Part shown: one piece after another, positions 1 to 64,000 of the stretch | Position numbering within the stretch: the stretch's first letter is position 1 | Layout: each line of letters begins with the position of its first letter | Assembly (NCBI GenBank): GCA_963851055.1 | Contig: CAWKMY010000005.1 | Coordinates: 12,716-76,715, forward strand | Direction of reading: 5' to 3' | Source of the DNA: an uncultured bacterium | Lineage (GTDB): Bacteria; Patescibacteriota; Minisyncoccia; Phycocordibacterales; PALSA-1337 | Length of the DNA: 64,000 bases | Made by a program: the position numbers and the translations under genes | The notes under the pieces: model-generated | Told to the model about the DNA's origin: nothing | Seen by the model: the letters and a program-made list of their open reading frames with translations, nothing else | The model's database searches: none

Positions 1-2106
1 TTCTGCCACCTTGCCGGCGCCAGTTTGTATGACATTCAGAAAAGTCGAAGAAGATGAAGTGGCATTCTGGATATCATTGCGGACGAATTGCGAAGAATTT
101 ATCCCATTCAAGGCCTGGGCATTTTGGGCGTTCAATGCATTTGTTGCCGTCGCCGCCGTCTCTGCCACGAAAGCCGCCGGCACAGCACCGAGTATCTTTC
201 TCGGACTCATCTCGCCGTCCCAGACCGGACTGCCGGCCGTTCCGCCGATATTCACTCCTAGGTAAAGTGTCTGATTGAAATCGATGCCGGTCAAGGGCGT
301 CGTCGAACCGAGCATGACACTGAAGAGTCCGCTCTTCAATGCCGGGCCTTGTCCGTTCGACACCAAGTCGTCTTCCATCCATATCGGCGATCCGCCTGAT
401 GCTGAAGTATAAAGTCTAAATTCAACATTGTACGAGCCGTCGGAGACCGGAGAGCCCGTGGTATCCATGAGCTTGCCCTGATAATTTATTTCAGGATTGA
501 ATGCCGCTGCGGCTGTTCGAGCGTATATGCCGAAAGCTGTCGCCGATGCCACGATGAAAAGAATTGCACTCAACATAACTACTGTTCTAAAAATGGGTTT
601 CGGCGCATTCACGGACATGGCCGCACCCATGGTCGCTTGAGCGCGGAGAGCCGAGAGGCCTTGCTCCGGAACTTCGATAGGTGCTTGTGGTTGAACGAAT
701 TGTGGCTGGACTATTTTTGGTTGGACGAATACTTCAGGATTTGCCGTTGGTGCCGGTCTTACTTCGAGCTTTACCGGCTGTCTGATTTCAGGCACGACTT
801 CTGGAACAACCTCCGGTGGTCGAGTATACAAAACATTGATAGGTGGAGCAAAATTTCCTCCAGTATTATTATCATTCTTATTGGCGTTTCCAGAATTCCT
901 GTTACGGCGGCGCTTGATAAATATGAACAAAAGCAGCAAGACCACCAGAATAACCATGATGACCAGTGCCCAAGAAGCCGCTTCAGGACCAACAGCCTTT
1001 ATGGCTGTTTTATAAGCTTTCAATACCCCGGCCAATTGCTTCAAACTGTGATTCTGATAATCTAGAATGCTCACCGTCAAAGGATAGGTGCCGCTGAAAC
1101 CCAGAGCTCCTATGGTCGCTTCGTAATAGGTCTTGTCCGCGTTCGCCCGCAATAGGAAGATGAATGCCCGTGAAGGATCAGACGGATCAGTCAGCCCCAC
1201 AGCTATAGTCTTCAGTACTTGAGGTACTCTGTTATATGCCAGGCGTATGGTCAGATTTTCCGTGCCGTCGATGGAAACCTGACCGTCGGAACTGACCGAA
1301 AGAGCGACGCCATTCTGGATGAATTGGAAATCGGGCAGCGTCAGACTCTGGATGACCGGATTTACTATAGTAGATGGCGGAGCGCTCACGAACGGATTGG
1401 CCGGAATGATCGGCACAGTCGTGCTAGCTTCGCCCGGTATCGGCATGCGCGCGGAAGTCAGAACGCCGGATGAGACCATGCCATTCATACCTTCGGCAAA
1501 GATAGTGTAATAGTAAGTGACGCCTGGAACTACCGCCGCGTCGAAGAATGTTTCGGCCGGCCCTTCATAGACGAAAGTGCCTTCGGATTCATTGGTCGGG
1601 AAAAAACTGGTCGAGCGCATCACTCGCACTTGGGTAAAACGGATATCGGATGGATTGACCCATGACAAGCTTATGACATTGGCCGCGGGAATCGCCCGGA
1701 AATCTGAAGGGTTCGGTAAAGGCAAAGTGCTGCCGCTCACGGAGCCGCTGTTAGTGGGTGATGTTGGAGATGTCGGAGATATCGGGTTCGACGGTGAAGT
1801 CGTCGCAGGTGAACTCAAAGAAGCAGTCTGCTGGTAACCTGCATGAACCGCGTCATTTGCGCTCCCAGAATATCCGGTGGCGATCTCACCGGCCGTGTCT
1901 TGCATGGTATATTTGGCGGAACTTGAATTGTCGCCGCCGAAGTTCACGCTCTCATCTTGGATGGCGTAATGCGAGCTCGACATCACTTGGGCGTGAGCAC
2001 AAGAAGAAAGAAGCAGGAAGCTAGGAGCTAGGAGAAACGCAACCACAAAAAATGCTTTTCCAGTCAGGATAGAGGTGAATTTTCTGATGGTCTTTAAAAT
2101 ATTCAT
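1..2106 (-). CDS. large secreted/cell-surface protein, partial (3' end lies beyond the left edge of the window)
   Basis: Absent from the ORF track because it has no stop in the window. Manual translation from the ATG at 2106 stays open to position 1 (702 codons). MNILKTIRKFTSILTGKAFFVVAFLLAPSFLLLSSCAHAQ looks like a signal peptide. It is followed by a P/S/T-rich linker and hydrophobic spans WALVIMVILVVLLLLFIFIKRRR and VVMLSAILFIVASATAF. The distal part is tail-fibre-like: IWMEDDLVSNGQG..GLFSVMLGSTTPL..LYLGVNIGG. Confidence 0.7.
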   Translation of the reverse strand, partial: MNILKTIRKFTSILTGKAFFVVAFLLAPSFLLLSSCAHAQVMSSSHYAIQDESVNFGGDNSSSAKYTMQDTAGEIATGYSGSANDAVHAGYQQTASLSSPATTSPSNPISPTSPTSPTNSGSVSGSTLPLPNPSDFRAIPAANVISLSWVNPSDIRFTQVRVMRSTSFFPTNESEGTFVYEGPAETFFDAAVVPGVTYYYTIFAEGMNGMVSSGVLTSARMPIPGEASTTVPIIPANPFVSAPPSTIVNPVIQSLTLPDFQFIQNGVALSVSSDGQVSIDGTENLTIRLAYNRVPQVLKTIAVGLTDPSDPSRAFIFLLRANADKTYYEATIGALGFSGTYPLTVSILDYQNHSLKQLAGVLKAYKTAIKAVGPEAASWALVIMVILVVLLLLFIFIKRRRNRNSGNANKNDNNTGGNFAPPINVLYTRPPEVVPEVVPEIRQPVKLEVRPAPTANPEVFVQPKIVQPQFVQPQAPIEVPEQGLSALRAQATMGAAMSVNAPKPIFRTVVMLSAILFIVASATAFGIYARTAAAAFNPEINYQGKLMDTTGSPVSDGSYNVEFRLYTSASGGSPIWMEDDLVSNGQGPALKSGLFSVMLGSTTPLTGIDFNQTLYLGVNIGGTAGSPVWDGEMSPRKILGAVPAAFVAETAATATNALNAQNAQALNGINSSQFVRNDIQNATSSSSTFLNVIQTGAGKVAE

Positions 2107-2110
2107 GGCA

Positions 2111-3178
2111 TTAATTCGCTGCGGGGCTAGAAGTAGCCTTGACCGGCACCAATACATAAAGGAAATCATGGCCTGCCACGGTTCTGAATACCGGTGTTAT
2201 TACACCTGTCGTGCCATCCGGATTAGGAGTTACCACCACATTATCGGAAAAAGAATTCTGTATGCTGGCGGCAAGCTTGGCTTCATCGGCGGACGAAGAC
2301 GCGCCCGATGTGTCGGCCGTCGGCATGATGACCAAGCCTCCATGTTCTGCCGTTACCTTGCCGACTTCTCCCGGAGGAATGACGGAAGAAGCTGACGGCT
2401 CTTCCGATTGATTCATTGTCAAAGAAGAGTTCACGGATGAACTTCCCGGATGGAGTCGCGAAGCTAGAGAAACGACGCCGGACGAGAATGACACCACGCC
2501 GGAAGAAAGCGAATCCCATGCGGAGACAATTTCTCTTTGGGCCGATCGTCCGATCGACTGGGCCGACTGCTCCACAGACTGTGCGGCAATGAAAACATTC
2601 GCCGCTGAAGCTCCAGCCGATAAAAATTGCGGCAGAGATTGAAAACGAATATTTCCCGCCATCACTACGATGAGTAATGCCGCCAGACCTGTTCCAACAG
2701 ATATAGGTAATCCAAAATGGATATAATCGGTTAAACCTGAAGGCGAAGATACTTTAGCTTCGGATCCGTCTACGAATGTCCACTTCCATTCAGGCGGAGG
2801 CTGTATGGCTGCTACTTGCGGGGCAATTACCTGCGAAATGCCTGTTTGTTGAGTAATTGGTTTTTCGGCAACTGCTTGAGGAACAACATTCTGGGAAATG
2901 GCCTTTTTGGGTGAAATAATCGGCGATTTAACGACTGGCGTTGATGCCAAAAAATCAGCTTTTTTGAAAATAGTCTGATTTGGTTTCAGAGACTCTTTTT
3001 GATGACGCAAAATTGACTGCTGATCGACATACCAGAAACGTCCGACCATACGGCAAGTCAGTTTTTTCGCCCTGCAAAGTTGTCCGACATAATCGTTTGA
3101 ATATCCGGCTATCTCGGCAGCTCGGCGAGACGAGATATACTGTTTTCCTTCAATAATTAAAGACTCGCTCATTGGCAT
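2111..3178 (-). CDS. hypothetical protein with an N-terminal helix-turn-helix-like segment and a hydrophobic central region
   Basis: 355-aa ORF ending 4 nt upstream of the next gene. The N-terminus KQYISSRRAAEIAGYSNDYVGQLCRAKKL resembles an HTH. The hydrophobic stretch is LPISVGTGLAALLIVVMAG. An SSGVVSF/SSGVVSL duplication is present. Confidence 0.55.
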   Translation of the reverse strand: MPMSESLIIEGKQYISSRRAAEIAGYSNDYVGQLCRAKKLTCRMVGRFWYVDQQSILRHQKESLKPNQTIFKKADFLASTPVVKSPIISPKKAISQNVVPQAVAEKPITQQTGISQVIAPQVAAIQPPPEWKWTFVDGSEAKVSSPSGLTDYIHFGLPISVGTGLAALLIVVMAGNIRFQSLPQFLSAGASAANVFIAAQSVEQSAQSIGRSAQREIVSAWDSLSSGVVSFSSGVVSLASRLHPGSSSVNSSLTMNQSEEPSASSVIPPGEVGKVTAEHGGLVIMPTADTSGASSSADEAKLAASIQNSFSDNVVVTPNPDGTTGVITPVFRTVAGHDFLYVLVPVKATSSPAAN

Positions 3179-3385
3179 AATTATACTTTAGAATGGTTGC
3201 AAAAAGAGTGGGGATAAGTCGATTTTTTCATATAAGATTTCAGGGCTTCTCCATCGTCATAACTATCGAAAATCGATGTCATAGAACGGCTCTGTTTAAG
3301 CTCAAATTATGCGTCAAAAAATGATATGTTTGATCAATACTTACCAACATACTTATTTAAAGAATTACGAAGCTAGAATAAAAGG

Positions 3386-3424
3386 TTGATAACCTGCCTA
3401 TACATTACTAATATATAATGTATA
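3386..3424 (+). promoter_or_regulatory. putative sigma70-type promoter with an overlapping inverted repeat (possible operator)
   Basis: TTGATA (3386-3391), 17-nt spacer, TAATAT (3409-3414). The inverted repeat TATACATT/AATGTATA (3399-3406 / 3417-3424) overlaps the -10 box. It sits about 50 nt upstream of the HTH gene. Confidence 0.3.
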
Positions 3425-3470
3425 CTTATTAAGGTTTATCAAGACTTATTATATCTATATTACAAATACT

Positions 3471-3716
3471 ATGGCCGAAAAAAAATTAATCTCGATCAAA
3501 GAAGCGGCTCTTATGCTCGGCGTTACCCCCCTTACCTTGCGTAATTGGGATAAAGCGGGCAAATTGAAGCCTATGCGCCACCCTATGAACAATTACCGCG
3601 TATACAAGATCGATGATATCGAATCTCTGCTAAAAGGCATGTCCGAGGGCAAAGCCCCGGTCTATGTGCCTCCAAGAAAGAAGATACGCAAGCTTGATAT
3701 CAGACACGAGGAATAG
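3471..3716 (+). CDS. MerR/excisionase-family helix-turn-helix DNA-binding protein
   Basis: 81 aa. LISIKEAALMLGVTPLTLRNWDKAGKLKPMRHPMNNYRVYKIDDIESLL matches the MerR-type HTH pattern. Confidence 0.75.
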   Translation: MAEKKLISIKEAALMLGVTPLTLRNWDKAGKLKPMRHPMNNYRVYKIDDIESLLKGMSEGKAPVYVPPRKKIRKLDIRHEE

Positions 3717-3752
3717 ACAGAACATTGTGCTAATATACTTTCCATACATACC

Positions 3753-5207
3753 ATGGAATACATTCCGACTATAGGCTTGGAAATACACGCCGAACTCAAA
3801 ACGGCCTCGAAGATGTTCTGCCCATGTAGGAATGATCCGGATGAGGAAAAGCCTAATACCAATATATGCCCTATATGTCTAGGCCATCCAGGGACTCTTC
3901 CTGTCCTGAATAAAGGAGCTATCGCTTCCGTCCTCAAAGTCGGCGTGGCCGTCGGCGGCACGCTCGCTGACTTCACAGAATGGGATCGCAAGCATTATTT
4001 CTATCCCGACATACCCAAGGGTTACCAGATCAGTCAGTACAAGTTCCCTCTCGTCTCTGACGGTGAGCTCGCTGGCGTTGCCTTGGAGCGCATCCATCTC
4101 GAAGAAGACACGGCGCGTTCTACTCACGACCAACATGAGAAAAGCTTGGTGGATTTCAATCGCTCCGGAGTTCCTCTCATGGAACTCGTGACCAAACCTG
4201 TCATCCATGATTCGATGAGCGCCGTCCTTTTCGCAAAAGAATTACAGCTCTTGCTCCGATATCTCGGAGCAAGTGAAGCCAACCTCGAGAAAGGCGAGAT
4301 GCGAGTGGAGGCGAATATTTCTGTCTCTTCCCCTGCCGACATGAAGGCCGGAAGATTCGGAGTCAAGACTGAAGTCAAAAACCTAAACTCTTTCCGTGCG
4401 GTCGAGCGTGCCATAGAATACGAAGTTGCGCGTCAGATCGAGTCTCTAGAAAAAGGAGAAAAAGTTATCCAGGAGACGAGAGGTTGGGATGATGGAAAAA
4501 ATGAAACTTACTCTCAACGCTCCAAAGAAAGTTCGCATGACTATCGATACTATCCGGATCCGGATATACCGAAAATGAAGTTGAGCGAGGTCCCGGAATT
4601 TTCTACCACTTCCCTATCGAAGGACATGCCGGAGTTGCCATGGGTTAAGCGTGAGAGGTTAGAGAAAGATTTCGACATGACGGAAAAAGAAGTGGCTATG
4701 TTCGTCGAAAATATTCCTCTCTCTACTTATTATGAATCGATCATCAAAGAATTCGTAAGCAATCCGAAAAAGACAAAATTGACGGCAAATTATTTGCTGA
4801 CAGATTATCTCGGTGCCTTGAAGACAAACAAGACTGAATTCAGTCTGGACATCACCATTGATCCATCGGCCTTTGCGGAGCTCATCAACATGATCGCCTC
4901 CGGGGATATCTCTTCGAGAGGAGCCAAGGACTTGATCGCCATTCTAATAAAAGAAACTTCTTCCGGAAAGTCTGTCGGTTCAGTCAGAACTCTAGCTGAA
5001 AAGAGTGGCCTTCTACAAAAGAGCGATGCCGCCGACATATCCCCGGCTATAGATAAAGTCGTGGCCGACAATGCCAAAGCAGTATCTGAATACAAAGCTG
5101 GCAAGACCGCTTCCATGCAATTCCTCATCGGTCAGGTGATGAAAGCCACAAAAGGTGCCGCTAACCCAGGGGTCATAGCGGAGCTACTGAAGAAGAAACT
5201 TGACTAA
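3753..5207 (+). CDS. gatB: Asp-tRNA(Asn)/Glu-tRNA(Gln) amidotransferase subunit B
   Basis: 484 aa. MEYIPTIGLEIHAELKT..KMFCPC...CPICLGHPGTLPVLN is the GatB zinc-site N-terminus. The C-terminal YqeY-like tail is FLIGQVMKATKGAANPGVI. Confidence 0.95.
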   Translation: MEYIPTIGLEIHAELKTASKMFCPCRNDPDEEKPNTNICPICLGHPGTLPVLNKGAIASVLKVGVAVGGTLADFTEWDRKHYFYPDIPKGYQISQYKFPLVSDGELAGVALERIHLEEDTARSTHDQHEKSLVDFNRSGVPLMELVTKPVIHDSMSAVLFAKELQLLLRYLGASEANLEKGEMRVEANISVSSPADMKAGRFGVKTEVKNLNSFRAVERAIEYEVARQIESLEKGEKVIQETRGWDDGKNETYSQRSKESSHDYRYYPDPDIPKMKLSEVPEFSTTSLSKDMPELPWVKRERLEKDFDMTEKEVAMFVENIPLSTYYESIIKEFVSNPKKTKLTANYLLTDYLGALKTNKTEFSLDITIDPSAFAELINMIASGDISSRGAKDLIAILIKETSSGKSVGSVRTLAEKSGLLQKSDAADISPAIDKVVADNAKAVSEYKAGKTASMQFLIGQVMKATKGAANPGVIAELLKKKLD

Positions 5208-5248
5208 ACATTATTAAACCAAGATATTCCCTATTTAGAGGTGTCTAT

Positions 5249-6220
5249 CTATTTTAGAAGCTTCACAATCTCCTCACCAGCCTTCTTTACCGAGGCATCA
5301 TCCAGTACGGAGACTTCCAATATATCAGGATTCAATTTCTTCAGAACTTTTTCTGCGGCAGCAATAGCCTTTTTATCAGACATATCTGTCTTGGTCAGTA
5401 TGATCACCTCTTTCTTTTCAGCTAAACCGTTACCATATTTTTCTAGTTCGCCACGAACGGCTCGATAAGCATCAACCATTCCGTCAACATTTTCGAGCGA
5501 GACTAGATGCAGAAGCATCTTTGTTCTCTTCACATGTTTCAAGAATTTGATACCGAGACCCTTGCCTTCGGAGGCACCTTCTATGAGGCCTGGAATATCA
5601 GCGAGAATATAACCGCCAGGAAGAGCGCCAAGGTTAGGATCAAGGGTGGTAAATGCGTAGCTGGCTACTTTTGCATTGGCACGAGTGAGTGCATTCAAAA
5701 GGCTAGATTTGCCTGCATTCGGCAGACCGATGAGACCAGCGTCAGCGATTAGGTTCAGTTCGACAGTGAAGTCGGCTTCCTCGCCTTCCATACCTTCAGT
5801 AGATTGTTCAGGCTTTACATTTGTAGAAGCTTTGAAATGTTCATTGCCAAGCCCGCCACGTCCACCATGAAGAATCTTTGATACTTGACCATCTTCGATG
5901 AGTTCAACTACGCGACCGCTCTCCGTATTCGTAATAACTGAACCGATAGGTAACTCTATATAAAAATCTTCTCCGGCCTTGCCTTGTCTACTCCAATTCT
6001 CGCCAGCTTTGCCATTCTCTGCACGGAATTCCTTGACTACTTTGTGCCTAGCCAAAATATTGATATCGCGAACTGCGCGCACGTAGACATCGCCGCCAGC
6101 GCCAGCATTGCCGCCAGCCGCACCAGCGAATTCTTTGCCGCGCTCATGGCGCCAGCGTACAACACCCGGGCCACCGTCGCCCGCCTTTGCGTGGAACTTT
6201 ATTTCGTCTATTAAAGCCAT
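5249..6220 (-). CDS. obg: GTPase Obg
   Basis: 323 aa. The Obg fold N-terminus is FIDEIKFHAKAGDGGPGVVRWRHE and the glycine-rich segment GGxGGxG is present. G motifs: GLPNAGKSSLLNALT, DIPGLIEGAS and LTKTD. Confidence 0.95.
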   Translation of the reverse strand: MALIDEIKFHAKAGDGGPGVVRWRHERGKEFAGAAGGNAGAGGDVYVRAVRDINILARHKVVKEFRAENGKAGENWSRQGKAGEDFYIELPIGSVITNTESGRVVELIEDGQVSKILHGGRGGLGNEHFKASTNVKPEQSTEGMEGEEADFTVELNLIADAGLIGLPNAGKSSLLNALTRANAKVASYAFTTLDPNLGALPGGYILADIPGLIEGASEGKGLGIKFLKHVKRTKMLLHLVSLENVDGMVDAYRAVRGELEKYGNGLAEKKEVIILTKTDMSDKKAIAAAEKVLKKLNPDILEVSVLDDASVKKAGEEIVKLLK

Positions 6221-6250
6221 AGAGGCCTCATACTACGCTAAAACGCCTAT

Positions 6251-6780
6251 TTACTCAACTTGGGATACTTCCTCAAGTTCTTTCTCCAATATTTTGGCCT
6301 GATAATCAGCTGTCGAAGGCTGATCAAATAGGAACTTCCCTTTAAATTTCTTGCCTTTGAGGAATAGCGGCATCCAGTAAAGGTCGTCGCTCCACATCTG
6401 CTTGAATGGGATTTCGTCTATAGTGAACCATTGCGGTTTCATCTCCTCTGTTTCTACAGCCTCGCCGGAATAATCTTCAATTTTGAATATGTGAACTTCC
6501 AATACGGCCGGATCGTTGGCGAAAGTAAATTCGATGATTCCCCTCTTGTCTAGACTGCCGACACTTATGGCAGATTCTTCCTGAAGGTTCCATGTTGTTG
6601 AGATTAATGCTTTGATTGTCCCTTAAGTATATTCCGTACTCCACACCATGGGCAATACCATTCTTTGCGCTTTTGAGGCGCATCGCCGATGGACCACCAT
6701 TTCTTGCAGACGCCACAACGGAAATGGTGAAGGTTTTCGATGGAGCGAGTGCTTTTAATTAATTTGCTGCTCATATTCAT
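6251..6780 (-). pseudogene. MTH1/MutT-like Nudix hydrolase with a disrupted reading frame (two or more frameshifts; true pseudogene or assembly error)
   Basis: The C-terminal 83-aa ORF LEVHIFKIEDYSGEAVETEEMKPQWFTIDEIPFKQMWSDDLYWMPLFLKGKKF resembles the C-terminal half of human MTH1. The Nudix-box remnant GTIKALISTTWNLQEES follows an in-frame TAA. The upstream part KTFTISVVASARNGGPSAMRLKSAKNGIAHGVEYG is in another frame, and the only ATG (6780) is in a third frame. Confidence 0.55.
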
Positions 6781-6998
6781 ATTAAGATGAAGTCATTATA
6801 GTCGATTGCGCTAACCTCGTCATTTTTTGGCAGGTAGAGGTATGTCCGAAAAGGTCATGTATAGTTGTTGCAAAAAATTCTCAGTTAGGTGTCACAGGAT
6901 GGCTAACTTCCGTAACTAATTGCAAAAGATTCTCAATTACTGTACCTAGAGGTTTTGAAGGCGTGTCCGGTGACGAGAGTGATAATTCCAAGTCGCGG

Positions 6999-9734
6999 TT
7001 ATTTGACATGATGCGGCGCATCAATCATGCCACAATTCTTCCATTTATAGACCTTCCCCGTCTCTGGATTGATCGCCCCGCACGGACACGGATCATTCCT
7101 CCCCGGCTCATTTTTCGCGCCACCAATTATTGCACCGCCTGCAACCGAACGAGTCGAACCACCAGATACTGCGGTACGACTAGACCCATCGCCAGCCGTG
7201 ATAGCTTGCGCATCCGCTTGTATAGTATTCAAATTCTTATTGGCCACAACCTGACCATTTACCGTCGGTGTTATATTCGGCACGATGCGCATAACTTGAC
7301 CTCGCATAGCAGCTTCCATCTCTTTGAAGAGACGCAGGCCTTCTTTCTTGTATTCAACAAGTGGATCACGCTGACCATAAGCACGCAGATTGACGCTTGA
7401 ACGAGTGTAATCCATGACTTCGAGGTGTTCAACCCAATACATATCTATGGTCTGCAAAAGTATGATGCGTACGGCATTCAAGAATACTTCGCGACCAAAA
7501 TCGGCGACTCTCTTGGCAATCATCTCTTTGAAAACGGCGGCCTCATTCGAGGCGGCGCCAGCGCCACCATTAGTCGCGCCAACAACGGCATCTTCACCAA
7601 CAATCTCATTCAGCTCTGCTTCCACATCATCTATAGAGCCCAGCAATAATTTGCGGCGCCTGGCATAGACGCTCTTGCGCTGTGTATTGATGACATCGTC
7701 GAATTCCAGGACATGCTTGCGAGCGTCGAAATTGAAGCCTTCTATTTTCTCCTGGGCATTCTCCAGAGCGCGCGAGATCATACGATGCTCTATAGCCTGA
7801 TCTTCGGCGACACCGAGTTTACCCATCATGGACTTCATGGTATCAGAGGCAAAGACGCGCATAAGGGTATCCTCCATAGAGACGAAGAACTGTGTCTCAC
7901 CTGGATCACCCTGACGGCCGGAACGTCCGCGAAGTTGATTGTCTATACGACGAGCTTCATGGCGCTCTGTGCCTAGGACGAAAAGACCGCCGAGATTCTT
8001 GATCGCATCGTGGCTCTCCTGAGTATTCGGATTGCCGCCAAGCTTTATGTCCACACCACGGCCAGCCATGTTGGTGGCAATAGTTACAGCGCCGGGCTTG
8101 CCAGCTTGAGCTATGATCTCACCTTCACGCTCATGATTCTTTGCATTCAATATCTCGTGAGGTATACCTTCGCCACGCAGGAACTGCGACAAAATCTCGT
8201 TCTTATCTATGGAGACCGTGCCGATGAGCACCGGCTGACCTTTCACATGAAGCTCTTTAACCTTGCGAGCAATGGCTTTGTGCTTGCCTATCTCCGTCTG
8301 AAATATTTGATCATTCGAGTCTATACGCACGACAGGCTGATTGGTTGGAACCTGATATACGGCGAGGCCGTAGACTTTATAGAATTCTTCGCTAGAAGTA
8401 GCGGCCGTGCCTGTCATACCGGAAAGCTTCGGATACATGCGGAAGAAATTCTGATAAGTAATGGATGCGTACGTGCGCGATTCTTGCTGAATAGAAACAC
8501 CTTCCTTTGCTTCTATAGCCTGATGCAAGCCTTCAGACCAACGACGGCCGGGCTGGATGCGTCCGGTAAATTCATCGACGATGACGATGTTATTATCCTT
8601 GACCACATACTCTTTGTCTTTGTGATAAAGAGCTTTTGCACGTATGGCTGTTTCCAAATGGTGAACGGATTTTATTCCGGCATCAGTATAAAGATTGGCA
8701 ATACCAAGAGCTTTCTCAGCTTTATCTATACCAACCGGCGTCAAAGATATGGCCTTCTTCTTTTCATCAACTGTATAATCCGCGTCTTGCTTGAAAGAAG
8801 ATGACAATGAAGCGAACTGTTTGTAGACGCTCTCTGCATCACGAGTTGGCGCGGAAATGATGAGCGGCGTGCGAGCTTCATCGATGAGAATAGAGTCGAT
8901 CTCGTCAACGATGGCATAGTTCGGCTCGCGTTGGCGGAGATTGGCTGGATTGTATTCGAGGTTATCGCGCAAATAGTCGAAGCCAAATTCGCTGTTAGTA
9001 CCATAAGTAATATCTGCCGCATATGCTTCGCGACGCGAAACTGGACGGAGGAATTCGTGAACCACTTTGAAAGAACCAAGCTCGTCCCTCTTCTCGTCAA
9101 GTGGATCAACTCCTTTCTCCTGGCTCCCTGCTTCCGACTTCTTACTCTGGTGCTTCGGGTCATACATGAAAGACGACTCATGATTGATGACAGCAACGGA
9201 AAGTCCGAGAGCATTGTAGATCTGTCCCATCCATGCGGCGTCGCGACGTGAGAGGTAGTCGTTAACTGTGACCACATGAACGCCTCTACCAGTAAGTGCA
9301 TTCAAATATGCAGAGAGAGTTGCTACTAGAGTTTTTCCTTCACCAGTTTTCATTTCGGCTATGCCGCCAGCGTTCAAGACCATGCCGCCAATAAGTTGGA
9401 CGTCGAAATGGCGCTGACCGAGGGTGCGGCGAGCGGCTTCGCGAACAACAGCGAAGGCTTCTGGGATGATTTCAGCGAGGAGTTGGGAGTTAGGAGTTTG
9501 GAGTTTGGAGTTTGGAGTTTGGAGTTGGGAGCTTATCGGTTTCCGACCATCTCCGCCGGCCGACGAATCAAGCTTCAATCGTTCCTTGAATTCAGCCGTT
9601 TTTTCCTTCAATTGCTCATCAGAAAGAGCCTTAATCGATGGCTCAAAGGCGTTTATTTGCGCCACAATGGGCTCGAAAGCCTTTACGCTCGATGTATGGT
9701 TGGTATTGCCGAATAGCTTGCCGAAAATGGACAT
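6999..9734 (-). CDS. secA: preprotein translocase ATPase SecA
   Basis: 911 aa. MKTGEGKTLVATL is Walker A. Other landmarks are DEIDSILIDEARTPLIIS and TNMAGRGVDIKLGG. The C-terminal zinc motif is RNDPCPCG..KWKNCG. Confidence 0.97.
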   Translation of the reverse strand: MSIFGKLFGNTNHTSSVKAFEPIVAQINAFEPSIKALSDEQLKEKTAEFKERLKLDSSAGGDGRKPISSQLQTPNSKLQTPNSQLLAEIIPEAFAVVREAARRTLGQRHFDVQLIGGMVLNAGGIAEMKTGEGKTLVATLSAYLNALTGRGVHVVTVNDYLSRRDAAWMGQIYNALGLSVAVINHESSFMYDPKHQSKKSEAGSQEKGVDPLDEKRDELGSFKVVHEFLRPVSRREAYAADITYGTNSEFGFDYLRDNLEYNPANLRQREPNYAIVDEIDSILIDEARTPLIISAPTRDAESVYKQFASLSSSFKQDADYTVDEKKKAISLTPVGIDKAEKALGIANLYTDAGIKSVHHLETAIRAKALYHKDKEYVVKDNNIVIVDEFTGRIQPGRRWSEGLHQAIEAKEGVSIQQESRTYASITYQNFFRMYPKLSGMTGTAATSSEEFYKVYGLAVYQVPTNQPVVRIDSNDQIFQTEIGKHKAIARKVKELHVKGQPVLIGTVSIDKNEILSQFLRGEGIPHEILNAKNHEREGEIIAQAGKPGAVTIATNMAGRGVDIKLGGNPNTQESHDAIKNLGGLFVLGTERHEARRIDNQLRGRSGRQGDPGETQFFVSMEDTLMRVFASDTMKSMMGKLGVAEDQAIEHRMISRALENAQEKIEGFNFDARKHVLEFDDVINTQRKSVYARRRKLLLGSIDDVEAELNEIVGEDAVVGATNGGAGAASNEAAVFKEMIAKRVADFGREVFLNAVRIILLQTIDMYWVEHLEVMDYTRSSVNLRAYGQRDPLVEYKKEGLRLFKEMEAAMRGQVMRIVPNITPTVNGQVVANKNLNTIQADAQAITAGDGSSRTAVSGGSTRSVAGGAIIGGAKNEPGRNDPCPCGAINPETGKVYKWKNCGMIDAPHHVK
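9479..9530. repeat. heptanucleotide tandem array (GGAGTTN, about 7 copies) inside secA
   Basis: The + strand reads ggagttg ggagtta ggagttt x4 ggagttg gga. On the coding strand this gives SSQLQTPNSKLQTPNSQL in frame. Confidence 0.85.
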
Positions 9735-9755
9735 AGTTAAGCCACTTTAGCACAT

Positions 9756-10835
9756 TTAATTGACCCACTCCACCTCCGCTTCTATGGTGATGCCTGTGGC
9801 TTCTTTGACTCTTTTCATCAGATCTTTGGTCAATTCAACTATCTCCATAGCACTAGCACCTGGCTTGGCGATGAGAACAAGAGCCTGCTTTTCATATGTG
9901 CCGACTCCTCCCTTCATCACACCCTTGGCATGGCAAATATTATCCAACACCCAACCAAGCGGAATCTTCGCTCTACCCCAAGGTTCAGGAAAGCCTGGCA
10001 GATTTGGATATCTCTTTTTAAGCATCGAGTATTTCAATTTGGATACAACCGGATTCTTGAAAAACGATCCGGCCGTGCCCCACAATTTCCAATCAGGCAA
10101 TTTCTTCCAGCGGATATCTATAACGGCTTTGCGCACATCTGCCGGAGTCGGAGAATGTGCCGCCGGAAGATCTTTGTCATTGGCCATTGATCCTCGATCA
10201 TCAAAATAATTTTTAAGATCTTTGTACCCAATATTCACAGTCGAATCTTTCTTAAGCTTAAAGTCTACTCGAGTGACCACATACCTTCCCTTCCGATGCT
10301 TGAACATGCTGTCACGATATGCGAATTTGCAATCCTTGTTAGACAGATCGACGAAAGCCATTTTCCTCGTATCGAAAGCGCGAACTGAAGAAATAAATTG
10401 CTTGGCCTCAGCTCCATATGCGCCGAGGTTCTGAACTGGAGCGGCACCGACGGTTCCGGGGATTGCGGAGAGATTCTCAAGGCCAGAGTAACCATGTGAG
10501 ACTGTCCATTCAACAAAATCATCCCACGCTTCACCGGCGGCTGCAGAGATGATGTAATGTCCTCCGGCTGCGGGTGTTTCTTTTCCCACATTCTTTATTC
10601 CTTCTTCCTTTATTCCTCTGTTATCCATCTTGATGACCAATCCGGGAAATCCATTATCCGAGATGAGCAGATTCGATCCGCCGCCAAGAATAAAAAAAGG
10701 GATCTTTCTTTTCTTGGCAAAAGCTACGGCTTCGCGCACATCGTCTTCATTCGTGACCGAACAAAAAAAGCGGGCTGGTCCGCCGATCTTGAATGTGGTG
10801 TATTCCGCGAGCTTTATATTTTCCTGAATGTTCAT
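9756..10835 (-). CDS. murB: UDP-N-acetylenolpyruvoylglucosamine reductase
   Basis: 359 aa. The FAD-binding N-terminus is LAEYTTFKIGGPARFF..ILGGGSNLLISD. The C-terminal domain motif is GSFFKNP. Confidence 0.9.
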   Translation of the reverse strand: MNIQENIKLAEYTTFKIGGPARFFCSVTNEDDVREAVAFAKKRKIPFFILGGGSNLLISDNGFPGLVIKMDNRGIKEEGIKNVGKETPAAGGHYIISAAAGEAWDDFVEWTVSHGYSGLENLSAIPGTVGAAPVQNLGAYGAEAKQFISSVRAFDTRKMAFVDLSNKDCKFAYRDSMFKHRKGRYVVTRVDFKLKKDSTVNIGYKDLKNYFDDRGSMANDKDLPAAHSPTPADVRKAVIDIRWKKLPDWKLWGTAGSFFKNPVVSKLKYSMLKKRYPNLPGFPEPWGRAKIPLGWVLDNICHAKGVMKGGVGTYEKQALVLIAKPGASAMEIVELTKDLMKRVKEATGITIEAEVEWVN

Positions 10836-10871
10836 TGAAAGTCCGTCCTACAATATCGAGATTGCGCCGAC

Positions 10872-10940
10872 TGATGGCGAGCGGGTGTGAGCTCCAAATA
10901 ATATGTCTAAATATAATGTGAGTACAGCCGCTCGCCGTCA
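10872..10940. repeat. long imperfect inverted repeat in the putative murB leader
   Basis: Left arm tgatggcgagcgggtgtgagctc (10872-10894) pairs with right arm gtgagtacagccgctcgccgtca (10918-10940), about 75 percent complementary. An AT-rich 23-nt loop separates them. Confidence 0.5.
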
Positions 10941-10959
10941 CTAGGAGCAATCTACGCCT

Positions 10960-10988
10960 ATTATACTCGCGGATTTTATCCGGCGCAA
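10960..10988 (-). promoter_or_regulatory. putative murB promoter
   Basis: On the minus strand: TTGCGC (10983-10988), 17 nt, TATAAT (10960-10965). It lies about 125 nt upstream of the murB ATG. Confidence 0.4.
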
Positions 10989-11003
10989 CGCCGACTCCAC
11001 AAC

Positions 11004-11026
11004 GCAAAAGGCCGCCGAGGGCGGCA
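11004..11026 (-). terminator. rho-independent terminator after the O-antigen-ligase-like gene
   Basis: The minus strand reads GCCGCC-CTC-GGCGGC followed by CTTTTGCG. The GC stem is at 11011-11025. Confidence 0.55.
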
Positions 11027-11130
11027 CTTTGCGAGACATTTATTGGAGAGTGCCCACCTGGGTACTCACATGACGACTATAGCATTTTTCAGCCGAAAAA
11101 TCAAGTGAAACTGTGGAAAAACCGCTCTTT

Positions 11131-11160
11131 CTCCCAACCCCTAACTCCCAACTCCTAACT
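11131..11160. repeat. heptamer repeat patch related to the secA array (opposite orientation)
   Basis: The sequence is ctcccaa cccctaa ctcccaa ctcctaa ct. Its reverse complement contains ggagttgggagttagg, a 16-nt exact match to 9479-9494. It abuts or overlaps the stop codon of 11159..13480. Confidence 0.8.
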
Positions 11161-13480
11161 ACTTCCCAGCCTGCGCCTGCTTTATAGCCGCATCAATCTG
11201 GGTGGCGTATTCCGGATGGTTCTTCTCTATGACTTTCAGTGTGGCCACGGCGGCACTGATCATACCTGCGGCGTATTGGGTTTGAGCCAAAGCCAACTGG
11301 AGATTGACATTATCCGTCGACGTACCGATCAGAGACTCATATATGGCGATAGCTTTTGGATATTCTTTGGCTACTGAATACGCTTGAGCTATGCCGGATG
11401 TATTGAACAGAGATGGATCATCTCCGAAGATGGATTGGGCTTGTGTGTCTTGGCCGCTAATGATGAGTGCCGTGGCATAGCCGGTCTGGGCATCCGGATT
11501 GTCAGTTGCTGACTGGTAAGCCTGTTTGAAGATGTCCACGGCCTGCGTCAATTTGCCTTCATTTATATAATCATTGCCGAGCTCAAAATCGATGGTCTGT
11601 TTTGCCGGTGAGAGAAGATGGGCGTCTATGAGTATCGGTTCCGCTTGGCTAAAAGCGCCTATTTGATCTAAGAACGACCCCGCCAAAGTGTATATACGAG
11701 CATCTTTTGGCGTGGCGGTGATCTGGGCTTGAATCTCGTTGCTGGCCAAAGTGAAGAAAGCCTGCTTGGTCGGACTAGGGATTTGTTGGGCCGATATGAC
11801 TTGTCCGGCGCAAGAAAATAATTGTTCGCGCGTCTCCTGGTAGCCCACATAGGCGCCGACTGATAAGGCGTTCTGGAAGAGAGACGGATCCGGCACGCTG
11901 CCCGGAGAAGAATTGCCGCAAGATTGGAGAGCGACGATCAAACGAGTATTCTCCTGTATCGGCCGCCAAGTGAACCAATAGACGCCGAAGATGAGGACGA
12001 TGATAGCGACTGGAGCAATAACGTACTCGACGACTTCCACGCCTATTTCTCGCGTGCCGCCGAGAATTTTCGACGCAGTCGTAGTCGCGGAGTCGGACGA
12101 AGAGTGTACGGCGACAGATGCGCCGGCGAGTGGCGTCTTGCGCGGCAATGACGCGGCAAATGCCAGCATGGCGAAGAACAATACGTAACTGGCCAAGTTA
12201 TCGAAGACGAAAGCGTTGTGGATAGCGTAGCCGGCGAGAAGACCCGTTAAAGCGCTTTTTTCAGCAACAGAAAGCGTCGACTTCCATACGGCCATCAGGA
12301 ATAGAATATATAGTGCGAGATATGCGGCTAAGCCTACGATGCCGGAATTCACCAGCCAATCGAAGTAGACGCTATGGGCGCGATCGAACCATTGTTCCTG
12401 GCCCCACATAGCCGGAGCGTAATTGGCGTTGAAGATATAGTTGAAATTCTCTTGGCCCCAACCGAGAACCGGTCTCTCTTTGAAACCGGTGAAAGCTTCC
12501 TGCCAGATATATAGGCGCGCGACTGTTTCGCTTGAAGAAAAAGATATGCTGGCCATACGACCCAATACAGGGTTATTCTCGATGAACGGTTGGTGACGCA
12601 AGCCTATGAAAGCGACGATGACGATGATGAATAGGCCGACTATGCCGCCGGATATTTGCCGCGCACGCCTGACAGAAGCCGCCTTGGCACCGTCGAGTTT
12701 TGCGCCGTCCGCGCCTTTACCGGCGAAAATAGCGTAGACGAGAAGAGCTAGCATGATACCGCCGACTAGACCTAGAATGGTTCCGCGAGTGGCGGTCTCG
12801 TAGAGAAGGAATGAGAACATCACAACGAGAATGCCGTAGAGCCACTGCAAGCGCGTCGAGTTGGCTGTGGCGGCTTTGCGTGCTTCGAAGAATAGGTAGG
12901 CGGCGAAGCCGGCGGAAAGGAGCATGTAGACGGCCATATAGGCCGCGTTGCCGAGAGAGGCGTCGACGCGAGAAGAGCTCTGATGGATAGCCGCCCAGCC
13001 AAAGAGTTGAGCGAAGCCGTAGCAAGCGACCAAGAATGCGACAACGAGCGAGACATTGATCCAACGATGCCACATGATCTTATTCGGCTGACCCTGTCCA
13101 CCGGATTCCACGGCGCCAAAGATGCTCACCGCCGTTATGAAGAACATCCAGAGATGGATGACCGTTATCCATCCTTCCATACGCTCAAAGTTGGACCATA
13201 GACTGCGGAGCGGATTGACACCGACCAGATCAGCGACCAGAGTGACAATGGCGAATATGGTCACGCCTAGAGTAAGGGCGTTTATGCGCGGCCGGTATTT
13301 CGCGTCGATGAAAGCCAGGACAACCCATGCGGCGAAAGCGATCTCCACCAAGGTCCGGAAATAGAAAGCCTTACCCGTGATGAATGGAAAGAAAAACGAA
13401 TTGGCCACGATGAGCGGAAAGAACGGTACCAGGAATAGCGCGGCGAGCGATATGAAACGGGTAATGGATTTTAGGGACAT
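11159..13480 (-). CDS. O-antigen ligase/polymerase-like (Wzy_C-type) polytopic membrane protein with a C-terminal TPR-like repeat domain
   Basis: 773 aa with many hydrophobic spans. ETATRGTILGLVGG resembles the O-antigen ligase loop motif. The C-terminal about 250 aa is alanine/glutamine-rich and repeat-like: AQAYSVAKEYPKAIAIYESL, LALAQTQYAAGMISAAVATL. Confidence 0.7.
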   Translation of the reverse strand: MSLKSITRFISLAALFLVPFFPLIVANSFFFPFITGKAFYFRTLVEIAFAAWVVLAFIDAKYRPRINALTLGVTIFAIVTLVADLVGVNPLRSLWSNFERMEGWITVIHLWMFFITAVSIFGAVESGGQGQPNKIMWHRWINVSLVVAFLVACYGFAQLFGWAAIHQSSSRVDASLGNAAYMAVYMLLSAGFAAYLFFEARKAATANSTRLQWLYGILVVMFSFLLYETATRGTILGLVGGIMLALLVYAIFAGKGADGAKLDGAKAASVRRARQISGGIVGLFIIVIVAFIGLRHQPFIENNPVLGRMASISFSSSETVARLYIWQEAFTGFKERPVLGWGQENFNYIFNANYAPAMWGQEQWFDRAHSVYFDWLVNSGIVGLAAYLALYILFLMAVWKSTLSVAEKSALTGLLAGYAIHNAFVFDNLASYVLFFAMLAFAASLPRKTPLAGASVAVHSSSDSATTTASKILGGTREIGVEVVEYVIAPVAIIVLIFGVYWFTWRPIQENTRLIVALQSCGNSSPGSVPDPSLFQNALSVGAYVGYQETREQLFSCAGQVISAQQIPSPTKQAFFTLASNEIQAQITATPKDARIYTLAGSFLDQIGAFSQAEPILIDAHLLSPAKQTIDFELGNDYINEGKLTQAVDIFKQAYQSATDNPDAQTGYATALIISGQDTQAQSIFGDDPSLFNTSGIAQAYSVAKEYPKAIAIYESLIGTSTDNVNLQLALAQTQYAAGMISAAVATLKVIEKNHPEYATQIDAAIKQAQAGK

Positions 13481-13562
13481 GTGATTTCGGCTGGATTAAT
13501 ACAGATAAGCTATTAAATGACTAGTTCGTACATCATACTGAATATATGACAAATACTCAACA

Positions 13563-15152
13563 ATGGGGACCAAAGGTGATAATATGGCCATCGTGGAACA
13601 GACTTCACTGACTTATAAAACTTTCAAGAATATCTCATACAATATCATCGGATATATATGGCCGATGGCGTTCGCGTTGCTCGTAACGCCTATAATCATC
13701 TTCCGCCTCGGAGTGAAGAATTACGGAATATATCTATTGATATATGCTTTCATAGGTATTCTCAGTCTTCTAGATTTTGGTTTAGGAGTAGCAATAATAA
13801 AACATCTCACTTTTTATTACGGAAAAAAAGACGAGGTGTCGATAGAACGACTTGTTCGTACTTCTAATTCTCTATATTTTCTGATTGGACTTTTAGGGAT
13901 TGCTATTTCAATCTGCATCACCTCAATAGGAATATTCAAACCGAATATTTTTCCGGCACAGTTTACTAGTTACATACAATATTCATGGCTTTTCCTCATT
14001 GCCGGACTGACATTCTTTGTTAACTCGATATCCGCTCTTTATAATATGGTCTTCTATTCTCTCCAAAGATTTGATCTGAGCAACAAGATTGGCATGATCT
14101 CTCTGGCTATCACCAGCTTCGGCACTTTAGTCGTAGTGCTTTTACACGGATCGCTTCAGACGATCTTTCTAACCCAACTGATCATAGGTATCATCTTTGC
14201 GATCGTAGCCTTTCGATACGCTAAAAAGATTCTTCCTCAAATCTCTTTCTCATTCGGCTGGAATAAAGAAGAGATAAAAAAATATTATTCCTTTGGTTTG
14301 GTCGCTTCAATAAACAATATCGCAAATACAGCCCTCTCTTCATTAGATCGAATGATCATCCCGTTCTTCGCGGGACCGAGCAATCTAACCTACTACAGTG
14401 TCCCTGGAAATGTGACAGGTAAGATTCCAGGCTTCGCTAACACCCTGAGCACAACTCTCTTTCCTACAACTTCTCAACTAGATGGAAGTAAAGATAAAAC
14501 AAGGATAGAAATACTATATATCAGATCATTCCGTCTTATAACTATTATCGCCTCGTCTCTAACTATTACAGCTATCGCTTTTTCATACAAAATACTTCTC
14601 TATTGGCTCAATACGGACTTCGCCATCCATTCGACAAAAATACTCATAATCCTTGCTTTCACGAATTTCATACTAGCCATGCTGGGACCTCTTTCAAATT
14701 TCATACTTGGCCTTGGTAAATTGAAATTCTTGACCACAATGTCGGTCATAATGGGAATATTGAACGCTATACTCCTTTTGATCTTACTGCCGAGATACGG
14801 CATAACTGGCGCGGCTTGGGCATACCTGTTATCAATTCTGCCGGTTGGATATATGTTCTACTGTACTGAAAAGAAATTCCTATTACTTTCTGGCCGCAAA
14901 GAGTATTATCTGAAAAAAATTCTGATGACCGTGGTGACTTCATCGGCAGTATGGGTGATAGACGTGTGTTTCCTTTCGTCGCTTGTCATAAACTTGGGCA
15001 CGCTCTTGTGCATGGGTGTAGTATCGCTGGTATCCTATATGCTCTTATACAAGCTATTTGGATTCTTCGAAAAAGAAGACTGGGGAGATATGGAGCTTTT
15101 CTTTGCAGAAGCCTTAGATAAGGTAGGACTAGGGAGATTTAAAAAGAAATAA
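13563..15152 (+). CDS. Wzx-like polysaccharide flippase (MOP superfamily)
   Basis: 529 aa and highly hydrophobic throughout. The N-terminus FKNISYNIIGYIWPMAFALLVTPIIIFRLGVKNYGIY is typical of polysaccharide biosynthesis/flippase proteins. Confidence 0.75.
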   Translation: MGTKGDNMAIVEQTSLTYKTFKNISYNIIGYIWPMAFALLVTPIIIFRLGVKNYGIYLLIYAFIGILSLLDFGLGVAIIKHLTFYYGKKDEVSIERLVRTSNSLYFLIGLLGIAISICITSIGIFKPNIFPAQFTSYIQYSWLFLIAGLTFFVNSISALYNMVFYSLQRFDLSNKIGMISLAITSFGTLVVVLLHGSLQTIFLTQLIIGIIFAIVAFRYAKKILPQISFSFGWNKEEIKKYYSFGLVASINNIANTALSSLDRMIIPFFAGPSNLTYYSVPGNVTGKIPGFANTLSTTLFPTTSQLDGSKDKTRIEILYIRSFRLITIIASSLTITAIAFSYKILLYWLNTDFAIHSTKILIILAFTNFILAMLGPLSNFILGLGKLKFLTTMSVIMGILNAILLLILLPRYGITGAAWAYLLSILPVGYMFYCTEKKFLLLSGRKEYYLKKILMTVVTSSAVWVIDVCFLSSLVINLGTLLCMGVVSLVSYMLLYKLFGFFEKEDWGDMELFFAEALDKVGLGRFKKK

Positions 15153-15162
15153 TATTCTCAAT

Positions 15163-16113
15163 ATGTTCACATCGATCAAAAAGATATTACATAAACAGGA
15201 AGAGGCAAAATACTATCGGATCCAATCAGCGACACTAGCTTCATTCTATAATGAGTCAATAATAGATACTAAAGATCTGAAGGATGGAATCAGTTGCATC
15301 ATCTTTTCAATGGATAGAGCGATCCAACTCCATGCTTTGCTCGGATCTCTCTTTGCCAAATCGAGTTCGCCTATACCGACTTTCGTCATCTACAGATCTA
15401 CCAATCCGGAGCATGAAAAAGCTTATAAAGAAGTCATCTCTATATTTGCTGATCAGCCAGTGTATTTCGTCAAACAGGTAGAGAGATCGACCTTCGCTAA
15501 ACAATTGCTAGATGTCTTGGAAAAGATCCAGACAACGAAGTTGTTCTTCTTGGTAGATGACATCTTGGTGACTGAAGACATCGATGTGGATAATCTCAAG
15601 AAGGTGAATTGTGAGAGATATGTCATGAGCCTGAGGATGGGAAAAAACCTGAGATTTTGCAGCATGATCAATAAGCCTCAACCTTTGCCAATATTCATGC
15701 CTTCGCCCCAAGGACAAGAAAATAAGATCTGTTGGAAGTGGGACAAAGGACGATATGATTGGAACTATCCTTTGTCCGTGGATGGCCATATATTTCTGAC
15801 CAAGGAAATAATAGCAATGACCAAGAACATCCATTTTGATTCACCTAATACTTATGAAGGGAATCTCCAGATATTCAAACCTATCTTCGACCTTCGTTAC
15901 GGCCTAGCCTATGAAAGGTCAAAGATATTCAATATCCCATGCAACAAAGTGCAAACGGATAACAACAATGGATTCGGCACGATGCACCAAGACGATCTGC
16001 TGTCTAGATGGCAAGCCGGAGAACAGATAGATTTCGAAGCTTTATACGGATTCGATAATACAGACGTCCATCAAGATGTCGCCTTTAATTTCAAGAAAAG
16101 AAATGCCGAATAA
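15163..16113 (+). CDS. hypothetical protein of the glycan locus (possible glycosyltransferase)
   Basis: 316-aa ORF tightly packed in the operon and overlapping the next gene by 11 nt. I could assign no confident motif. Confidence 0.5.
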   Translation: MFTSIKKILHKQEEAKYYRIQSATLASFYNESIIDTKDLKDGISCIIFSMDRAIQLHALLGSLFAKSSSPIPTFVIYRSTNPEHEKAYKEVISIFADQPVYFVKQVERSTFAKQLLDVLEKIQTTKLFFLVDDILVTEDIDVDNLKKVNCERYVMSLRMGKNLRFCSMINKPQPLPIFMPSPQGQENKICWKWDKGRYDWNYPLSVDGHIFLTKEIIAMTKNIHFDSPNTYEGNLQIFKPIFDLRYGLAYERSKIFNIPCNKVQTDNNNGFGTMHQDDLLSRWQAGEQIDFEALYGFDNTDVHQDVAFNFKKRNAE

Positions 16114-17155
16114 ACCGAGAGTCAGCGTCATAATGCCAGCATACAAAGGCGAGAAGTATATTCGCGCCGCCATCGACAGCATCCTTACCCAAACTTTCAC
16201 TGATTTAGAACTACTGATAATCCTGAATGAAGCTTTTGACATAGAAGATAAAAGCCGCGAGATCATCGGATCTTACTCTGATCCAAGGATACGCTTAATC
16301 ATCAATGAAAAGAGAGGCTTGTCTGTTGCTAGAAATCTTGGAATAACCAGAGCCACCGGAGAATATATCGCAAATCTGGATTGCGACGACTGGTCATTTC
16401 CAACTAGATTGCAAAAACAAGTCGACTTCCTCGACATCAATCCGGAGTTCGGCTTGATCGGATCTTATATCGAAACTATTGATAAGGAAGGTTGCTCGAT
16501 CGGTAACATATGGTCTTTTCCTGCCTCGGCTGAAGAAGTGCCAACCATCTTATTCTTCGGCAATTACTTCGCCCAATCGGCTACTATGATCAGAAAGTCA
16601 GTCCTGCCAGCAAATGGTTATGATATAGATATGCTCGTTGCTGAAGATTATAATCTGTGGATCAGGATAGCGGAGAAAAGCAAAGCTTGGAATCTACCGG
16701 AGATACTGACCCAGATCAGACAACACGGAGAGAACAATACCGCCATATTAGCAAAGCTACATCCACCAACTACACAAAAAATATATGGACAGCTTTTGAC
16801 TAAACTTGGTCTTTCTTATTCAGATGAAGAATTAGATGACCATTATCTATATTGTGTCGGAAAATATGAAGCAACTGCTGAACATGCCGAATGGTTGAAG
16901 ATATGGTTCCAGAGGATAAGCGAGACCAATGATAAAACTGAAAGATACGATAAGATCATATTCACCAAAGCATTGCTAGGGCGATGGTATCTTTTCTGTA
17001 AAAAGACCAACAGGCGCTGGTGGCTACCGAGCAATATATTCTGGAAAGGCGTCAGATCATTAATCAAAAATCTGAGCCATAGAGAGAAAATAAGCTTATT
17101 CTATGCGGTCCCTAAACAAATTTTCCGTAAATTTGGTAGAGTAAAAGCCCAATGA
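16103..17155 (+). CDS. family 2 glycosyltransferase
   Basis: RVSVIMPAYKGEKYIRAAIDSILTQTF is the GT2 N-terminus, and NLDCDD is the DxD motif. I prefer the ATG at 16103 over the track start at 16076. Confidence 0.85.
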   Translation: MPNKPRVSVIMPAYKGEKYIRAAIDSILTQTFTDLELLIILNEAFDIEDKSREIIGSYSDPRIRLIINEKRGLSVARNLGITRATGEYIANLDCDDWSFPTRLQKQVDFLDINPEFGLIGSYIETIDKEGCSIGNIWSFPASAEEVPTILFFGNYFAQSATMIRKSVLPANGYDIDMLVAEDYNLWIRIAEKSKAWNLPEILTQIRQHGENNTAILAKLHPPTTQKIYGQLLTKLGLSYSDEELDDHYLYCVGKYEATAEHAEWLKIWFQRISETNDKTERYDKIIFTKALLGRWYLFCKKTNRRWWLPSNIFWKGVRSLIKNLSHREKISLFYAVPKQIFRKFGRVKAQ

Positions 17156-18279
17156 AACCAGAGCTCACCATCATCATTCCCTGCTATAACTGCGCCAAGA
17201 CTCTCAAGGAGGCAGTGGATTCATGCTATACCCAAGGTCTATCTTCCTTTGAGATAGTCATGGTGGACGATGGTTCAACGGATAACACACGAGATGTGAT
17301 GAAAAAACTAGCGAACGAGCACGACAATATCAAAACCTTCTCTCATGAAAAAAATAAAGGCGGTGGCGCGACTAGAAATACCGCCGTGGAGAATGCTCGC
17401 GCTGACGTCATTTTTTGCTTGGATAGCGATGACATATTACCGCCGAATACTTTGAAAAAGATGTTGAAGTATATGCGTGAGAAAAAATGTGACGGCGTAG
17501 CCTTCTCCGGCGCATATTCGTTCTCTATGGACAAAGATAAATATAAAAGAGTAGGTTTTGCATTACCTAACGATAAGCCTATAAGCCTAGACTATCTCTT
17601 CTCCGGTAAAGCGTGGATAGGTGGAAATTTCCTGTACACCAAAGAAGCTTTCGAAAAAGCCGGCGGTTACCCTACCGACCATCCGTTCGATACTCAAGGC
17701 TATGGTTTCAGATTCCTCACGAACGGATTATCGGCATACCCTTGTCCGGATACGTTCTTATATCAGAGGCAATTCGGCAAAGACATATCCTATTTCGAAC
17801 GGGCTTATAATGCCGGAGAGTTCTCCATCGGGCATTATCTGATGTTCTTAGAAAATATCCACGTGTTCTCCGAAAAGATCCGGAATATCATCGTGAATTA
17901 CGACATCTTCACGAAATACACTTTTGACGATAATATCCTATCGGAACTGCAGAAAGAATACAAAAAAGACCATACTTCTTTCTTTTCGAAGCCAGCGAAA
18001 CGCGATTCCGCAAACGACCCGGAATCGGAATACCAGAGAGGAAGATTCAAAGAAGCCTTCGATTTGTTCACGTCTTCCGGTAAAAGATATGGAAATATGT
18101 ATTTTGACGGCATCCGCTATATGTATGGCGTATTAAATGATTCAAAAATGACGATCGACGATTACAGGCGCCTTATGAAAGAGAATGGCGTTGCTATACG
18201 AAATATGTCCCTGTCGAGGCCGACTATATCACAAAGGATCAAAAGGAGAATAAGGAGATATCTAAAAAAACGCAAATGA
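17152..18279 (+). CDS. family 2 glycosyltransferase
   Basis: LTIIIPCYNCAKTLKEAVDSCYTQ..EIVMVDDGSTDNT and CLDSDD. Its start overlaps the previous gene in an ATGA arrangement. Confidence 0.85.
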   Translation: MKPELTIIIPCYNCAKTLKEAVDSCYTQGLSSFEIVMVDDGSTDNTRDVMKKLANEHDNIKTFSHEKNKGGGATRNTAVENARADVIFCLDSDDILPPNTLKKMLKYMREKKCDGVAFSGAYSFSMDKDKYKRVGFALPNDKPISLDYLFSGKAWIGGNFLYTKEAFEKAGGYPTDHPFDTQGYGFRFLTNGLSAYPCPDTFLYQRQFGKDISYFERAYNAGEFSIGHYLMFLENIHVFSEKIRNIIVNYDIFTKYTFDDNILSELQKEYKKDHTSFFSKPAKRDSANDPESEYQRGRFKEAFDLFTSSGKRYGNMYFDGIRYMYGVLNDSKMTIDDYRRLMKENGVAIRNMSLSRPTISQRIKRRIRRYLKKRK

Positions 18280-19241
18280 GAAAGATATACATCACATTCG
18301 GTGGTTCGGCCTATGACGAGATCACCAAAAGGATCGTGAAGGATGGTCCGCTCTTGGGAGCCGACGAAGTCTGGGTTTACGACGATGTTTGGATCACCAA
18401 ACACGATTTCTACAAACAAAACAAGTGGTTGTGGGACCACCCACACAAGCGCGGATTCGGCTGGTATGCTTGGAAGCCTCTCATTATCTTGGATGCGCTT
18501 TCCAAGCTAAAAGACGGCGATATCGTCATGTTCACCGACGCTGACACCTATCCCATACGTGATATTTCAGTATTATTCAATGTATGCGACAAGGAAGGAT
18601 TGATGCTATTTGAAGTGACCGGCGAATCGAATCGTACGTGGTGTAAACGAGATTGCTTCATAGTGATGGGTCAGGATGAAAAAAGATACCACGATTCTCA
18701 GGCAGCTGTCGCGCGTTTCATGTTGTTCAAGAAAGGAGATTGGCGGGCATATCAACTTTTGACCGAATGGCTCACATACTGTGTTAATCCACGAGCAAAC
18801 ACTTTCGACCATAGCATCCTCGGTTCAGAACTAGACGGATTCATCGAACATCGTTGCGAACAGGCAATACTTGGATTATTGGCACATAAATACGGATATA
18901 AGCTCTACCGGGAAGCATGCGAGATTGGAGAGATCAGTAGCAAGGATCGGGGTTTATATGAACAGCTCTTCAGCCAAGTGAATCCGTGGAACAAAAAGAA
19001 TAACGATACGGCTATATCCGCACCTATCCAGGGAAGTAAATTTAGGAATATACCCTTCCCTAATGGAATAGTTACAATGCCTCCTAGCAACGCGTGCAAA
19101 AAAGATATATGTGGTTTAGTAATAAGCAAACTTATCATATTAAAAAATATAACGAAAATATATACCAGAAAAACTGCCGTTAGAATGCTACCGCAGAAGA
19201 TTAAACACAATATTAAAAGGCACATCAAAAACCTAACATGA
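18276..19241 (+). CDS. putative nucleotide-sugar transferase-like protein
   Basis: 321 aa. WKPLIILDALSKLKDGDIVMFTDADTYP has a DxD-like motif in a GT-A-like context. Its start overlaps the previous gene (ATGA). Confidence 0.5.
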   Translation: MRKIYITFGGSAYDEITKRIVKDGPLLGADEVWVYDDVWITKHDFYKQNKWLWDHPHKRGFGWYAWKPLIILDALSKLKDGDIVMFTDADTYPIRDISVLFNVCDKEGLMLFEVTGESNRTWCKRDCFIVMGQDEKRYHDSQAAVARFMLFKKGDWRAYQLLTEWLTYCVNPRANTFDHSILGSELDGFIEHRCEQAILGLLAHKYGYKLYREACEIGEISSKDRGLYEQLFSQVNPWNKKNNDTAISAPIQGSKFRNIPFPNGIVTMPPSNACKKDICGLVISKLIILKNITKIYTRKTAVRMLPQKIKHNIKRHIKNLT

Positions 19242-20029
19242 CCATAAAAGAACCGAACAAGTTAAGAGAACTGGCCGTGAGAAAATTACTCGGTCTAAGT
19301 TATAGATTAGACAATTCCGGTAACGGGGATATGGATGTCAGCGGAGAGCTTGATTTCATAAAAAAGATCGCGCAAGATTACAAAGATAGCATCGTCTTTT
19401 TCGATATAGGTGCCAATGTCGGAAAATATACAGCCGTGGTCAAGGAATATCGCCATCGTTCAAACGATAAATATTTTCTTTTTGAACCACAAAAGAGTTG
19501 CTTCGCTGAATTGAGAAAAAAGTTTTCAAGCGACAAAAACATCATCCTCAATAATTTCGGACTGTCAGATACGAAGAGCGAATCCATCATATACAAAGAT
19601 TCCGAGAAAAGCGGTCTGACTTCCCTCTACAAAAGGAATCTTGATTTTTATAAATTAAAGATGGATATTGAAGAAAAAGTATTACTGGATACTGCATCAA
19701 ATTATATAGAGAAGAACGGTATACATAAGATACATCTCGTAAAGATGGATATCGAAGGCAACGAAATCAAAGTCCTGAAAGGATTTGGTAAATATCTTAG
19801 CGGAGACTTCATCGACTATATCCAATTCGAATATGGCGGGGCAAATATTGATTCCCATACTAACCTTCTTGATTTCTATAACCTTCTTGAGCCAAAAGGA
19901 TTCAGGATATGCAAGATGATGAAGACACGCCTGGAACGCAGAGCATACGATCCTCGTTACGAGAATTTCGTCTGTCAGAATTTCGTGGCTGTAAGTAAGA
20001 AAGCGTCAGATGAGCTACTGCATAAATAA
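19238..20029 (+). CDS. FkbM-family SAM-dependent methyltransferase
   Basis: FFDIGANVGKYT and VKMDIEGNEIKVLKG are FkbM signature segments. Confidence 0.8.
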   Translation: MTIKEPNKLRELAVRKLLGLSYRLDNSGNGDMDVSGELDFIKKIAQDYKDSIVFFDIGANVGKYTAVVKEYRHRSNDKYFLFEPQKSCFAELRKKFSSDKNIILNNFGLSDTKSESIIYKDSEKSGLTSLYKRNLDFYKLKMDIEEKVLLDTASNYIEKNGIHKIHLVKMDIEGNEIKVLKGFGKYLSGDFIDYIQFEYGGANIDSHTNLLDFYNLLEPKGFRICKMMKTRLERRAYDPRYENFVCQNFVAVSKKASDELLHK

Positions 20030-20953
20030 TTTTACAACCCTCATCATCGTCACATAAAAGGCTTTCTGGAAAAAATTCCTGTAAAAATACGATCTGAATG
20101 TGAAGCTGTCAGCAATAGCATCCTGTTTCAATACAAGCAGAACAGGATGTTTGATTTTCCCGATACTGGAGACTTCCTGACCCATAGCTTTATTCTTCAA
20201 AAAAGTATGCCCAGCCGTCAAACCATAGCCGATATTGCTGATCATATTCACATTCGGAGTGATAGATAAACCGTCATTCAACCAGATAGCGTACAACCAT
20301 TTTATATCGCAACTATTGCGCTTGCTCATATAGATAGAATTAAAATATCTCAGCCAATATTCTTTTTCTTTGGCACTAGTCACAGCTGTCTCGATCAAAC
20401 TATCCTCTTTAAAATCAGGAAACGTGGAGAGCTTGTTGTCATATCGCTGCCAAGCTCTTTTCCATGTCGCCCATCCCCAGACATGGGCGTATTTAGAGAA
20501 ATAATAGCTGGCATCTCCCCTCTTGTGACCAAACTGAAAATTGGACCCATTGATATGCATGATCTTCTGATCATCCCTGTATCTTTCTAGAAGTTCGGTA
20601 CAGTATGAAAAGAATGACAAGTCTGGTATGCAATCATCTTCCAGAATGATTCCACTCTCCACGCTTTCAAAAAACCAATCTAGTGTCGTATACCAACGCG
20701 TATGCATATTCACATTCGTTTCTGGAAAATCAGTATGCAACTCGCATTCCCAATCTATCTTATCGAAGATCTTTCGAACCGCTTTGCACAACTCGATATC
20801 GGCCGGAAAGCCTGGTCGTGGACCATTGGCCGCTACGAAAAGCTTGGCTGGCCGCGCCCGGCTAATCTTCTCAAAAAGCTTTTCAGTGATCTCCGGACGA
20901 TTGAAAAGCATGAGGAGAACCGGTGTGTGACATTCAGCTTTATTTATAGCCAT
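20015..20953 (-). CDS. GT-A fold glycosyltransferase (GnT-I-like)
   Basis: 312 aa. TPVLLMLFNRPEITEKLFEKI and the acidic motif ILEDDCIP are present. Confidence 0.6.
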   Translation of the reverse strand: MAINKAECHTPVLLMLFNRPEITEKLFEKISRARPAKLFVAANGPRPGFPADIELCKAVRKIFDKIDWECELHTDFPETNVNMHTRWYTTLDWFFESVESGIILEDDCIPDLSFFSYCTELLERYRDDQKIMHINGSNFQFGHKRGDASYYFSKYAHVWGWATWKRAWQRYDNKLSTFPDFKEDSLIETAVTSAKEKEYWLRYFNSIYMSKRNSCDIKWLYAIWLNDGLSITPNVNMISNIGYGLTAGHTFLKNKAMGQEVSSIGKIKHPVLLVLKQDAIADSFTFRSYFYRNFFQKAFYVTMMRVVKLFMQ

Positions 20954-20986
20954 AATCGGCTCATTATACTATACTAATATCATTCT

Positions 20987-21628
20987 ATGAAAGAAAAACT
21001 CCGAAAAATAAAGATAAAGTTGACTCGGATCCCACCAATCCTGAGTTTGATCAATTTGATAACTCTCTGTATATGGAAGATGGGTCCTAATAAAAATCCA
21101 CCAGCGATAGTCAAACAACGCAAAGTAATATCATCAGCAAAAAAATACAGGATCCATCATCTGGTAGAGACTGGAACTTATCTAGGAGATATGGTCTATG
21201 CCACGAAGAAAATTTTTGATGGCATAGACTCCATAGAGCTAAGCCCGGACTTATATACAAATGCAGTCAAAAGATTCCAATATTACAAAAACATAAAGAT
21301 CTGGAAGGGAGACAGTTCTATATTATTAGCTGAAATAATCCAACCTATAAATGAGCCCGTAATATTCTGGCTGGATGCTCATTATTCTGGAGGCATAACT
21401 GCCAGAGCGGATTCTGGAGATACGCCTATTGAAAAAGAATTAGACACTATTTTAAAAAAATATAATGAAAAAAGTATAATATTAATAGATGACGCGAGAT
21501 GCTTCACAGGTAATGATGGTTATCCAACAATCGATACTATAAAGAATTTAATCTACAGAAAATCACAGAATCTTGATTTGAATATAGAAAATGACATCAT
21601 GACTATAAAAAGAAAAAACTATGAATAG
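20987..21628 (+). CDS. putative class I methyltransferase-like protein
   Basis: 213 aa. HHLVETGTYLGDMV resembles a SAM-binding glycine-rich loop of TylF-type enzymes. The assignment is weak. Confidence 0.4.
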   Translation: MKEKLRKIKIKLTRIPPILSLINLITLCIWKMGPNKNPPAIVKQRKVISSAKKYRIHHLVETGTYLGDMVYATKKIFDGIDSIELSPDLYTNAVKRFQYYKNIKIWKGDSSILLAEIIQPINEPVIFWLDAHYSGGITARADSGDTPIEKELDTILKKYNEKSIILIDDARCFTGNDGYPTIDTIKNLIYRKSQNLDLNIENDIMTIKRKNYE

Positions 21629-22373
21629 AAATAAAATAAAGAAAATAATCCGCATGATGCTTGATCGAGAGACTTTGAATGATTATTTCAAATTCAAAAA
21701 AGCTTTAAAGGATAGCGACCGACTAGGAACAAAACGTTTTTCTCTCTCTATTCTAGATACAAACCCACAAATTAAAGATAGAACAACCACAACTAGTTTT
21801 GACCATCATTATGTCTATCATACTTCATGGGCAGCAAGGATCTTGTCTGAAACAAAACCAAAAAAACATATAGATATCTCGTCGAGTCTTTATTTTTCTA
21901 GCATTGTCTCTGCCTTTGTCCCAATAGATTTCTATGATTATCGACCAGCAAATATAAACCTATCCAACTTGAATTCGAAAAGCGGAGATTTAGCGGCGCT
22001 TCCTTTTGCAGACAATAGCATCCAATCAATATCATGCATGCATACCATAGAACATATAGGTCTTGGCAGATACGGAGATCCTATTGATCCCAGTGGCGAT
22101 ATAAAGGCTATAAATGAACTGAAAAGGGCAACAGCGAAAAATGGCACCCTTTTATTCGTAGTGCCGATGGGAGGAACACCGAAAATTGAGTTCAATGCAC
22201 ACAGGATATATTCGTATGAGCAAATTATTTCATATTTCGAAGATTTTGAACTAAAAGAATTTTCTCTTATTCCAGAGCATGAAAAGAGTGGTGGTTTAAT
22301 AAGAAATGCAGATCCTAGTTTGTTAAAAGGCGAACGGTACGCCTGCGGATGCTTTTGGTTTATAAAAAAATGA
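21621..22373 (+). CDS. SAM-dependent methyltransferase (DUF268/Methyltransf_11-like)
   Basis: LPFADNSIQSISCMHTIEHIGLGRYGDPIDPSGDIKAINELKRATAKNGTLLFVVPMG. Confidence 0.7.
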   Translation: MNRNKIKKIIRMMLDRETLNDYFKFKKALKDSDRLGTKRFSLSILDTNPQIKDRTTTTSFDHHYVYHTSWAARILSETKPKKHIDISSSLYFSSIVSAFVPIDFYDYRPANINLSNLNSKSGDLAALPFADNSIQSISCMHTIEHIGLGRYGDPIDPSGDIKAINELKRATAKNGTLLFVVPMGGTPKIEFNAHRIYSYEQIISYFEDFELKEFSLIPEHEKSGGLIRNADPSLLKGERYACGCFWFIKK

Positions 22374-23236
22374 TTATCATCTCCCTCAAAGGCGGGCTCG
22401 GTAATCAACTCTTCCAATACGCTTGTGGCCGAGCGCTGGCCATACGCAACGACGATATCATCAAGCTGGATATCACCGGTTACGCGGAACATAATGGCAT
22501 AGACACCATGCGACATTATGCCCTTTTCCCATTCAACATACAGGCGGATATGGCTACGCGAGAAGAGATAAAAAAGTTGAAATATCCACACGGCATATTC
22601 TCCAAAGGCTGGCGATTCTTCAGAGCCAAAGTCTTACGTCAATATTATGTATATTTCGTGCCTAAAATATTGGAGCAACACGGAGACATCTATTTGGACG
22701 GATTCTTCCAAACGGAAAAATACTTCATCGACAAGGAGAAAGAGATTCGTGCCGACCTGACGCTAAAGGCATCATTTGGTCAAAAGGCGCAAGAAATCTC
22801 CGCAAAAATAAAAGATGCACCTAAAAGTGTATCCCTGCATGTGCGCCACGGCGACATGGCTTATGATCCGGTCACCCATAAATATTGGGGTACATGTTCT
22901 CCTGAATATTACGCTGAAGCCTTAAAACTGATATCTTCCAAGATCGGCGACGACATCAAGGTATTCGTCTTTTCTGACGATATTGAATGGGTCAAGAAAA
23001 ACATGCCTCTACTCTATCATATAGAATACGTATCTACGCCTGGCATAGAAGACTACGAGGAGCTAACACTCATGAGCCTCTGCAAACATAATATAATCGC
23101 CAATTCTTCTTTCAGCTGGTGGGGTGCATGGCTCGATCCAAAGCCGAACAAAATAGTCATTGCTCCAAAGCGTTGGACGCAAAAATCAAATTGGCGGCAT
23201 AGGGATACTGTTTCCCCATCCTGGATACGCCTGTAA
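22370..23236 (+). CDS. family 11 glycosyltransferase (alpha-1,2-fucosyltransferase-like)
   Basis: GT11 motifs: GGLGNQLFQYACGRAL, SLHVRHGDM and IIANSSFSWWGAWL. The ATG at 22370 overlaps the previous stop (ATGA). Confidence 0.85.
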   Translation: MIIISLKGGLGNQLFQYACGRALAIRNDDIIKLDITGYAEHNGIDTMRHYALFPFNIQADMATREEIKKLKYPHGIFSKGWRFFRAKVLRQYYVYFVPKILEQHGDIYLDGFFQTEKYFIDKEKEIRADLTLKASFGQKAQEISAKIKDAPKSVSLHVRHGDMAYDPVTHKYWGTCSPEYYAEALKLISSKIGDDIKVFVFSDDIEWVKKNMPLLYHIEYVSTPGIEDYEELTLMSLCKHNIIANSSFSWWGAWLDPKPNKIVIAPKRWTQKSNWRHRDTVSPSWIRL

Positions 23237-23255
23237 GTCTGCTATAATGTAACCC

Positions 23256-24020
23256 ATGAACTCCCGCGTCAGCGTCATCATGCCCGCTTTCAACCGCGAG
23301 AATTTTATCGCTGAAAGCATAAAGAGCGTTCTGGCACAGACATTCCAGGACTTTGAGCTCATAATCATAGACGATGGCTCCACGGACAAAACCATATCCG
23401 TGGCCGGTACATTTGTATCAGACCGCCGCGTCCAGATAGTCAAGAATGAGAAACATCTAGGTATAGCCGGCACTAGGAATAAAGCTCTGGGACTGGCGCG
23501 TGGTGAATATATAGCTCCACTCGATAGCGACGATGTTTGGCTAGATAAAGAGAAACTAGCCAAACAAACAGCCTATTTGGACGCACATCCGAAATGCGCG
23601 CTGGTGGGCGGGGCCATCCGGCATATAGACACGGCCGGCAAAACGCTCAAAACGGTAGTCTTTGAACAGACCGACGCGGACTTGCGGAACAATATCCTTC
23701 AGCACAACCCTTTTCCCCAGTCGACGCTCATGTACCGGAAAAAAGCTATCGATGATTGCGGAGGTTACGATACTTCTTTCCAAGTCTGCGATGATTACAA
23801 CTTGTGGCTGTGCGTGGGAACCAAGAACTCTCTGGCAAATTTCCCGGACGTATTCACCGGCTATCGCATTCACGACGGCAATATCACCAGAACCAAGCGC
23901 TTGACCGCGGCCCGTGAGATACTGGATATCGTCAAATCGTATGCCTCTAAATACCCGCGCTCTTCGCTGGGAATAACCAAAGCTTATTTACGATTGATCT
24001 TGGCGTATATACGCACTTAG
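23256..24020 (+). CDS. family 2 glycosyltransferase
   Basis: RVSVIMPAFNRENFIAESIKSVLAQTFQDFELIIIDDGSTD and PLDSDD. Confidence 0.85.
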   Translation: MNSRVSVIMPAFNRENFIAESIKSVLAQTFQDFELIIIDDGSTDKTISVAGTFVSDRRVQIVKNEKHLGIAGTRNKALGLARGEYIAPLDSDDVWLDKEKLAKQTAYLDAHPKCALVGGAIRHIDTAGKTLKTVVFEQTDADLRNNILQHNPFPQSTLMYRKKAIDDCGGYDTSFQVCDDYNLWLCVGTKNSLANFPDVFTGYRIHDGNITRTKRLTAAREILDIVKSYASKYPRSSLGITKAYLRLILAYIRT

Positions 24021-24023
24021 TTT

Positions 24024-24302
24024 TTATCCGAATAGATTTGAGTGACTACCAATATCCAGACATCTGACGGATTTGCCGACGTGGTCTATCTCATAGGTCA
24101 ACAGGCAATCGTTTGCCAAGTGACATTCACGTATACCGGACGAATCACCTTTCAACATGTGATCTCTGAAACGAGCCGGCAACTCCGATCCAGACTCTAA
24201 TGACTCAAGAATGTAATCGAAGTCTCCAATCGAAAATTTTTTCGAGTTTGAGACTCTTTTATATGATTTTCTGAAACTTTTACTGAATTTGATTTCATAC
24301 AT
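24024..24302 (-). CDS. YafQ/RelE-family type II toxin (mRNA interferase)
   Basis: 92 aa. FRDHMLKGDSSGIRECHLANDCLLTYEI matches the YafQ core pattern H.L.G....ReCh...D.LLiY. Confidence 0.8.
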   Translation of the reverse strand: MYEIKFSKSFRKSYKRVSNSKKFSIGDFDYILESLESGSELPARFRDHMLKGDSSGIRECHLANDCLLTYEIDHVGKSVRCLDIGSHSNLFG

Positions 24303-24306
24303 ATAC

Positions 24307-24591
24307 CTAGCTGTTAAGATACTTTATGGCCTCTTTTGCCGACTTGAAAGTGACTTCATCACCCGCCTTCATGCGCTTCAATTCATCGCGCAAAGACTGC
24401 TCGTACTCTACTGTATAACCATTAACCGTACGAGCTACAAAAGGAATAGACTTTGTTCGAATCACTTGAGTCAAAAATAACTTCATGGCCGAAGACAGAT
24501 CAGTGCCCAGTTTCTTTAGAATAGTCTGGGCCTGAGCCTTGGTACGACTATCTATGCGCAATTGTATAGTTGCTGTTTGGTTTGTAGACAT
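24307..24591 (-). CDS. DinJ/RelB-family antitoxin
   Basis: 94 aa. IQLRIDSRTKAQAQTILKKLGTDLSSAMKLFLTQV is a ribbon-helix-helix DinJ-type N-terminus. It lies 4 nt upstream of the toxin gene. Confidence 0.8.
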   Translation of the reverse strand: MSTNQTATIQLRIDSRTKAQAQTILKKLGTDLSSAMKLFLTQVIRTKSIPFVARTVNGYTVEYEQSLRDELKRMKAGDEVTFKSAKEAIKYLNS

Positions 24592-24600
24592 GATGGGCCC

Positions 24601-24633
24601 AGTATAGCAGGTGTAATGACATTGTCAATACAC
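24601..24633 (-). promoter_or_regulatory. putative promoter/operator of the dinJ-yafQ-like operon
   Basis: On the minus strand: TTGACA (24623-24628), 16 nt, TATACT (24601-24606), then 9 nt to the ATG. An imperfect palindrome gtgtaatgacattgtcaatacac (24611-24633) spans the -35 box. Confidence 0.45.
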
Positions 24634-24638
24634 GAGTT

Positions 24639-26619
24639 TTAGTCTATTTTCAAGACTTTTTTGAGGATATCTTCGGGGACTTCTTTTGTCGCAGGTTGTG
24701 CTTCTTTTGTCGGCATGGTTCCCTCTTTTGTAGATACCGCCGAAGGGATTTGCGGCGAAGCTTTATGCTTGCTCAAAGCCGCAGCCAAGGCGTTTTTAAG
24801 CTGGCTGACATTTTCCGGAGTGGGAACTTTCGGATCGATTTTCCTTATGGGTACGCTCTTGCTCAATGAAGAGAGGTGCAGAGGCGCCGAAGATGGTGTT
24901 GGTGGTACTGATGCTGGAGCCAATGTCGATGATGGAGATTTTGGGGATGCTATTACAGATTTCGGCGGCGATTGTAATGCTTGTTGTTGAACAGTCGACG
25001 GTTTCACTTCAATTGGAGTCACTTTCGGAATGACTTTGAAAGCCTCTTTGAAAGGTTGGTGGACCGGGGGTGACGATGTCTGTTTGGATGCACCTAAAGA
25101 AGTGTCAACTTTCTTGACAGTTTCGCCGAGTGATGTAGAGGAAGTACCTGCGAGAGCCGGCTTTGACATAATTGGCACGAAAGCCTTCGACACCTCAATA
25201 GTGGGCGCTTTGACCGCAACCGATGCCTTGGGCTGCAACAACAGCCGCCTTGGCCGCTACTGGTGTCTTATCCGCAATCGGCGCTGCTTTCATAGCTGGA
25301 GTAGCCACTTTCGGAGTCGGAGCTGCTTTCGGAGTCGGTTCATGGAACTTGATGATGACTTCTTCAACCTCCGCGCGCGGACGGGCGAATTGTTCGCGGC
25401 TGGCGGCTATGATCTCGTCTACATAATGTATAGCCGGTTGAGCTATAGGCGGCAAGGTAGTAGCCGAAAATGGCGGCGATGTCAGACCATCTATCATCAG
25501 CTTCAGATATATCTGGGCGAAACCTAGATTGACCAGATCCTCCAGAGTGAATGCCGGGGAGAATTCCTTCTCCAGGGCTTCGGCGTCTGTGGCGCCTACG
25601 CGGAAGACTATCATGGTGCCGACGTTGCCGAAGACCGCCGCTGAGACATTTTCGTCCATTTGCTCAACATATTGGTGAGCAATGGTCAGATTGAGTTTAT
25701 ATTTACGGGCTTCAGAAAGGATGTCCGCGAAGGAGGCATTAGCGAAGTTCTGGAATTCATCCACATATAGATAGAAATTCGGCAGACCTTTCACTATCCT
25801 ATCAGGCATATCGGCACGCGACATGGCAGCCAGATATATCTTGGTCACGAGAAGTCCGCCTAACAGTTTCATGTTCTCGTCGCCTACGCGACCTTTGGAA
25901 AGGTTGATGATAATTATCTTCCTTTCGTCCATGGCCTTACGGAAATCGAATGAAGAAACCGGCTGACCGATCATATTTCTGATGAGAGGATTGGCTGTGA
26001 ATTGTCCGACTTTATTCTGGATGGCCGGCACCGCTTCTGGGCCATGCGTTCAGTATAGTTGGCGAATTCTTTTGTCCAGAATGATTTGACCGAAGGATCT
26101 TTTATCGTGAGAGACGATTTCCGCCCGATAGGCCTTGTCGGATAGCATTCTATTCACGCCGAGAAGAGTGGTGCCCGGCGCTTCCAACAATGCCAAAAGA
26201 GTATTCGTCAAAATGTATTCCATGCGAGCCGACCATGCGTCTTCCCAGATCTTCTTGAAAGTACTCATCAGGCCGGAGACCACCAGATGGCGCTTGGTCT
26301 CGTCTATAGATTCGAGAACATTGAATGAAATAGGATAATCGGTATCGAAAGGAGCGATGTGAATGACATCGCGGATGCGCTCTTTCGGAACGTATTCGAG
26401 AAGGAGGTCTGCGGTCTTTCCGTGTGGATCGATGAAGGCCATACCTTCTCCGTTCTGTATATCCTGGACAGCCATATTCTCCAGGAGAGTAGATTTACCC
26501 ATACCCGTCTTGCCGATGACATAAACATGTTTGGTTCGGTCTTTGGCCTTGATGCCGAACTTGACCCGCTTGTTGCGGGCATCAGTCTCGGCGAAATATG
26601 TGACGCGATTTTCGTCCAT
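24639..26619 (-). pseudogene. VirD4/TraD-type (T4SS coupling-protein-like) P-loop ATPase with an interrupted frame, plus a low-complexity P/A/S-rich tail
   Basis: Three track ORFs are involved. 26050..26691 carries Walker A GKTGMGKSTLLEN; the likely start MDENRV is at 26619. 25195..26031 carries YLYVDEFQNFAN (Walker B-like) and LTIAHQY. 24639..25241 is the proline/alanine tail. Between about 26035 and 26105 the sensible peptide IKDPSVKSFWTKEFANYTERMAQ is in a different frame from both flanks. Confidence 0.55.
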
Positions 26620-27161
26620 GGGAAAAAGAGTTCGGAGTAATTGTAGCATAAAAATGGCCAAATAGAGGCCATAAAACAGAACAACCGGCATCTACGTAAG
26701 ATACCGGGTGTTTTTCATGCGCCCCCTTTCCTAGAGCGCTTTTAAGTTGACTGGCACCAAGTTCACATGTGAACAACTCGACGGCGAGGCAACAGACCTG
26801 CGACAAACGCAATCGCATCCGGTATAAGCCCGGGAGCAAAATGCTTTTGTTCCTTGCCATGACCGTCAGGAACCCAAACCATGAGCTGGTTCTTGATCGG
26901 GATCCCGTGCTCCACGATCTTGACAGCTTGAGATTCCCTTGACCCTTCCTTCTCTGCCACAGAAGTGGCAGGCCTATCTGACTGACTCAATTTTCGTGCC
27001 ATAACTTTATTTGATGTTACAACGAACCATTTAACTTTTGCCCGCTTCTTAAGCCCGAATCAGCCAGATCCGGAGAAACAGACAATCGGTGATGAGGAAC
27101 CAAATACTGCAGATTCAAATACTACAACTTTCCCATAAAAGCGCAAGAGGCTGTGAATAAC

Positions 27162-28502
27162 TTACCGTGCTGTCGTACTAGCCGCGCTCGAAGAAGTGCT
27201 AGTCGCGCTCGAGGAAATGCTGGCCGCCACCGGCACCAATTCCGCCTTGTTGTAAACCGCCCCCGCATTCCACAACAGCCAACTATCCAATCCTGCGTCA
27301 TATGTGGCTTGTTTTTGAGCATCAACCATGGCCGGCGTATAGACGGCACCCAGGTCGAAGGCTTGGAGCCATGGGCGAAGTTTGGAAGGCGGCTCCGGCG
27401 TACGAGTGTAAAGTTTCGGCGAAGTAGAAGCTATTAGTTCGTCACCGAGAGAAGCGATGCGAGTTGTAGTAGCCACGGCTTTAGCTACACCTTGATCCAT
27501 AGAATATTTCACTACCGCGTAAGGATGCTCGGCCGGTTTGGCATAGCCGATGAAGCCGTCGGCGAAATGCGAAGGATAGACCATTGGATCGACGAAATCG
27601 AAATATGGAAAAGCGTTCTCTATGATCTGACCTATGCCCATATCGTTATTCTCGCTGGTCGTCTGGCCAAAGAGATCGACGGAGATAGGAATGCCTAACG
27701 GAGACAAAGTGTCATGCAGATAAATGAAGAAATTCTTTATAGCCTCAGCCTTGGTAGTGCTGGCGGACTTGTCATACACCGCGGAGCCGACCGCGCCGTC
27801 AGACGGAAAACGCACATAGTCAAAGTTAATCTCATCGAAACCGACATTGTAAGCTTGCTCGGCTATGGTGGAGATATAGTCCCAGGCATCATGTGAGTCA
27901 GGATCCATCCAATAAGCCCCGCCTGCGTCTTTCCAGAGGGTGCCATCGGCATTCTTGACCGCCCATTCAGGGTGCTTGAGAACCGCATAAGGGTCTTCGA
28001 ACGACTGGACGCGACCTATGACGTATACGCCTTTTGCATGCAGAGCGGCTAAAAACTGTTCTATGTCAGGAATGCGATCTTGCGCTGAACCAACCGTGTC
28101 GATCAATTTATTATCAAATCTCGGATCATCGACTACATAACCTATGCGTCCGCTATAATCCTTTACATCTATGACTATAGAATTGAGCTCTGTCGAGCCG
28201 TCCAAGATGCTCCACATCTCTTTCTGAAAGGAAGGCGTGCCCGCGGCCCAGCTGGTGAAATAGATGGCTTTGACCGGATCAGGCGTCGGAATGTGGGTGA
28301 TGACGAAAAGCGGTTGAACTGGAGAGGTTGTTGTAGCCAGAGTCGTCGAGGCCAGAGAAGATACGGGAGAAGTGCTAGCTACATCAGCCAGGGCATTGAG
28401 ATTGGAATACGCTACTTTTCTAGCCGGAAGAATCCATACTATAAAAGCGGCGCACGCGACAAGGATGACGGCGGCGCCTATGAGTGTCGACGTACGATTC
28501 AT
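27162..28502 (-). CDS. putative glycoside hydrolase-like TIM-barrel protein (DUF4015-type) with an N-terminal membrane anchor
   Basis: 446 aa. The N-terminal hydrophobic span is LIGAAVILVACAAFIVWIL. VKAIYFTSWAAG..LNSIVIDVKDYSGRIGY and DEINFDYVRFPSDG are typical of this family, recalled from memory. Confidence 0.6.
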   Translation of the reverse strand: MNRTSTLIGAAVILVACAAFIVWILPARKVAYSNLNALADVASTSPVSSLASTTLATTTSPVQPLFVITHIPTPDPVKAIYFTSWAAGTPSFQKEMWSILDGSTELNSIVIDVKDYSGRIGYVVDDPRFDNKLIDTVGSAQDRIPDIEQFLAALHAKGVYVIGRVQSFEDPYAVLKHPEWAVKNADGTLWKDAGGAYWMDPDSHDAWDYISTIAEQAYNVGFDEINFDYVRFPSDGAVGSAVYDKSASTTKAEAIKNFFIYLHDTLSPLGIPISVDLFGQTTSENNDMGIGQIIENAFPYFDFVDPMVYPSHFADGFIGYAKPAEHPYAVVKYSMDQGVAKAVATTTRIASLGDELIASTSPKLYTRTPEPPSKLRPWLQAFDLGAVYTPAMVDAQKQATYDAGLDSWLLWNAGAVYNKAELVPVAASISSSATSTSSSAASTTAR

Positions 28503-28816
28503 TGCTTGATTTCGGGTGAAGGCGAGGAAAGTACGGACGATATTGATGGAGCAGGTGCAACATTTTTGGCGGACATTTCCGAAGAAGAATCAGACGGCGC
28601 CGTCGATGGAGAATGTTCCGTGTAAGGAGATCCTGGTTCAACGCTAGAACGAGCAGGCTGCATCAGATACGCGGTGGCAATGACGAGTATACCCAAGATG
28701 ATGTATGCGACGGTGTTAAATTCCGGCGGGAAACCCGAGAATAAAGCGACGATGATGATCACTACTCCCAATATCATGATGATTTGCCGTTTTGACATAG
28801 TATTGCGATTATACAC
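28499..28816 (-). CDS. small membrane protein
   Basis: 105 aa with two hydrophobic spans, IIMILGVVIIIVALFSGF and VAYIILGILVIATAYL. It overlaps the downstream gene start by 4 nt, an operon arrangement. Confidence 0.5.
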   Translation of the reverse strand: MYNRNTMSKRQIIMILGVVIIIVALFSGFPPEFNTVAYIILGILVIATAYLMQPARSSVEPGSPYTEHSPSTAPSDSSSEMSAKNVAPAPSISSVLSSPSPEIKQ

Positions 28817-28858
28817 TAAGGTGGTAGGATAGCGCTAGAAGACCAAAAGAAAAACATT

Positions 28859-29281
28859 ATGGACCACCACACACTAGTAGATCTGACATCTGCCGATTTG
28901 CAACCGTGGCGGTCCTCAAAGACTGCCGTTCGGCTTTATATCGGCAATAATTGGTATGCCGGCATCTTCAAGAGCTTCTTGATCAGTCAGGAGCCCAATT
29001 ACGTTTACCTTGATCCCTATGTGCATTTCAAGCACCATTCATCGACACCGGCCGATGAACCAGGGAAAAAACTTGTCAACGGCGGGGACAAGCCCGTCAC
29101 ATTCGCCGAGAATGGGCAACCATTCAGGATCGTCAATCCGCAGAAAGCCGTCTCGCGAGATGACGCCGCAGACACCATGATAATCAAGTTCGAAGGTGGC
29201 GTGATGATTTTGTCACACCGCATGGACGATCTCGTAGCTACAGAGCAATTGCTCGAAGATGCAAAGACGCTCTCAAGTTGA
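28859..29281 (+). CDS. hypothetical protein
   Basis: 140-aa ORF followed immediately by a hairpin terminator. Confidence 0.45.
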   Translation: MDHHTLVDLTSADLQPWRSSKTAVRLYIGNNWYAGIFKSFLISQEPNYVYLDPYVHFKHHSSTPADEPGKKLVNGGDKPVTFAENGQPFRIVNPQKAVSRDDAADTMIIKFEGGVMILSHRMDDLVATEQLLEDAKTLSS

Positions 29282-29312
29282 GCCGCGCTGACATTACAAG
29301 CGCGGCATTTTT
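29282..29312 (+). terminator. rho-independent terminator
   Basis: The stem gccgcgct (29282-29289) / agcgcggc (29299-29306) is followed by ATTTTT. Confidence 0.6.
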
Positions 29313-30010
29313 ATTCGCTCACGATAACGACGAATTCGCCTCTGACTTTATCCGAGTGAGATGTGAAATAAGCTTTGACTTCTTCGGCAGTGCCGGAGAC
29401 GACTTCCTCGAAGATCTTGGTCAGCTCACGGCAGATAGTGACGCGCTTTTTTTTCCTGCTTCAAATGCTTCTCAAGCGATTCCAGCGTCTTCATTATCCT
29501 ATGCGGCGATTCATAAAAAACCATCGTACGTTCTGAAGATGCTATTTCTTTGAAAAGGGTTTCTCTCCCCTTTTTGTGGGGCAAGAAGCCGAGAAATGTG
29601 AAATCAGCACAAGGAATTCCGGCTATTGAAAGAGCGGCCGTCAAGGCGGACGGACCTGGGACTGATTCTATTTTTATATCTCGCGCAGGTCTATCCTGCG
29701 CAAATGCCTCCCTGACCCGCTTCACCAATTCGCTTCCAGGATCGGAAATGCCCGGAGTGCCAGCATCAGAAACCAAAGCCAGATTTTTGCCTTCCCTCAA
29801 AAGCCCGATAATCTCGTCGACGCGGGATAATTTGCTATGCATATGATACGAAAGTGTCTTGGTTGAGATAGCATTTCTATCCAATAATCTCTTCGTCATT
29901 CTCGTATCTTCGCACAGAATGATGTCGACTGAAGCCAGTGTCTTCAAAGCCCGGAGAGTTATGTCTTCGAGATTTCCTATGGGCGTGCCGATGATATAGA
30001 GAGTAGCCAT
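29311..30010 (-). CDS. rsmI: 16S rRNA (cytidine1402-2'-O)-methyltransferase RsmI, read through a frameshift in an 8-nt homopolymer
   Basis: The N-terminus is MATLYIIGTPIGNLEDITLRALKTL..ILCEDTR. The track ORF stops at 29426. After the T8/A8 run at 29447-29454, the adjacent frame continues as VTICRELTKIFEEVVSGTAEEVKAYF..VRGEFVVIVSE* to 29311. Confidence 0.85.
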
Positions 30011-30083
30011 GGGACTACCTTATCATATTTTCTGGATTTTTAAATAAATTGTGATTTGGACAGATTTGTACTAGACTGGGCAT

Positions 30084-31301
30084 ATGCTTTCCGATAAGAA
30101 AATCATCTACGTGACCAGAGAAATAGAGCGCGCCTTGGGCATGGAACCAGGGGCCAATTACAAGATTGCGGCCGATAGAACACCCTACGCAGAGACCATA
30201 CAAAAGCAATACAGCGACCATGTGCTACTTATAGACAGTCCGCCGGAGAAACCTTTCGGCACAGGCGACTTGCTCAAAGATGAAAGAGTCAAGAAGCTGG
30301 TTTCCGATAATGGCGGAAATGTCCTCGTCTTCAAGAATACTCCACGCATAGAGCCTCTAGCCACCGCCAATGGCTGGACATTGCTCAATCCAAAAGCTGT
30401 GCTCGGCGAACAGGTTGAAAATAAATTGACCCAGATAGAATGGCTGGGAGACATAGGAAAAGAATATTTGCCAGAACATCGCCTACAGGTCACAAAATTC
30501 ATCCGCTGGAACGGCACTCCATTCGTCGTACAGTGGGGCCATAGTTATACCGGCAATGGAACCATGCTCATATCGTCTCAAGCCGACCTCACAGCTATCC
30601 AATCGAGATTCCCTGAACGCATGGCCAGAGTGAGCGCCTATATACGTGGACCGTCATTGACCGTCAATGCTGTAGTGGGGAGCGACAAGATACTCGTCTC
30701 GAGCATAAGCTACCAGATCACCGGGCTTGCCCCATTTACCGACCATCCTTTCACAACTATAGGCAATGACTGGGCCGTAGTGAAAAAAATACTATCGGTT
30801 GAAGATATCGAGACCATTGAATCGATCGCCCAAAAGATCGGCATCAAACTCAACGTTAACGGCTGGCGCGGCCTCTTCGGCGTCGACGTCATCAAAGACG
30901 AGAAGAGTGGCAAGATATATCTGGTAGAAGTGAATGCCCGCCAGACGGCATCAGTGCCTTTCGAATCATTCCTACAGAAAGAAGCCAGGCGCAATGGGGC
31001 AAAGGGACTAACCACTTTCGAAGCTCATCTAGGTGCACTTATCGGCGAGAAGATAGATGAGCTCATTCCCGTAAAAGATGGCGCCCAGATAGTCCAGCGC
31101 GTTACCAAGACGATAAATTCGCCGGCGGCGGAAACAGTGAAATCTCTGGAGCAAGCAGGTTATCAGGTCGTGGCTTACTCCAATTCAAAGGAGAACGAGG
31201 ATCTCATCCGCATTCAGAGCATGCAAGGCATAATGGAAAGTCATGAGAAGTTCAATGAAAAAGGAAGTGAGATATTCTCATTGTTAAGCCCAAAAAGATA
31301 G
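30084..31301 (+). CDS. ATP-grasp domain protein
   Basis: 405 aa. GWRGLFGVDVIKDEKSGKIYLVEVNARQTAS is an ATP-grasp C-terminal motif. Confidence 0.7.
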   Translation: MLSDKKIIYVTREIERALGMEPGANYKIAADRTPYAETIQKQYSDHVLLIDSPPEKPFGTGDLLKDERVKKLVSDNGGNVLVFKNTPRIEPLATANGWTLLNPKAVLGEQVENKLTQIEWLGDIGKEYLPEHRLQVTKFIRWNGTPFVVQWGHSYTGNGTMLISSQADLTAIQSRFPERMARVSAYIRGPSLTVNAVVGSDKILVSSISYQITGLAPFTDHPFTTIGNDWAVVKKILSVEDIETIESIAQKIGIKLNVNGWRGLFGVDVIKDEKSGKIYLVEVNARQTASVPFESFLQKEARRNGAKGLTTFEAHLGALIGEKIDELIPVKDGAQIVQRVTKTINSPAAETVKSLEQAGYQVVAYSNSKENEDLIRIQSMQGIMESHEKFNEKGSEIFSLLSPKR

Positions 31302-31313
31302 ATACATCCGGCT

Positions 31314-32135
31314 ATGAACACAAAGACACTCTCCAATCGTGCTCTATCAGTCATCGACCAATACCTACATTTCCGGGTTGGTCAGGCCATGTCTGATGTC
31401 AGCCTACTGACAAGCACGAGCAGGCAGGCGGTATGTTCGATCCCTTATTTCAATAACAAGACGGTCAAGGCCCGTGCGGCCTTGAGGGCAAATACGGGTA
31501 AAGGTAGTCCACAGGAGATATTGGAGGAAATCCAAGCCATCATCGTCAAAAATCATGTGGCTACAGATGCTCTCACAGACGAATCATTAAAGAAGTTCTT
31601 AACGGATAATAATATCGGAATTGATTGTTCGGGTTTCTCTTATTATATTCTGAATGCCGAAAGCGAGGATATAAATAAAGGTCCTCTGGATAAGCATATA
31701 TCGTTCGTCAATTGCCACGGCCTCGTCGGCAAGCTCCGCTGTTCCCTGCGACCAATAGAGAATTGCGATGTGGCCACGCTGGCTCATGATAAGAATAGCC
31801 GCACTATTTCATTAAAAGATGTCCAACCTGGAGATATGATAACAATGATCGGCGGCCCTGATAACAATGACCGCGACCATATATTAGTCATCCATCAAGT
31901 CGAGTACCAGAACTTCGTGCCGACCAAGATACATTATTCGCATGTCATGGCTTATCCTGAAGACGGCATATACGGCACCGGGGTGAAGCAGGGCGTCATA
32001 GAAATAATCAAACCCGAAGCAGGACTCCTGGATCAGAAATGGAACGAGAACGGAAAAGACGGCGCCAACAACAGAATCTTTATCAGAGCCCAAAAGTCAG
32101 AAACAGAAATCAGGAGATTGAAGTGGTTCGCCTGA
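31314..32135 (+). CDS. NlpC/P60-like cysteine peptidase/amidase-fold protein
   Basis: 273 aa. GIDCSGFSYYILN gives the catalytic Cys context, and DHILVIH is a candidate His. It starts 13 nt after the ATP-grasp gene. Confidence 0.5.
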   Translation: MNTKTLSNRALSVIDQYLHFRVGQAMSDVSLLTSTSRQAVCSIPYFNNKTVKARAALRANTGKGSPQEILEEIQAIIVKNHVATDALTDESLKKFLTDNNIGIDCSGFSYYILNAESEDINKGPLDKHISFVNCHGLVGKLRCSLRPIENCDVATLAHDKNSRTISLKDVQPGDMITMIGGPDNNDRDHILVIHQVEYQNFVPTKIHYSHVMAYPEDGIYGTGVKQGVIEIIKPEAGLLDQKWNENGKDGANNRIFIRAQKSETEIRRLKWFA

Positions 32136-32152
32136 AATGCTATCTTTGAGAG

Positions 32153-33280
32153 ATGATAAGCATATTGCAGGGCACAGCTGATTTGGCCTATATCATCGGT
32201 TTTTCGCTCGTAGGAGCTGTGGTGGCTTTCCTGTGGGCACCTTTTCTGAACCGGCTGTTGTACAAGTTCCACGTCATAAAAGGCCCGAAAACCGAGCTGA
32301 CCGCTCTAGGCTCCCACGCCTACAAATCAAAGACTCCCGTCATGGGAGGCCTTCTGGTCATCGTCACGGTCGCGGTAGTCACCTATCTATTCAATTGGTC
32401 ACGCCCTTTCACCTATGTACCCATAGGCGTGATGCTATTCTCCGCACTCTTGGGCGCCATCGACGACCTTATGAGCATATACGGCGCCGAGCGACGTTCC
32501 AGAAAACTGGGCCACGCCCTGACTCTCATACGCGTGCATAAGGAATGGACCATGCGGGCATGGTATGTCATCACTCTGCCATGGACCGCTTTCAAGCGCA
32601 TGTCCGTCTGGTTCGGCTCCAGGACTAGGCGCGGCGTCTTTGTCCACGAGAAGCTCATACTCCAGTTCATAGCCGGATCAGTCACGGCATGGTGGGTCTA
32701 TGAGAAGCTCGGTCCCGCTTGGCACTACATCTATTTCCCTTTCGGTTGGAATGTGGACTTGGGTTGGATGATCGTGCCTATCGTCATCCTTGTGGTCATG
32801 TTCACCGCCAATGCCGTGAACATTGCGGATGGCATGGATGGCTTGGCCGGAGGCATGCTCATAACCACTTTCGGCTTTTTGACTCTATTGAGCTGGATCA
32901 ACGGCTTCGGCGAGATCGCTATCCTGGACTCGACCACGGCCGGCGCGTTGGTAGCCTACACTTATTTCAATATCAAGCCGGCGCGTTTCATGATGGGCGA
33001 TGTGGGATCATTGGGCTTGGGAGCGTTATTGGCCGTGAACACTCTGGCCATAGGAGAGTTGAGTTCTTTGCCTTTCCTAGGATTTATGTTCTATATCGAA
33101 GCTTTTTCAGTGGTCATACAAGTGTGCTCGCGCTACCTTTTCGGACGCAAAGTCTTCGCCATGGCACCTCTCCATCATCATTTCGAGATAAAAGGCTGGA
33201 GCGAAGAGAAGACGGTCATGAGGTTCTGGGTCATCCATTTTATCTTCGTGGTCTTCGGGTTCTGGCTGGCATTGCATTAA
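32153..33280 (+). CDS. mraY: phospho-N-acetylmuramoyl-pentapeptide transferase
   Basis: 375 aa. Motifs: NAVNIADGMDGLAGG, MGDVGSLGLGA and APLHHHFEIKGW. Confidence 0.92.
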   Translation: MISILQGTADLAYIIGFSLVGAVVAFLWAPFLNRLLYKFHVIKGPKTELTALGSHAYKSKTPVMGGLLVIVTVAVVTYLFNWSRPFTYVPIGVMLFSALLGAIDDLMSIYGAERRSRKLGHALTLIRVHKEWTMRAWYVITLPWTAFKRMSVWFGSRTRRGVFVHEKLILQFIAGSVTAWWVYEKLGPAWHYIYFPFGWNVDLGWMIVPIVILVVMFTANAVNIADGMDGLAGGMLITTFGFLTLLSWINGFGEIAILDSTTAGALVAYTYFNIKPARFMMGDVGSLGLGALLAVNTLAIGELSSLPFLGFMFYIEAFSVVIQVCSRYLFGRKVFAMAPLHHHFEIKGWSEEKTVMRFWVIHFIFVVFGFWLALH

Positions 33281-33296
33281 GCATACCAATATACGA

Positions 33297-33998
33297 ATGA
33301 TGCAAATAAAACGAATGGATACAAATTACCTGCACTGGGATGAGAAAACTATAACGGACTTTTCGGAGAAGAATGTTGCCGATATGTATGAGCACGGCTA
33401 TGTATTCACGCGCATAGGTAAAGGTGTCATGCACCAAACGAGGAGTGTGAGGATAGATCTCTCGAAATTCGATTTGAGTAGCGAGAATAGGCGTGTGCTG
33501 AAGAAGGCCAATATTGGCATGATACCTATAAGCCTTCCATTGGATGATTATGATTTTTCTATCGGCAAAAACGGCAAAGATTTCTATGAAAAGAAGTTCG
33601 GCCCAGGGATCATGAGCGCTCAAAAGATAAAGGAGATGCTGACTGATACAACGAAGAGCAACTTCAATACAGTATTACGATACAGCGAATTGGTCGCTGG
33701 CGAGATCGTCGGCCATGTTATCTGCTATATGGACAAAAAGATCATGCATTATTCATATCCTTTCTATGATTTGAATGCTTCGAAAGATATGGGCCTAGGT
33801 ATGATGGCTACCGCTATAAATTTCGCCAAGGAACAAGGACTAGGATACATCTACCTCGGTTCCCTTCAAAGGCCGAGTGATACTTATAAGCTCCAATTCT
33901 CCGGGCTTGAATGGTTCGATGGTGGGCCAAATGGAAGCGGCAAATGGCAGACTGATACTGAATCCGTGAAGAAAATCCTAGCATCTGCTAGTATGTGA
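33297..33998 (+). CDS. ATE/Bpt-like (arginyl- or leucyl-tRNA protein transferase C-domain-like) GNAT-fold protein
   Basis: 233 aa. MHYSYPFYDLNASKDMGLGMMATAINFAKEQGLGYIYLGSLQRPSDTYKLQFSGLEWFDG follows the ATE_C pattern (Y.FYDP...SLG......A......Y.YLGY.....M.YK..F.P.E) as recalled from memory. Confidence 0.5.
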   Translation: MMQIKRMDTNYLHWDEKTITDFSEKNVADMYEHGYVFTRIGKGVMHQTRSVRIDLSKFDLSSENRRVLKKANIGMIPISLPLDDYDFSIGKNGKDFYEKKFGPGIMSAQKIKEMLTDTTKSNFNTVLRYSELVAGEIVGHVICYMDKKIMHYSYPFYDLNASKDMGLGMMATAINFAKEQGLGYIYLGSLQRPSDTYKLQFSGLEWFDGGPNGSGKWQTDTESVKKILASASM

Positions 33999-35489
33999 GA
34001 ATGAAATCGACACCGGTTCAATTACCCAAACACATCCACATCATAGGCATTTGTGGTGTAGCCACGAGCGCTCTGGCTATAGCTTTCCATGAGAAAGGAG
34101 TAAAGGTGACAGGCTCTGATAAAGGCTTCTTTCCACCTGTTTCAACCGAGCTAGAGAAGCGTGGCATAGATTTTTACGCAGGCTGGCATCCGGAGAAAAT
34201 GATCGGCGCAAACGGCGAAAAACCTGATTTCGTTATGATAGGCGGCACAGGCACAAGTCCGAATAATCCGGAGACAGTCTATGCCAATCGAAATAAAATA
34301 CCGGCGTATTCATATGCAGAGGTTTTGCAAAAATATTTCATAAAAAAGAATTCTGTAGTGGTTACAGGCACTTGGGGCAAGACAACTTCATCGGCTTTGC
34401 TCTCATTCATTTTAATGCAAACGGGAATGAAACCGAGCTACTTCACCGGCGGCCTTTCCCTATCACATCCTACAGGAGCTTTATCTGATTCCGATTGGAG
34501 TGTGGTGGAAGGCGATGAATACCAAGTTTCCATATCCGATAGGCGACCGAAATTTGTCTTCTATTCTCCGACTCACCTTCTACTGACGTCCGTCTCATGG
34601 GATCATGCCGATCTTTATCCGACAGAAAATGATTATTTTGCCACTTTTGAAAAGCTGGTAAGAGAGGTGCCAGAATCGGGATTGATCGTCGCTTGCATAG
34701 ATGATGGAGGGCGTAAATAAAGTATTACAATCAACAGGTCTCAAGATTGCGGAAAAATCAGTCGGGGGCGGAAAAACCAAGATTGTCACTTATGGAAAAG
34801 ATGATAAGGCTGACTATTGTTTCCACTCGATTACTTATACGAAAAAAGGTCTGCACTTCCAGTTAAGCAACCGCGATATTTGCTATGAAATAGTGTCACC
34901 GATGCTAGGCCGTTTCAATGTCGAAAATATCACCGGCGCCTTTGCCATGGCTCATTCTATCGGCATTCCTGCAGACAAGATTATTCAAGCCATCAAAGAC
35001 TTCAAAGGTATAAAGCGTCGCTTTGAAAAGCGTTTGGACGGAGATATGGCGAAAAGTGGAGTAACTGTACTCGACTGCCATGCCCCTACGCCAGAGAAAG
35101 CAGCTTCGGTACTGGCCAGTGTGCGAGAAGTCTATGACAAGAAGATTATCGCCGTATACGAGCCAAATATTGGCGGCCGTCAGCGTGAGACAGAATCGAA
35201 GTATGATAATGCTTTCAAGGATGCGGACATGGTCCTCATACCTCGTTTGACCAAACTAAAAGTGGCTAATGATCAAGGTCCAATGACCAATGATCAAATC
35301 AGACCGATGGAAGGTGAAGAGCTTTTCAAGACGATTTCCAAGACACATAAGGATTGCGCTTATTTACCTGAAGATGAGGTTGTGGTGAATTTCCTACTCT
35401 CTCAAGCGAAAAAAGGTGACTGTGTCGTCTTTCTCGGCTCGCATGGATTTAGAGGAATGATTGAAGAAGCTGTGAAAAAGTTGGCCTAA
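33995..35489 (+). CDS. Mur ligase family protein (Mpl/MurC-like), split by a frameshift at GGAGGG (34706-34711)
   Basis: The N-terminus is HIHIIGICGVATSALAIAFHEKGVKVTGSDKGFFPPVSTELEKRGI, and the P-loop-like motif is VTGTWGKTTSSAL. Track ORFs 33995..34720 and 34701..35489 join as ..IVACIDDGG|VNKVLQS.. if one G is removed. Confidence 0.85.
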
Positions 35490-35518
35490 ATTTAGAAATT
35501 AGGTAACTAGAAATTTTC

Positions 35519-35687
35519 TTACTTTCCCTCATCCACAATCTCCGTTTTGACTTCCCCATTATCTGCAATTTCCTTAACCGAAAGGGTCATACCGCAATGA
35601 TTGCACTCGACAATCATCCCAACAGCCAAATTCGGGTAGCGAGACAGGTCAACGTCATTTTTACATTCTGGACAAATTAAGTTTCAT
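35519..35687 (-). CDS. small zinc-ribbon protein (LysW-like fold; start frame disturbed by 1 nt)
   Basis: Below the track size cut-off. The frame reads NLICPECKNDVDLSRYPNLAVGMIVECNHCGMTLSVKEIADNGEVKTEIVDEGK*, with CxxC...CxxC. The ATG at 35687 is 1 nt out of frame across an AAA run. Confidence 0.45.
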
Positions 35688-35732
35688 GGTCTTTATATAA
35701 TAACTGAATTGTCGTATGATGACAATACTCCA

Positions 35733-36678
35733 ATGAAAGATTTGCCTGTAATAACTCCACTGGAGCACTATCCGGACCTTGCCGACGCTATCGGCGTGTC
35801 GGATTTGTACTTCAAGCGCGAAGACCTACACAAATACGGCTCTCATAAAGGCCGCTCGATCCCTGTTAATGATAGATAAATACTATGCCGATGGCGACCG
35901 CCACTTCGCCATTTCATCATCAGGAAACGCAGCTCTGGCCGCAGCTTTATACATAAAAGAATTAAACGCAAAAAATGCAGAGCCGGCCGAACTCGACATC
36001 TTCGTCGGCAATCATGTAGCGCCCCACAAACTTGAAAAGCTAAAGAAAATCGCTGACGATTCAAATACAGACGATTCTGCAAGTGAAAATCATATTCGCA
36101 TTCTAGTCAAAGAGCGCCCATTTCAAGCCCTAACCCAAGCCATAAATGAAGGCGTCCGCAGCCTACGTCAATCTACTGACGACACAGCCCTTATCGGCTA
36201 TGAATCACTGGCGGAAGAATTGGCCGCTGAAAAAAAACTTTCTAAAGGCGGCGCGATCTTTATCAGCACATCTTCTGGCACAACAGCTCAAGCATTAGCG
36301 GCCTACTTCTTGGAAAAAACAGGCGGCCCTAAAGGTGGAACATGCCCGCAGATCCACATCGTCCAGACCTCTTCATGCCATCCCCTATCTGACGCTTTCG
36401 GCATGTATGAAGGACCTGATGAAAAGTCAGATGCCGATGCCATCGTTGACATAACTGCTCAAAGAAAATCCGCCCTCATTCCTCTAATCGAAAAAACCGG
36501 CGGCCGAGGCTGGTTCGCTACGAATGAAAATATCGCTACCGCACAAGACCTAGTAAAAAAGCATACGGGACTGGACATTTCAACGAATAGCGCCCTTTCA
36601 ATAGTCGGGACCATGCAAGCGGCTTATGCTGGGCATGAGATAAAAGGCCCAGTCGTCTGTATGATTTGCGGCGACTAA
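35733..36678 (+). CDS. PLP-dependent enzyme of the tryptophan-synthase-beta/threonine-synthase-like fold, with a frameshift near 35861-35868
   Basis: The ATG at 35733 opens MKDLPVITPLEHYPDLADAIGVSDLYFKREDLHKYGSHKGRSIP. YGSHKGRS matches the PLP-lysine motif pattern TGSFKDRG. The sequence then continues in the track ORF frame as LMIDKYYADGDRHFAISSSGNAA. Confidence 0.65.
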
Positions 36679-36679
36679 A

Positions 36680-38011
36680 TTACAACGCTCTCACAGCTCT
36701 GACAAATCTTTCTCCTCTTTCTTTACGCGAAGCATCGATACCACGCGCCGCGAAAGCTGGACTGAATAGAACCTTATCACCAGAATGAGCATGATCTCTG
36801 GCCAGTCTAACAGCCTCTTCTACAGATGGAGCCGAGAGTATCTCCACTCTATCCATCGTCCTCAAAACATTCCTCTCCTTCATTGTGCCACTGCCCGGCA
36901 ATAATATGACCGTATGAGCACACTGCGGTATTACACCATACAGACCACCATAATCAGATCCTGTGTCCGCCCCACCCATGATGAGAACTAGATTGCGCTT
37001 ATCTGAAAGACATCTTATGCCGGCTAGTGTCGAGCCAGGTGAAACAGAAGCGGTGTCATTGTAAAACTCGACATTCTTTACCTTCTTCACCGATTCAAGC
37101 CTACCCTTGAGAGGTTTCCAAGCTTCCAGAATATCTTGGGCGGATTCATCGGTAACCTTAAATAATTTCGCAGCTTGTAGAGCCAGAGCCGCATTATCAC
37201 GATCATGACCACGCTCTCCATTAGAAGATCCTGCAAATCTCCAATCCTCCGGTATGAGTGAGGCTTTGGTACGGAGCATTTTGGCTTTCGGTTGGAACTT
37301 GAATGTATGGATGGCATCTATCACCGAGTCACTGGCAACGATGAAATTGTTATAAGTCTGGCGCACGAGGATCTCAAAAGGAGAATCATTATATGAACCT
37401 TTCGCTGGAACCGTGGTAAAGATGGCAACATGCGGGCTCATGCGTATATCACGCAATTCAGGCATCATAGGCTCGGTTATCCTGACTAGGGCAATGTCGC
37501 CGCTTTTCATCTTTTTGAGTGGAGAAAGCACTCCATCACCGGACTCTGGATCTATTACAAATAATTTCTGTGTGCCGTCAGCTTCACATGCAGTTTCTAT
37601 CATAGGTGCGAGCATAGAAATGACCGTGGCTTTACCACATGAGCCCATAACACCAACCACTGTGACTGGAGGAGCAAGGCGAAAGAAAAGTGTTTCAGGA
37701 TATTCGATCTGTATACCCTTTTCTTTTGCTCCTTTCAGGAATGAAGAATCGCGGGGATATTCATATGAAAGTATGATGAGATCCATGTCCAAAAGATCGT
37801 CCGCCGGTATCGAACCACAGACATAGCCCGCCAATCCAACTTCCTTCAATTCAGTTATATGTTCCCTTACTCTAACTTCGGTACGTAGGTCATATATGGA
37901 AACAAGGGCATTGGCCTTGATGAGGAATTTGGCATCGGCCACCATTTCCCCATTCGGCCCTAGGCCAATCAACGCTATCCTTTTGCCTTGAAAATATTCG
38001 CGGGAGGTCAT
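36680..38011 (-). CDS. murD: UDP-N-acetylmuramoylalanine--D-glutamate ligase-like Mur ligase
   Basis: 443 aa. The N-terminal Rossmann motif is GKRIALIGLGPNG, and the P-loop is VVGVMGSCGKATVISML. The C-terminal segment is MGGADTGSDY. Confidence 0.8.
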   Translation of the reverse strand: MTSREYFQGKRIALIGLGPNGEMVADAKFLIKANALVSIYDLRTEVRVREHITELKEVGLAGYVCGSIPADDLLDMDLIILSYEYPRDSSFLKGAKEKGIQIEYPETLFFRLAPPVTVVGVMGSCGKATVISMLAPMIETACEADGTQKLFVIDPESGDGVLSPLKKMKSGDIALVRITEPMMPELRDIRMSPHVAIFTTVPAKGSYNDSPFEILVRQTYNNFIVASDSVIDAIHTFKFQPKAKMLRTKASLIPEDWRFAGSSNGERGHDRDNAALALQAAKLFKVTDESAQDILEAWKPLKGRLESVKKVKNVEFYNDTASVSPGSTLAGIRCLSDKRNLVLIMGGADTGSDYGGLYGVIPQCAHTVILLPGSGTMKERNVLRTMDRVEILSAPSVEEAVRLARDHAHSGDKVLFSPAFAARGIDASRKERGERFVRAVRAL

Positions 38012-38040
38012 GAGTACTAGTATAGGATATAATAAGGCCT

Positions 38041-40280
38041 ATGCAAAAGGACTACGACCACAAAGAAGTCGAAGGTCGGATCTACAAGATGTGGGAAGAC
38101 GGAGGATATTTCACTCCGACTATCGATCCAAAAAAGAAACCTTTTTCGATGTTCTTCATGCCACCAAACGCAAGTGGAGGCATGCACGTTGGGAATATGC
38201 TTATGATAGCGATTCAAGACATCCTAGCCAGATATAACAGAGCAAAAGGTCGTCCAACTCTTTGGGTGCCAGGAACAGATCATGGTGGTTACGAGACGCA
38301 GGTTACTTTTGAACGAGAACTAGAAAAATCAGGTAAGGATAGATTTGGTTATAGCAGAAAAGATCTTTTCGATGAGATTGCGCGTTTTGCGGAGAAAAAT
38401 AACATCTTGATAAAGAATCAGGTTAGAGCTTTGGGAGCAAGTGTAGATTGGTCCAAATTCCGCTACACAATGGATGACGCTTCGCTGAAAGCTGTAAGGA
38501 AATCATTCGCCAAAATGGTATCTGACGGCCTTATATATCGTAGAAGTAATATGATCAACTATTGTCCTCTCTGCGGAACCGCCCTAGCCGAGATTGAACT
38601 AAAAAGAGAACAAAGTAAATATGCCACTATATTTCGTAAAATTTCCGATCAAGGATAGTCAGGAATATCTGTCACTTGCGACTACACGCTTGGAGTTCCT
38701 TTTTGCAACAACACACGTACTTATACATCCTTCAGATAAAAAATTTGCCAATCATATTGGGAATACATTGGTAAATCCTATTACAAACACTCTTGTAGAA
38801 GTTCTTGCTAGTAAAAGAAAATTCGACCCGTCACAAGCAAAACCATTCCTTTCCCCCTTTTCCCCTTCTTACAAAGTCTATGATTATGGATACACCTTGT
38901 TTAATACTATACCTTCACGCAGATTGCTGGATTGGAATGGAAATATGGTAGAGCGATATCCTGGTATAAAACCAATTGAAGCACGTCAAAGAGAATTGGT
39001 TTTTCTAACTGAACTTGATGCCATAGAAAAAGTAGACGAATCTCATATGGAGACGGTCCTTCTCTGCAAGAGAGGACATGGAGTAGATAGCATGCTTATG
39101 CTTACTTGGTTCTTAAAACTTGATGACGAAAAAAAGTCACTAAAAAAAACCGTCTTGGAGTCCCTAAGAAAAGGTAATGTATCAGTCATTCCCAAGTGGA
39201 ATGAGAAGGGTATAATAGCCTGGATAGACAAGATGCATGACTGGCCTATAGCGCGACAGAATGTCTGGGGTATACATATTCCAATATGGTATGAAGTTTC
39301 CGACACATCCAAATTTACCGTTTGGTTTATGAATAAGGCGGGAGAGAAAAAATATGGGAATCTGCAAAAATTTCATTGATGGAGGAGCGACTCTGGAAGA
39401 AGTCGAAACCGGTCTAGAACGTATATACGCAGATGAGGGGGTGCAGTGGGTATTGGAAAAAGAAGAAGGAAAAAAATACCTACCAGAGACAGATACGTTG
39501 GATACATGGTTTTCTTCTACACAATGGGGAACAATTATCTTTGGAGAGCTTAATTCCCCTGATTTCTCATATTTTTACCCGAATGAATGTTTGGTCACTG
39601 GCTATGATCTTGTGAGGCTTTTCGTCTCTAGATGTATCATGCTAAGCAACTATATAAGCGGTAAATTGCCTTTCAAGACTGTTTATCTTCACAATCTGGT
39701 CAAGGGCGCTGATGGTCAGAAAATGAGCAAGAGTTTAGGTAATGCCACTTCATTGGAGTACTATATGGATACTTTCGGTGCGGATGTCACCAGAATGGGC
39801 TTAATATCATATACTTCAAGTCCAGATGATTTTATATTTGCAGAAGATCGGCTGTTTTCTTTCAAGAAATTCTCTGCTGATCTATGGGAAAAAAGAGAGA
39901 TTGTCTCGCTGGCGAACCAGTACTCACCAGAATTTTCCCAATCTCTGGAATTATCAGCAAAAGATAGAGAGGTGTTAGCGGCGTTGGATAGACTTGCTGT
40001 CACTGTAGCTTCATATATAGAAAAATATATGTTTGCACAAGCACAGGAAACAGCATGTGCCTTTCTTCCCTATTTGGACAAATATATCCGCTCTATGGAT
40101 ACAAAGATAAATACTCATATCACTCTTTCGGTGTTTAGGCATATATATGCAAAATATTTGATCATCCTTCACCCGTTTATGCCTTTCCTCACAGAGGAAT
40201 TGAAAACGGAGCTCTACGATTCGTCCTCCGCCTTAGCCATAACTCTATGGCCGAGTAAAAATACCATTTCGGGAAAGTGA
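38041..40280 (+). CDS. valS: valine--tRNA ligase, split into three track ORFs by two 1-nt frameshifts
   Basis: PPNASGGMHVGNML is the HIGH-type motif, ATTRLEFLFATTHVLIHPSD is present, and QKMSKSLGN is KMSKS. Shifts lie near 38611-38622 and at the A5 run 39366-39370; removing one A gives ..GNLQNFIDGGATLEE... Confidence 0.9.
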
Positions 40281-40287
40281 TTTGAGT

Positions 40288-40329
40288 AGAAAAGGGAAAG
40301 GGCAGGATCTCTTATCAGAAATCCTGCCC
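40288..40329 (-). terminator. rho-independent terminator after 40357..41448
   Basis: The stem gggcaggat (40300-40308) / atcctgccc (40321-40329) is followed on the minus strand by the T-rich tract TTTCCCTTTTC. Confidence 0.55.
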
Positions 40330-40356
40330 AAACTTGTTCGATCATTCGCACAAAAT

Positions 40357-41448
40357 TCACAACGCGCGAATGACGGTAGCACTGCGGCCCTTGTCATTCG
40401 GAACCCACTTGATGGCCACTTCGGTCATCGGTGCGACGACCGGGAATTGTCCATTCTTGGCCAGTGACCGGCCGTCAGGACCGAGGATCTTGGAGAAGTG
40501 CATGTGACAGCTCGCGCCATCTTCGCACAAAGCAAAACCCCCACCCCAGACCATATTGAAGAACAAAACCTTGGCCTTCACATAGCCCTCGTTCGCCAAC
40601 TCCACCGGCAATTCCTTGCTCACCGTTTCCCATTTGGCAAGTGAACATTTCGACAGCGGCTTAGAGAGCCCCTGCTCAATGCAATAGGAGATGACTTCGT
40701 GGACCATGCCCTTGGTGGTGAGAAAATCCGCCTTCGGATAGTTGTTCTCGGGATAGAACGGCACAGCCAAGGCAATTGCATCACCGGCCTCGACGGTCGT
40801 GACGCTCAAGGATTTTGCCTTTGCGCTCGTAGTCCGGGCGACTTGCGCCGACCAGACTTCCTCGAACGTAAGCCAGAAGTGACCGGCGCGGGTAACCACG
40901 CCGACGTCGAGCTGAATGAAGACTCCTTCTTGGTCAACGAGGACCAAGCTGAAGTCATAATCGTCCGTGTTGGTTGTGCACGGGATCCCGCCGTTCCATT
41001 TCACCGGCGCCTTGAAGAGAGGAATTTCCCCCTCCGTGACGTCAATAGGTTTGCCGCCGTAGGCATAGAGCAGGCGAACACCCTTGTTGAGTTTCGGGAT
41101 GATACGGAAGGTGAGCCAGTTTGGCCGCCCGCACATGACAATAGGCGCGCACCACTGGGTGTCTTTTGCCACCATGTCCCCAAAACCATGACGGTCAATC
41201 TCCACGGTGATAGAGCCAAAAGACGGGAGCTTCCAAGTCACATATTGGCCCTCGCGTGATTCCCAACGTAGTTCCACTTTCGGTGGCAGTGGGGCCTCGA
41301 CTCCTGCCAATTTATAGGCTTCGTCGAGTAGTTCATCCAGATTGATGCGGGTGCCTTCGTCCGCACGTTCACGCAGTTGATGCATGATCTTGAGAACTTC
41401 GCGAGGGGCCGGACGGAGCAGAGGAAGTGTGTTTGTCGTTGTAGTCAT
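40357..41448 (-). CDS. hypothetical protein with a C-terminal cold-shock/OB-like segment; visibly GC-richer than its neighbours
   Basis: 363 aa. The C-terminus KAKVLFFNMVWGGGFALCEDGASCHMHFSKILG...NGQFPVV...VAIKWVPNDKGRSATVIRA loosely follows the CSD pattern (G.V..FN...GFGFI..dg.D.FvH.S.I...L..Gq.V.f). I do not recognise the N-terminal 290 aa. Confidence 0.55.
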   Translation of the reverse strand: MTTTTNTLPLLRPAPREVLKIMHQLRERADEGTRINLDELLDEAYKLAGVEAPLPPKVELRWESREGQYVTWKLPSFGSITVEIDRHGFGDMVAKDTQWCAPIVMCGRPNWLTFRIIPKLNKGVRLLYAYGGKPIDVTEGEIPLFKAPVKWNGGIPCTTNTDDYDFSLVLVDQEGVFIQLDVGVVTRAGHFWLTFEEVWSAQVARTTSAKAKSLSVTTVEAGDAIALAVPFYPENNYPKADFLTTKGMVHEVISYCIEQGLSKPLSKCSLAKWETVSKELPVELANEGYVKAKVLFFNMVWGGGFALCEDGASCHMHFSKILGPDGRSLAKNGQFPVVAPMTEVAIKWVPNDKGRSATVIRAL

Positions 41449-41565
41449 AATCGTCGTTTCTTTCGTTTTGGTTGTTTAAGCCGCACGGTGAATCCGCGCA
41501 GCCCTTGTTTGGCTGGGTTTTTCTTCGGTATTCAGTTTCCAAAGAACCACCCTTTCTTGCCTAGA

Positions 41566-41603
41566 AGTATAGCACACTCCACCCCCACTTGTCAAGCTTG
41601 ACG
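41566..41603 (-). promoter_or_regulatory. putative promoter with a perfect 12-bp palindrome over the -35 box
   Basis: On the minus strand: TTGACA (41591-41596), 19 nt, TATACT (41566-41571). The palindrome is GTCAAGCTTGAC (41592-41603). The implied 5' UTR is about 110 nt. Confidence 0.4.
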
Positions 41604-41689
41604 GGATATGCCTGTCCGCTATACTTACGGGGTCAACGGCAATCCCCCACCATGTGGGGGTTATTGCTTTTCATGGCTTATTATCAGCC

Positions 41690-42073
41690 TTATTTCTCGC
41701 TTTCGGCCTCTTCTTCAGGCAAAGCCAACAATTTCTTAACCTTTATCAATTCTTGAAGCATTGCCTGCAATTTGACCTCGCTTTCGGATTCAGTACCTGC
41801 TTCGGTTATGAATTCCGACAGTTTCCTCATAAATAAGCCGTAAAGGTCATTCCAATAATCATGCAGGATCTTTCTATTGGCGGAATCATCAGTGGCGTCC
41901 ACTTTGCTCGGCTCGCCCGTCTTATTGTTGCCAGAGTTGCTCAACTTATTTTTCGATGGCCTATCGAATGCCCTGATGATCTCTGTTGGTCTCTCTATTC
42001 CTTCGTAAACTATAGACTCATGGTGAAGAATGCCGTCCAAGGACGGCGACGTTATTGAATAGTCGCGTAACAT
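41690..42073 (-). CDS. hypothetical protein
   Basis: 127-aa ORF with an acidic, coiled-coil-like C-terminus. It fills the gap downstream of radC on the same strand. Confidence 0.4.
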   Translation of the reverse strand: MLRDYSITSPSLDGILHHESIVYEGIERPTEIIRAFDRPSKNKLSNSGNNKTGEPSKVDATDDSANRKILHDYWNDLYGLFMRKLSEFITEAGTESESEVKLQAMLQELIKVKKLLALPEEEAESEK

Positions 42074-42104
42074 GATTTTCCGCGCGCGTTTTGCGGCGTG
42101 GCTT

Positions 42105-42848
42105 TTAATAGTCAGCCTTCACACTAGTGAAAGCGTCTTTGGTGATGATGACGTGATCGAGAACGCGTATGCCTATGATCTTCCCCGCTTGAATGAGCTG
42201 TTTGGTTATCTCCACATCCTCGTCTGACGGCGTAACTTCTCCTGAAGGATGATTGTGAGCGAGGATGATGGCAGAAGCAGATGACTCTATGGCAGGATGG
42301 AATACTTCACGTGGATGGACAAAATTGGAATTAACCGTCCCGATGGAAATAACTTCGTCACGGATGACACGGCTATGGCTATTGAGGTAAAGCCCTCTCA
42401 TCTGCTCCTTTGGCAGTGTGCGCATGTCAGAAAGATACTCGTAGACATCCTTTGCATTCCTGACTGTAGTAAAGCCGCTTTGGCTCTTGTCATAAAATCT
42501 TCGCCCGAGCTCTCCGGCGGCTATGATCTGACAAGCCTTTACTATCGGTATGTCGAGATCTTTGGAAAGCTTAGTCGCATTTCTCTCCGCGAATATGCTT
42601 TTCTCCCCATAATCTCGAACTAGACGATTGGCCATAGACAAGACATCTTCCTTGGTCGTGCCTGTGACGAGCAGAAGAGCTGTCAGTTCGCGCACGTTCA
42701 AGGCATCTGGGCCTTGGGCCAAGAGCTTCTCCCGCGGCTTCTCTTCCGGGGGCAGATCCCTGATCATGAGCGGATACTCGAGATCGAAAGGAGACCGGTC
42801 GAGAATGAGCGGCATATCGTGAATGACGTATGATGCGCTTTTCTGCAT
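42105..42848 (-). CDS. radC: RadC-family JAB-domain protein
   Basis: 247 aa. AHNHPSGEVTPSDEDVEITKQL is the JAMM motif, and the N-terminal helix-hairpin-helix region is LNVRELTALLLVTG. Confidence 0.9.
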   Translation of the reverse strand: MQKSASYVIHDMPLILDRSPFDLEYPLMIRDLPPEEKPREKLLAQGPDALNVRELTALLLVTGTTKEDVLSMANRLVRDYGEKSIFAERNATKLSKDLDIPIVKACQIIAAGELGRRFYDKSQSGFTTVRNAKDVYEYLSDMRTLPKEQMRGLYLNSHSRVIRDEVISIGTVNSNFVHPREVFHPAIESSASAIILAHNHPSGEVTPSDEDVEITKQLIQAGKIIGIRVLDHVIITKDAFTSVKADY

Positions 42849-42899
42849 GGTGATATTGTATCACCACTTTTTGCCGCCTGCTACTTATCTTTCGCGGCT

Positions 42900-44315
42900 T
42901 TAGAGAGTATCGACGCGCATAACGTTGGTCTCGCTAGAGTGGCCGAGAGGCATGCCCGCGACCATAACGACTTTGTCTCCTTTTTCTAGAAAGCCGAAGG
43001 TTGCGGCCGAGGCGCGGATGTAATCCAAAGCTTCAGTGGTAGTTTTAAAAGTTGGCACATTCATAGTATAGACGCCGAAGACCAGAGCCAATTTATTCAT
43101 ATTCTCAGGCCTATCTGTTAGAGCCAATACCTGTTCAGCGGGACGATAACGAGCAATCATGCGAGCGGCGCGGCCGGAACGAGTGAGAGCCATTATGAGC
43201 TTGGCTCCGACCTCGTGAGTGGCACGGACGGCTGCTTGCGAGACTATATCAGTGATGCCATGCGACACATCATATGAAGCTATGCTATCACGCGTATAGA
43301 CATCTTCCTCGACACGACAAGCTATCTTGGTCATCATCTCAACCGCTTTTATCGGATACAGACCGAGGGTTGTCTCTTCGGAAAGCATGATGGCATCAGT
43401 GCCGTCAATGATGGCATTGGCTATGTCAGAGACTTCGGCGCGCGTAGGCACGGGATTCTTTATCATAGACTCCAACATCTGGGTAGCAGTGATGACAGGC
43501 TTGCCTGCGGCATTGCACTTCTTGATGATGGACTTCTGAACGAGAGGCACCTGTTCAGCCGGTATCTCTATGGCTAGATCTCCGCGAGCTACCATGAGGC
43601 CATCTGCCGCTTCTATAATGTTATCTATATCATCTACGGCTTGAGGAGTCTCTATCTTGGCAATGATGTGAGCATTGGAACCGGCTTTTTTCAGGATGTC
43701 GCGTAACTCCTTTATGTCCTCAGACTTACGAACAAAAGATAGAGCAACGAAATCGACTTTATTCTTTATGCCAAATTCGAGATCCTTCTTATCTTTTTCT
43801 GTGAGCGAAGATACAGATAGATCAGCACCCGGAACATTCACTCCTTTGTGTCCTGCCAGTTCGCCACCAACTACAACCCGAGTGACTATATCTCGTCCTT
43901 TTACTTCTACGACTTCCAATTTCCTTGTTCCGTCACGGAGCATTATGAAATTGCCAGGTTCTACTTCTTTCGGTAATTCTTTGTAATTCACATGTACTTT
44001 CGTCTCATCCCCTTCTATATCATCTATGGTCAATGTAAATTCCTGTCCTTCTTTCAGTTGTATTTTTCCATCTTTGAATTTGCCTATGCGTATCTTTGGC
44101 CCGCAAAGGTCCTGCAATATAGCGACCATCTTCCCCGTCTTCTTCATGATCTTCCGTATATTGTCGACGCGAGGCTGATGCTCGGCGAAGTCGCCGTGCG
44201 AGAAATTCAACCGGATGACATTCATGCCGGCTTCTACGAGTTTCTCTAATTGTTCTATGCTTTCAGTGGCCGGTCCTATGGTGCAGACTATCTTGGTTTT
44301 CTTTCCTAAGTTCAT
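42900..44315 (-). CDS. pyk: pyruvate kinase
   Basis: 471 aa. Landmarks: KTKIVCTIGPA, MNVIRLNFSHG, MVARGDLAIEIP and VITATQMLESM. Confidence 0.95.
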   Translation of the reverse strand: MNLGKKTKIVCTIGPATESIEQLEKLVEAGMNVIRLNFSHGDFAEHQPRVDNIRKIMKKTGKMVAILQDLCGPKIRIGKFKDGKIQLKEGQEFTLTIDDIEGDETKVHVNYKELPKEVEPGNFIMLRDGTRKLEVVEVKGRDIVTRVVVGGELAGHKGVNVPGADLSVSSLTEKDKKDLEFGIKNKVDFVALSFVRKSEDIKELRDILKKAGSNAHIIAKIETPQAVDDIDNIIEAADGLMVARGDLAIEIPAEQVPLVQKSIIKKCNAAGKPVITATQMLESMIKNPVPTRAEVSDIANAIIDGTDAIMLSEETTLGLYPIKAVEMMTKIACRVEEDVYTRDSIASYDVSHGITDIVSQAAVRATHEVGAKLIMALTRSGRAARMIARYRPAEQVLALTDRPENMNKLALVFGVYTMNVPTFKTTTEALDYIRASAATFGFLEKGDKVVMVAGMPLGHSSETNVMRVDTL

Positions 44316-44441
44316 GGGTTATATAATCCGAATCTACGAATAAAATACGAATACTACGGATGATTCGTTGCAAATAAAAGAGAGCATATCGTACTATAAA
44401 AACGACTAAAAAGAAAGCTTTTTCGAGATTTTTCCTCTATT

Positions 44442-45440
44442 TTATTGCGGTGAAAGAGGCTTGGGAAGCGCCGACGGTATGACGGAACCATTCGATGGCG
44501 GATACAGAGCCGGATCTATAGTCCTGCTGAAACAGGCTTGGCCGGCCGGATGAGCCCATGAATCGATCTGGCTTGAACCGGGAATATTCGGCGCTTGAAC
44601 AGGATATGATTGCAGGGCTATGCCTTGAGCTTGAGTCTGCGATGAAGCCAAATCGAAAATGGCACATAATTCAAAAGCTGAACCTTTTACGCTGTAAGCA
44701 TATTGAGCGCCAGTCTCCGGATCGGTCGGCACAGTGAAGTTAGCGATCGGATTATTCAAGTCAGCCAATGCGGTCGGCAATACGCTTTTGGTCTGCCAAT
44801 AATTGATGATCTGATATTGTATAGTCGTGAGATTATTTATACGCTGTTCATCGAATCTGATAGCTCTCTGTTTTGCCGGCGAACCGACTATGAGGAAGCC
44901 GCCGACGATGGCCGCTATGACCATGATCAAACCGAACCAGGCATTACTCTTGCGGATCACTCGCGCATAACGCGAGAAGAAGCCTGTGCCACCTTCACTC
45001 ACAATGCTGAAGAAATAATATTTGCCTATGACTCCGGCCACGACGATGATGGCCAGAACTTTCCAGATAAATCTTCCGGTAATCTCCCCATTCAAGTAAA
45101 TATTTATGAGAGCGATGAGGTCGCCACCGATCAAAGCCACAGCCAAGAATAGCGTCAGATAAATGCGCCATTTGCGTATCCAGATGTCTCGCTTTTCCGG
45201 CATGCGTATGGCATCGCGGTTGACCAGCCATTCCAGAACATAGAGAATCGGTACAAGCACGACGAGCATGGAAACCGGCCAGACGATGGAGCCAGGAATG
45301 AAGTACCCCGCCAGAGCGTCAGGATTTAGATAATCGATGATACTGAATACTAGATTGATAATGGCGCCGGCGGCTATATACAAGGCTATAGTAGCGCCGA
45401 ACTGGACGAAAAAATCCTTCGGGGTTGTTTGGTTGTTCAT
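44442..45440 (-). CDS. DUF5671-like polytopic membrane protein
   Basis: I prefer the ATG at 45440 (MNNQTTPKDFFVQFGATIALYIAAGAIINL). It has several hydrophobic spans and a soluble C-terminal domain. Confidence 0.6.
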   Translation of the reverse strand: MNNQTTPKDFFVQFGATIALYIAAGAIINLVFSIIDYLNPDALAGYFIPGSIVWPVSMLVVLVPILYVLEWLVNRDAIRMPEKRDIWIRKWRIYLTLFLAVALIGGDLIALINIYLNGEITGRFIWKVLAIIVVAGVIGKYYFFSIVSEGGTGFFSRYARVIRKSNAWFGLIMVIAAIVGGFLIVGSPAKQRAIRFDEQRINNLTTIQYQIINYWQTKSVLPTALADLNNPIANFTVPTDPETGAQYAYSVKGSAFELCAIFDLASSQTQAQGIALQSYPVQAPNIPGSSQIDSWAHPAGQACFSRTIDPALYPPSNGSVIPSALPKPLSPQ

Positions 45441-45447
45441 GGATGAA

Positions 45448-46110
45448 TTATAACACTTCACCAACTGAATAGAGTTTGTTGAATTCTTCGTATGAAAGAG
45501 CGAAACCGTATATGTCATTAAATAGAGCGTCGAAAGTCTTACCTTGCCCGACTGATTTCAGATTTTTTATCAGCTCAAGCATCTTTGGCTTTCCGAATTT
45601 GTCTACGAGCAATTGAACGACAAACCCGGATTCTGTATATACGCCTTCACCGCCCTTGTCCGTAAATTCCAGAAAAGAAGAAAATTTATTCGGCTTTTTC
45701 TTTTCCTTGTTCTGACCAGAGGTGTAGATTGCCACACCTTCACAGAGCCACATGGGTTTATATTGCCCACCTGAAACTATGTGATAAAAATTGTGGCTTA
45801 CTTCATGCTTTAACAGTGCAAAATAAGTATCAGGCTTATATTTATGGCTGCTCTCTTTCTCTAGATTGTCTTTATCTAAAACATAGGAAGTCCTACCATC
45901 TGACCAACCAACTACCCAGGACTGAGTTTTTTCGCTTTTCAACATATCTATGGTGGCGCGATCAGGCACGATGACCACACGAGGAAGATGGTGGACCCAA
46001 TTGATGCCGTAAAATGAATTCAGGTCATCTATCGATTTCTTGAGGATATTCTCGTAATAATCCTCTTTAGCGGCATTTATCCTAAAGATAGAAAGGTTTT
46101 CTTTTTCCAT
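45448..46110 (-). CDS. putative HExxH zinc metallopeptidase-like protein
   Basis: ALLKHEVSHNFYH contains HExxH. The start is MEKENLSIF at 46110. The longer track ORF (to 46224) merely translates through the tRNA-Ile gene. Confidence 0.55.
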   Translation of the reverse strand: MEKENLSIFRINAAKEDYYENILKKSIDDLNSFYGINWVHHLPRVVIVPDRATIDMLKSEKTQSWVVGWSDGRTSYVLDKDNLEKESSHKYKPDTYFALLKHEVSHNFYHIVSGGQYKPMWLCEGVAIYTSGQNKEKKKPNKFSSFLEFTDKGGEGVYTESGFVVQLLVDKFGKPKMLELIKNLKSVGQGKTFDALFNDIYGFALSYEEFNKLYSVGEVL

Positions 46111-46185
46111 GGTGCGCGCACTAGGATTCGAACCTAGGACCCCACCAGTATCAGTGGTGTGCTCTACCAACTGAGCTATGCGCGC
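46110..46185 (-). tRNA. tRNA-Ile (anticodon GAU), CCA encoded
   Basis: Manually folded. Acceptor GCGCGCA/UGCGCGC, D arm GCUC-AGUUGGUA-GAGC, anticodon arm CACCA-CUGAUAC-UGGUG, T arm CUAGG-UUCGAAU-CCUAG, then A73 and CCA. Confidence 0.9.
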
Positions 46186-46328
46186 AGACTTCGTATAACG
46201 ACCTACCAAAACAGCTATACACACAAATGACCGGAGATATATGCAGAGAGTGGATCAGAGCTGATACCTCAAATCAGTAAGATGTACAATAGCAAAACTA
46301 GGCTTTAAATGCAAAAAGCTATGAATTG

Positions 46329-46411
46329 TGGGCATGAGAGGAATCGAACCTCCATGAGCTAAGCTCACAGCGTTCTGAACGCTGCGCGTCTACCAATTTC
46401 GCCACATGCCC
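46329..46411 (-). tRNA. tRNA-Leu (anticodon CAG), long variable arm, CCA not encoded
   Basis: Manually folded. Acceptor GGGCAUG/CAUGCCC, anticodon arm CAGCG-UUCAGAA-CGCUG, variable arm UGAGCUUAGCUCA, T loop GGUUCGAUUCC. Confidence 0.88.
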
Positions 46412-46544
46412 GTATTTCAATAGAACTTCCCTACTATAGAGCAATTATTGAAAAGAGGCAAAAGACTGTCCATATACGATAAAGGGCCGAGGAGAATATC
46501 CGCGGCCCACACAATTCATCTTTCGTCGCCCGCGATTGCCTTGA

Positions 46545-46781
46545 TTAGTAGCCGGCAAAATGGCAGTATGCCATGGCAATCAGCATCCCGAGGAAAACTC
46601 CAATGGAACCGTAGAAGGCAAACTTCATAACGGGACCAACGGTTTCGCCGAGCCAATCAGGCTTTTTTTTGAAAACCGGCGGTACTTGCTCAATCTCTTC
46701 GAAGATTGGCATTGAGGTTGGGGCCAATCGAATGTGTGGCCTGATGGCACGATTGTAACCCAGTCTTGATCTTGGACTCAT
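46545..46781 (-). CDS. small membrane protein
   Basis: 78 aa with the C-terminal hydrophobic span FAFYGSIGVFLGMLIAMAY. A strong GGAGG lies 4 nt before the ATG, and a near-consensus promoter is upstream. Confidence 0.55.
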   Translation of the reverse strand: MSPRSRLGYNRAIRPHIRLAPTSMPIFEEIEQVPPVFKKKPDWLGETVGPVMKFAFYGSIGVFLGMLIAMAYCHFAGY

Positions 46782-46875
46782 TTTTCCTCCAATGGTTGAA
46801 TTAATTGTTGCGTTCCGCTATTAGTTGCCGGAACGATACTACTGACTACTCTTCACTGCTTTTAAGTCAGGCTAC

Positions 46876-46904
46876 ATCATAGCACACTCATCACCCCATG
46901 TCAA
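46876..46904 (-). promoter_or_regulatory. near-consensus sigma70-type promoter
   Basis: On the minus strand: TTGACA (46899-46904), 17 nt, TATGAT (46876-46881). The spacer ..GGGGTGATGAGTGTGC resembles the spacer of the promoter at 41566-41596. Confidence 0.55.
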
Positions 46905-46974
46905 TACCACATCACGCATTCAGAAAACCCGCAAGGCGCGCGACGAAAAAGGCCTTATCAGAGCCATATTCTGG

Positions 46975-47000
46975 CACGAAAAAACCGCCTCGTGGCGGTT
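46975..47000 (-). terminator. rho-independent terminator just downstream of the 16S processing stem
   Basis: The minus strand reads AACCGCC-ACGA-GGCGGTT followed by TTTTCG (continuous U-run counting the stem's terminal TT). Confidence 0.65.
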
Positions 47001-47009
47001 CTTTCTTTT

Positions 47010-47035
47010 AGCGCTCTTTATTTTGTTCCGTTCAC
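47010..47035 (-). other. 3' strand of the pre-16S processing stem (pairs with 49636-49661)
   Basis: agcgctctttattttgttccgttcac is complementary, with about 2 mismatches, to gtgaacggaacaaaatagaaagcgct at 49636-49661. Confidence 0.75.
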
Positions 47036-47318
47036 CCATGAGCATTCATCGATGATATGCCCATGTGTGCCGGGAATCTTCCCCGGCTAAGTGCTCCCAT
47101 ATGATGGTTGAAGAGCCATTACCCATGCTCTAGAGAGCATATCGACATTTCAGTTAGTGACCCACGAGGGATCAAAAACGTTGTTTCACTTGAAATATTC
47201 CACGAGCAGCTTCCGCTACCCGTGCCTTGTTACGACTTACCCCCTGTCATCGAATTTGCCGTAGGCCCGCATAAAGCGAGACTTCGGGCACCTCCGACTC
47301 CCTTGGGTTGACGGGCGG

Positions 47319-48197
47319 ATTGCGATAACTATTTGTTTCGCGTTCCCCTCCGATGTATATCGGAGCCATACCGCTTCCCATCATTTCACGGCTTTGGACG
47401 TAGCGAGCGGATTTCCCGCACTACGCGAGTCCACAGTTCGTTGATTCATTTTACCTTTCAATTCCTTAATCTTTGATACCCCCTCTAGCGTCAGATGTTT
47501 GCCCTCTGCAACTATTTTCGATACTTGCGAAAAGAGTTTGAAGTTTTTCATCTTCGAAACTGACTGGAGTGGATGCTCTTGGAAGAAAGGAACTATTTTG
47601 TTCAATATATCCCTATGGGATGATACTGTGTAACGATAGCATTGAACGTGGTTACGTCTCTTTTCATTTTGAAAATAGACCGCTCCACATTCTAAGGTGT
47701 CTCTAACTTTCAGAAGAAGCGCTCTGTCGGCTTCTTGCATTTTGATGTGAAAGTGAAGATGAACACCGCTACCTGTACGGTACGATGATGACTTATTGAT
47801 GAGGACGTAAAAACATCCTTCCCCATCCGTAAGTCCAACAATATAATCGGCTGATACCGATTGTGGTTTTGTCCTTCCCATACGATTAATTATAACAAAT
47901 TAAGTTGACGCATGGTACTATGACGCAGCTGACTTCTCACATATCATACTGATATATGAGATCTCCTTGGGTCATTTGTCATTCTATTCCGGCCATCCTG
48001 ATCGAGCTTTCAATGATACTTCCTCATAACTCACCGTATGAGTCGTATCGCTCTTATGTGATTAGGCTGGCTTTTGCTACTAAGATCCTTCACCCATTCC
48101 CTTGCGGTAAATGGATTATCTTTTTGCTATTCCGATATTATCGGAACGTGGACTTTAACCACGTAGACCTTGACAAACTGCCAAGCGCATTTGATTC
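47319..48197 (-). mobile_element. intervening sequence (homing-endonuclease-bearing intron/IVS) in the 16S rRNA at about E. coli position 1398/1399; junctions +/-5 nt
   Basis: The conserved string ..CTTGTACTCA (ending 48198) is separated from CCGCCCGTCA (starting 47318) by 879 nt. That interval contains a LAGLIDADG ORF. Confidence 0.8.
47381..47881 (-). CDS. LAGLIDADG-family homing endonuclease (single-motif type)
   Basis: 166 aa. ADYIVGLTDGEGCFYVLI is a LAGLIDADG motif. The size fits a homodimeric I-CreI-like enzyme. Confidence 0.85.
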   Translation of the reverse strand: MGRTKPQSVSADYIVGLTDGEGCFYVLINKSSSYRTGSGVHLHFHIKMQEADRALLLKVRDTLECGAVYFQNEKRRNHVQCYRYTVSSHRDILNKIVPFFQEHPLQSVSKMKNFKLFSQVSKIVAEGKHLTLEGVSKIKELKGKMNQRTVDSRSAGNPLATSKAVK

Positions 48198-48432
48198 TGA
48201 GTACAAGACTTGAGAACGTATTCACCGCAGTATAGCTGACCTGCGATTACTAGCGATTCCGGCTTCATGAGGTCGAGTTGCAGACCTCAATCCGAACTGG
48301 CGCGCGGTTTCTAATGGTTTGCTCCGTCTTACGACATTGCGTCACGTTGTCCGCGCGATTGTAACACGTGTGTAGCCCAAGGCGTCAAAGGGCCATGCTG
48401 ACTTGGCGTCATCCCCACCTTCCTCCCAGCTT

Positions 48433-48530
48433 GGAAGAGAGGAGTAAGGAGTAGGAAGCAGGGAGAAAGGAGAATCGCATTTGCGATCTCTCCTTACTCC
48501 TTACTCCTTACTCCCTGCTCCCACCCTCTA
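48433..48530 (-). repeat. 98-nt hairpin expansion of 16S helix 40 built from heptamer repeats
   Basis: It is flanked by cccagctt (48425-48432) and aagctggg (48531-48538). Arms: ggagtaa ggagtag gaagcag ggagaaa ggagaat and ctcctta x3 ctccctg ctccc. The centre is cgcatttgcg. Confidence 0.8.
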
Positions 48531-49635
48531 AGCTGGGCGGTCTCGTCTGATACTTGTAACAGACAACAGGGGTTGCGTTCGTTACCCCACTGAAGGGAAC
48601 AGCTCAAGCCACGAACTGACGACAGCCATGCAGCACCTGTCCAGCCGCCTTTCGGCGACCCTAGTTTCCTAGGATCTTCGTCTGGATGTCTAGCCTTGGT
48701 AAGGTTCTTCGTTTATCGTCGAATTGAACCACATGTTCCACCGCTTGTGCAAGTCCCCGTCTATTTCTTTGAGTTTCAACCTTGCGGTCGTACTACCCAG
48801 GCGGATCTCTTAACGCGTTAGCTAAGCCTCGAGGAGGGTCGATACTCCTCAAAGCGAGAGATCATCGTTTAGGGCGTGGACTACTGGGGTATCTAATCCC
48901 ATTCGCGACCCACGCTTTCGTGCTTCAGCGTCAGATTTGGACCAGTTTGCTGCCTTCGCTTTTGGTGTTCCCCATGATATCAACGCATTTCACCGCTACA
49001 CCATGAGTTCCGCAAACCCCTTCCAACCTCTAAGTCCTGCCGTTTCCCACGCAGCTTCCCGGTTGAGCCGAGAAATTTAACGCGAGACTAACAGAACAGC
49101 CTACGCACCCTTTACGCCCAATAATTCCGGATAACGCTCGAGGCACTCGTATTACCGCTGCTGCTGGCACGAGTTTAGCAACCTCTTATTCTCCAGGTAC
49201 AATCAATAGACTTTTTCCCTGGCAAAAGGAGTTTACATGCCGAAGCACTTCATCCTCCACGCGGCGTCGCTCGATCAGACTTTCGTCCATTGTCGAATAT
49301 TCTCGTCTGCAGCCACCCGTAGGTGTATGGACCGTATCTCAGTTCCATCGGTGGGGGTCACCCTCTCAGGTCCCCTAGGCGTCATAGCCTTGGTAAGCCG
49401 TTACCTTACCAACTAGCTGATACCGATCAAGCCGCTCATAGGGCGAAAAAACTTTACTCTTGCGAGACTATCGGGAATTACCTACCCTTTCGGATAGCTA
49501 TGCCCGACCCTAAGATGCGTACTTGATTATTACTACCTCGTCTGCCGGTTGCTCCTTGCGGAGCCCCCTTGACTTGCATGACTTATCCACGCCGCCAGCG
49601 TTCATCCTGAGCTAGAATCAAACTCTTAACTATAA

Positions 49636-49661
49636 GTGAACGGAACAAAATAGAAAGCGCT
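49636..49661 (-). other. 5' strand of the pre-16S processing stem
   Basis: See 47010-47035. It ends about 3 nt upstream of the inferred 16S 5' end at about 49633 (10 nt upstream of AGAGTTTG). Confidence 0.75.
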
Positions 49662-49688
49662 AACTTTGTATATTGTATTTCACTGTCG

Positions 49689-49717
49689 ATTCTAGCTCAC
49701 TTGGAATTATCGTTCAA
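49689..49717 (-). promoter_or_regulatory. putative 16S rRNA promoter
   Basis: On the minus strand: TTGAAC (49712-49717), 17 nt, TAGAAT (49689-49694). It lies about 25 nt upstream of the processing stem. Confidence 0.5.
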
Positions 49718-49966
49718 AAAATTGATTTCGAACTTGCACTATTCTCAATATATTTCGATTTCAAAGACCCCGCCCCGTTCAACAAGGCGTTTATAGCTTG
49801 TTATGGGACGTAGGAGCTATCTTACAGGAGCCTCATAGGAAGTCAAGCCCGACTTGCCGGCAAACAAAGGAGTGGGAATGTTTAAAAGGTGTTGAAATAT
49901 GGGGGTTTTGAGGGGTTGACATTACACTGGATGTGGAGTAGTTTTTGACACGGAGTTTACTTAATT

Positions 49967-50329
49967 ATGAACCATTACATATCTGCGCAAGTGGTGGGCA
50001 TCCGCGGCCAAAGGCGGATACCACAAAACATCATGGACAAGATCGTCCATGCAATCGGAGACATGTTCCACGTCTGGGAACAAGGTCTGATCAGAAACGG
50101 AAGCGAGGGCGTCTTCATCCAATACAAAGGCGTCCAGGCGACAGTAAAGACCCGCTTCCATTTCAGCATGAAGAAACATGGCTTCCTCTTCCACATCAGT
50201 GTGCGCGTGCGCGACAACATACGCCGCATCGCCGGATACCCCGCCAAGATAACGGTGGACATTATGAAAGCCACCCTCGTGATCAAACCGGTCATGAAAC
50301 CGGTCTTTAACTGGTTGCAACTCAATTGA
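49967..50329 (+). CDS. hypothetical protein
   Basis: 120-aa ORF. A candidate promoter TTGACA-17-TAGTTT lies at 49916-49944. Opposite-strand ORFs overlap in this GC-rich stretch, so the strand choice is tentative. Confidence 0.4.
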   Translation: MNHYISAQVVGIRGQRRIPQNIMDKIVHAIGDMFHVWEQGLIRNGSEGVFIQYKGVQATVKTRFHFSMKKHGFLFHISVRVRDNIRRIAGYPAKITVDIMKATLVIKPVMKPVFNWLQLN

Positions 50330-50390
50330 GGAGGCAAGATGAGCGACATACATTGCTTCTTTCGAGTCGGGACCTCCGCCGGACGATGAT

Positions 50391-50696
50391 TTGCGCAAGA
50401 CTCTCCTAGTCGTCGCCCAGATCATGATAGAGAACGAAAGGTCAGAACTCGACTTCGATCATGCTAAAGGCCGATTCACCGGCTCTATCAGCACCGATTT
50501 CAAGCCAGGACGGGTAGAGACATACCAAGGAACCATATTCCGAGCTGAGATCCAATACACAGCTGGCGGAAAAACTGAACTTTTATTCCTGGTAGGTCAA
50601 TATCCTGAATGGCCGGATTATGTCGAGATGGTAGAGATCGTTCAACCGCAAACATTCGAACCGGGAGGAGATCCCGAGACGAACAAGTGGAATTAA
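50391..50696 (+). CDS. hypothetical protein (true start unclear)
   Basis: 101-aa ORF. A strong GAGGAGG plus ATG at 50339 is 1 nt out of frame with it. The ORF frame is open from 50341 (ATYIASFESGPPPDDDLRKTLL..). A terminator follows. Confidence 0.4.
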   Translation: MRKTLLVVAQIMIENERSELDFDHAKGRFTGSISTDFKPGRVETYQGTIFRAEIQYTAGGKTELLFLVGQYPEWPDYVEMVEIVQPQTFEPGGDPETNKWN

Positions 50697-50708
50697 TCAT
50701 CACACAAA

Positions 50709-50737
50709 GCGTTGGATATTTCGTCCGGCGTTTTTTT
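50709..50737 (+). terminator. rho-independent terminator
   Basis: The stem gcgttgga / tccggcg (with G-U pairs) is followed by T7 (50731-50737). Confidence 0.5.
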
Positions 50738-50781
50738 ATTTCCCATTCGCTTAAAAGCTCTGAAAATGCTAACTTCTATAT

Positions 50782-51591
50782 ATGTTCAAACCTCGCCGAC
50801 TAAGCGGCCATCAAAATAAGCGCTCGACCAATAGGCCTGCCAAAAGTCCGGTCAAGCCGGTCGTGAAAGGCCCATCCCCTATCCCGAAGAAAGATCCTGA
50901 CTCATTCCCCATGCGCATCAATAAATATCTAGCAATGAAAGGCTATTCGACGCGTCGCGGAGCCGATGAGCTCATAGCCAAGAAGGTAGTCACTGTGAAT
51001 GGTCGTCCGGCCCAGTTAGGCGACAAAGTCAATGAGACCGATGTTGTAGAAGTGCGCAAGAATAAGAAGGCCGACGAATACGTCTACTATGCCTGCTACA
51101 AACCTGCCGGCATCACTCTTCTCGACACCAGGAAAGGCCAGGAAGGATTTGCCAACACATTGCCACTAAAGGGCGTATTCCCTATCGGAAGTCTAGACCG
51201 CGACGCGGCAGGGCTCATCATTTTCACAAATGATAGACGCATCATAGACCGTCTTGAAAATCCGGCTCATGCTCATCCGAAGACTTATTTGATAGAGGTG
51301 CGAGAGCCGTTCAGAAATAATTTCAAGGAAAAATTGGAGGCTGGTGTATCTATAGAAGGTGAACCGGCTATTCCCTGTCGTGTCGCTTTCAAAGGTCAAA
51401 ACGCCGCTCTAATAACTATCACTGATTCAAAGAATAGAATCCGCCAGATCTGCTCCATGTTCGGCGCAAATGTAGAGAAGCTTATGCGCACAGAGATTTT
51501 GAATATAAAGCTTGGCAAGCTCAATCCGAACGGCCACAGAAAAATAGAAGGCGAGGAATTGGGTATCTTTTTGAAAAGTCTCGGTTTATAA
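50782..51591 (+). CDS. RsuA/RluB-family pseudouridine synthase with an S4 domain
   Basis: MRINKYLAMKGYSTRRGADELI is the S4 domain, and the catalytic motif is GSLDRDAAGLIIFTND. The basic N-terminal extension may or may not be translated; an alternative start is Met44. Confidence 0.85.
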   Translation: MFKPRRLSGHQNKRSTNRPAKSPVKPVVKGPSPIPKKDPDSFPMRINKYLAMKGYSTRRGADELIAKKVVTVNGRPAQLGDKVNETDVVEVRKNKKADEYVYYACYKPAGITLLDTRKGQEGFANTLPLKGVFPIGSLDRDAAGLIIFTNDRRIIDRLENPAHAHPKTYLIEVREPFRNNFKEKLEAGVSIEGEPAIPCRVAFKGQNAALITITDSKNRIRQICSMFGANVEKLMRTEILNIKLGKLNPNGHRKIEGEELGIFLKSLGL

Positions 51592-51609
51592 TCATTAGAA
51601 CCGCGAAAA

Positions 51610-51990
51610 TTATTTTAAGTTCCTTAGAGCCTTCCTTAGTTTTTTCCATTCGGGAATAGTCTCCGCGACCAATGCCCAAAAATCCCGACCGTGGTTGAAC
51701 TCCTTTATATGGCATATCTCATGGACGATGACGTAGTCACGCATTTCCGGCGTGAGGAAAACTAGTTTGTAATTGAAATTGAGATTCCCCTTCTTCGAGC
51801 AACTACCCCATCGACTCTTCTGATTGCGGATAGCGATCTTGCCAACAGATATGCCATGACGCACACCATAATGGGCCATAAAATATTTGACTCGTTCATG
51901 AACCAATGCGCGAGCTACTTCTTTGTTCGCCGCATAAAGTTTACGGCTCCGAGTTTGGAAAAGGGGCCTCACTAGACGGAATAATCTCAT
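51610..51990 (-). CDS. YgjP-like (DUF45/M48-type) metallopeptidase-fold protein, short form
   Basis: QKSRWGSCSKKGNLNFNYKLVFLTPEMRDYVIVHEICHIKEFNHGRDFW contains HExxH. Confidence 0.75.
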   Translation of the reverse strand: MRLFRLVRPLFQTRSRKLYAANKEVARALVHERVKYFMAHYGVRHGISVGKIAIRNQKSRWGSCSKKGNLNFNYKLVFLTPEMRDYVIVHEICHIKEFNHGRDFWALVAETIPEWKKLRKALRNLK

Positions 51991-52244
51991 CCGGCTATGA
52001 TAGCAAGTTTCTCTTCCTTAGTGAGTCTTTTCAACTCCGCTTCCCTAGCACGAGCTCGTGCCAAAGTGCGAAATCTTTCTTTGTATACGAGGACAACTGG
52101 TCTACGGATCTTCGTGTAATGCGCTCCATTCTTGGCGTAGTTGTGCTGGTGTAGGCGTTTTTCTAGATTATTAGTGCAACCGACATATAAGGTATCGTCA
52201 GCACATTTCAATATGTAGGTGGTGTGCATATACCAATTATACAC
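51987..52244 (-). CDS. GIY-YIG nuclease-family protein
   Basis: YILKCADDTLYVGCTNNLEKRLHQHN. Its stop overlaps the downstream gene by 4 nt. Confidence 0.8.
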   Translation of the reverse strand: MYNWYMHTTYILKCADDTLYVGCTNNLEKRLHQHNYAKNGAHYTKIRRPVVLVYKERFRTLARARAREAELKRLTKEEKLAIIAG

Positions 52245-52372
52245 ATGTAAATAAGCAATAAATGTGACTTGCTTTTCTTAAACAAAGGACTAGGATGTGG
52301 TTAGAACCTTGACAAATCGAGGATTCAGCGTGATATATCGTCACGCACCAAAACAAAAACAACAGGAACAAT

Positions 52373-53533
52373 ATGATACAAGGTGTTGAAATCGCTCATT
52401 TGAACGCCGCTTTGACGGCGGGCCTCCGTGCTTACTATGACTTCAGGCACTCAACGGTTGAGGACGCTTTGCGCCCTATCGGCCGATACGGCAAGAAGGA
52501 CACACTGGGCATGGACGCTGGACCGGAAATCACCATATGCGAAGCACTCGGACGTTACGATCACGGTGCAGTGGTGATAACCGAGGAAGTTGGATCAAAA
52601 GGAATGATCGTGAATGATTCGTTTCGACCAAATGATCCTCAATCGTTCCGAACGGTATTCATCAGCGACCCGACTGATCGTTCAAACCAACTTAAAAAAT
52701 TCCTTACCGGGTTTTCCAGGAACAAGCTGATCGGTGAAATCATCGGAACTCCCGGTGCATTGGCACAGTGGGAAAAGAAATTCGGTAATCCAGCTTCGAT
52801 CTCCGGAGCAAATTCAGCTATCAGCTGTATCCGCCGAGGAAAGCCTATATTCGCAGTGATCATTAATTACATCACCAGCCAATTATTCGTGTCTTGCGCC
52901 GCCGGCAACAGAATGCTGACGTTGCCAGAAAAACATATGGATGGCATAGACTTTTCCTATGTTCAGAACAACGGTGAAATCATCTCATTCCCTGGCATCT
53001 CCAACGAACCAAAAAGTATGCGCCGATTCGTGACATTCCTGGGTGATACCGGCAAGATCGGATACAAGGAAAACTTTACCGATAGCGGACTCATGAACGT
53101 GAAAGACGCCAAAACATTTCTCCATTATGGAGTCCCTGGCGGACCAACACGTGCCTTATATCTGTCTGCTCTACAATCGAGAGACAAGCCAGTAGGATTT
53201 GTCCTGGCCAATGGCGAGAAAATCGGCGAGTGGGTTCACTGGCTATCATTCGTGCGATTCGCCAAGAGCCGCAATGATGAAAGTCAGCCTGCTCTGCATC
53301 TCTACGAAGTATTCCAGGACCGCCCGTGGACCAAGGAAGGCGTGCTCATGTCTACACCGCCGAATTACAGCGTCTTCCGTGAATACGATGAACAAATGTA
53401 TGTGGATACCAGTTGGCTTCTGCGTATGCCAAATCCTAGCCAATTACGGGCGACCCTGATCGTCGGTCCTCATGACAACCGCTGGGCTATGCGGACTGGT
53501 AGCCAATCACGTTATCGCAGGATTCAATTCTAA
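52373..53533 (+). CDS. hypothetical protein with weak inositol-monophosphatase/FBPase-like motifs
   Basis: 386 aa. VVITEEVG and VFISDPTDRSNQL loosely resemble the EE and DPxDG/S-T metal-site motifs. Confidence 0.4.
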   Translation: MIQGVEIAHLNAALTAGLRAYYDFRHSTVEDALRPIGRYGKKDTLGMDAGPEITICEALGRYDHGAVVITEEVGSKGMIVNDSFRPNDPQSFRTVFISDPTDRSNQLKKFLTGFSRNKLIGEIIGTPGALAQWEKKFGNPASISGANSAISCIRRGKPIFAVIINYITSQLFVSCAAGNRMLTLPEKHMDGIDFSYVQNNGEIISFPGISNEPKSMRRFVTFLGDTGKIGYKENFTDSGLMNVKDAKTFLHYGVPGGPTRALYLSALQSRDKPVGFVLANGEKIGEWVHWLSFVRFAKSRNDESQPALHLYEVFQDRPWTKEGVLMSTPPNYSVFREYDEQMYVDTSWLLRMPNPSQLRATLIVGPHDNRWAMRTGSQSRYRRIQF

Positions 53534-53582
53534 ACTGCAGATAACAACAACGCCGCGAGCTTCGAGCTTGCGGCGGTTTTTA

Positions 53583-54911
53583 TTACCTCACCACCCCCAA
53601 ATATATGATATTGAAAGGTCTGCCTTCCCTCTTTTTATGAGCCTTCAAAGCTTTGAGACTAGAGCCGAGAAAGACGGCGCCACTGCCGAATTTTCTGGCC
53701 AAAAGGTCGACGGCTTGATGAATGATCTCGGAACTCTTATGTCTCTTCGGCACGTCGAATAAAGTCTGCGAAATACTTTGAGGAGAGACCAAGCCACCTA
53801 AGGATATGCCGGCGGCGCGAAATAGGACGCCGCGGCCGCTATTTCCCAAGCCACCATCGTCGCCACTATTTCCAATCACTTGCCACCAAAGTTTGTCGAA
53901 CTCCGGCTGTATAGCCCGAAGGACATCATTCGGCGCGGCGCTTGGATCTGGTAGAACCGCTTCGCCACGAATGTATTGGAAGCTTTGGGTCTTCAAAAAG
54001 AAACTTGCTCTGGAAGCCGACATGCCCTTCGATCGCAATCGACCACAAGCGTCCTCGGCATGATATGAGATTTGCGACCAGAGGAAAGACTTGCCGGAGG
54101 GATCTGCGCCAACTGGCGGATAGAAAGTGCGAGTACGCTGGACTGATGCAGGATCATGACCTTCAACCGCTAATTCTTTGACAAAATTTCCTTGGAACTC
54201 CTCGTAGATCTCGGCCAATGGTTTATCGCAATGTAGAGCCACCCAAGCGCGGTCCTTGTTGGCGAGGTCGAGAGCAGTGCTGATGCCCAGCTTGCGCAAC
54301 TTTATAGTGGTGGCCGTGCCAATCCCCCAGACCTTGCCTATGGGCAGATCTTTGAGAAATTCGGGAATGGCTCCGCGTGGCATGACTATCAGACCTGCCG
54401 GCTTCTTCCATTTGGAGGCGGCTTTGGCAGTGACTTTATTCACAGCTAGACCGACGGAAAACGTCACACCCAGAGAAGCGTGCAATTCCGCCTGTATGGC
54501 TCTGGCTATTTCTTCGTATGAAATGGCTTTATCAGATCCGGCCGCACCTGCTGAAAGTCCAGTTATGTCCGCGAAGCATTCGTCTATGGAATACTCCTCG
54601 ACCAGATCCGTGTAGCGCCTGACGATGGAGTACATGCGCTCGGCGTATTGGGCGTACATCAGATAGTCTGATGGCAATATGACCACTTCAGGAAAGTTCC
54701 GGCGTATGCCTCTGGTGCGCATGCCACGAACCAAGCCGAGAGCTTTGGCTTTTTGGTTGAGTGCTGTAGCTATACCTCGCTCTTCACCCGTGACCACTGC
54801 CCTATCTTTCAGCCAGGGTTTGCGCGTCAATTCGCATGAGACGAAAAATGCATCGCCGTCAACGTGAAGTATTGCTCTAGGAAAATCTTTGTCGTCCATA
54901 CTCTTTGCCAT
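53583..54911 (-). CDS. dinB: Y-family DNA polymerase IV
   Basis: 442 aa. Landmarks: ILHVDGDAFFVSCE, YSIDECFADITG and PIGKVWGIGTAT. Confidence 0.9.
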   Translation of the reverse strand: MAKSMDDKDFPRAILHVDGDAFFVSCELTRKPWLKDRAVVTGEERGIATALNQKAKALGLVRGMRTRGIRRNFPEVVILPSDYLMYAQYAERMYSIVRRYTDLVEEYSIDECFADITGLSAGAAGSDKAISYEEIARAIQAELHASLGVTFSVGLAVNKVTAKAASKWKKPAGLIVMPRGAIPEFLKDLPIGKVWGIGTATTIKLRKLGISTALDLANKDRAWVALHCDKPLAEIYEEFQGNFVKELAVEGHDPASVQRTRTFYPPVGADPSGKSFLWSQISYHAEDACGRLRSKGMSASRASFFLKTQSFQYIRGEAVLPDPSAAPNDVLRAIQPEFDKLWWQVIGNSGDDGGLGNSGRGVLFRAAGISLGGLVSPQSISQTLFDVPKRHKSSEIIHQAVDLLARKFGSGAVFLGSSLKALKAHKKREGRPFNIIYLGVVR

Positions 54912-54936
54912 GGAGACATTATAGGTGAACGTGAGT

Positions 54937-55491
54937 TCACTGGGTAGGGGTTATTTTTGAACTTGCAAGGATTCCTTGCGAGTTGCCACTCGGTTCCAGT
55001 TCTTCAGTCAACTTAAGAGTAATCTTTCCTCTAAGCTTCCCACTAAGACTCTTCGACTCTAGAAATGCGATAGTTTTATATAGACCAACCAATTTTTCTG
55101 GTGATCCTTCGAGACGAGGTTTGTTCAGAGCGTATCCTTCGACAAGATAGTTGCGCAGTATATTTGTGGCCCAAATACGGAATTGTGTGGCCTTTTTGGA
55201 ATTGACACGATAACCAACGGCTATGATGGCATTTAGATTGTAAAAATTCGCATCCCGTTTTACTTTGCGACCACCTTCGTCTTGAACTATCCGGAATTTC
55301 CGGATAGTTGAGGTTTCATCTAATTCTTTGGTATTAAATATATTCTTGAGGTGTTCATTGACAGTGCGCGTATCTACTTCGAACAATTGAGCCATTTGAG
55401 CTTGTGTAGCCCAGACTGTATCTTTCTCTATATCTGCACGCAATTCTACATTACCATTCTTGTCCTCAAATATAACGATGTTTTCTTTCAT
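54937..55491 (-). CDS. RhuM-family protein (shorter than usual)
   Basis: VWATQAQMAQLFEVDTRTVNEHLKNIF..IRKFRIVQDEGGRKVKRDANFYNLNAIIAVGYRVNSKKATQFRIWAT. Confidence 0.75.
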   Translation of the reverse strand: MKENIVIFEDKNGNVELRADIEKDTVWATQAQMAQLFEVDTRTVNEHLKNIFNTKELDETSTIRKFRIVQDEGGRKVKRDANFYNLNAIIAVGYRVNSKKATQFRIWATNILRNYLVEGYALNKPRLEGSPEKLVGLYKTIAFLESKSLSGKLRGKITLKLTEELEPSGNSQGILASSKITPTQ

Positions 55492-55713
55492 GTATTTAAA
55501 TTATTAAGCTGTTAATGTACCTCGGGGTCATCGAACCGAATGCGCAACATAACGACGACCGCAAGCCGCCGTGATTATTTAGTTTTTTCCGTCGTCTTTC
55601 GTCCTGAGAATCAACTGACCAACTGTAATGAGATAAGTTTAACAAAAATTTTCCGGTGCACAAGTTCTCAAGCGAGAATTTTTGTGATGTAAAAATAATT
55701 CACCAAAACCAAA

Positions 55714-57324
55714 CTAAGTCGTCTCCTTGCCGCATGTCTCAATCTCCAGCATCCTATCCACACGGAATCTCCTCACCGACTGGCGCGTCCGACAGAATGC
55801 TTCCACGCCGAGATACTTTGCTCCTTTGAATTCCATCTCACCTATTTTCAAGGGCTCTATGATCCTGCGAGATTTCTCGTCATTATTCCTTAGATAAGTT
55901 ATGGAAAGGGCGGAGCCAGCGACAATGGCATTTTCGATGATGCCGACACGCTCGTCAATCGAACAAGCTTTTTCAGACTTTGCATACTGTAGCGCGGTGA
56001 CGAAACGCACCACTCGCCAATCCATGATGACATGCCTCTTCTCCAGCGGCTGATGTAAAGTTATGCCTTCCAATGTCCGACACCTAGACAGAGCGACATA
56101 TAACTGACCGTGGGCGAATGTTCCACGACCGATATCGATGATGATCTCGTCGAAAGTCTTGCCTTGGCTCTTGTGTATAGTGAGAGCCCATGCGAGCTTG
56201 AGTGGATACTGAGTGAATGACCCTATAGTCTTTGTCTTAAGCACGCCACCATCTACGCGGTATTCGAAAACGTCCCATTCATTCTCCGATACGGCACAAC
56301 TCTCGCCTGTTTCTAGCCGAACGGTTATGCCGTCTGGTCCATCGACTTCTTCTATCACTCCCATGGTGCCATTGACCCATCGGCCTCCGGCGTCATTATT
56401 GAGGAGCATGACTTGGGCTCCATCTTTCAAGCGCAATACTTCATCGGTCGGCATATGTGATCGATCAAATTTCCCTGTCACCGAAGCGGTATAGACATGT
56501 TCTTCGCCTGGCAATTCATCTAGGTTGAGCATATTTATCTCGGTGGCTTTTGCATTGGTGGAAGTCAGGCAGACTTTGAATTTCCCGCCGGAAGAGCCAG
56601 AAGCGCCGGCGGAGGAACTGGCAGAACTAGAGTGACGAGAAGATTTTTTATACCGTGCATTCAATTCAGCGAATTCGGCATCACCGACGCTATTGTTACG
56701 GATAGTATTCAAGAGCCGTATGAAATTGCCGTCGGATTGGCGATAGACTTTTTCCAATTCAATGAAATGGAACTCTTCATGGAAAAATGATTTGGCGCTA
56801 AAGAAATAAGGGCTCTTGTAAAGAGTCTCGAATGCATGTTTCTCGGAAGAAGCCACGACTGGCGGAAGCTGATACAAGTCGCCGATGAATATCATCTGCA
56901 ATCCGCCAAAAGGCAGACCAGCGCCATCCTTGGTGCGATTCAAGCGCAGGAATTTATCGAAGCAATCCAGTAGGTCGGCGCGAGTCATGGATATCTCATC
57001 GATGATGATGGCGTCGAGCTTCTCCAAGACTTTTACTTTCTTGTTATCATCCGGCAACTTTTTTACTTTTTTCAGAGTGATATCCGGCTTGAATCCACAA
57101 AATGAATGTATAGTCTGTCCGCCGACATTGACCGCGGCCACGCCAGTGGGAGCCAGGACCGCCACGCGCTTCTTCGTGCTCTTCCGAAACTCGGTCAGAA
57201 GTGTCGACTTACCTGTCCCCGCCCTACCGGTCAGAAATAGGTTGTCATGGGTGTCATCCATGATTCTCAAGGCCTCGAGAGCTTGAGGACTCCAGGATAA
57301 TGAGGGTTTGGCGGTAGAACTCAT
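55714..57324 (-). CDS. Pif1/RecD-family SF1 helicase with a C-terminal WYL-like domain
   Basis: Walker A is LTGRAGTGKST. IIIDEISM and TIHKSQGKTFDEIIIDIG..QLYVALSRCRTLEGI are present. The C-terminus YLGVEAFCRTRQSVRRFRVDRM follows the WYL pattern (WYL.A.C...R..R.FR.DRI). Confidence 0.85.
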   Translation of the reverse strand: MSSTAKPSLSWSPQALEALRIMDDTHDNLFLTGRAGTGKSTLLTEFRKSTKKRVAVLAPTGVAAVNVGGQTIHSFCGFKPDITLKKVKKLPDDNKKVKVLEKLDAIIIDEISMTRADLLDCFDKFLRLNRTKDGAGLPFGGLQMIFIGDLYQLPPVVASSEKHAFETLYKSPYFFSAKSFFHEEFHFIELEKVYRQSDGNFIRLLNTIRNNSVGDAEFAELNARYKKSSRHSSSASSSAGASGSSGGKFKVCLTSTNAKATEINMLNLDELPGEEHVYTASVTGKFDRSHMPTDEVLRLKDGAQVMLLNNDAGGRWVNGTMGVIEEVDGPDGITVRLETGESCAVSENEWDVFEYRVDGGVLKTKTIGSFTQYPLKLAWALTIHKSQGKTFDEIIIDIGRGTFAHGQLYVALSRCRTLEGITLHQPLEKRHVIMDWRVVRFVTALQYAKSEKACSIDERVGIIENAIVAGSALSITYLRNNDEKSRRIIEPLKIGEMEFKGAKYLGVEAFCRTRQSVRRFRVDRMLEIETCGKETT

Positions 57325-57430
57325 GAGGCAAATATAACATCTAGTGGGCTGTATATGAAAATATCTTAGTCTAGTCTACTGGACCAAGGAATGTCGCTAG
57401 TCTAGTTTATGGGCTCAAACTGGACTAAGC

Positions 57431-57458
57431 AAAAGCCGAGACATCAATCTCGGTTTTT
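57431..57458. terminator. bidirectional hairpin terminator
   Basis: AAAA-gccgaga-catcaa-tctcgg-TTTTT. Confidence 0.6.
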
Positions 57459-57604
57459 CACTGATTCAACTATCTTATCTCGCCAATCTCTGTCGATTTG
57501 TAACCTAATCTCCTGTTTACCTTCACCATTCCAGCCACGACGAAGATAGCGATACAAAAGCTAGAGGCTGGTGAGGCGTTCTAGAACTCTATTTTAGCAC
57601 AAAG

Positions 57605-57793
57605 TTAGATGGGCTTAACCATCCCCTTGTACTTCTCAACAACAGATCTTTGTTCCTCAGTAGCCTCTCTCATGACTTGTCGTATAACTTTAATCTTTTC
57701 TTTTGAGCTCGCATTAGTAAAAAACTCAGAAAAGTCGTCTTTTCTCTCTGTTGGTTGAGTATTTCCTGTGATTTTCTTGATGAATTCAATCAT
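57605..57793 (-). CDS. hypothetical small protein
   Basis: 62-aa ORF, charged and helical-looking, with a terminator downstream. Confidence 0.35.
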   Translation of the reverse strand: MIEFIKKITGNTQPTERKDDFSEFFTNASSKEKIKVIRQVMREATEEQRSVVEKYKGMVKPI

Positions 57794-57933
57794 ATAAGTA
57801 ATGTTTTTAGGTCAGCTTCAGTATAGGCTTTGCCAATATATCGGTCAATATTAGTGTTTGGGGCCTGAAAATATAGCGTAAAAGACCTGTGGATAACTTT
57901 GACTTTTAGCCAGAAAGGTGGTAGCTTGTAGGT

Positions 57934-58004
57934 ACGGAATCGCCCCCAGACCAAACTGTGACGTTTATCGTCGCTTGCCCGAAAGGGATAGGTCTGGGGG
58001 TTTT
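57934..58004 (+). ncRNA. candidate small structured RNA, or merely a terminator-like element
   Basis: The possible promoter is TTGACT (57899-57904), 17 nt, TAGCTT (57922-57927). A 10-bp closing stem cccccagacc (57943-57952) / ggtctggggg (57991-58000) encloses the hairpins gacg-tttat-cgtc and ccc-gaaa-ggg, followed by TTTT. Confidence 0.25.
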
Positions 58005-58015
58005 CGTTACCCTAT

Positions 58016-58642
58016 TTATTTAGGCCATATCTGGACATACATCTCTCTGGCACTGATCATCTCACGGAATTTCTTTCCATCTTTTTTCTTCTTGTTCAGG
58101 CTCCGATTGACTGCTCCAGCTATCATATCCACGAGTTGAAGGAGGTTATTTCCTTTCGAATCCTGCATCTTCACTTTCTTGATACAAACTTTTTCTTTCG
58201 TATTGGTTCTCTTCTTCAGATATGTGGCGAGCTGATACTTGAACATCTTGCGGCCGGATTGGTCTATAACCACGATGGCATTCTGAAGCTTTTCCTTTGC
58301 GTTTTCGAAGAGCAGACTGCTGACATACTTGTAAAATGATTCCTTGTATTTAAATCCCTCGCTGTAGAGTCCGGCCTTATTGATGACAATGCCGTAGTAA
58401 AAGAAATCGTATGGCAAAATTGCTTTTAGGAATGCTTCACGAACTCGATCAGAATTCTCCTTGAAATGAAACTCGTAATCTGGCGGAAGATTGAGCTCTT
58501 TCCGCAGAAGCCCAATTCGCTGGTCACAAGCCAGAGCGGCATCATTATCCTCAAAAGCAACCAGCACTATAGTGAAGAACCGACTTGCTCCGTCGGTTAT
58601 CTTCAATCCGGGATCTCCTGATTCGTCGATGAATACGAGCAT
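58016..58642 (-). CDS. DUF3800-family protein
   Basis: 208 aa. The MLVFIDESGDPG N-terminus is typical of DUF3800. TATAAT (58650-58655) lies 7 nt upstream of the ATG. Confidence 0.75.
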   Translation of the reverse strand: MLVFIDESGDPGLKITDGASRFFTIVLVAFEDNDAALACDQRIGLLRKELNLPPDYEFHFKENSDRVREAFLKAILPYDFFYYGIVINKAGLYSEGFKYKESFYKYVSSLLFENAKEKLQNAIVVIDQSGRKMFKYQLATYLKKRTNTKEKVCIKKVKMQDSKGNNLLQLVDMIAGAVNRSLNKKKKDGKKFREMISAREMYVQIWPK

Positions 58643-58817
58643 GGGGAGAATTATACTCCCCTATTCGAGCTTGTATATATGATCGTTGACTTTAGTAATA
58701 CAAGAAACTAACATTATAGGTAACGTCAGTCTTACATGGAGCTTAATGCAAGTGAAGTGTCGTAATACCGACACCGAAGTGTAAGCAGTTTTGAAACGCC
58801 CTGAGGGGCGTTTCGCC

Positions 58818-59135
58818 TTATACGAGTCTGTATATATCCAAGGCCACCTCCTCATATGGATGCGCTTCCCGGATGGCGGCGATGACACGTTCGACCGCGT
58901 CCTCCTCACAAGTGACTTCGATCCGCTCTTCCTCGACCGCTTCCAGCTTCCCGACCGTGCCGATATGGGGCATGGCGCCTCTCTCTGGCTTGAATCGTCC
59001 GACACCACGCACCGAAAATGTGCAATATGAATACTTCCCCAGCTTTCCGCCGCCCGCCGCGCCGATGGCGTCACGCACGTGATCGGCATGGGTGAGAGGA
59101 ACGAAGACGACGATCTTGGAGCGAGGGGTGGGCAT
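58818..59135 (-). CDS. stand-alone Nif3/YqfO insert-domain-like (PII-like fold) protein
   Basis: 105 aa. KIVVFVPLTHADHVRDAIGAAGGGKLGKYSYCTFSVRGVGRFKPERGAMPHIG..EEERIEVTCEE..AHPYEEVALDIY matches the inserted domain of NIF3-family proteins as I recall it. Confidence 0.6.
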   Translation of the reverse strand: MPTPRSKIVVFVPLTHADHVRDAIGAAGGGKLGKYSYCTFSVRGVGRFKPERGAMPHIGTVGKLEAVEEERIEVTCEEDAVERVIAAIREAHPYEEVALDIYRLV

Positions 59136-59205
59136 GAATACTATAATACTAACAATAAAATATTAGACTGTGAATAAATGAAAGATGATATAATGCAGCT
59201 ATCTG

Positions 59206-60291
59206 ATGAAAAAGACTAATCAAAAACTTGCCAAAATAAAAGTGGAGGGTCTTTTTCCGAATACACCCAAGCGGAGACGGCTTGGCAATTTCAAGATGAT
59301 TGACCTTTTTGCTGGCATTGGGGGTATAAGACTAGGCTTCGAAAGTATTGGCGGTGAATGCGTATTCACTTCAGAATGGGATGCTGCGGCACAAAAAACA
59401 TATTTTGCAAATTTTGGCGAAATTCCTTACGGAGATATAACTAAGATAAACCCAAAAGATATAGAACCTTTTGATGTGCTTCTTGCCGGATTTCCCTGTC
59501 AGCCATTTTCACAGGCTGGTAAGAAACTGGGACTTGCAGATACTCGTGGTACCTTGTTTTTTGATATAGCTAAAATAATTGAACATCATAGGCCTACAGT
59601 GGTATTCCTCGAAAATGTTAAGAGGTTCAGAAGTCATGATGGTGGAAGAACCTTCGAGACTATCAAGACAATCCTTGAAGGATTAGGGTACGAAATATAC
59701 GCCCAAGTTCTTAATGCCAAGAATTTTGGTTTACCTCAAAACCGCGAAAGGATTTATATAGTTGGTTTCCTTGGAAAAACTAACTTCTCATTTCCAGAGC
59801 CATCAGGAATAAAAACTAAACTTGGGGATATTTTGGAAAAGAAGGTTGATCCTAAATACACCATTTCAGACAAGCTTTGGGCCGGACATCAAAGAAGAAA
59901 GAAGGAACATCGTGAGAAGGGCAACGGCTTTGGGTATTCCCTGTTTAATCACGACTCCGAATATACGAGCACCATATCCGCTCGATATTATAAAGATGGA
60001 TCTGAAATACTCATCGAACAGAAAGGTAAAAACCCTAGGAAACTAACTCCGAGAGAAGCAGCTAGACTGCAAGGTTTTCCAGATGATTACGTTGTTTCAA
60101 CTAGTAATAGTCAGGCATACAAACAATTTGGTAATAGTGTAGCTGTGCCCGTAATCAAGGCAATCGCACAAGAAATCGGTAAATCCTTGAGAATGTTGAG
60201 GAAGAGTTCTGTCAAAGGATACAAAACCATTAACCTTGATAAAATTAAAAAGGAAAGTGTTGAAAAGGCTCTGAGCTCAGTAACGAATTAG
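59206..60291 (+). CDS. DNA (cytosine-5)-methyltransferase
   Basis: Motif I is DLFAGIGGIRLGF, motif IV GFPCQPFSQAG, motif VI ENVKRF, motif VIII QNRERIYIVGF, and motif X QFGNSVAVPV. Confidence 0.95.
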   Translation: MKKTNQKLAKIKVEGLFPNTPKRRRLGNFKMIDLFAGIGGIRLGFESIGGECVFTSEWDAAAQKTYFANFGEIPYGDITKINPKDIEPFDVLLAGFPCQPFSQAGKKLGLADTRGTLFFDIAKIIEHHRPTVVFLENVKRFRSHDGGRTFETIKTILEGLGYEIYAQVLNAKNFGLPQNRERIYIVGFLGKTNFSFPEPSGIKTKLGDILEKKVDPKYTISDKLWAGHQRRKKEHREKGNGFGYSLFNHDSEYTSTISARYYKDGSEILIEQKGKNPRKLTPREAARLQGFPDDYVVSTSNSQAYKQFGNSVAVPVIKAIAQEIGKSLRMLRKSSVKGYKTINLDKIKKESVEKALSSVTN

Positions 60292-60301
60292 GATAACTCA
60301 C

Positions 60302-61324
60302 CTAAAATATCACCAAGCCCCCTAAAAATAGGTATGGTGCTAATAGAGTATCTTCTCCCCCTCCACCACCAGTGCTACTAGACCAGCTTGTGCCTTTTAA
60401 AAAATCCTCGATAAAAATTGAATCCCATTGCAAGAAGCTTCTGTCCTGTCGATTGTTAATCTCTCTTACATTATAGAGAACTGGAAGATTTAATTTCTCC
60501 TTCAGATACAAATACCAAAGTATCCTCCGAGAGTCCCACCCAAATCTCCAACTATCTTTGTTGTCAATTTCATTAATTATCGGTGATTTTTCTTTTATCT
60601 CAACAACACAGTAACCATTTTTTGACTTCAGAAAACCATCAAGATCTATAATCTGTCTACCACTTGCCTCTCTTAAAATGACGTCTAGAAAATATCTATT
60701 TGCGTAGATATTTTTTAACACCTCAATATCATACTCGGCAAAGTATTCAAACTGCTCTCTTTTTCTTAACGGAAAGATACTCCTCTTCCTAGTCGACTTT
60801 TCAAATCTTGATAGGATGATTCCAAAATTTTGGATATTATCAAGTTCAAACTTATTCGTTTTAGTATTGAATTTATAAAAAATAAATTTTGGTACAAGTA
60901 TATTGCTTTCGACATCTTCCCTCAGACCATCACTGCCAATTCCACGCACGACAAATGGCACGTCTGTCCAATTATCATTGGATGTTCTTATATAGACCAA
61001 CTGATCAACTTCGTCCCATTTTGAGACTATTGAATAAATCTCCTCAAAATCTTCTACTGGATTAACAGCTAGGGTTACATACGTGAATCTATTCTTATCT
61101 GTGAGTTCTCCTGAGAGCTTCCGCGAAATAAATTTTCCCCCTTCAAAATATTTTATATATCCAAAATTCTCAACAAATTTTACAAACTCAATCTCCGCCC
61201 TAAAACCAAGTACTCTTCTCTTAAAATAATCATTGTTCTCGACTTTTTTATCACTAGCTGTACTGGTGCCAGAACATATTATCTTGTATAGCGAGTCGAT
61301 GATCTTCTCTTTTGAGACTTCCAT
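60302..61324 (-). CDS. putative type II restriction endonuclease (PD-(D/E)xK)
   Basis: 340 aa, convergent with the methyltransferase and 10 nt from it. IIDLDGFLKSKNGYCVVEIKEK fits a D...(D/E)xK nuclease core. Confidence 0.55.
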   Translation of the reverse strand: MEVSKEKIIDSLYKIICSGTSTASDKKVENNDYFKRRVLGFRAEIEFVKFVENFGYIKYFEGGKFISRKLSGELTDKNRFTYVTLAVNPVEDFEEIYSIVSKWDEVDQLVYIRTSNDNWTDVPFVVRGIGSDGLREDVESNILVPKFIFYKFNTKTNKFELDNIQNFGIILSRFEKSTRKRSIFPLRKREQFEYFAEYDIEVLKNIYANRYFLDVILREASGRQIIDLDGFLKSKNGYCVVEIKEKSPIINEIDNKDSWRFGWDSRRILWYLYLKEKLNLPVLYNVREINNRQDRSFLQWDSIFIEDFLKGTSWSSSTGGGGGEDTLLAPYLFLGGLVIF

Positions 61325-61391
61325 AATATATTATAATGTCACTTTTTTTGCCTATACGCAATGATCATACAAATGAGTATGCGGTACCGCT

Positions 61392-61739
61392 TCACAACTT
61401 TGAATATTTCGTATGCTTCCCTTTCACCTTCTCGACTGGATACTTTTTAGCTGTTTTAACAAGTTTTTTCTCCACAGCATCAATAAGATCGATGCCAAAA
61501 TCGTTACTCATCAAAATCAGCCAGTAGAGAGTGTCCGCTAATTCGTCTGCGACGTCTTCTTTGTGGTTTTTTAGGTGTTCCTCCATCTCCTTGGCATTTT
61601 TCCATTGAAAATGTTCCATGACTTCAGCGGCCTCTAAAACGAGAGAAAGGGCCGAATCTTTTGGGTTATGGAACTGTTTCCAGTCTCGGGCGTCCCTAAA
61701 AGCAAGGACTTTTTTGCTTATTTCGGAGAAATCAGACAT
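61392..61739 (-). CDS. MazG-like nucleoside triphosphate pyrophosphohydrolase (dCTPase-like)
   Basis: 115 aa. FRDARDWKQFHNPKDSALSLVLEAAEVMEHFQWK...VADELADTLYWLILMSNDFGIDL. Confidence 0.85.
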   Translation of the reverse strand: MSDFSEISKKVLAFRDARDWKQFHNPKDSALSLVLEAAEVMEHFQWKNAKEMEEHLKNHKEDVADELADTLYWLILMSNDFGIDLIDAVEKKLVKTAKKYPVEKVKGKHTKYSKL

Positions 61740-61755
61740 GGAGCCATTCTAGCGC
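61727..61755. repeat. 29-bp direct repeat, copy A (covers the mazG start codon)
   Basis: agaaatcagacaTggagccattctagcgc is 28/29 identical to 63796-63824. Confidence 0.9.
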
Positions 61756-61800
61756 GATTTTGGTAAGAGTAAAGATGCTGACATAACAAATCGAAATTAA

Positions 61801-62133
61801 CTACATCTGTAATATTTGTATCTTTTTCTCATCTGGAAATTGAGAAAATAAAATCATCCTTGCAATAAGTAAAATCCTTTTCCCTTTTGGAATAGCTAAA
61901 AAACCTCTTACCTTTATCTTCTTCTTTGCTTGTCTTGAGATATAATCATACATATACATCAATTGCTCAGCAGTGTGTTCTGTATGTAGCGTAGATTCGA
62001 TTTCTGCTTCCAATATAATCTCCTCTACAACACAAGCTTCTTTATTGATCTTTTGTATAAATAAATCTGGCAAATAACCACGGATGGGTGTCTTACGTTC
62101 ATGCCACTCCTTTTTAGAAACTTTCTTCGGCAA
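61801..62133 (-). CDS. hypothetical protein (downstream partner of the DGQHR gene)
   Basis: 110-aa ORF starting 36 nt after the DGQHR gene stop on the same strand. It is lysine-rich, and I recognise no motif. Confidence 0.45.
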   Translation of the reverse strand: MPKKVSKKEWHERKTPIRGYLPDLFIQKINKEACVVEEIILEAEIESTLHTEHTAEQLMYMYDYISRQAKKKIKVRGFLAIPKGKRILLIARMILFSQFPDEKKIQILQM

Positions 62134-62169
62134 CCCATCAATACTGACTCATGAAGTTCAGCCATTTTA

Positions 62170-63186
62170 TTAATTAATTTTACCTAGAACAAAATTGGCC
62201 AATTCAGCGTAAGCACCCATACCTGTACCAAATCTACGTGCTCCAGTTTTATTTGTTCTCTTCCAAAAATCAGCACCCAAATCAGTTAGCTTTGCGACTT
62301 TATTGCGAATCTTTTTTTCGTCCCATTTGTTCAATAAATGTGGAGCAATGAAAAAATTGAATACGAATATACCAGGAGTCTTTTGAATTAAATACCTCTT
62401 TGGTTCTTTGAATGCTTCTGGAATCGCTTCCTCAATCATTGACCAAAACTTAGCAAGCCTTTTTGCAACTTTCTTATGCTGCTTATTCTTTCCGCTAATA
62501 AGTACCTGTCTCAAGGATGAGACGAATGATTTTTCTGTTGCGATATGAGTCTGGAGTCTTTCCTCGTTTGGTTGTCTAATTGCATCAAACCAAGGGTTAT
62601 CCTTAATCTCTTTATTAAGATCAATCGTAATGTGGACTGCTGAGATCTCCCAAGGTTTTACGTCTGCAATTTCGTTTATATAATCATTTTCAATCAGTAA
62701 TCGACGCGTTAAGGCAACGTCCATCTTTTTTGCCTTAGTGTTTATTAAATAAAATTGTGCAGCTTCCTTAAGTCTATCCAAACCTTCAACTATAACGACT
62801 GGAAAAAAGAAATTTGAATCGATAGATCCCCTATCTTTGGCATGATGAAGTCCTTTCAACCTGTGTTGCATGTCAACCACCCATACATCGGTCCCATCGG
62901 GAATAATCAGCTGTCCTTTAGCATATTTTAACTTACCAACATTCCTAACATTAAGTAGGCCTGCAACTGGCATTATAGAATCTTTTTTTTCAAAATATTT
63001 TGCTATCTTTTTTATTCTCTGTTCATCTGGATTACGTTGATAACCCCTCTTATTAAGAACACTTTTAGGATTCCAAGTATCAACCTGAAACCGTTCAAGC
63101 ATTGAGACTGGGACCGTCGCAATATACATCTGGATATTACGTTGTTTGAATGGTATAGCCGGTATGTGTAAGCTCATAAACACCAT
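62170..63186 (-). CDS. DGQHR-domain protein (DndB/DpdB-like, ParB/Srx fold)
   Basis: 338 aa. RGYQRNPDEQRIKKIAKYF and VWVVDMQHRLKGL (DGQHR variant DMQHR) are in the expected order and spacing. Confidence 0.75.
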   Translation of the reverse strand: MVFMSLHIPAIPFKQRNIQMYIATVPVSMLERFQVDTWNPKSVLNKRGYQRNPDEQRIKKIAKYFEKKDSIMPVAGLLNVRNVGKLKYAKGQLIIPDGTDVWVVDMQHRLKGLHHAKDRGSIDSNFFFPVVIVEGLDRLKEAAQFYLINTKAKKMDVALTRRLLIENDYINEIADVKPWEISAVHITIDLNKEIKDNPWFDAIRQPNEERLQTHIATEKSFVSSLRQVLISGKNKQHKKVAKRLAKFWSMIEEAIPEAFKEPKRYLIQKTPGIFVFNFFIAPHLLNKWDEKKIRNKVAKLTDLGADFWKRTNKTGARRFGTGMGAYAELANFVLGKIN

Positions 63187-63383
63187 ACTAGCTCTATTTT
63201 GACAAATGTAAAGATCTGAATCTTCTTATTTCCCCATCTCCAGCACCTCATCAATACGTATCTACTTCACAAACTCAGGTACGTAGGAGGCCAATATCAT
63301 GGCCCCATTCATAGGCATCCAGAGCCTTGGCAATAGGGCGAGCGACTTTTACGCGTCAGAGGAGATGTTAAACTGTAATATCA

Positions 63384-63821
63384 ATGGACAAAAACACTTA
63401 CAAAAGTAGTAAAGCTGTCATTCTTGGCTATATCAAAAAAGCACAAGAAAATAAACCTGATCTCGGTGATTACTTGGGCAAACACTTCTCCTTCGATGAT
63501 TTTAAAAGGACTCTTACTTATACAGGAGACGTAAGTGCATTTGGTAATCTAGTTGATAATAACCATCGTCCAACTAAAGACAAAAGTGAATGTTTTGATT
63601 GTAAAAGAGATACCAGTAAGAATCCAAGAGACTACTATATGGTTACCGACAACATCTGGAAGAAGTATGGGGTCGGAAAAAATAACTTATGTATGAGTTG
63701 TTTGGAAAAAAGAATCGGACGTACATTAGAAAAATCAGATATCTTGGAATGCCCTGTCACTAACGAGTGGAACCCATATACTTCTAACATTCTCAAGAAA
63801 TCAGACACGGAGCCATTCTAG
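63384..63821 (+). CDS. hypothetical protein with a CxxC...CxxC zinc-ribbon-like motif
   Basis: 145 aa. SECFDCKRD...NNLCMSCLEKRIG. Its last 8 codons lie inside direct-repeat copy B. Confidence 0.45.
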   Translation: MDKNTYKSSKAVILGYIKKAQENKPDLGDYLGKHFSFDDFKRTLTYTGDVSAFGNLVDNNHRPTKDKSECFDCKRDTSKNPRDYYMVTDNIWKKYGVGKNNLCMSCLEKRIGRTLEKSDILECPVTNEWNPYTSNILKKSDTEPF

Positions 63822-63824
63822 CGC
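63796..63824. repeat. 29-bp direct repeat, copy B
   Basis: agaaatcagacaCggagccattctagcgc. After the repeat both copies continue with a T-rich tract (gattttgg versus ttttttgc). Confidence 0.9.
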
Positions 63825-64000
63825 TTTTTTGCCAAATTGGAAGACTTAGTGTAAAGAGTTGTAATCCCCAAAAAAGCTTGTACGCAAATCTATCGCATGT
63901 TAGAGTCTGCATAAGGCCTATCGCGTTTACGCGGTAGGGTCCCCAAATAGACTGAGTGGCTTTAGATTAGTTAGAAGCTCGGTAAATTTGGAAACCCTAT

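What the first reader, a model, noticed from the sequence alone, without database searches (positions are those of the whole stretch)
47319..48197. Homing-endonuclease insertion in the 16S decoding centre
The universally conserved string GTACACACCGCCCGTC is split. ..CTTGTACTCA ends at 48198 and CCGCCCGTCA resumes at 47318. The 879 nt in between encode a single-motif LAGLIDADG protein (47381..47881). The site corresponds to about E. coli 1398/1399, next to C1400 and C1402; C1402 is the RsmI target, and rsmI is also in this window. The insert must be removed, or the rRNA fragmented, for a working ribosome. Long protein-coding insertions in 16S genes are a reported hallmark of CPR bacteria. I could not recognise clear group I core elements or a terminal G.
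Basis: partly seen in the sequence, partly recalled or inferred. Interest (0 to 1): 0.6.

Follow-up and report, generated by a model that had tools for sequence, protein, structure and literature searches.

The report
Group II intron splitting 16S rRNA
The 879-base insert that splits this bacterium's 16S rRNA gene at the decoding centre is a compact group II (self-splicing type) intron carrying a LAGLIDADG homing-endonuclease gene; this type is already reported in CPR/Patescibacteria, but this copy has an unusual extra RNA module inside its catalytic hairpin.

Summary
The only 16S gene in the window (minus strand) is split exactly between ..GUACUCA (48198) and CCGCCCGUCA.. (47318) by 879 nt. 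The insert holds an intact single-domain LAGLIDADG_1 gene (47881-47381).

The insert is not a bare endonuclease gene or a group I intron. It is a small group II-type ribozyme. Comparison with 58 inserts at the same site in Patescibacteria genomes shows:
- covarying domains I-III;
- an EBS1 loop (GGUGAGU) that pairs with the 5' exon and covaries with it;
- a domain V hairpin with an invariant CGC triad and a 2-nt bulge;
- a domain VI with a bulged A 7 nt before the 3' splice site;
- a 7-12 nt "5' linker" before the degenerate GUGYG motif.

The ORF fills domain IV. It starts inside domain III and overlaps domain V.

This matches the "group-II-like" insertions at 16S position ~1400 (16IS9) of CPR bacteria (Tsurumaki 2024). 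It resembles the Thiomargarita rns-1396 intron but lies 2 nt downstream. Rfam's RF00029 misses the family.

This copy and about 10% of its relatives carry two covarying hairpins inserted into the domain V stem. I found no precedent for that. Splicing itself is inferred, not shown.

The parts
48198..49633 (-). 16S rRNA 5' exon (E. coli ~1-1398). Its last five bases, ACUCA (48202-48198), are IBS1.
   Evidence: cmscan RF00177, 1240.8 bits; the alignment ends at ..CUUGUACUCA. IBS1 pairs with EBS1 in 40/40 sequences and shows one covarying position.
47319..48197 (-). The whole intron, 879 nt.
   Evidence: Lies between the two SSU matches. 58 related loci have an insert at the identical junction.
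48191..48197 (-). [quoted passage not shown]
   Evidence: Its length and sequence vary among loci, 7-12 nt and about 46 nt in L052. The same feature is described for rns-1396 and for fungal LHE group II introns (PMC4424553).
48186..48190 (-). Degenerate 5' consensus nnGYG (AUGCG), corresponding to GUGYG with the first two positions free.
   Evidence: Columns 22-26 of alignment A4: G-Y-G is conserved and the two preceding positions vary.
47966..48185 (-). Domain I. Closing helices are 48185-48181/47970-47966 and 48178-48165/47985-47974. It also contains internal hairpins and a GNRA-capped arm at 48127-48076.
   Evidence: RNAalifold on 40 sequences, with compensatory changes in most pairs. Coordinates.
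48029..48035 (-). EBS1 loop GGUGAGU, in the hairpin 48042-48023. UGAGU pairs with exon ACUCA. The preceding GG could pair with the first two bases (CC) of the 3' exon.
   Evidence: Pairs 8-12/218-222 of A4 are 99.5% paired. Exon U to A (ACACA) is matched by EBS1 A to U (GGUGUGU) in 4 sequences. The GG-CC pairing is invariant and so untestable.
47931..47965 (-). Domain II, a small hairpin.
   Evidence: Helix 10 of A4: 11 pairs, 8 with compensatory changes.
47925..47930 (-). J2/3 linker AGCUGC.
   Evidence: Conserved unpaired stretch between domains II and III. It lies within the Rfam group-II-D1D4-1 match.
47871..47924 (-). Domain III hairpin (GUC AUAGUA CCAUG ... UAUGG GAAG GAC). Its 3' strand contains the ORF start codon (47881-47879). 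Its loop carries a -10-like TGTTATAAT (47897-47889).
   Evidence: Helices 11-12 of A4. Rfam group-II-D1D4-1 scores 31.6 bits here and 40.8 and 38.3 bits (above GA 35) in L079 and L076. A TAnnnT hexamer is present in 39/41 loci, 6-7 nt from the ATG in 30 of them.
47381..47881 (-). LAGLIDADG_1 homing-endonuclease gene, 166 aa, occupying the place of domain IV. The last 14 codons read through domain V and hairpin A, apparently because of a 1-nt deletion relative to the 152-aa relatives.
   Evidence: Pfam E 4e-20. PDB I-OnuI-family matches up to E 2e-40 to each half of two-domain enzymes. The motif D19-G20-E21-G22 is invariant in 30 homologues. Relatives stop at the UAG inside the domain V 5' strand.
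47398..47429 (-). Domain V main hairpin (CUCGCGUAGU GCGG GAAAU CCGC UC GCUACGU). CGC triad at 47427-47425, 2-nt bulge at 47406-47405.
   Evidence: RNAalifold and pair counts on 38 sequences: 14 pairs, 99.4% paired, 7 with compensatory changes; U-C-G-C is invariant in 50 sequences.
47366..47397 (-). Inserted hairpin A. Its base, CCAAAG/UAUGG, resembles an 11-nt tetraloop receptor. Its loop holds the ORF stop codon.
   Evidence: Found only in the window-type subgroup. Pair 42/62 shows a compensatory change in 3 of 9 sequences, and pairs 41/63 and 45/59 change on one side only. It is also part of the MFE fold. The receptor resemblance is my own reading, not tested.
47348..47365 (-). Inserted hairpin B (CUCCGAU AUAC AUCGGAG).
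   Evidence: 8 pairs, all with compensatory changes among 9 window-type sequences.
47345..47347 (-). GGG that closes the base of domain V by pairing with CUC (47429-47427). In this copy it is separated from the rest of the domain V 3' strand by hairpins A and B.
   Evidence: In introns without the insertion these are pairs 4-6/36-38 of A3, with one compensatory U-A change. The MFE fold of the window sequence alone gives a perfect four-way junction.
47322..47341 (-). Domain VI (GCGA AAC AAAUA GUU A UCGC) with a bulged A at 47326, followed by the 3' tail AAU (47321-47319).
   Evidence: 7 pairs, 5 with compensatory changes, 99.2% paired. The unpaired A lies 7 nt before the 3' splice site. A strict bulged-A geometry is present in at least 47 of 74 distinct relatives.
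47188..47318 (-). 16S rRNA 3' exon, starting CCGCCCGUCA.
   Evidence: cmscan RF00177 model positions 1378-1533, 82.3 bits.

Best explanation
The insert is a mobile group II-type intron of about 380 nt of ribozyme (about 430 nt with the extra module). Its domain IV position is filled by a single-domain LAGLIDADG homing-endonuclease gene.

How it most likely works:
1. The intron is transcribed as part of the pre-16S rRNA and folds into domains I-III, V and VI.
2. The EBS1 loop (GGUGAGU) pairs with the last five exon bases (ACUCA). This fixes the 5' splice site at A1398, upstream of a variable 7-nt linker and a degenerate nnGYG motif.
3. Domain V (CGC triad, 2-nt bulge) provides the catalytic centre.
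4. Domain VI, the 3'-terminal AU and probably the GG next to EBS1 (pairing with the exon's CC) fix the 3' splice site.
5. The exons are ligated to restore ..GUACUCA-CCGCCCGUCA.., the decoding-centre strand.

Because of the 5' linker, the first step is probably hydrolytic rather than lariat-forming. This copy does keep a bulged A in domain VI, so branching is not excluded.

The endonuclease, presumably a homodimer, is most likely made from its own -10-type promoter in the domain III loop as a leaderless mRNA. It would cut intron-less 16S alleles at this site and spread the intron by DNA homing, with no reverse transcriptase involved.

Shown: the anatomy, the conservation, the covariation and the existence of intron-less alleles. 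Inferred: catalysis, exon ligation, the splicing pathway, endonuclease activity and promoter use.
For: Exact junction and intact flanking 16S.

58 related loci have an insert at the identical site, and almost all have intact ORFs.

5' part (exon plus domains I-III, 40 sequences): 69 pairs, 97.0% of cells paired against 33-41% when partners are slid, 55 pairs with compensatory changes, 0/500 shuffles as good.

EBS1-IBS1: 5 pairs, 99.5% paired. The only variable exon base (U or A at E. coli 1396) covaries with EBS1 (A or U) in 4 sequences.

Domains V and VI (38 sequences): 21 pairs, 99.4% paired against 28-43% slid, 12 pairs with compensatory changes. Domain V has a 10-bp lower helix with a G-U wobble at the middle triad position, an invariant UCGC, a 2-nt bulge on the 3' strand, a 4-bp upper helix and a GAAAU loop. 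Domain VI has an unpaired A 7 nt from the 3' splice site, and the intron ends in AU.

Rfam group-II-D1D4-1 matches the domain II-III region at 31.6 bits here and above the gathering score (40.8 and 38.3 bits) in relatives L079 and L076.

The protein is LAGLIDADG_1 with its acidic motif residue invariant.

Intron-less alleles with the same exon sequence are common, and one is colinear with the predicted ligated 16S.

Literature: CPR site 16IS9 has group-II-like insertions with LAGLIDADG_1 and no reverse transcriptase (PMC11270868). A 5' terminal linker, loss of EBS2 and an LHE in domain IV are described for rns-1396 and for fungal rRNA group II introns (PMC13190283; PMC4424553).
Against: Rfam's domain V-VI model RF00029 gives no match up to E=10 here, and none at the cut-offs used (E 0.1 to 1) in 16 relatives. 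The D1D4-1 match in this window is below the gathering score.

The intron does not begin with GUGYG at +1. Its first base varies among relatives.

No stem for domain IV was identified.

In this copy the domain V stem is interrupted by a 50-nt insertion next to the catalytic triad. That could impair catalysis.

There is no RNA-level evidence (RNA-seq, RT-PCR) for splicing or ligation in this organism, and no biochemical data for this family.

The covariation counts come from related sequences, so they overstate the number of independent events.
Confidence: 0.85

Rival explanations
1. The insert is a group I intron carrying the LAGLIDADG gene, which is the usual partner of LHEs in rRNA genes. 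It would be excised by guanosine-initiated self-splicing.
For: LHEs are typically hosted by group I introns. Many CPR rRNA insertions are group I (PMC11270868). Group I introns occur elsewhere in some of the related 16S loci (RF00028 at 47.2 bits in L071 and 42.9 bits in L010, at other positions).
Against: No RF00028 match up to E=10 in 46900-48300. The 5' exon ends in A, not U, and the intron ends in U, not G. The conserved structure found by covariation has group II features: EBS1-IBS1 pairing, a domain V hairpin with a bulge, and a bulged A in domain VI.
Confidence: 0.02
2. The insert is an intervening sequence that is cut out (for example by RNase III) without exon ligation. The mature 16S rRNA would then be fragmented at 1398/1399. 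Alternatively the ribozyme only performs hydrolytic cleavages and ligation fails.
For: Fragmented rRNAs caused by IVS are known in bacteria, and short IVS-like insertions are proposed for CPR 23S genes (PMC11270868). The 5' linker suggests a hydrolytic first step. There are no RNA data for this organism.
Against: There is no long terminal stem between the two ends of the insert of the kind RNase III would cut. The element maintains everything needed to position both exons: EBS1-IBS1, GG facing the 3' exon CC, domain VI and the terminal AU. Hydrolytic group II splicing still ligates exons in the fungal relatives (PMC4424553). A nick between A1398 and C1399 would sit in the single-stranded decoding-site strand with no helix to hold the pieces together; that last point is inference.
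Confidence: 0.06
3. The element is a decaying, non-functional intron, and this 16S copy is a pseudogene or is rescued by another rrs copy elsewhere in the genome. The domain V interruption and the frameshifted ORF tail would be signs of decay.
For: In this copy domain V is interrupted by 50 nt, and the ORF has a 1-nt deletion that changes its C-terminus. Only 64 kb of the genome is visible.
Against: The 16S scores 1240.8 + 82.3 bits with all domains present. The ORF is intact with invariant motif residues. Every ribozyme helix is intact in the window sequence. The domain V insertion is itself conserved and covaries in at least 9 sequences from different assemblies, so it is maintained, not random damage. 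CPR genomes usually have a single 16S copy (PMC11270868).
Confidence: 0.05

Closest known systems
CPR/Patescibacteria 16S insertion site 16IS9 (position ~1400): 'group II intron-like' insertions encoding LAGLIDADG_1 (Tsurumaki et al. 2024, J Bacteriol, PMC11270868)
   Same: Same host group. Same 16S site within the resolution of that study. Same protein family (single-domain LAGLIDADG_1). No reverse transcriptase. The classification as group II rested on Rfam models, and D1D4-type matches are what I also obtain.
   Different: That study gives no secondary structure, splice-site definition or exon-binding pairing. Here the exact junction (1398|1399), domains I-III, V and VI, EBS1-IBS1 covariation, the 5' linker and the ORF overlaps with domains III and V are worked out. 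The domain V-embedded two-hairpin module is not mentioned there.
rns-1396 family: group IIC intron with a single-motif LHE in domain IV in 16S of Thiomargarita and other Thiotrichaceae (Salman et al. 2012; Liu et al. 2026, PMC13190283)
   Same: Bacterial 16S host gene. LHE with one LAGLIDADG motif in domain IV. A 5' terminal linker in all members. No EBS2. Small ribozyme. The EBS1 loop is complementary to both sides of the exon junction (UGUGUGUAC against GUACA|CAC; here GGUGAGU against ACUCA|CC).
   Different: The insertion point is 2 nt downstream (GUACUCA|CCGCCC, not GUACA|CACCGC), with a correspondingly different EBS1. The host phylum differs. 'GUACUCA' exons are absent from their tables. 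Homology of the two ribozymes could not be tested because no rns-1396 sequence was available to me.
Fungal mitochondrial rRNA group IIB1 introns with LAGLIDADG ORFs and 5'-terminal insertions (Toor & Zimmerly 2002; Li et al. 2011; Mullineux et al. 2010; reviewed in PMC4424553)
   Same: Group II ribozyme plus LHE in an rRNA gene. Splicing 1-33 nt upstream of GUGYG. Loss of EBS2. DNA-based homing. The LHE is closest in sequence to fungal mitochondrial LHEs of the I-OnuI/I-LtrI group.
   Different: Those are larger IIB1 ribozymes, mostly with two-domain LHEs, and the linker-bearing ones lack the branch-point A. This intron is much smaller, has a CGC triad (IIC-like, from memory of the O. iheyensis intron) and keeps a bulged A in domain VI.
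Group I introns with single-domain LHEs in rRNA genes (for example I-CreI in chloroplast 23S; I-ShaI in CPR 23S, PMC11270868)
   Same: Same logic of a homing endonuclease nested in a self-splicing intron in a conserved rRNA site. Homodimeric single-domain LHE.
   Different: A different ribozyme class. None of the group I hallmarks are present.

Membership tests
Group II intron (ribozyme) | Domain V: a hairpin of about 34 nt with a conserved catalytic triad (AGC/CGC) near its base whose middle G forms a G-U wobble, a 2-nt bulge on the 3' strand and a GNRA-type loop | tested here: met
   A 33-35 nt hairpin with invariant UCGC. G7-U35 is a wobble pair in 37/38 sequences. It has a 2-nt bulge, a 4-bp upper helix and a GAAAU loop. 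14 pairs, 7 with compensatory changes. In the window copy the basal 3 bp are separated from the rest by a 50-nt insertion.
Group II intron (ribozyme) | Domain VI with an unpaired (branch-point) A 7-8 nt upstream of the 3' splice site; intron ends in AY | tested here: met
   Bulged A at 47326, 7 nt before the 3' splice site. The intron ends in AAU. The domain VI helix has 5/7 pairs with compensatory changes. At least 47 of 74 relatives have a strict bulged-A geometry. A subgroup has no distal helix.
Group II intron (ribozyme) | EBS1 in a domain I loop pairs with the last bases of the 5' exon (IBS1) | tested here: met
   UGAGU (48033-48029) pairs with ACUCA (48202-48198). It is paired in 40/40 sequences. 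Exon U to A covaries with EBS1 A to U in 4 sequences.
Group II intron (ribozyme) | 5' end GUGYG immediately after the 5' splice site | tested here: not met
   A variable linker of 7-12 nt follows the exon. Only G-Y-G of the motif is conserved, and the positions of G1 and U2 are free. The same departure is documented for accepted group II introns (rns-1396 and fungal IIB1-LHE introns). So it argues for the linker subtype rather than against group II.
Group II intron (ribozyme) | Six-domain architecture around a central wheel (domains I-VI) | tested here: inconclusive
   Domains I, II, III, V and VI are supported by covariation. The domain IV position is occupied by the ORF, flush between domains III and V, and no domain IV stem was found.
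Group II intron (ribozyme) | Match to curated covariance models (Rfam RF00029 for domains V-VI; clan CL00102 D1-D4 models) | tested here: inconclusive
   RF00029: no match up to E=10 in the window, and none up to E=1 in L007 or up to E=0.1 in the 16 relatives. RF01998 group-II-D1D4-1: 31.6 bits here (GA 35), and 40.8 and 38.3 bits in L079 and L076.
Group II intron (ribozyme) | Self-splicing or protein-assisted splicing with exon ligation | not testable with these tools
   Only indirect support. Intron-less alleles have exactly the predicted ligated sequence. CPR rRNA insertions are reported to be absent from transcripts (Brown 2015, as cited in PMC11270868).
Group IIC subclass | Small ribozyme (~400 nt), no EBS2, CGC triad, reduced domain I (no IC2) | tested here: inconclusive
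   Size of about 380 nt and a CGC triad fit. No EBS2 was sought systematically. No reference IIC sequences were available for alignment. The literature disagrees on the class of bacterial LHE introns: IIB1 in PMC4424553, IIC in PMC13190283.
rns-1396 group II-LHE family | Insertion between E. coli 1396 and 1397 (GUACA|CACCGC), with EBS1 ..GUGUAC.. | tested here: not met
   The junction here is GUACUCA|CCGCCC, and EBS1 is GGUGAGU. The site is related but distinct.
CPR 16S insertion class 16IS9 (Tsurumaki 2024) | Insertion of 100 bp or more at about position 1400 of a CPR 16S gene, group-II-like by Rfam, usually encoding LAGLIDADG_1 | tested here: met
   Site 1398|1399, LAGLIDADG_1, an Rfam group II D1D4 match and homologues in Patescibacteria. 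The published position is only approximate, so identity of the site is inferred.
LAGLIDADG homing endonuclease (PF00961), single-domain type | One LAGLIDADG motif with a conserved acidic residue; alpha-beta-beta-alpha-beta-beta-alpha core; size ~150-170 aa | tested here: met
   Pfam 73 bits against a cut-off of 23.1, one stretch. It aligns to each half of two-domain LHE structures, E 2e-40. The motif VGLTDGEG has D19, G20, E21 and G22 invariant. The fold was not modelled, and neither activity nor dimerisation was tested.
Group I intron | P3-P7 core, U at the end of the 5' exon, terminal G | tested here: not met
   No RF00028 match up to E=10. The exon ends in A and the intron ends in U in all 58 loci.

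The most novel reading that the evidence does not exclude
In this copy and in about 10% of its relatives, the catalytic domain V, normally the most invariant 34 nt of any group II intron, is interrupted. Two covarying hairpins (50 nt) are inserted in its 3' strand. The insertion point lies between the U that wobble-pairs with the triad G and the GGG that closes the helix, which turns the base of domain V into a perfect four-way junction. Hairpin A carries a tetraloop-receptor-like motif (CCAAAG/UAUGG). If these introns still splice, as their persistence in what is probably a single-copy essential 16S gene suggests, this would be the first natural group II ribozyme with a module grafted into domain V. 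It would also show that a widespread, RF00029-invisible group II family exists in Patescibacteria, a phylum recently reported to lack group II introns (PMC13011429).
Probability: 0.35. Interest if true: 0.6.

Novelty: new member of a known kind. Interest (0 to 1): 0.4.

Why it matters
For the genome itself, the 16S gene is not broken. It carries a mobile intron that has to be removed to rebuild the decoding-centre strand next to C1400/C1402. Annotation pipelines and 16S primers targeting 1392-1406 will mis-handle it.

For the field, there are three points.

1. The literature is inconsistent. One survey calls these CPR insertions group-II-like. A second finds bacterial LHE-type group II introns only in Thiotrichaceae, apart from one Saccharimonadota entry in its tables. 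A third concludes that group II introns are absent from Patescibacteria because RF00029 finds none. The covariation evidence here shows a genuine group II-type architecture that RF00029 misses. It is present in at least 176 species-level genomes.

2. The family combines a 5' linker, which in fungal introns goes with hydrolytic splicing and loss of the branch site, with a retained bulged A. That makes it a natural test case for how 5' splice-site displacement affects branching.

3. The domain V-embedded module, if functional, would widen what the catalytic core is thought to tolerate.

Tried and rejected
Group I intron: sought with Rfam at E up to 10 and not found. The exon and intron terminal bases are also wrong for it.

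Rfam RF00029 (group II domains V-VI): tried on the whole region, on the 141-nt 3' part alone, on a relative without the insertion, and on 16 relatives. It never matched. I therefore relied on comparative structure instead.

RNase III-type IVS: no terminal inverted repeat joins the two ends of the insert.

Pseudo-palindromy of the homing site, expected for a homodimeric LHE: the best symmetry is only 6 of 11 pairs, which is not informative.

Covariation test for pairing between the GG next to EBS1 and the first 3' exon bases: relatives with U instead of C at the first exon base keep GG (G-U possible), so there is no decision.

Only the junction and EBS strings from Liu 2026 Table S4 could be compared.

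The sigma-70 scan needs a -35 box and did not report the -10-only element upstream of the ORF. That element rests on my own count.

A mixed alignment of insertion-bearing and insertion-free 3' parts (A2) was misaligned in the insertion. It was replaced by separate alignments (A3, A5).
Full report
**Observation.** A gathering-threshold Rfam scan of the whole window finds a single bacterial SSU rRNA, on the minus strand, at 1240.8 bits. Scanning the region in pieces shows that the 5' part stops at ...CUUGUACUCA (window 48198). The remaining 3' part of the model (positions 1378-1533, 82.3 bits, E 3e-24) resumes at CCGCCCGUCA (window 47318) (sequence). The 879 nt in between contain one long ORF, 47881-47381 on the minus strand, 166 aa. 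It is a LAGLIDADG_1 protein with a single matched stretch (E 4e-20, 73 bits, cut-off 23.1). It aligns to each half of two-domain LAGLIDADG enzymes of the I-OnuI/I-LtrI group (best E 2e-40). In E. coli numbering the break is A1398|C1399. I take this numbering from memory of the 1392-1406 primer site. It agrees with Liu et al. 2026, who call the junction GUACA|CACCGC site 1396.

**Relatives.** The protein has 887 database homologues. Every named one comes from Patescibacteria/CPR. A scan of one genome per species found 176 confirmed loci, of which 80 were fetched. In 58 of them, simple pattern matching finds an insert of 814-1028 nt at the identical junction..GUAC(U/A)CA | CCGCCCGUCA.., nearly always with an intact ORF. 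Conversely, at least 120 metagenome contigs carry the uninterrupted sequence GTCTTGTACTCACCGCCCGTCAA. One of them, L123, has a 16S that is 89% identical to the window's exon1+exon2 over 1573 aligned positions and colinear across the junction. So the element is present or absent at one precise point, and the predicted ligated product is a sequence that exists in nature.

**The 3' part of the insert.** In 38 relatives, RNAalifold predicts two hairpins.
- The first has a 10-bp lower helix, a 2-nt bulge on the 3' strand, a 4-bp upper helix and a GAAAU loop. The sequence UCGC near its 5' base is invariant in 50 sequences. The G of CGC forms a G-U wobble in 37 of 38. This is the anatomy of group II domain V with a CGC catalytic triad.
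- The second hairpin has a single unpaired A 7 nt before the 3' junction and is followed by AAU. This is the anatomy of domain VI with a branch-point A and a terminal AY.
- Of the 21 pairs, 99.4% of cells are paired, against 28-43% when the partners are slid. Twelve pairs show compensatory changes, and no shuffle out of 500 does as well.

**The 5' part of the insert.** Twelve exon bases plus 320-350 intron bases from 40 sequences give 64 predicted pairs, 54 of them with compensatory changes. After adding the exon pairing, 97.0% of cells are paired against 33-41% slid, again with 0 of 500 shuffles as good. The helices form:
- a large multi-armed domain closed by two long-range helices (domain I, 48185-47966);
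- a small hairpin (domain II, 47965-47931);
- a conserved unpaired AGCUGC (J2/3);
- a hairpin with an AUAGUA/GAAG internal loop (domain III, 47924-47871).

The domain II-III region is what Rfam's group-II-D1D4-1 model matches. It scores 31.6 bits here, below the gathering score of 35, but 40.8 and 38.3 bits in relatives L079 and L076.

**Exon recognition.** A hairpin loop in domain I reads GGUGAGU (48035-48029). UGAGU is complementary to the last five exon bases, ACUCA. The only exon base that varies among hosts (U or A at the position of E. coli 1396) is matched by the complementary change in the loop (GGUGUGU with ACACA) in four sequences. This is an EBS1-IBS1 pairing, and it places the 5' splice site exactly where the 16S alignment does. 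The GG preceding EBS1 faces the first two bases (CC) of the 3' exon. That pairing is invariant and cannot be tested by covariation. A subgroup with U at the first exon base keeps GG.

**The 5' end.** The intron does not start with GUGYG. After the exon come 7-12 variable, A-rich nucleotides (about 46 in L052), and then a motif in which only G-Y-G is conserved. Such a 5' terminal linker is described for all members of the bacterial rns-1396 family and for several fungal and algal LHE-type group II introns. There it goes with loss of EBS2 and, in the IIB1 families, loss of the branch-point A and a proposed shift to hydrolytic splicing (PMC13190283; PMC4424553). The window copy, and at least 47 of 74 distinct relatives, nevertheless keep a bulged A in domain VI. 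A subgroup has lost the distal domain VI helix. I therefore consider hydrolysis the more likely first step, at about even odds, and branching not excluded.

**ORF and ribozyme are interlocked.** The start codon lies in the 3' strand of the inner domain III helix. AUGGGAAGGAC encodes M-G-R-T and is conserved at the RNA level. In most relatives the stop codon is the UAG inside the 5' strand of domain V (GGA CUC GCG UAG = G-L-A-stop). In the window copy the stretch just before domain V is one base shorter (ACUGUGGACUCG against ACUGUUGGACUCG in L004). This apparent 1-nt deletion shifts the frame, so the ORF reads on for 14 codons through domain V into the next hairpin. The tail DSRSAGNPLATSKAVK is thus a translation of conserved RNA, not a conserved protein feature. 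In 39 of 41 loci, a TAnnnT hexamer lies in the domain III loop upstream of the ATG, 6-7 nt away in 30 of them. It is TATAAT in 18 loci, and 18 loci have a TGn extension. In the window it reads TGTTATAAT at 47897-47889. This suggests that the endonuclease is transcribed from its own promoter as a leaderless mRNA. That is inference. The generic promoter scan, which requires a -35 box, does not report it.

**A peculiarity of this copy.** Between the U that pairs with the triad G and the GGG that closes the base of domain V, the window sequence has 50 extra nucleotides forming two hairpins (47397-47366 and 47365-47348).
- The same arrangement occurs in L006, L013, L014, L015, L037 and L081-L085. 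Other sequences at the same point occur in L002, L003 and L051.
- In nine window-type sequences RNAalifold recovers domain V, both hairpins and domain VI. All eight pairs of hairpin B show compensatory changes; in hairpin A one pair (42/62) does, in 3 of 9 sequences.
- The minimum-free-energy fold of the window sequence alone closes CUC with the distal GGG. This gives a four-way junction with no unpaired bases.
- The base of hairpin A (CCAAAG/UAUGG) resembles the 11-nt GAAA-tetraloop receptor (CCUAAG/UAUGG). That is my reading from memory and is untested.
- I found no report of an insertion inside domain V. One targeted search returned only the 3' extension of B.c.I4.
- Conservation of the module in diverged hosts argues that it is tolerated or useful. 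Whether catalysis is unaffected is unknown.

**Rival readings.**
- A group I intron is excluded. There is no RF00028 match up to E=10, the exon ends in A and the intron ends in U.
- Excision without ligation, as for an RNase III intervening sequence, is unlikely. The ends of the insert form no long stem, and the element maintains all the pairings that align both exons. It cannot be excluded without RNA data.
- A decaying intron in a pseudogene is unlikely. The 16S is complete, all helices and the ORF are intact, and the odd features are conserved.

**Comparison with what is known.** Tsurumaki et al. 2024 surveyed CPR rRNA genes. They defined a hot spot, 16IS9, at 16S position ~1400, where 53 insertions were called group II introns by Rfam, 39 of them encoding LHEs (mainly LAGLIDADG_1), with no reverse transcriptase. 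The present element is a member of that class.

Liu et al. 2026 describe the Thiotrichaceae rns-1396 family: a IIC ribozyme, a single-motif LHE in domain IV, a 5' linker and no EBS2. The present intron works like it but sits 2 nt downstream and has a different EBS1. Exons of the GUACUCA type are absent from their tables.

A 2026 survey using RF00029 concluded that group II introns are absent from Patescibacteria. RF00029 indeed gives no match up to E=10 in the window, and none up to E=0.1 to 1 in the relatives tested, although domains V and VI are present by comparative evidence. So the finding is a new member of a known kind. It adds a worked-out structure, a precise site, and one variant feature, the domain V module, that may be new.

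**What is shown and what is inferred.** Shown:
- the split;
- the protein family;
- the recurrence of the insert at one site;
- the existence of intron-less alleles;
- the conserved, covarying secondary structure with group II hallmarks.

Inferred:
- catalytic activity;
- exon ligation;
- the hydrolytic first step;
- endonuclease activity and homodimer formation;
- promoter use;
- the subclass (IIC-like by size and CGC triad; not tested against references).

Noticed in passing
window 47188-47230 (minus strand); related loci L002-L079: The 3' end of this 16S reads ..GCUCGUGGAAUAUUUCAAGU and lacks the CCUCC anti-Shine-Dalgarno sequence. 39 of 45 related intron-bearing 16S genes also lack it. This fits the absence of an SD sequence before the LHE start codon and the leaderless-mRNA idea.
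   Followed up: partly
window 48425-48537 (minus strand): A second, shorter insertion in the same 16S: a 113-nt near-perfect hairpin with GGAGUAA repeats, where E. coli has a short hairpin (about 1160-1180). Folding the 123-nt stretch 48420-48542 that contains it gives an energy of -76 kcal/mol, z -7.9. It is probably an expansion segment or a short IVS.
   Followed up: partly
window 47889-47897 (minus strand) and the equivalent position in 39 of 41 related loci: A conserved -10-type hexamer (TAnnnT; here TGTTATAAT) lies in the domain III loop, 6-7 nt upstream of the endonuclease ATG. This suggests an intron-internal promoter giving a leaderless mRNA.
   Followed up: partly
However, the open frame is only 197 codons and matches profile positions 2-180 of 275. 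The C-terminal part may be missing or in another frame.
   Followed up: partly
window 46110-47000 (minus strand): The 16S is followed by a terminator-like hairpin (46983-47000), then tRNA-Leu(CAG) and tRNA-Ile(GAU). No 23S rRNA is present anywhere in the 64-kb window, so the rRNA genes appear unlinked.
   Followed up: no
window 57942-58005 (plus strand): Rfam match to the DUF3800-IX RNA motif, 55 bits (gathering score 36.8).
   Followed up: no
loci L001, L005, L011, L018-L020, L024, L026, L042, L046, L048, L055, L057, L064, L067, L069, L078, L080: A subgroup of the related introns ends ..CAU and is followed by UCGCCCGUCA instead of CCGCCCGUCA. Either these hosts have U at position 1399, or the 3' splice site is shifted by one base and the mature 16S is one base shorter.
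   Followed up: partly
loci L008, L031, L033, L036, L039, L044, L047, L053, L066 (and L019, L020 and others): In a subgroup the distal helix of domain VI is replaced by a loop (..AAUGUUCCAAAAA..), so there is no bulged-A geometry. This parallels the loss of the branch site in fungal linker-bearing introns.
   Followed up: partly
loci L071 (2225-2592), L010 (798-1261), L084 (1445-1795): Some related 16S genes carry additional introns at other sites. L071 and L010 have group I matches just below the gathering score (47.2 and 42.9 bits). L084 has a LAGLIDADG_3 gene downstream.
   Followed up: no

Follow-up and report, generated by a model that had tools for sequence, protein, structure and literature searches.

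When two nearly identical copies of a 29-bp sequence bracket three genes at the 5′ end of mazG, do they mark the ends of a mobile cassette, or are they left from another kind of event? This question is raised by the window analysed here, a stretch of 64,000 nucleotides from a Patescibacteria bacterium. In a preliminary description, the DNA between the copies was taken as a three-gene cassette, inserted with an att-like or target-site duplication. The features concerned are collected in Table 1.

Table 1. Features around the 29-bp repeat, in positions of the window
Feature	Coordinates	Strand	Description
PII/CutA-like 105-aa gene	58818..59135	-	weak Pfam P-II match
C5 cytosine DNA methyltransferase gene, island cargo	59206..60291	+	PF00145, E = 1e-107
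340-aa ORF	60302..61324	-	without family match
MazG-like nucleotide pyrophosphohydrolase gene	61392..61739	-	PF12643, E = 2.8e-16; one hotspot anchor
29-mer copy A	61727-61755		mazG codons 1-4 and 16 nt upstream, including conserved TAGAAT -10-like box
121-aa DGQHR partner gene	61801..62166	-	46-49% identical to the genes after DGQHR in L091-L096
DGQHR-domain (DndB/DpdB-like, ParB-fold) protein gene	62170..63186	-	PF14072, E = 1.3e-17; 338 aa
Decayed ABC-F ATPase 3′ end	63230..63336	-	~107 bp including stop codon; copy 1 of the second direct repeat
145-aa zinc-ribbon protein gene	63384..63821	+	native end ~63803
29-mer copy B	63796-63824		orphan mazG start (ATG to GTG) and -10 box, fused to the zinc-ribbon gene 3′ end
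Native mazG upstream (promoter -35 region)	63825..63850	-	orthologous to the mazG upstream of L009 and L011
DUF3800-like pseudogene, 3′ end	63927..64000	-	runs off the window; weak PF12686 match on a 188-aa piece

The 29-bp repeat and its two copies

Copy A reads AGAAATCAGACATGGAGCCATTCTAGCGC and copy B reads AGAAATCAGACACGGAGCCATTCTAGCGC. According to the window scan and the shuffles, the two copies are in direct orientation and 28/29 identical with a start-to-start distance of 2069 bp, as had been described. No third copy with three or fewer mismatches is present in the 64-kb window, and 100 dinucleotide-preserving shuffles gave no chance match. The similarity of the copies extends weakly beyond the 29-mer (36 nt at 92%). 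Neither the 29-mer nor its 23-nt core has an exact match in the collections genome_contigs, metagenome_contigs and viral_contigs, from all three of which the source genome is evidently absent. With two copies in the window and none in the three collections, the 29-mer is not a dispersed repeat, the outcome against which the preliminary description had advised a check.

The mazG ATG lies within copy A at 61739 on the minus strand and is followed there by the rest of the first four codons, in agreement with the preliminary description. The TAGAAT box occupies 61746-61751 on the minus strand, in a promoter-like TTTACT-16-TAGAAT at 61773-61746 on the same strand. The change of ATG to GTG in copy B was also found. 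This GTG opens a 57-aa ORF (63635-63808, minus strand) antisense to the zinc-ribbon gene. Copy B is not intergenic, because the last 8 codons and the stop of the plus-strand 145-aa zinc-ribbon ORF are encoded there. In the 29-bp repeat, the promoter and start codon of mazG are genuinely duplicated.

The same arrangement is present in two other assemblies. L002/L004 is 99.98% identical to the window, and L001/L003 carries a different methyltransferase allele (85% identical). Since the repeat arrangement recurs in these assemblies, it is no assembly artefact. An artefact or a chance similarity has negligible probability: nothing was found in its favour, no match arose in the 100 shuffles, the structure stands in three assemblies, one with a clearly different methyltransferase allele, and the repeat coincides with a mazG promoter and start that is conserved in relatives. 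L003 was considered as an independently diverged strain that conserves the repeats, and this was rejected. It is 100% identical to the window over 61169-64000, with only the methyltransferase gene at 85%, and because of this identity from 61169 onward it gives no independent conservation signal. From the alignment, identical DNA beside an 85% methyltransferase allele appears to be ongoing allele exchange. When the exact MazG, zinc-ribbon and DGQHR proteins were looked up, only the same arrangement came back, with no empty-site or single-allele variant of this strain.

The empty site and the composite insert

The closest MazG, 87% identical and likewise starting MSDFSEISKK, is encoded in L009/L010. 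There, 63 bp separate the end of an ABC-F ATPase gene from the downstream mazG, with a single copy of the 29-mer (27/29 identical). This is the empty site for which the preliminary description had proposed a search among relatives, and it bears out the claim that the DNA between the repeats is inserted. Compared with the mazG upstream of L009 and L011, the 21 nt that follow copy B on its right agree at 14/21 and 15/21 positions, respectively, close to the 16/21 between L009 and L011 themselves; for the 21 nt to the right of copy A, the values are just 11/21 and 8/21. Relative to the ancestral state, the segment between the repeats is inserted DNA, and some 2 kb of foreign sequence now separates mazG from its own promoter. 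The alignments with L009 and L011 also support the earlier view that the native mazG upstream resumes at copy B. The native part to the right of 63824 is, however, only ~25-55 nt long, and a further insertion, the DUF3800 pseudogene, follows it. This pseudogene is broken into four ORF pieces, with the N-terminal 'ILFIDESG' motif in a different reading frame. In L003, it extends over 4795-5736, with 18 nt between its end and the ABC-F stop codon.

A second direct repeat, derived from the ABC-F 3′ end and ~107 bp in length, is interleaved with the 29-mer pair, and one of its copies lies inside the supposed cassette. With one indel, the copy at 63230..63336 shows ~90% identity to the true ABC-F 3′ end at L003 5760-5862, at a spacing of 1660-1661 bp; its identity to the ABC-F 3′ end of L007 is 87%. 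This 107-bp repeat indicates that the insert came from the same hotspot in another strain. The preliminary description had missed the ABC-F repeat.

The insert is a composite of the DGQHR gene and its ~120-aa partner, the decayed ABC-F 3′ copy and the zinc-ribbon gene. The DGQHR gene and the ~120-aa partner form a conserved two-gene module in other phyla without the zinc-ribbon gene (L091-L096; two unrelated genomic contexts), and the zinc-ribbon gene occurs without DGQHR in L005 and L007. A three-gene unit, as first proposed, is not what these occurrences show. The flanking repeats at the DGQHR loci L091-L096 are just short two-copy matches of 24-26 nt, of doubtful meaning. The partner had been annotated as a 110-aa ORF; it is actually a 121-aa gene, frameshifted in the window by a 1-nt deletion at 62116 that two other assemblies lack. 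The DGQHR protein is always paired with a ~120-aa protein of this kind, which belongs to no known family.

The 338-aa protein shares the DGQHR domain (TIGR03187, PF14072) with DndB and DpdB of the Dnd phosphorothioation and Dpd 7-deazaguanine systems, and it scores 95.7 bits against TIGR03187 (cutoff 58.85). Its equivalog scores are, however, far below the cutoffs (47.7 against 300 for DpdB, 20.5 against 328 for DndB). No dndACDE, dpdA or dpdC gene is near it, the neighbours being the 121-aa gene, mazG and the zinc-ribbon gene. Membership in Dnd or Dpd was rejected on these two grounds. Unlike in those systems, the DGQHR protein is paired here with the ~120-aa protein. The conserved module is a candidate defence system.

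The zinc-ribbon protein matches phrog_6053 (function unassigned). No sequence match was found in Pfam, NCBIfam, PADLOC or PDB, and no relative in viral contigs by alignment. The family of its C-terminal domain has 1405 representatives, with matches ending near residues 137-142. An AlphaFold2 model made from 4 sequences was poor (mean pLDDT 49.7). The 91% identical homologue P0001 ends in NILKK followed by the stop; in the window, copy B supplies the final 6 codons (SDTEPF) of the gene together with its stop. The DNA homology to L007 (92.8% identity) ends at 63805, where L007 reads AAGAAATGAGAGG and the window reads AAGAAATCAGACACGG. The native zinc-ribbon end in L007, AGAAATGAGA, and the mazG antisense sequence, AGAAATCAGA, share a microhomology of 6 nt perfect and 9/10 overall, which is within the 3-10 nt taken for microhomology at a non-homologous joint. 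This argument assumes that the end in L007 is the ancestral zinc-ribbon 3′ end; L007 is the only close zinc-ribbon comparator, and its contig begins 10 nt to the right of the ABC-F fragment.

Mobile-element explanations

In the case of a site-specific mobile element, the insert would be a 2.07-kb integrase-less cassette with the 29-mer as att core, moved by a tyrosine or serine recombinase in trans. The near-perfect 29-bp direct repeat that brackets the insertion, the empty site in a relative and the repeated occupation of the ABC-F/mazG spacer among relatives are all consistent with this. A duplicated block of identity and an empty site, as for an att core, were thus found, and a cognate recombinase and recurrence of the insert as a unit were not. 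No integrase or transposase domain is encoded in the 29 window ORFs scanned, which include all ORFs from 53.5 to 64 kb. No recombinase domain was detected in the DGQHR, 121-aa and zinc-ribbon proteins with Pfam, NCBIfam, PHROGs and PADLOC. The preliminary description had likewise seen neither an integrase nor a transposase in the cassette. The three genes do not travel together elsewhere, and the 29-mer is absent from the three large collections. Other occupants of the hotspot lack the duplication, with a single 29-mer copy each in L009, L011 and L012. The pseudogenised 107-bp piece of the neighbouring core gene is more easily explained by descent from this locus in another strain than by a free element, and copy B begins at the microhomology with the native zinc-ribbon 3′ end. 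A trans-mobilised cassette is improbable in the light of these results.

The locus resembles integrative elements that target gene 3′ ends (attL/attR), in that direct repeats of conserved-gene ends flank the insert and relatives have an empty site. It differs from them in four respects: no integrase was found in the ORFs scanned, the genes between the repeats do not recur as a unit, the repeat pairs are interleaved and not nested, and at one joint there is microhomology to the end of an unrelated gene. The block of 29 bp, near-perfect and with fairly sharp edges, also resembles a site-specific att core.

Direct repeats flanking an insertion would also be left by a transposon or IS with target-site duplication, and an integron-type cassette with attC was considered together with these. 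Such an origin is very improbable. To our knowledge, all known transposase target-site duplications are far shorter than 29 bp. No terminal inverted repeats lie at the insert ends inside the repeats (61756-61800 compared with 63750-63795), and the insert genes are on both strands. Neither copy, with 12-15 nt of flank and on both strands, folds into a hairpin better than shuffled sequence (MFE -0.3 to -2.4 kcal/mol, z = +0.5 to +2.0). The 29 window ORFs contain no transposase and no IntI integrase, and neither an attC hairpin nor an IntI/attI platform was found. The att-like or target-site duplication of the preliminary description does not agree with the lack of a recombinase, inverted repeats and a hairpin, or with the start of copy B at the microhomology. 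As for its ideas on mobilisation, exchange at a defence-island hotspot is the correct frame, but integron cassettes are not, in view of the missing hairpin and IntI.

A more unusual explanation is that the ABC-F 3′ end and the mazG promoter/start are paired sites of an integron-like Patescibacteria platform with its integrase in trans, or that the zinc-ribbon protein is a new factor that targets or promotes neighbouring insertion. The zinc-ribbon gene stands at the edge of a variable stretch in the window and in L005, the two contexts that are readable on both sides, and lies beside ABC-F in L007, where the contig ends on the other side of the gene. The 29-mer would then be a functional site, not a scar. 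We regard this explanation as distinctly improbable. L005 was also examined as a tRNA-Thr-anchored island ending at the zinc-ribbon gene; a flanking repeat was looked for and none was found.

Probable recombination at a defence hotspot

We consider it probable (about 60%) that the 29-bp repeat is an ordinary recombination scar in a core-gene-flanked Patescibacteria defence hotspot, where two ABC-F/mazG alleles were joined. The ancestral state would be the ABC-F ATPase gene, ~60 bp and mazG, as in L009, with the spacer filled by different cargo in each strain. The window would then hold two alleles in tandem with the zinc-ribbon gene at the joint. Allele 1 would consist of the mazG start, the 121-aa gene, the DGQHR gene and the last 107 bp of ABC-F, and allele 2 of the first 12 nt of mazG with its promoter, the DUF3800 pseudogene and ABC-F. 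Because no contig with either allele on its own turned up (mazG-DUF3800-ABC-F; mazG-121aa-DGQHR-ABC-F lacking the zinc-ribbon gene), both parental alleles are inferred and were not observed.

In the likeliest route, DNA entering from a related strain would have undergone homology-facilitated illegitimate recombination. One end may have been anchored by mazG homology and the other joined at the microhomology AGAAAT(C/G)AGA, which is common to the zinc-ribbon 3′ end and the antisense of mazG codons 2-4. As this joint falls within the anchor, a 29-bp stretch with the mazG promoter and start would be duplicated. An earlier event of the same kind may have duplicated the 107 bp of the ABC-F 3′ end. 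An equivalent route in two steps would begin with a circle excised at the same microhomology, which would then integrate by RecA-type recombination across the 29-bp identity. A dedicated recombinase would not be required. The pathway and its direction are read from the sequence and stay conditional, as does the transcription. The native mazG promoter at copy B would now read antisense through the zinc-ribbon gene and then sense through the DGQHR gene, the 121-aa gene and mazG, and mazG would keep the -10 box in copy A.

Homology-facilitated illegitimate recombination upon uptake of foreign DNA is described for Acinetobacter and Streptococcus pneumoniae. As in such events (the term is used in PMC6382021), the locus combines one homologous anchor with a short microhomology joint opposite, and foreign DNA is inserted with duplication of the recipient sequence beside the anchor. 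It differs from the described events in that the pathway is deduced from sequence anatomy alone, and the two-step circle gives the same product. The scar model assumes natural transformation or another route of DNA entry in this bacterium.

The newcomer may instead be the 1.66-kb segment between the 107-bp ABC-F 3′ repeats, that is, the zinc-ribbon gene, the orphan mazG start and the DUF3800 pseudogene. In this mirror version, the segment would have entered a resident mazG-121aa-DGQHR-ABC-F allele with its anchor in ABC-F, and copy B would have been carried along from the donor. In its favour, the 107-bp repeat exceeds the 29-mer in length and has the typical form of a duplicated gene 3′ end. 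In L007, the zinc-ribbon gene is beside ABC-F with different DNA (~450 bp) between them, which shows that this interval, too, varies. Either order of events leads to the same end product. The mirror version is, however, the same class of event viewed from the other anchor and likewise requires the microhomology joint of zinc-ribbon 3′ end and mazG start, and the available sequences fit both alike. We regard it as unlikely.

The reading as a scar between hotspot alleles agrees with the content of the ABC-F/mazG spacer among relatives. The gap is 63 bp in L009, 1695 bp in L012/L013, 1877 bp in L011, ~2.6 kb in L114 and ~3.15 kb here. ABC-F is directly followed by a DinB-type polymerase gene in L115 and, in L097, by the homologue of the PII/CutA-like gene, 359 bp downstream. 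The cargo in relatives includes HNH genes, toxin-antitoxin-like genes and DUF2075-like ATPases. MazG has 3728 homologues, mostly in Patescibacteria. In the window, the PII/CutA-like gene is a core gene at the left edge of a low-GC variable stretch, and GC falls from ~0.50 to ~0.36 moving right from it. From its position only, the 340-aa ORF, which is frameshifted in L003, is suggested as a putative restriction endonuclease partner of the methyltransferase. The defence-type genes of the window include these two, two DUF3800 genes (PADLOC PDC-M04A), the DGQHR gene and a PIF1-WYL helicase gene. Conserved flanking genes with variable content and an enrichment of defence genes, the features of a core-gene-flanked hotspot, are both present.

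Core-gene-flanked defence hotspots are well documented, and how they are filled without mobile-element machinery is an open question (PMC10250203). Transfer by homologous recombination through the conserved flanks was proposed, and such exchange is expected to leave no mobile-element-derived scars (PMC10250203). The locus resembles cDHS1 and cDHS2 of P. aeruginosa (PMC10250203) in its fixed position between conserved genes and in contents that differ in nearly every relative. Its anchors are the ABC-F ATPase gene on one side and mazG, the PII-like gene or dinB on the other. It is likewise defence-rich, and no mobile-element markers were found here. Unlike cDHS1/cDHS2 of Pseudomonas aeruginosa, the host is a Patescibacteria (candidate phyla radiation) bacterium, and the scars are visible, with both anchors partly duplicated (mazG over 29 bp at its 5′ end, ABC-F over 107 bp at its 3′ end).

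Nothing at the locus amounts to a new principle. Patescibacteria have tiny genomes and cannot be grown in pure culture. The locus preserves the joints themselves: both anchors partly duplicated, one microhomology joint and two hotspot alleles in tandem. It gives direct sequence evidence, here from a Patescibacteria bacterium, that anchor-based recombination with DNA from related strains can enlarge defence islands.

Repeat pair and the upstream region of mazG

The 29-mer occurs twice in direct orientation, 2069 bp apart and with 28/29 identical positions, exactly where the preliminary description had placed it. Weak similarity around it reaches 36 nt at 92%. No third copy is present in the window at three or fewer mismatches, no match arose in 100 shuffles, and the 29-mer is absent from the three large collections searched. 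Copy A contains the mazG start codon, codons 2–4 and 16 nt upstream. Copy B is not in intergenic DNA, as the zinc-ribbon ORF takes its final 8 codons and its stop codon from it. The identical architecture is observed in two further assemblies. One (contigs L002/L004) is 99.98% identical to the window. The other (contigs L001/L003) is identical over 61169–64000, but its methyltransferase allele is only 85% identical and its putative endonuclease gene is frameshifted; in L003 it extends 1184 bp past the window end. Therefore, an assembly artefact is excluded.

Features of the locus and its surroundings (window positions unless L003 is named)
Feature	Position	Strand	Remark
LAGLIDADG homing-endonuclease ORF	47381–47881	−	just downstream of 16S rRNA gene
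Group II intron D1-D4 match	47871–47958		weak
16S rRNA gene	48184–49633	−
RhuM-family gene	54937–55491	−
PIF1-type helicase-WYL domain fusion	55714–57324	−
Terminator-like hairpin and small ORF	57432–57599	− (ORF)	L005 6604–6853
DUF3800-IX RNA motif	57942–58005	+	55 bits, gathering score 36.8, E = 1e-9
DUF3800 gene	58016–58642	opposite to motif	3' end abuts motif
PII-like gene	58818–59135
Low-GC stretch	59200 to ~64890		GC from ~0.50 to ~0.36
C5 methyltransferase and 340-aa ORF region	59206–61324		methyltransferase gene first; L003 72–2191
340-aa ORF			second; no family match
mazG (MazG-like, PF12643)	start codon 61739	−	third
29-mer copy A	61727–61755		...ACATGG...
Putative new mazG promoter	61773–61746	−	TTTACT-16-TAGAAT
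121-aa gene	61801–62166	−	fourth
DGQHR/DndB-like gene	62170–63186	−	fifth
ABC-F 3' fragment	63230–63336		between DGQHR and zinc-ribbon genes
Zinc-ribbon gene (145 aa)	63384–63821	+	sixth
57-aa ORF	63635–63808	−	antisense to zinc-ribbon gene
29-mer copy B	63796–63824		...ACACGG...
DUF3800 pseudogene	63927 onward		L003 4795–5736
ABC-F 3' end	L003 5760–5862

MazG is common in Patescibacteria (3728 homologues). The closest homologue, P0004, is 87% identical and likewise begins MSDFSEISKK. In its contigs (L009/L010), mazG lies directly downstream of the gene for a 529-aa ABC-F-type ATPase (two ABC_tran domains), 63 bp away, and the 29-mer is present once. RhuM and a DinB-type polymerase follow mazG, and the window shows the same order reversed. 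L009 reads a single AGAAATCAGACATAGGGCCATTCTAGCGC, then TTTTCAGGCAAAAAGAAAG..., and then the ABC-F stop. The element GCGCTAGAAT, which resembles a −10 box, is kept upstream of mazG in L009 and in another relative, L011, and L012 carries the close variant AGCGTAGAAT. Over the 21 nt that follow copy B, identity is 14/21 to L009 and 15/21 to L011, close to the 16/21 between L009 and L011 themselves, whereas the 21 nt past copy A reach only 11/21 and 8/21. These results show that native sequence upstream of mazG picks up again at copy B and that the DNA between the repeats was inserted, as had been proposed.

The zinc-ribbon joint and a second repeat

Only three close homologues of the zinc-ribbon protein were found, one of them P0003, and the contexts of the other two were read. 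P0001 (91% identical, contig L007) ends ...NILKK*. L007 reads AAGAAATGAGAGG and the window AAGAAATCAGACACGG, and DNA homology stops at 63805, so the tail SDTEPF* appears to be foreign to the zinc-ribbon gene. A family-wide search agrees with this native end, since the matches to 1405 representatives end at residues 137–142. The joint falls within a microhomology (6 nt perfect, 9/10 overall) that the 3' end of the zinc-ribbon gene shares with mazG codons 2–4 read in antisense. In L007 the gene stands beside ABC-F with ~450 bp of different DNA between them, and in L005 its neighbours are a HinfI-type restriction-modification system on one side and housekeeping genes on the other. The hairpin and small minus-strand ORF (...IDRDWRDKIVESVKNRD) are conserved in the window and L005, which are otherwise unrelated; in both, the zinc-ribbon gene is a few kb away, and the hairpin and ORF mark the far edge of a variable stretch.

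The ABC-F fragment, which the preliminary description had missed, duplicates the final 107 bp of that gene in decayed form. It is ~90% identical to the real 3' end with one indel, includes the stop codon, and lies 1661 bp to the left of the real end. This direct repeat interleaves with the 29-mer pair. The order is 29-mer A, 121-aa gene, DGQHR, ABC-F fragment, zinc-ribbon gene, 29-mer B, native promoter remnant, DUF3800 pseudogene and ABC-F. Therefore, the locus holds the ancestral junction from the mazG start to the ABC-F end twice, each with different cargo, and the zinc-ribbon gene is at the joint.

Cargo of the locus

The window is bacterial chromosome (SecA, GatB, pyruvate kinase and 16S rRNA are present), and its relatives are labelled Patescibacteria, Paceibacterota or Saccharibacteria. 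The LAGLIDADG ORF region possibly represents an intron or a homing element within the rRNA operon. The DUF3800 pseudogene, located between the orphan mazG promoter and ABC-F, is split into four ORF pieces; the ILFIDESG motif at its N terminus and the 208-aa C-terminal piece are in different reading frames, and the ABC ATPase stop codon lies 18 nt past it in L003. The DUF3800-IX RNA is an Rfam motif.

The 110-aa ORF reported previously is really the 121-aa gene, read short because the window lacks 1 nt at 62116 that L003 and L004 have. The resulting frameshift is either a real pseudogene in the window strain or a consensus error. Homologues of DGQHR, ~65% identical, are spread over Acidobacteriota, Omnitrophota and further phyla. 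In both other contexts examined, the next gene encodes a 119–121-aa homologue of the 121-aa protein (46–49% identical), and the zinc-ribbon gene is absent. The pair of DGQHR and the ~120-aa protein (MAELHES...) is conserved as a two-gene module in Acidobacteriota, Omnitrophota and Patescibacteria (window and L091–L096), with no Dnd or Dpd genes beside it. The DGQHR protein of the window is not a DndB or DpdB equivalog. The module is a candidate for a so far undescribed defence system. As the pair occurs elsewhere without the zinc-ribbon gene, and the latter stands apart in L005 and L007, the three genes do not form one cassette.

A hotspot and probable exchange between its alleles

The domain scan of the insert and 29 window ORFs detected no recombinase or transposase; for the insert, the lack of an integrase or transposase had first been noted from the sequence. 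The insert has no terminal inverted repeats and neither 29-mer copy has hairpin potential, which argues against the att-like, target-site or integron-type cassette suggested at first. The locus does not qualify as an integron cassette, a transposon or an integrase-borne element.

The neighbour of ABC-F differs among relatives. It is mazG itself in L009/L010, a 130-aa ORF and a pseudouridine synthase in L012/L013 (1695 bp to mazG), a pseudouridine synthase and an HNH protein in L011 (1877 bp), a toxin-antitoxin-like pair and others in L114 (~2.6 kb), and two tandem cargo sets in the window (~3.15 kb). In L115, dinB follows after 65 bp, and in L097 a homologue of the PII-like gene follows after 359 bp, both with no mazG. 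Therefore, the entire low-GC stretch is variable cargo flanked by core genes, and mazG too counts as part of that cargo. The helicase fusion and RhuM gene lie between dinB and the island, and PIF1-like helicases are also located ~1 kb downstream of ABC-F in L101 and L109. Between L003 and the window, 100% identity over 61169–64000 adjoins 85% identity in the methyltransferase gene, which shows that allele exchange is active here. The 340-aa ORF beside the methyltransferase carries several frameshifts in L003; this mosaic implies a recent allele swap with restriction-gene decay in the L003 strain.

Among known systems, core defence hotspots between conserved genes (PMC10250203) come closest, and the locus is such a hotspot in a Patescibacteria bacterium. 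Its sole oddity is that the joints are preserved. The authors of that study propose flank-mediated homologous recombination, and state that how such hotspots arise is unknown. The anatomy seen here is consistent with alleles of a single hotspot having recombined. One side has homology within an anchor gene (mazG or ABC-F) and the other a microhomology joint, which is the pattern of homology-facilitated illegitimate recombination. An illegitimate joint inside the anchor would duplicate the anchor end, which would account for the two scars, 29 bp at mazG and 107 bp at ABC-F. Alternatively, a circle excised at the same microhomology and then integrated by RecA-type recombination via the 29 bp would give the same product in two steps. 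Two segments could be the newcomer: the 2.07 kb carrying DGQHR, with its anchor in mazG, or the 1.66 kb carrying the DUF3800 pseudogene, with its anchor in ABC-F. Neither parental allele was recovered.

The GTG of copy B, an orphan start, opens the 57-aa ORF, and antisense transcription over this region probably starts from the native mazG promoter at copy B. Through the zinc-ribbon antisense strand, this intact promoter would point into three minus-strand genes: DGQHR, the 121-aa gene and mazG. mazG itself would retain its −10 box and gain a new −35-like hexamer. The finding is real and explicable, and its significance is modest.
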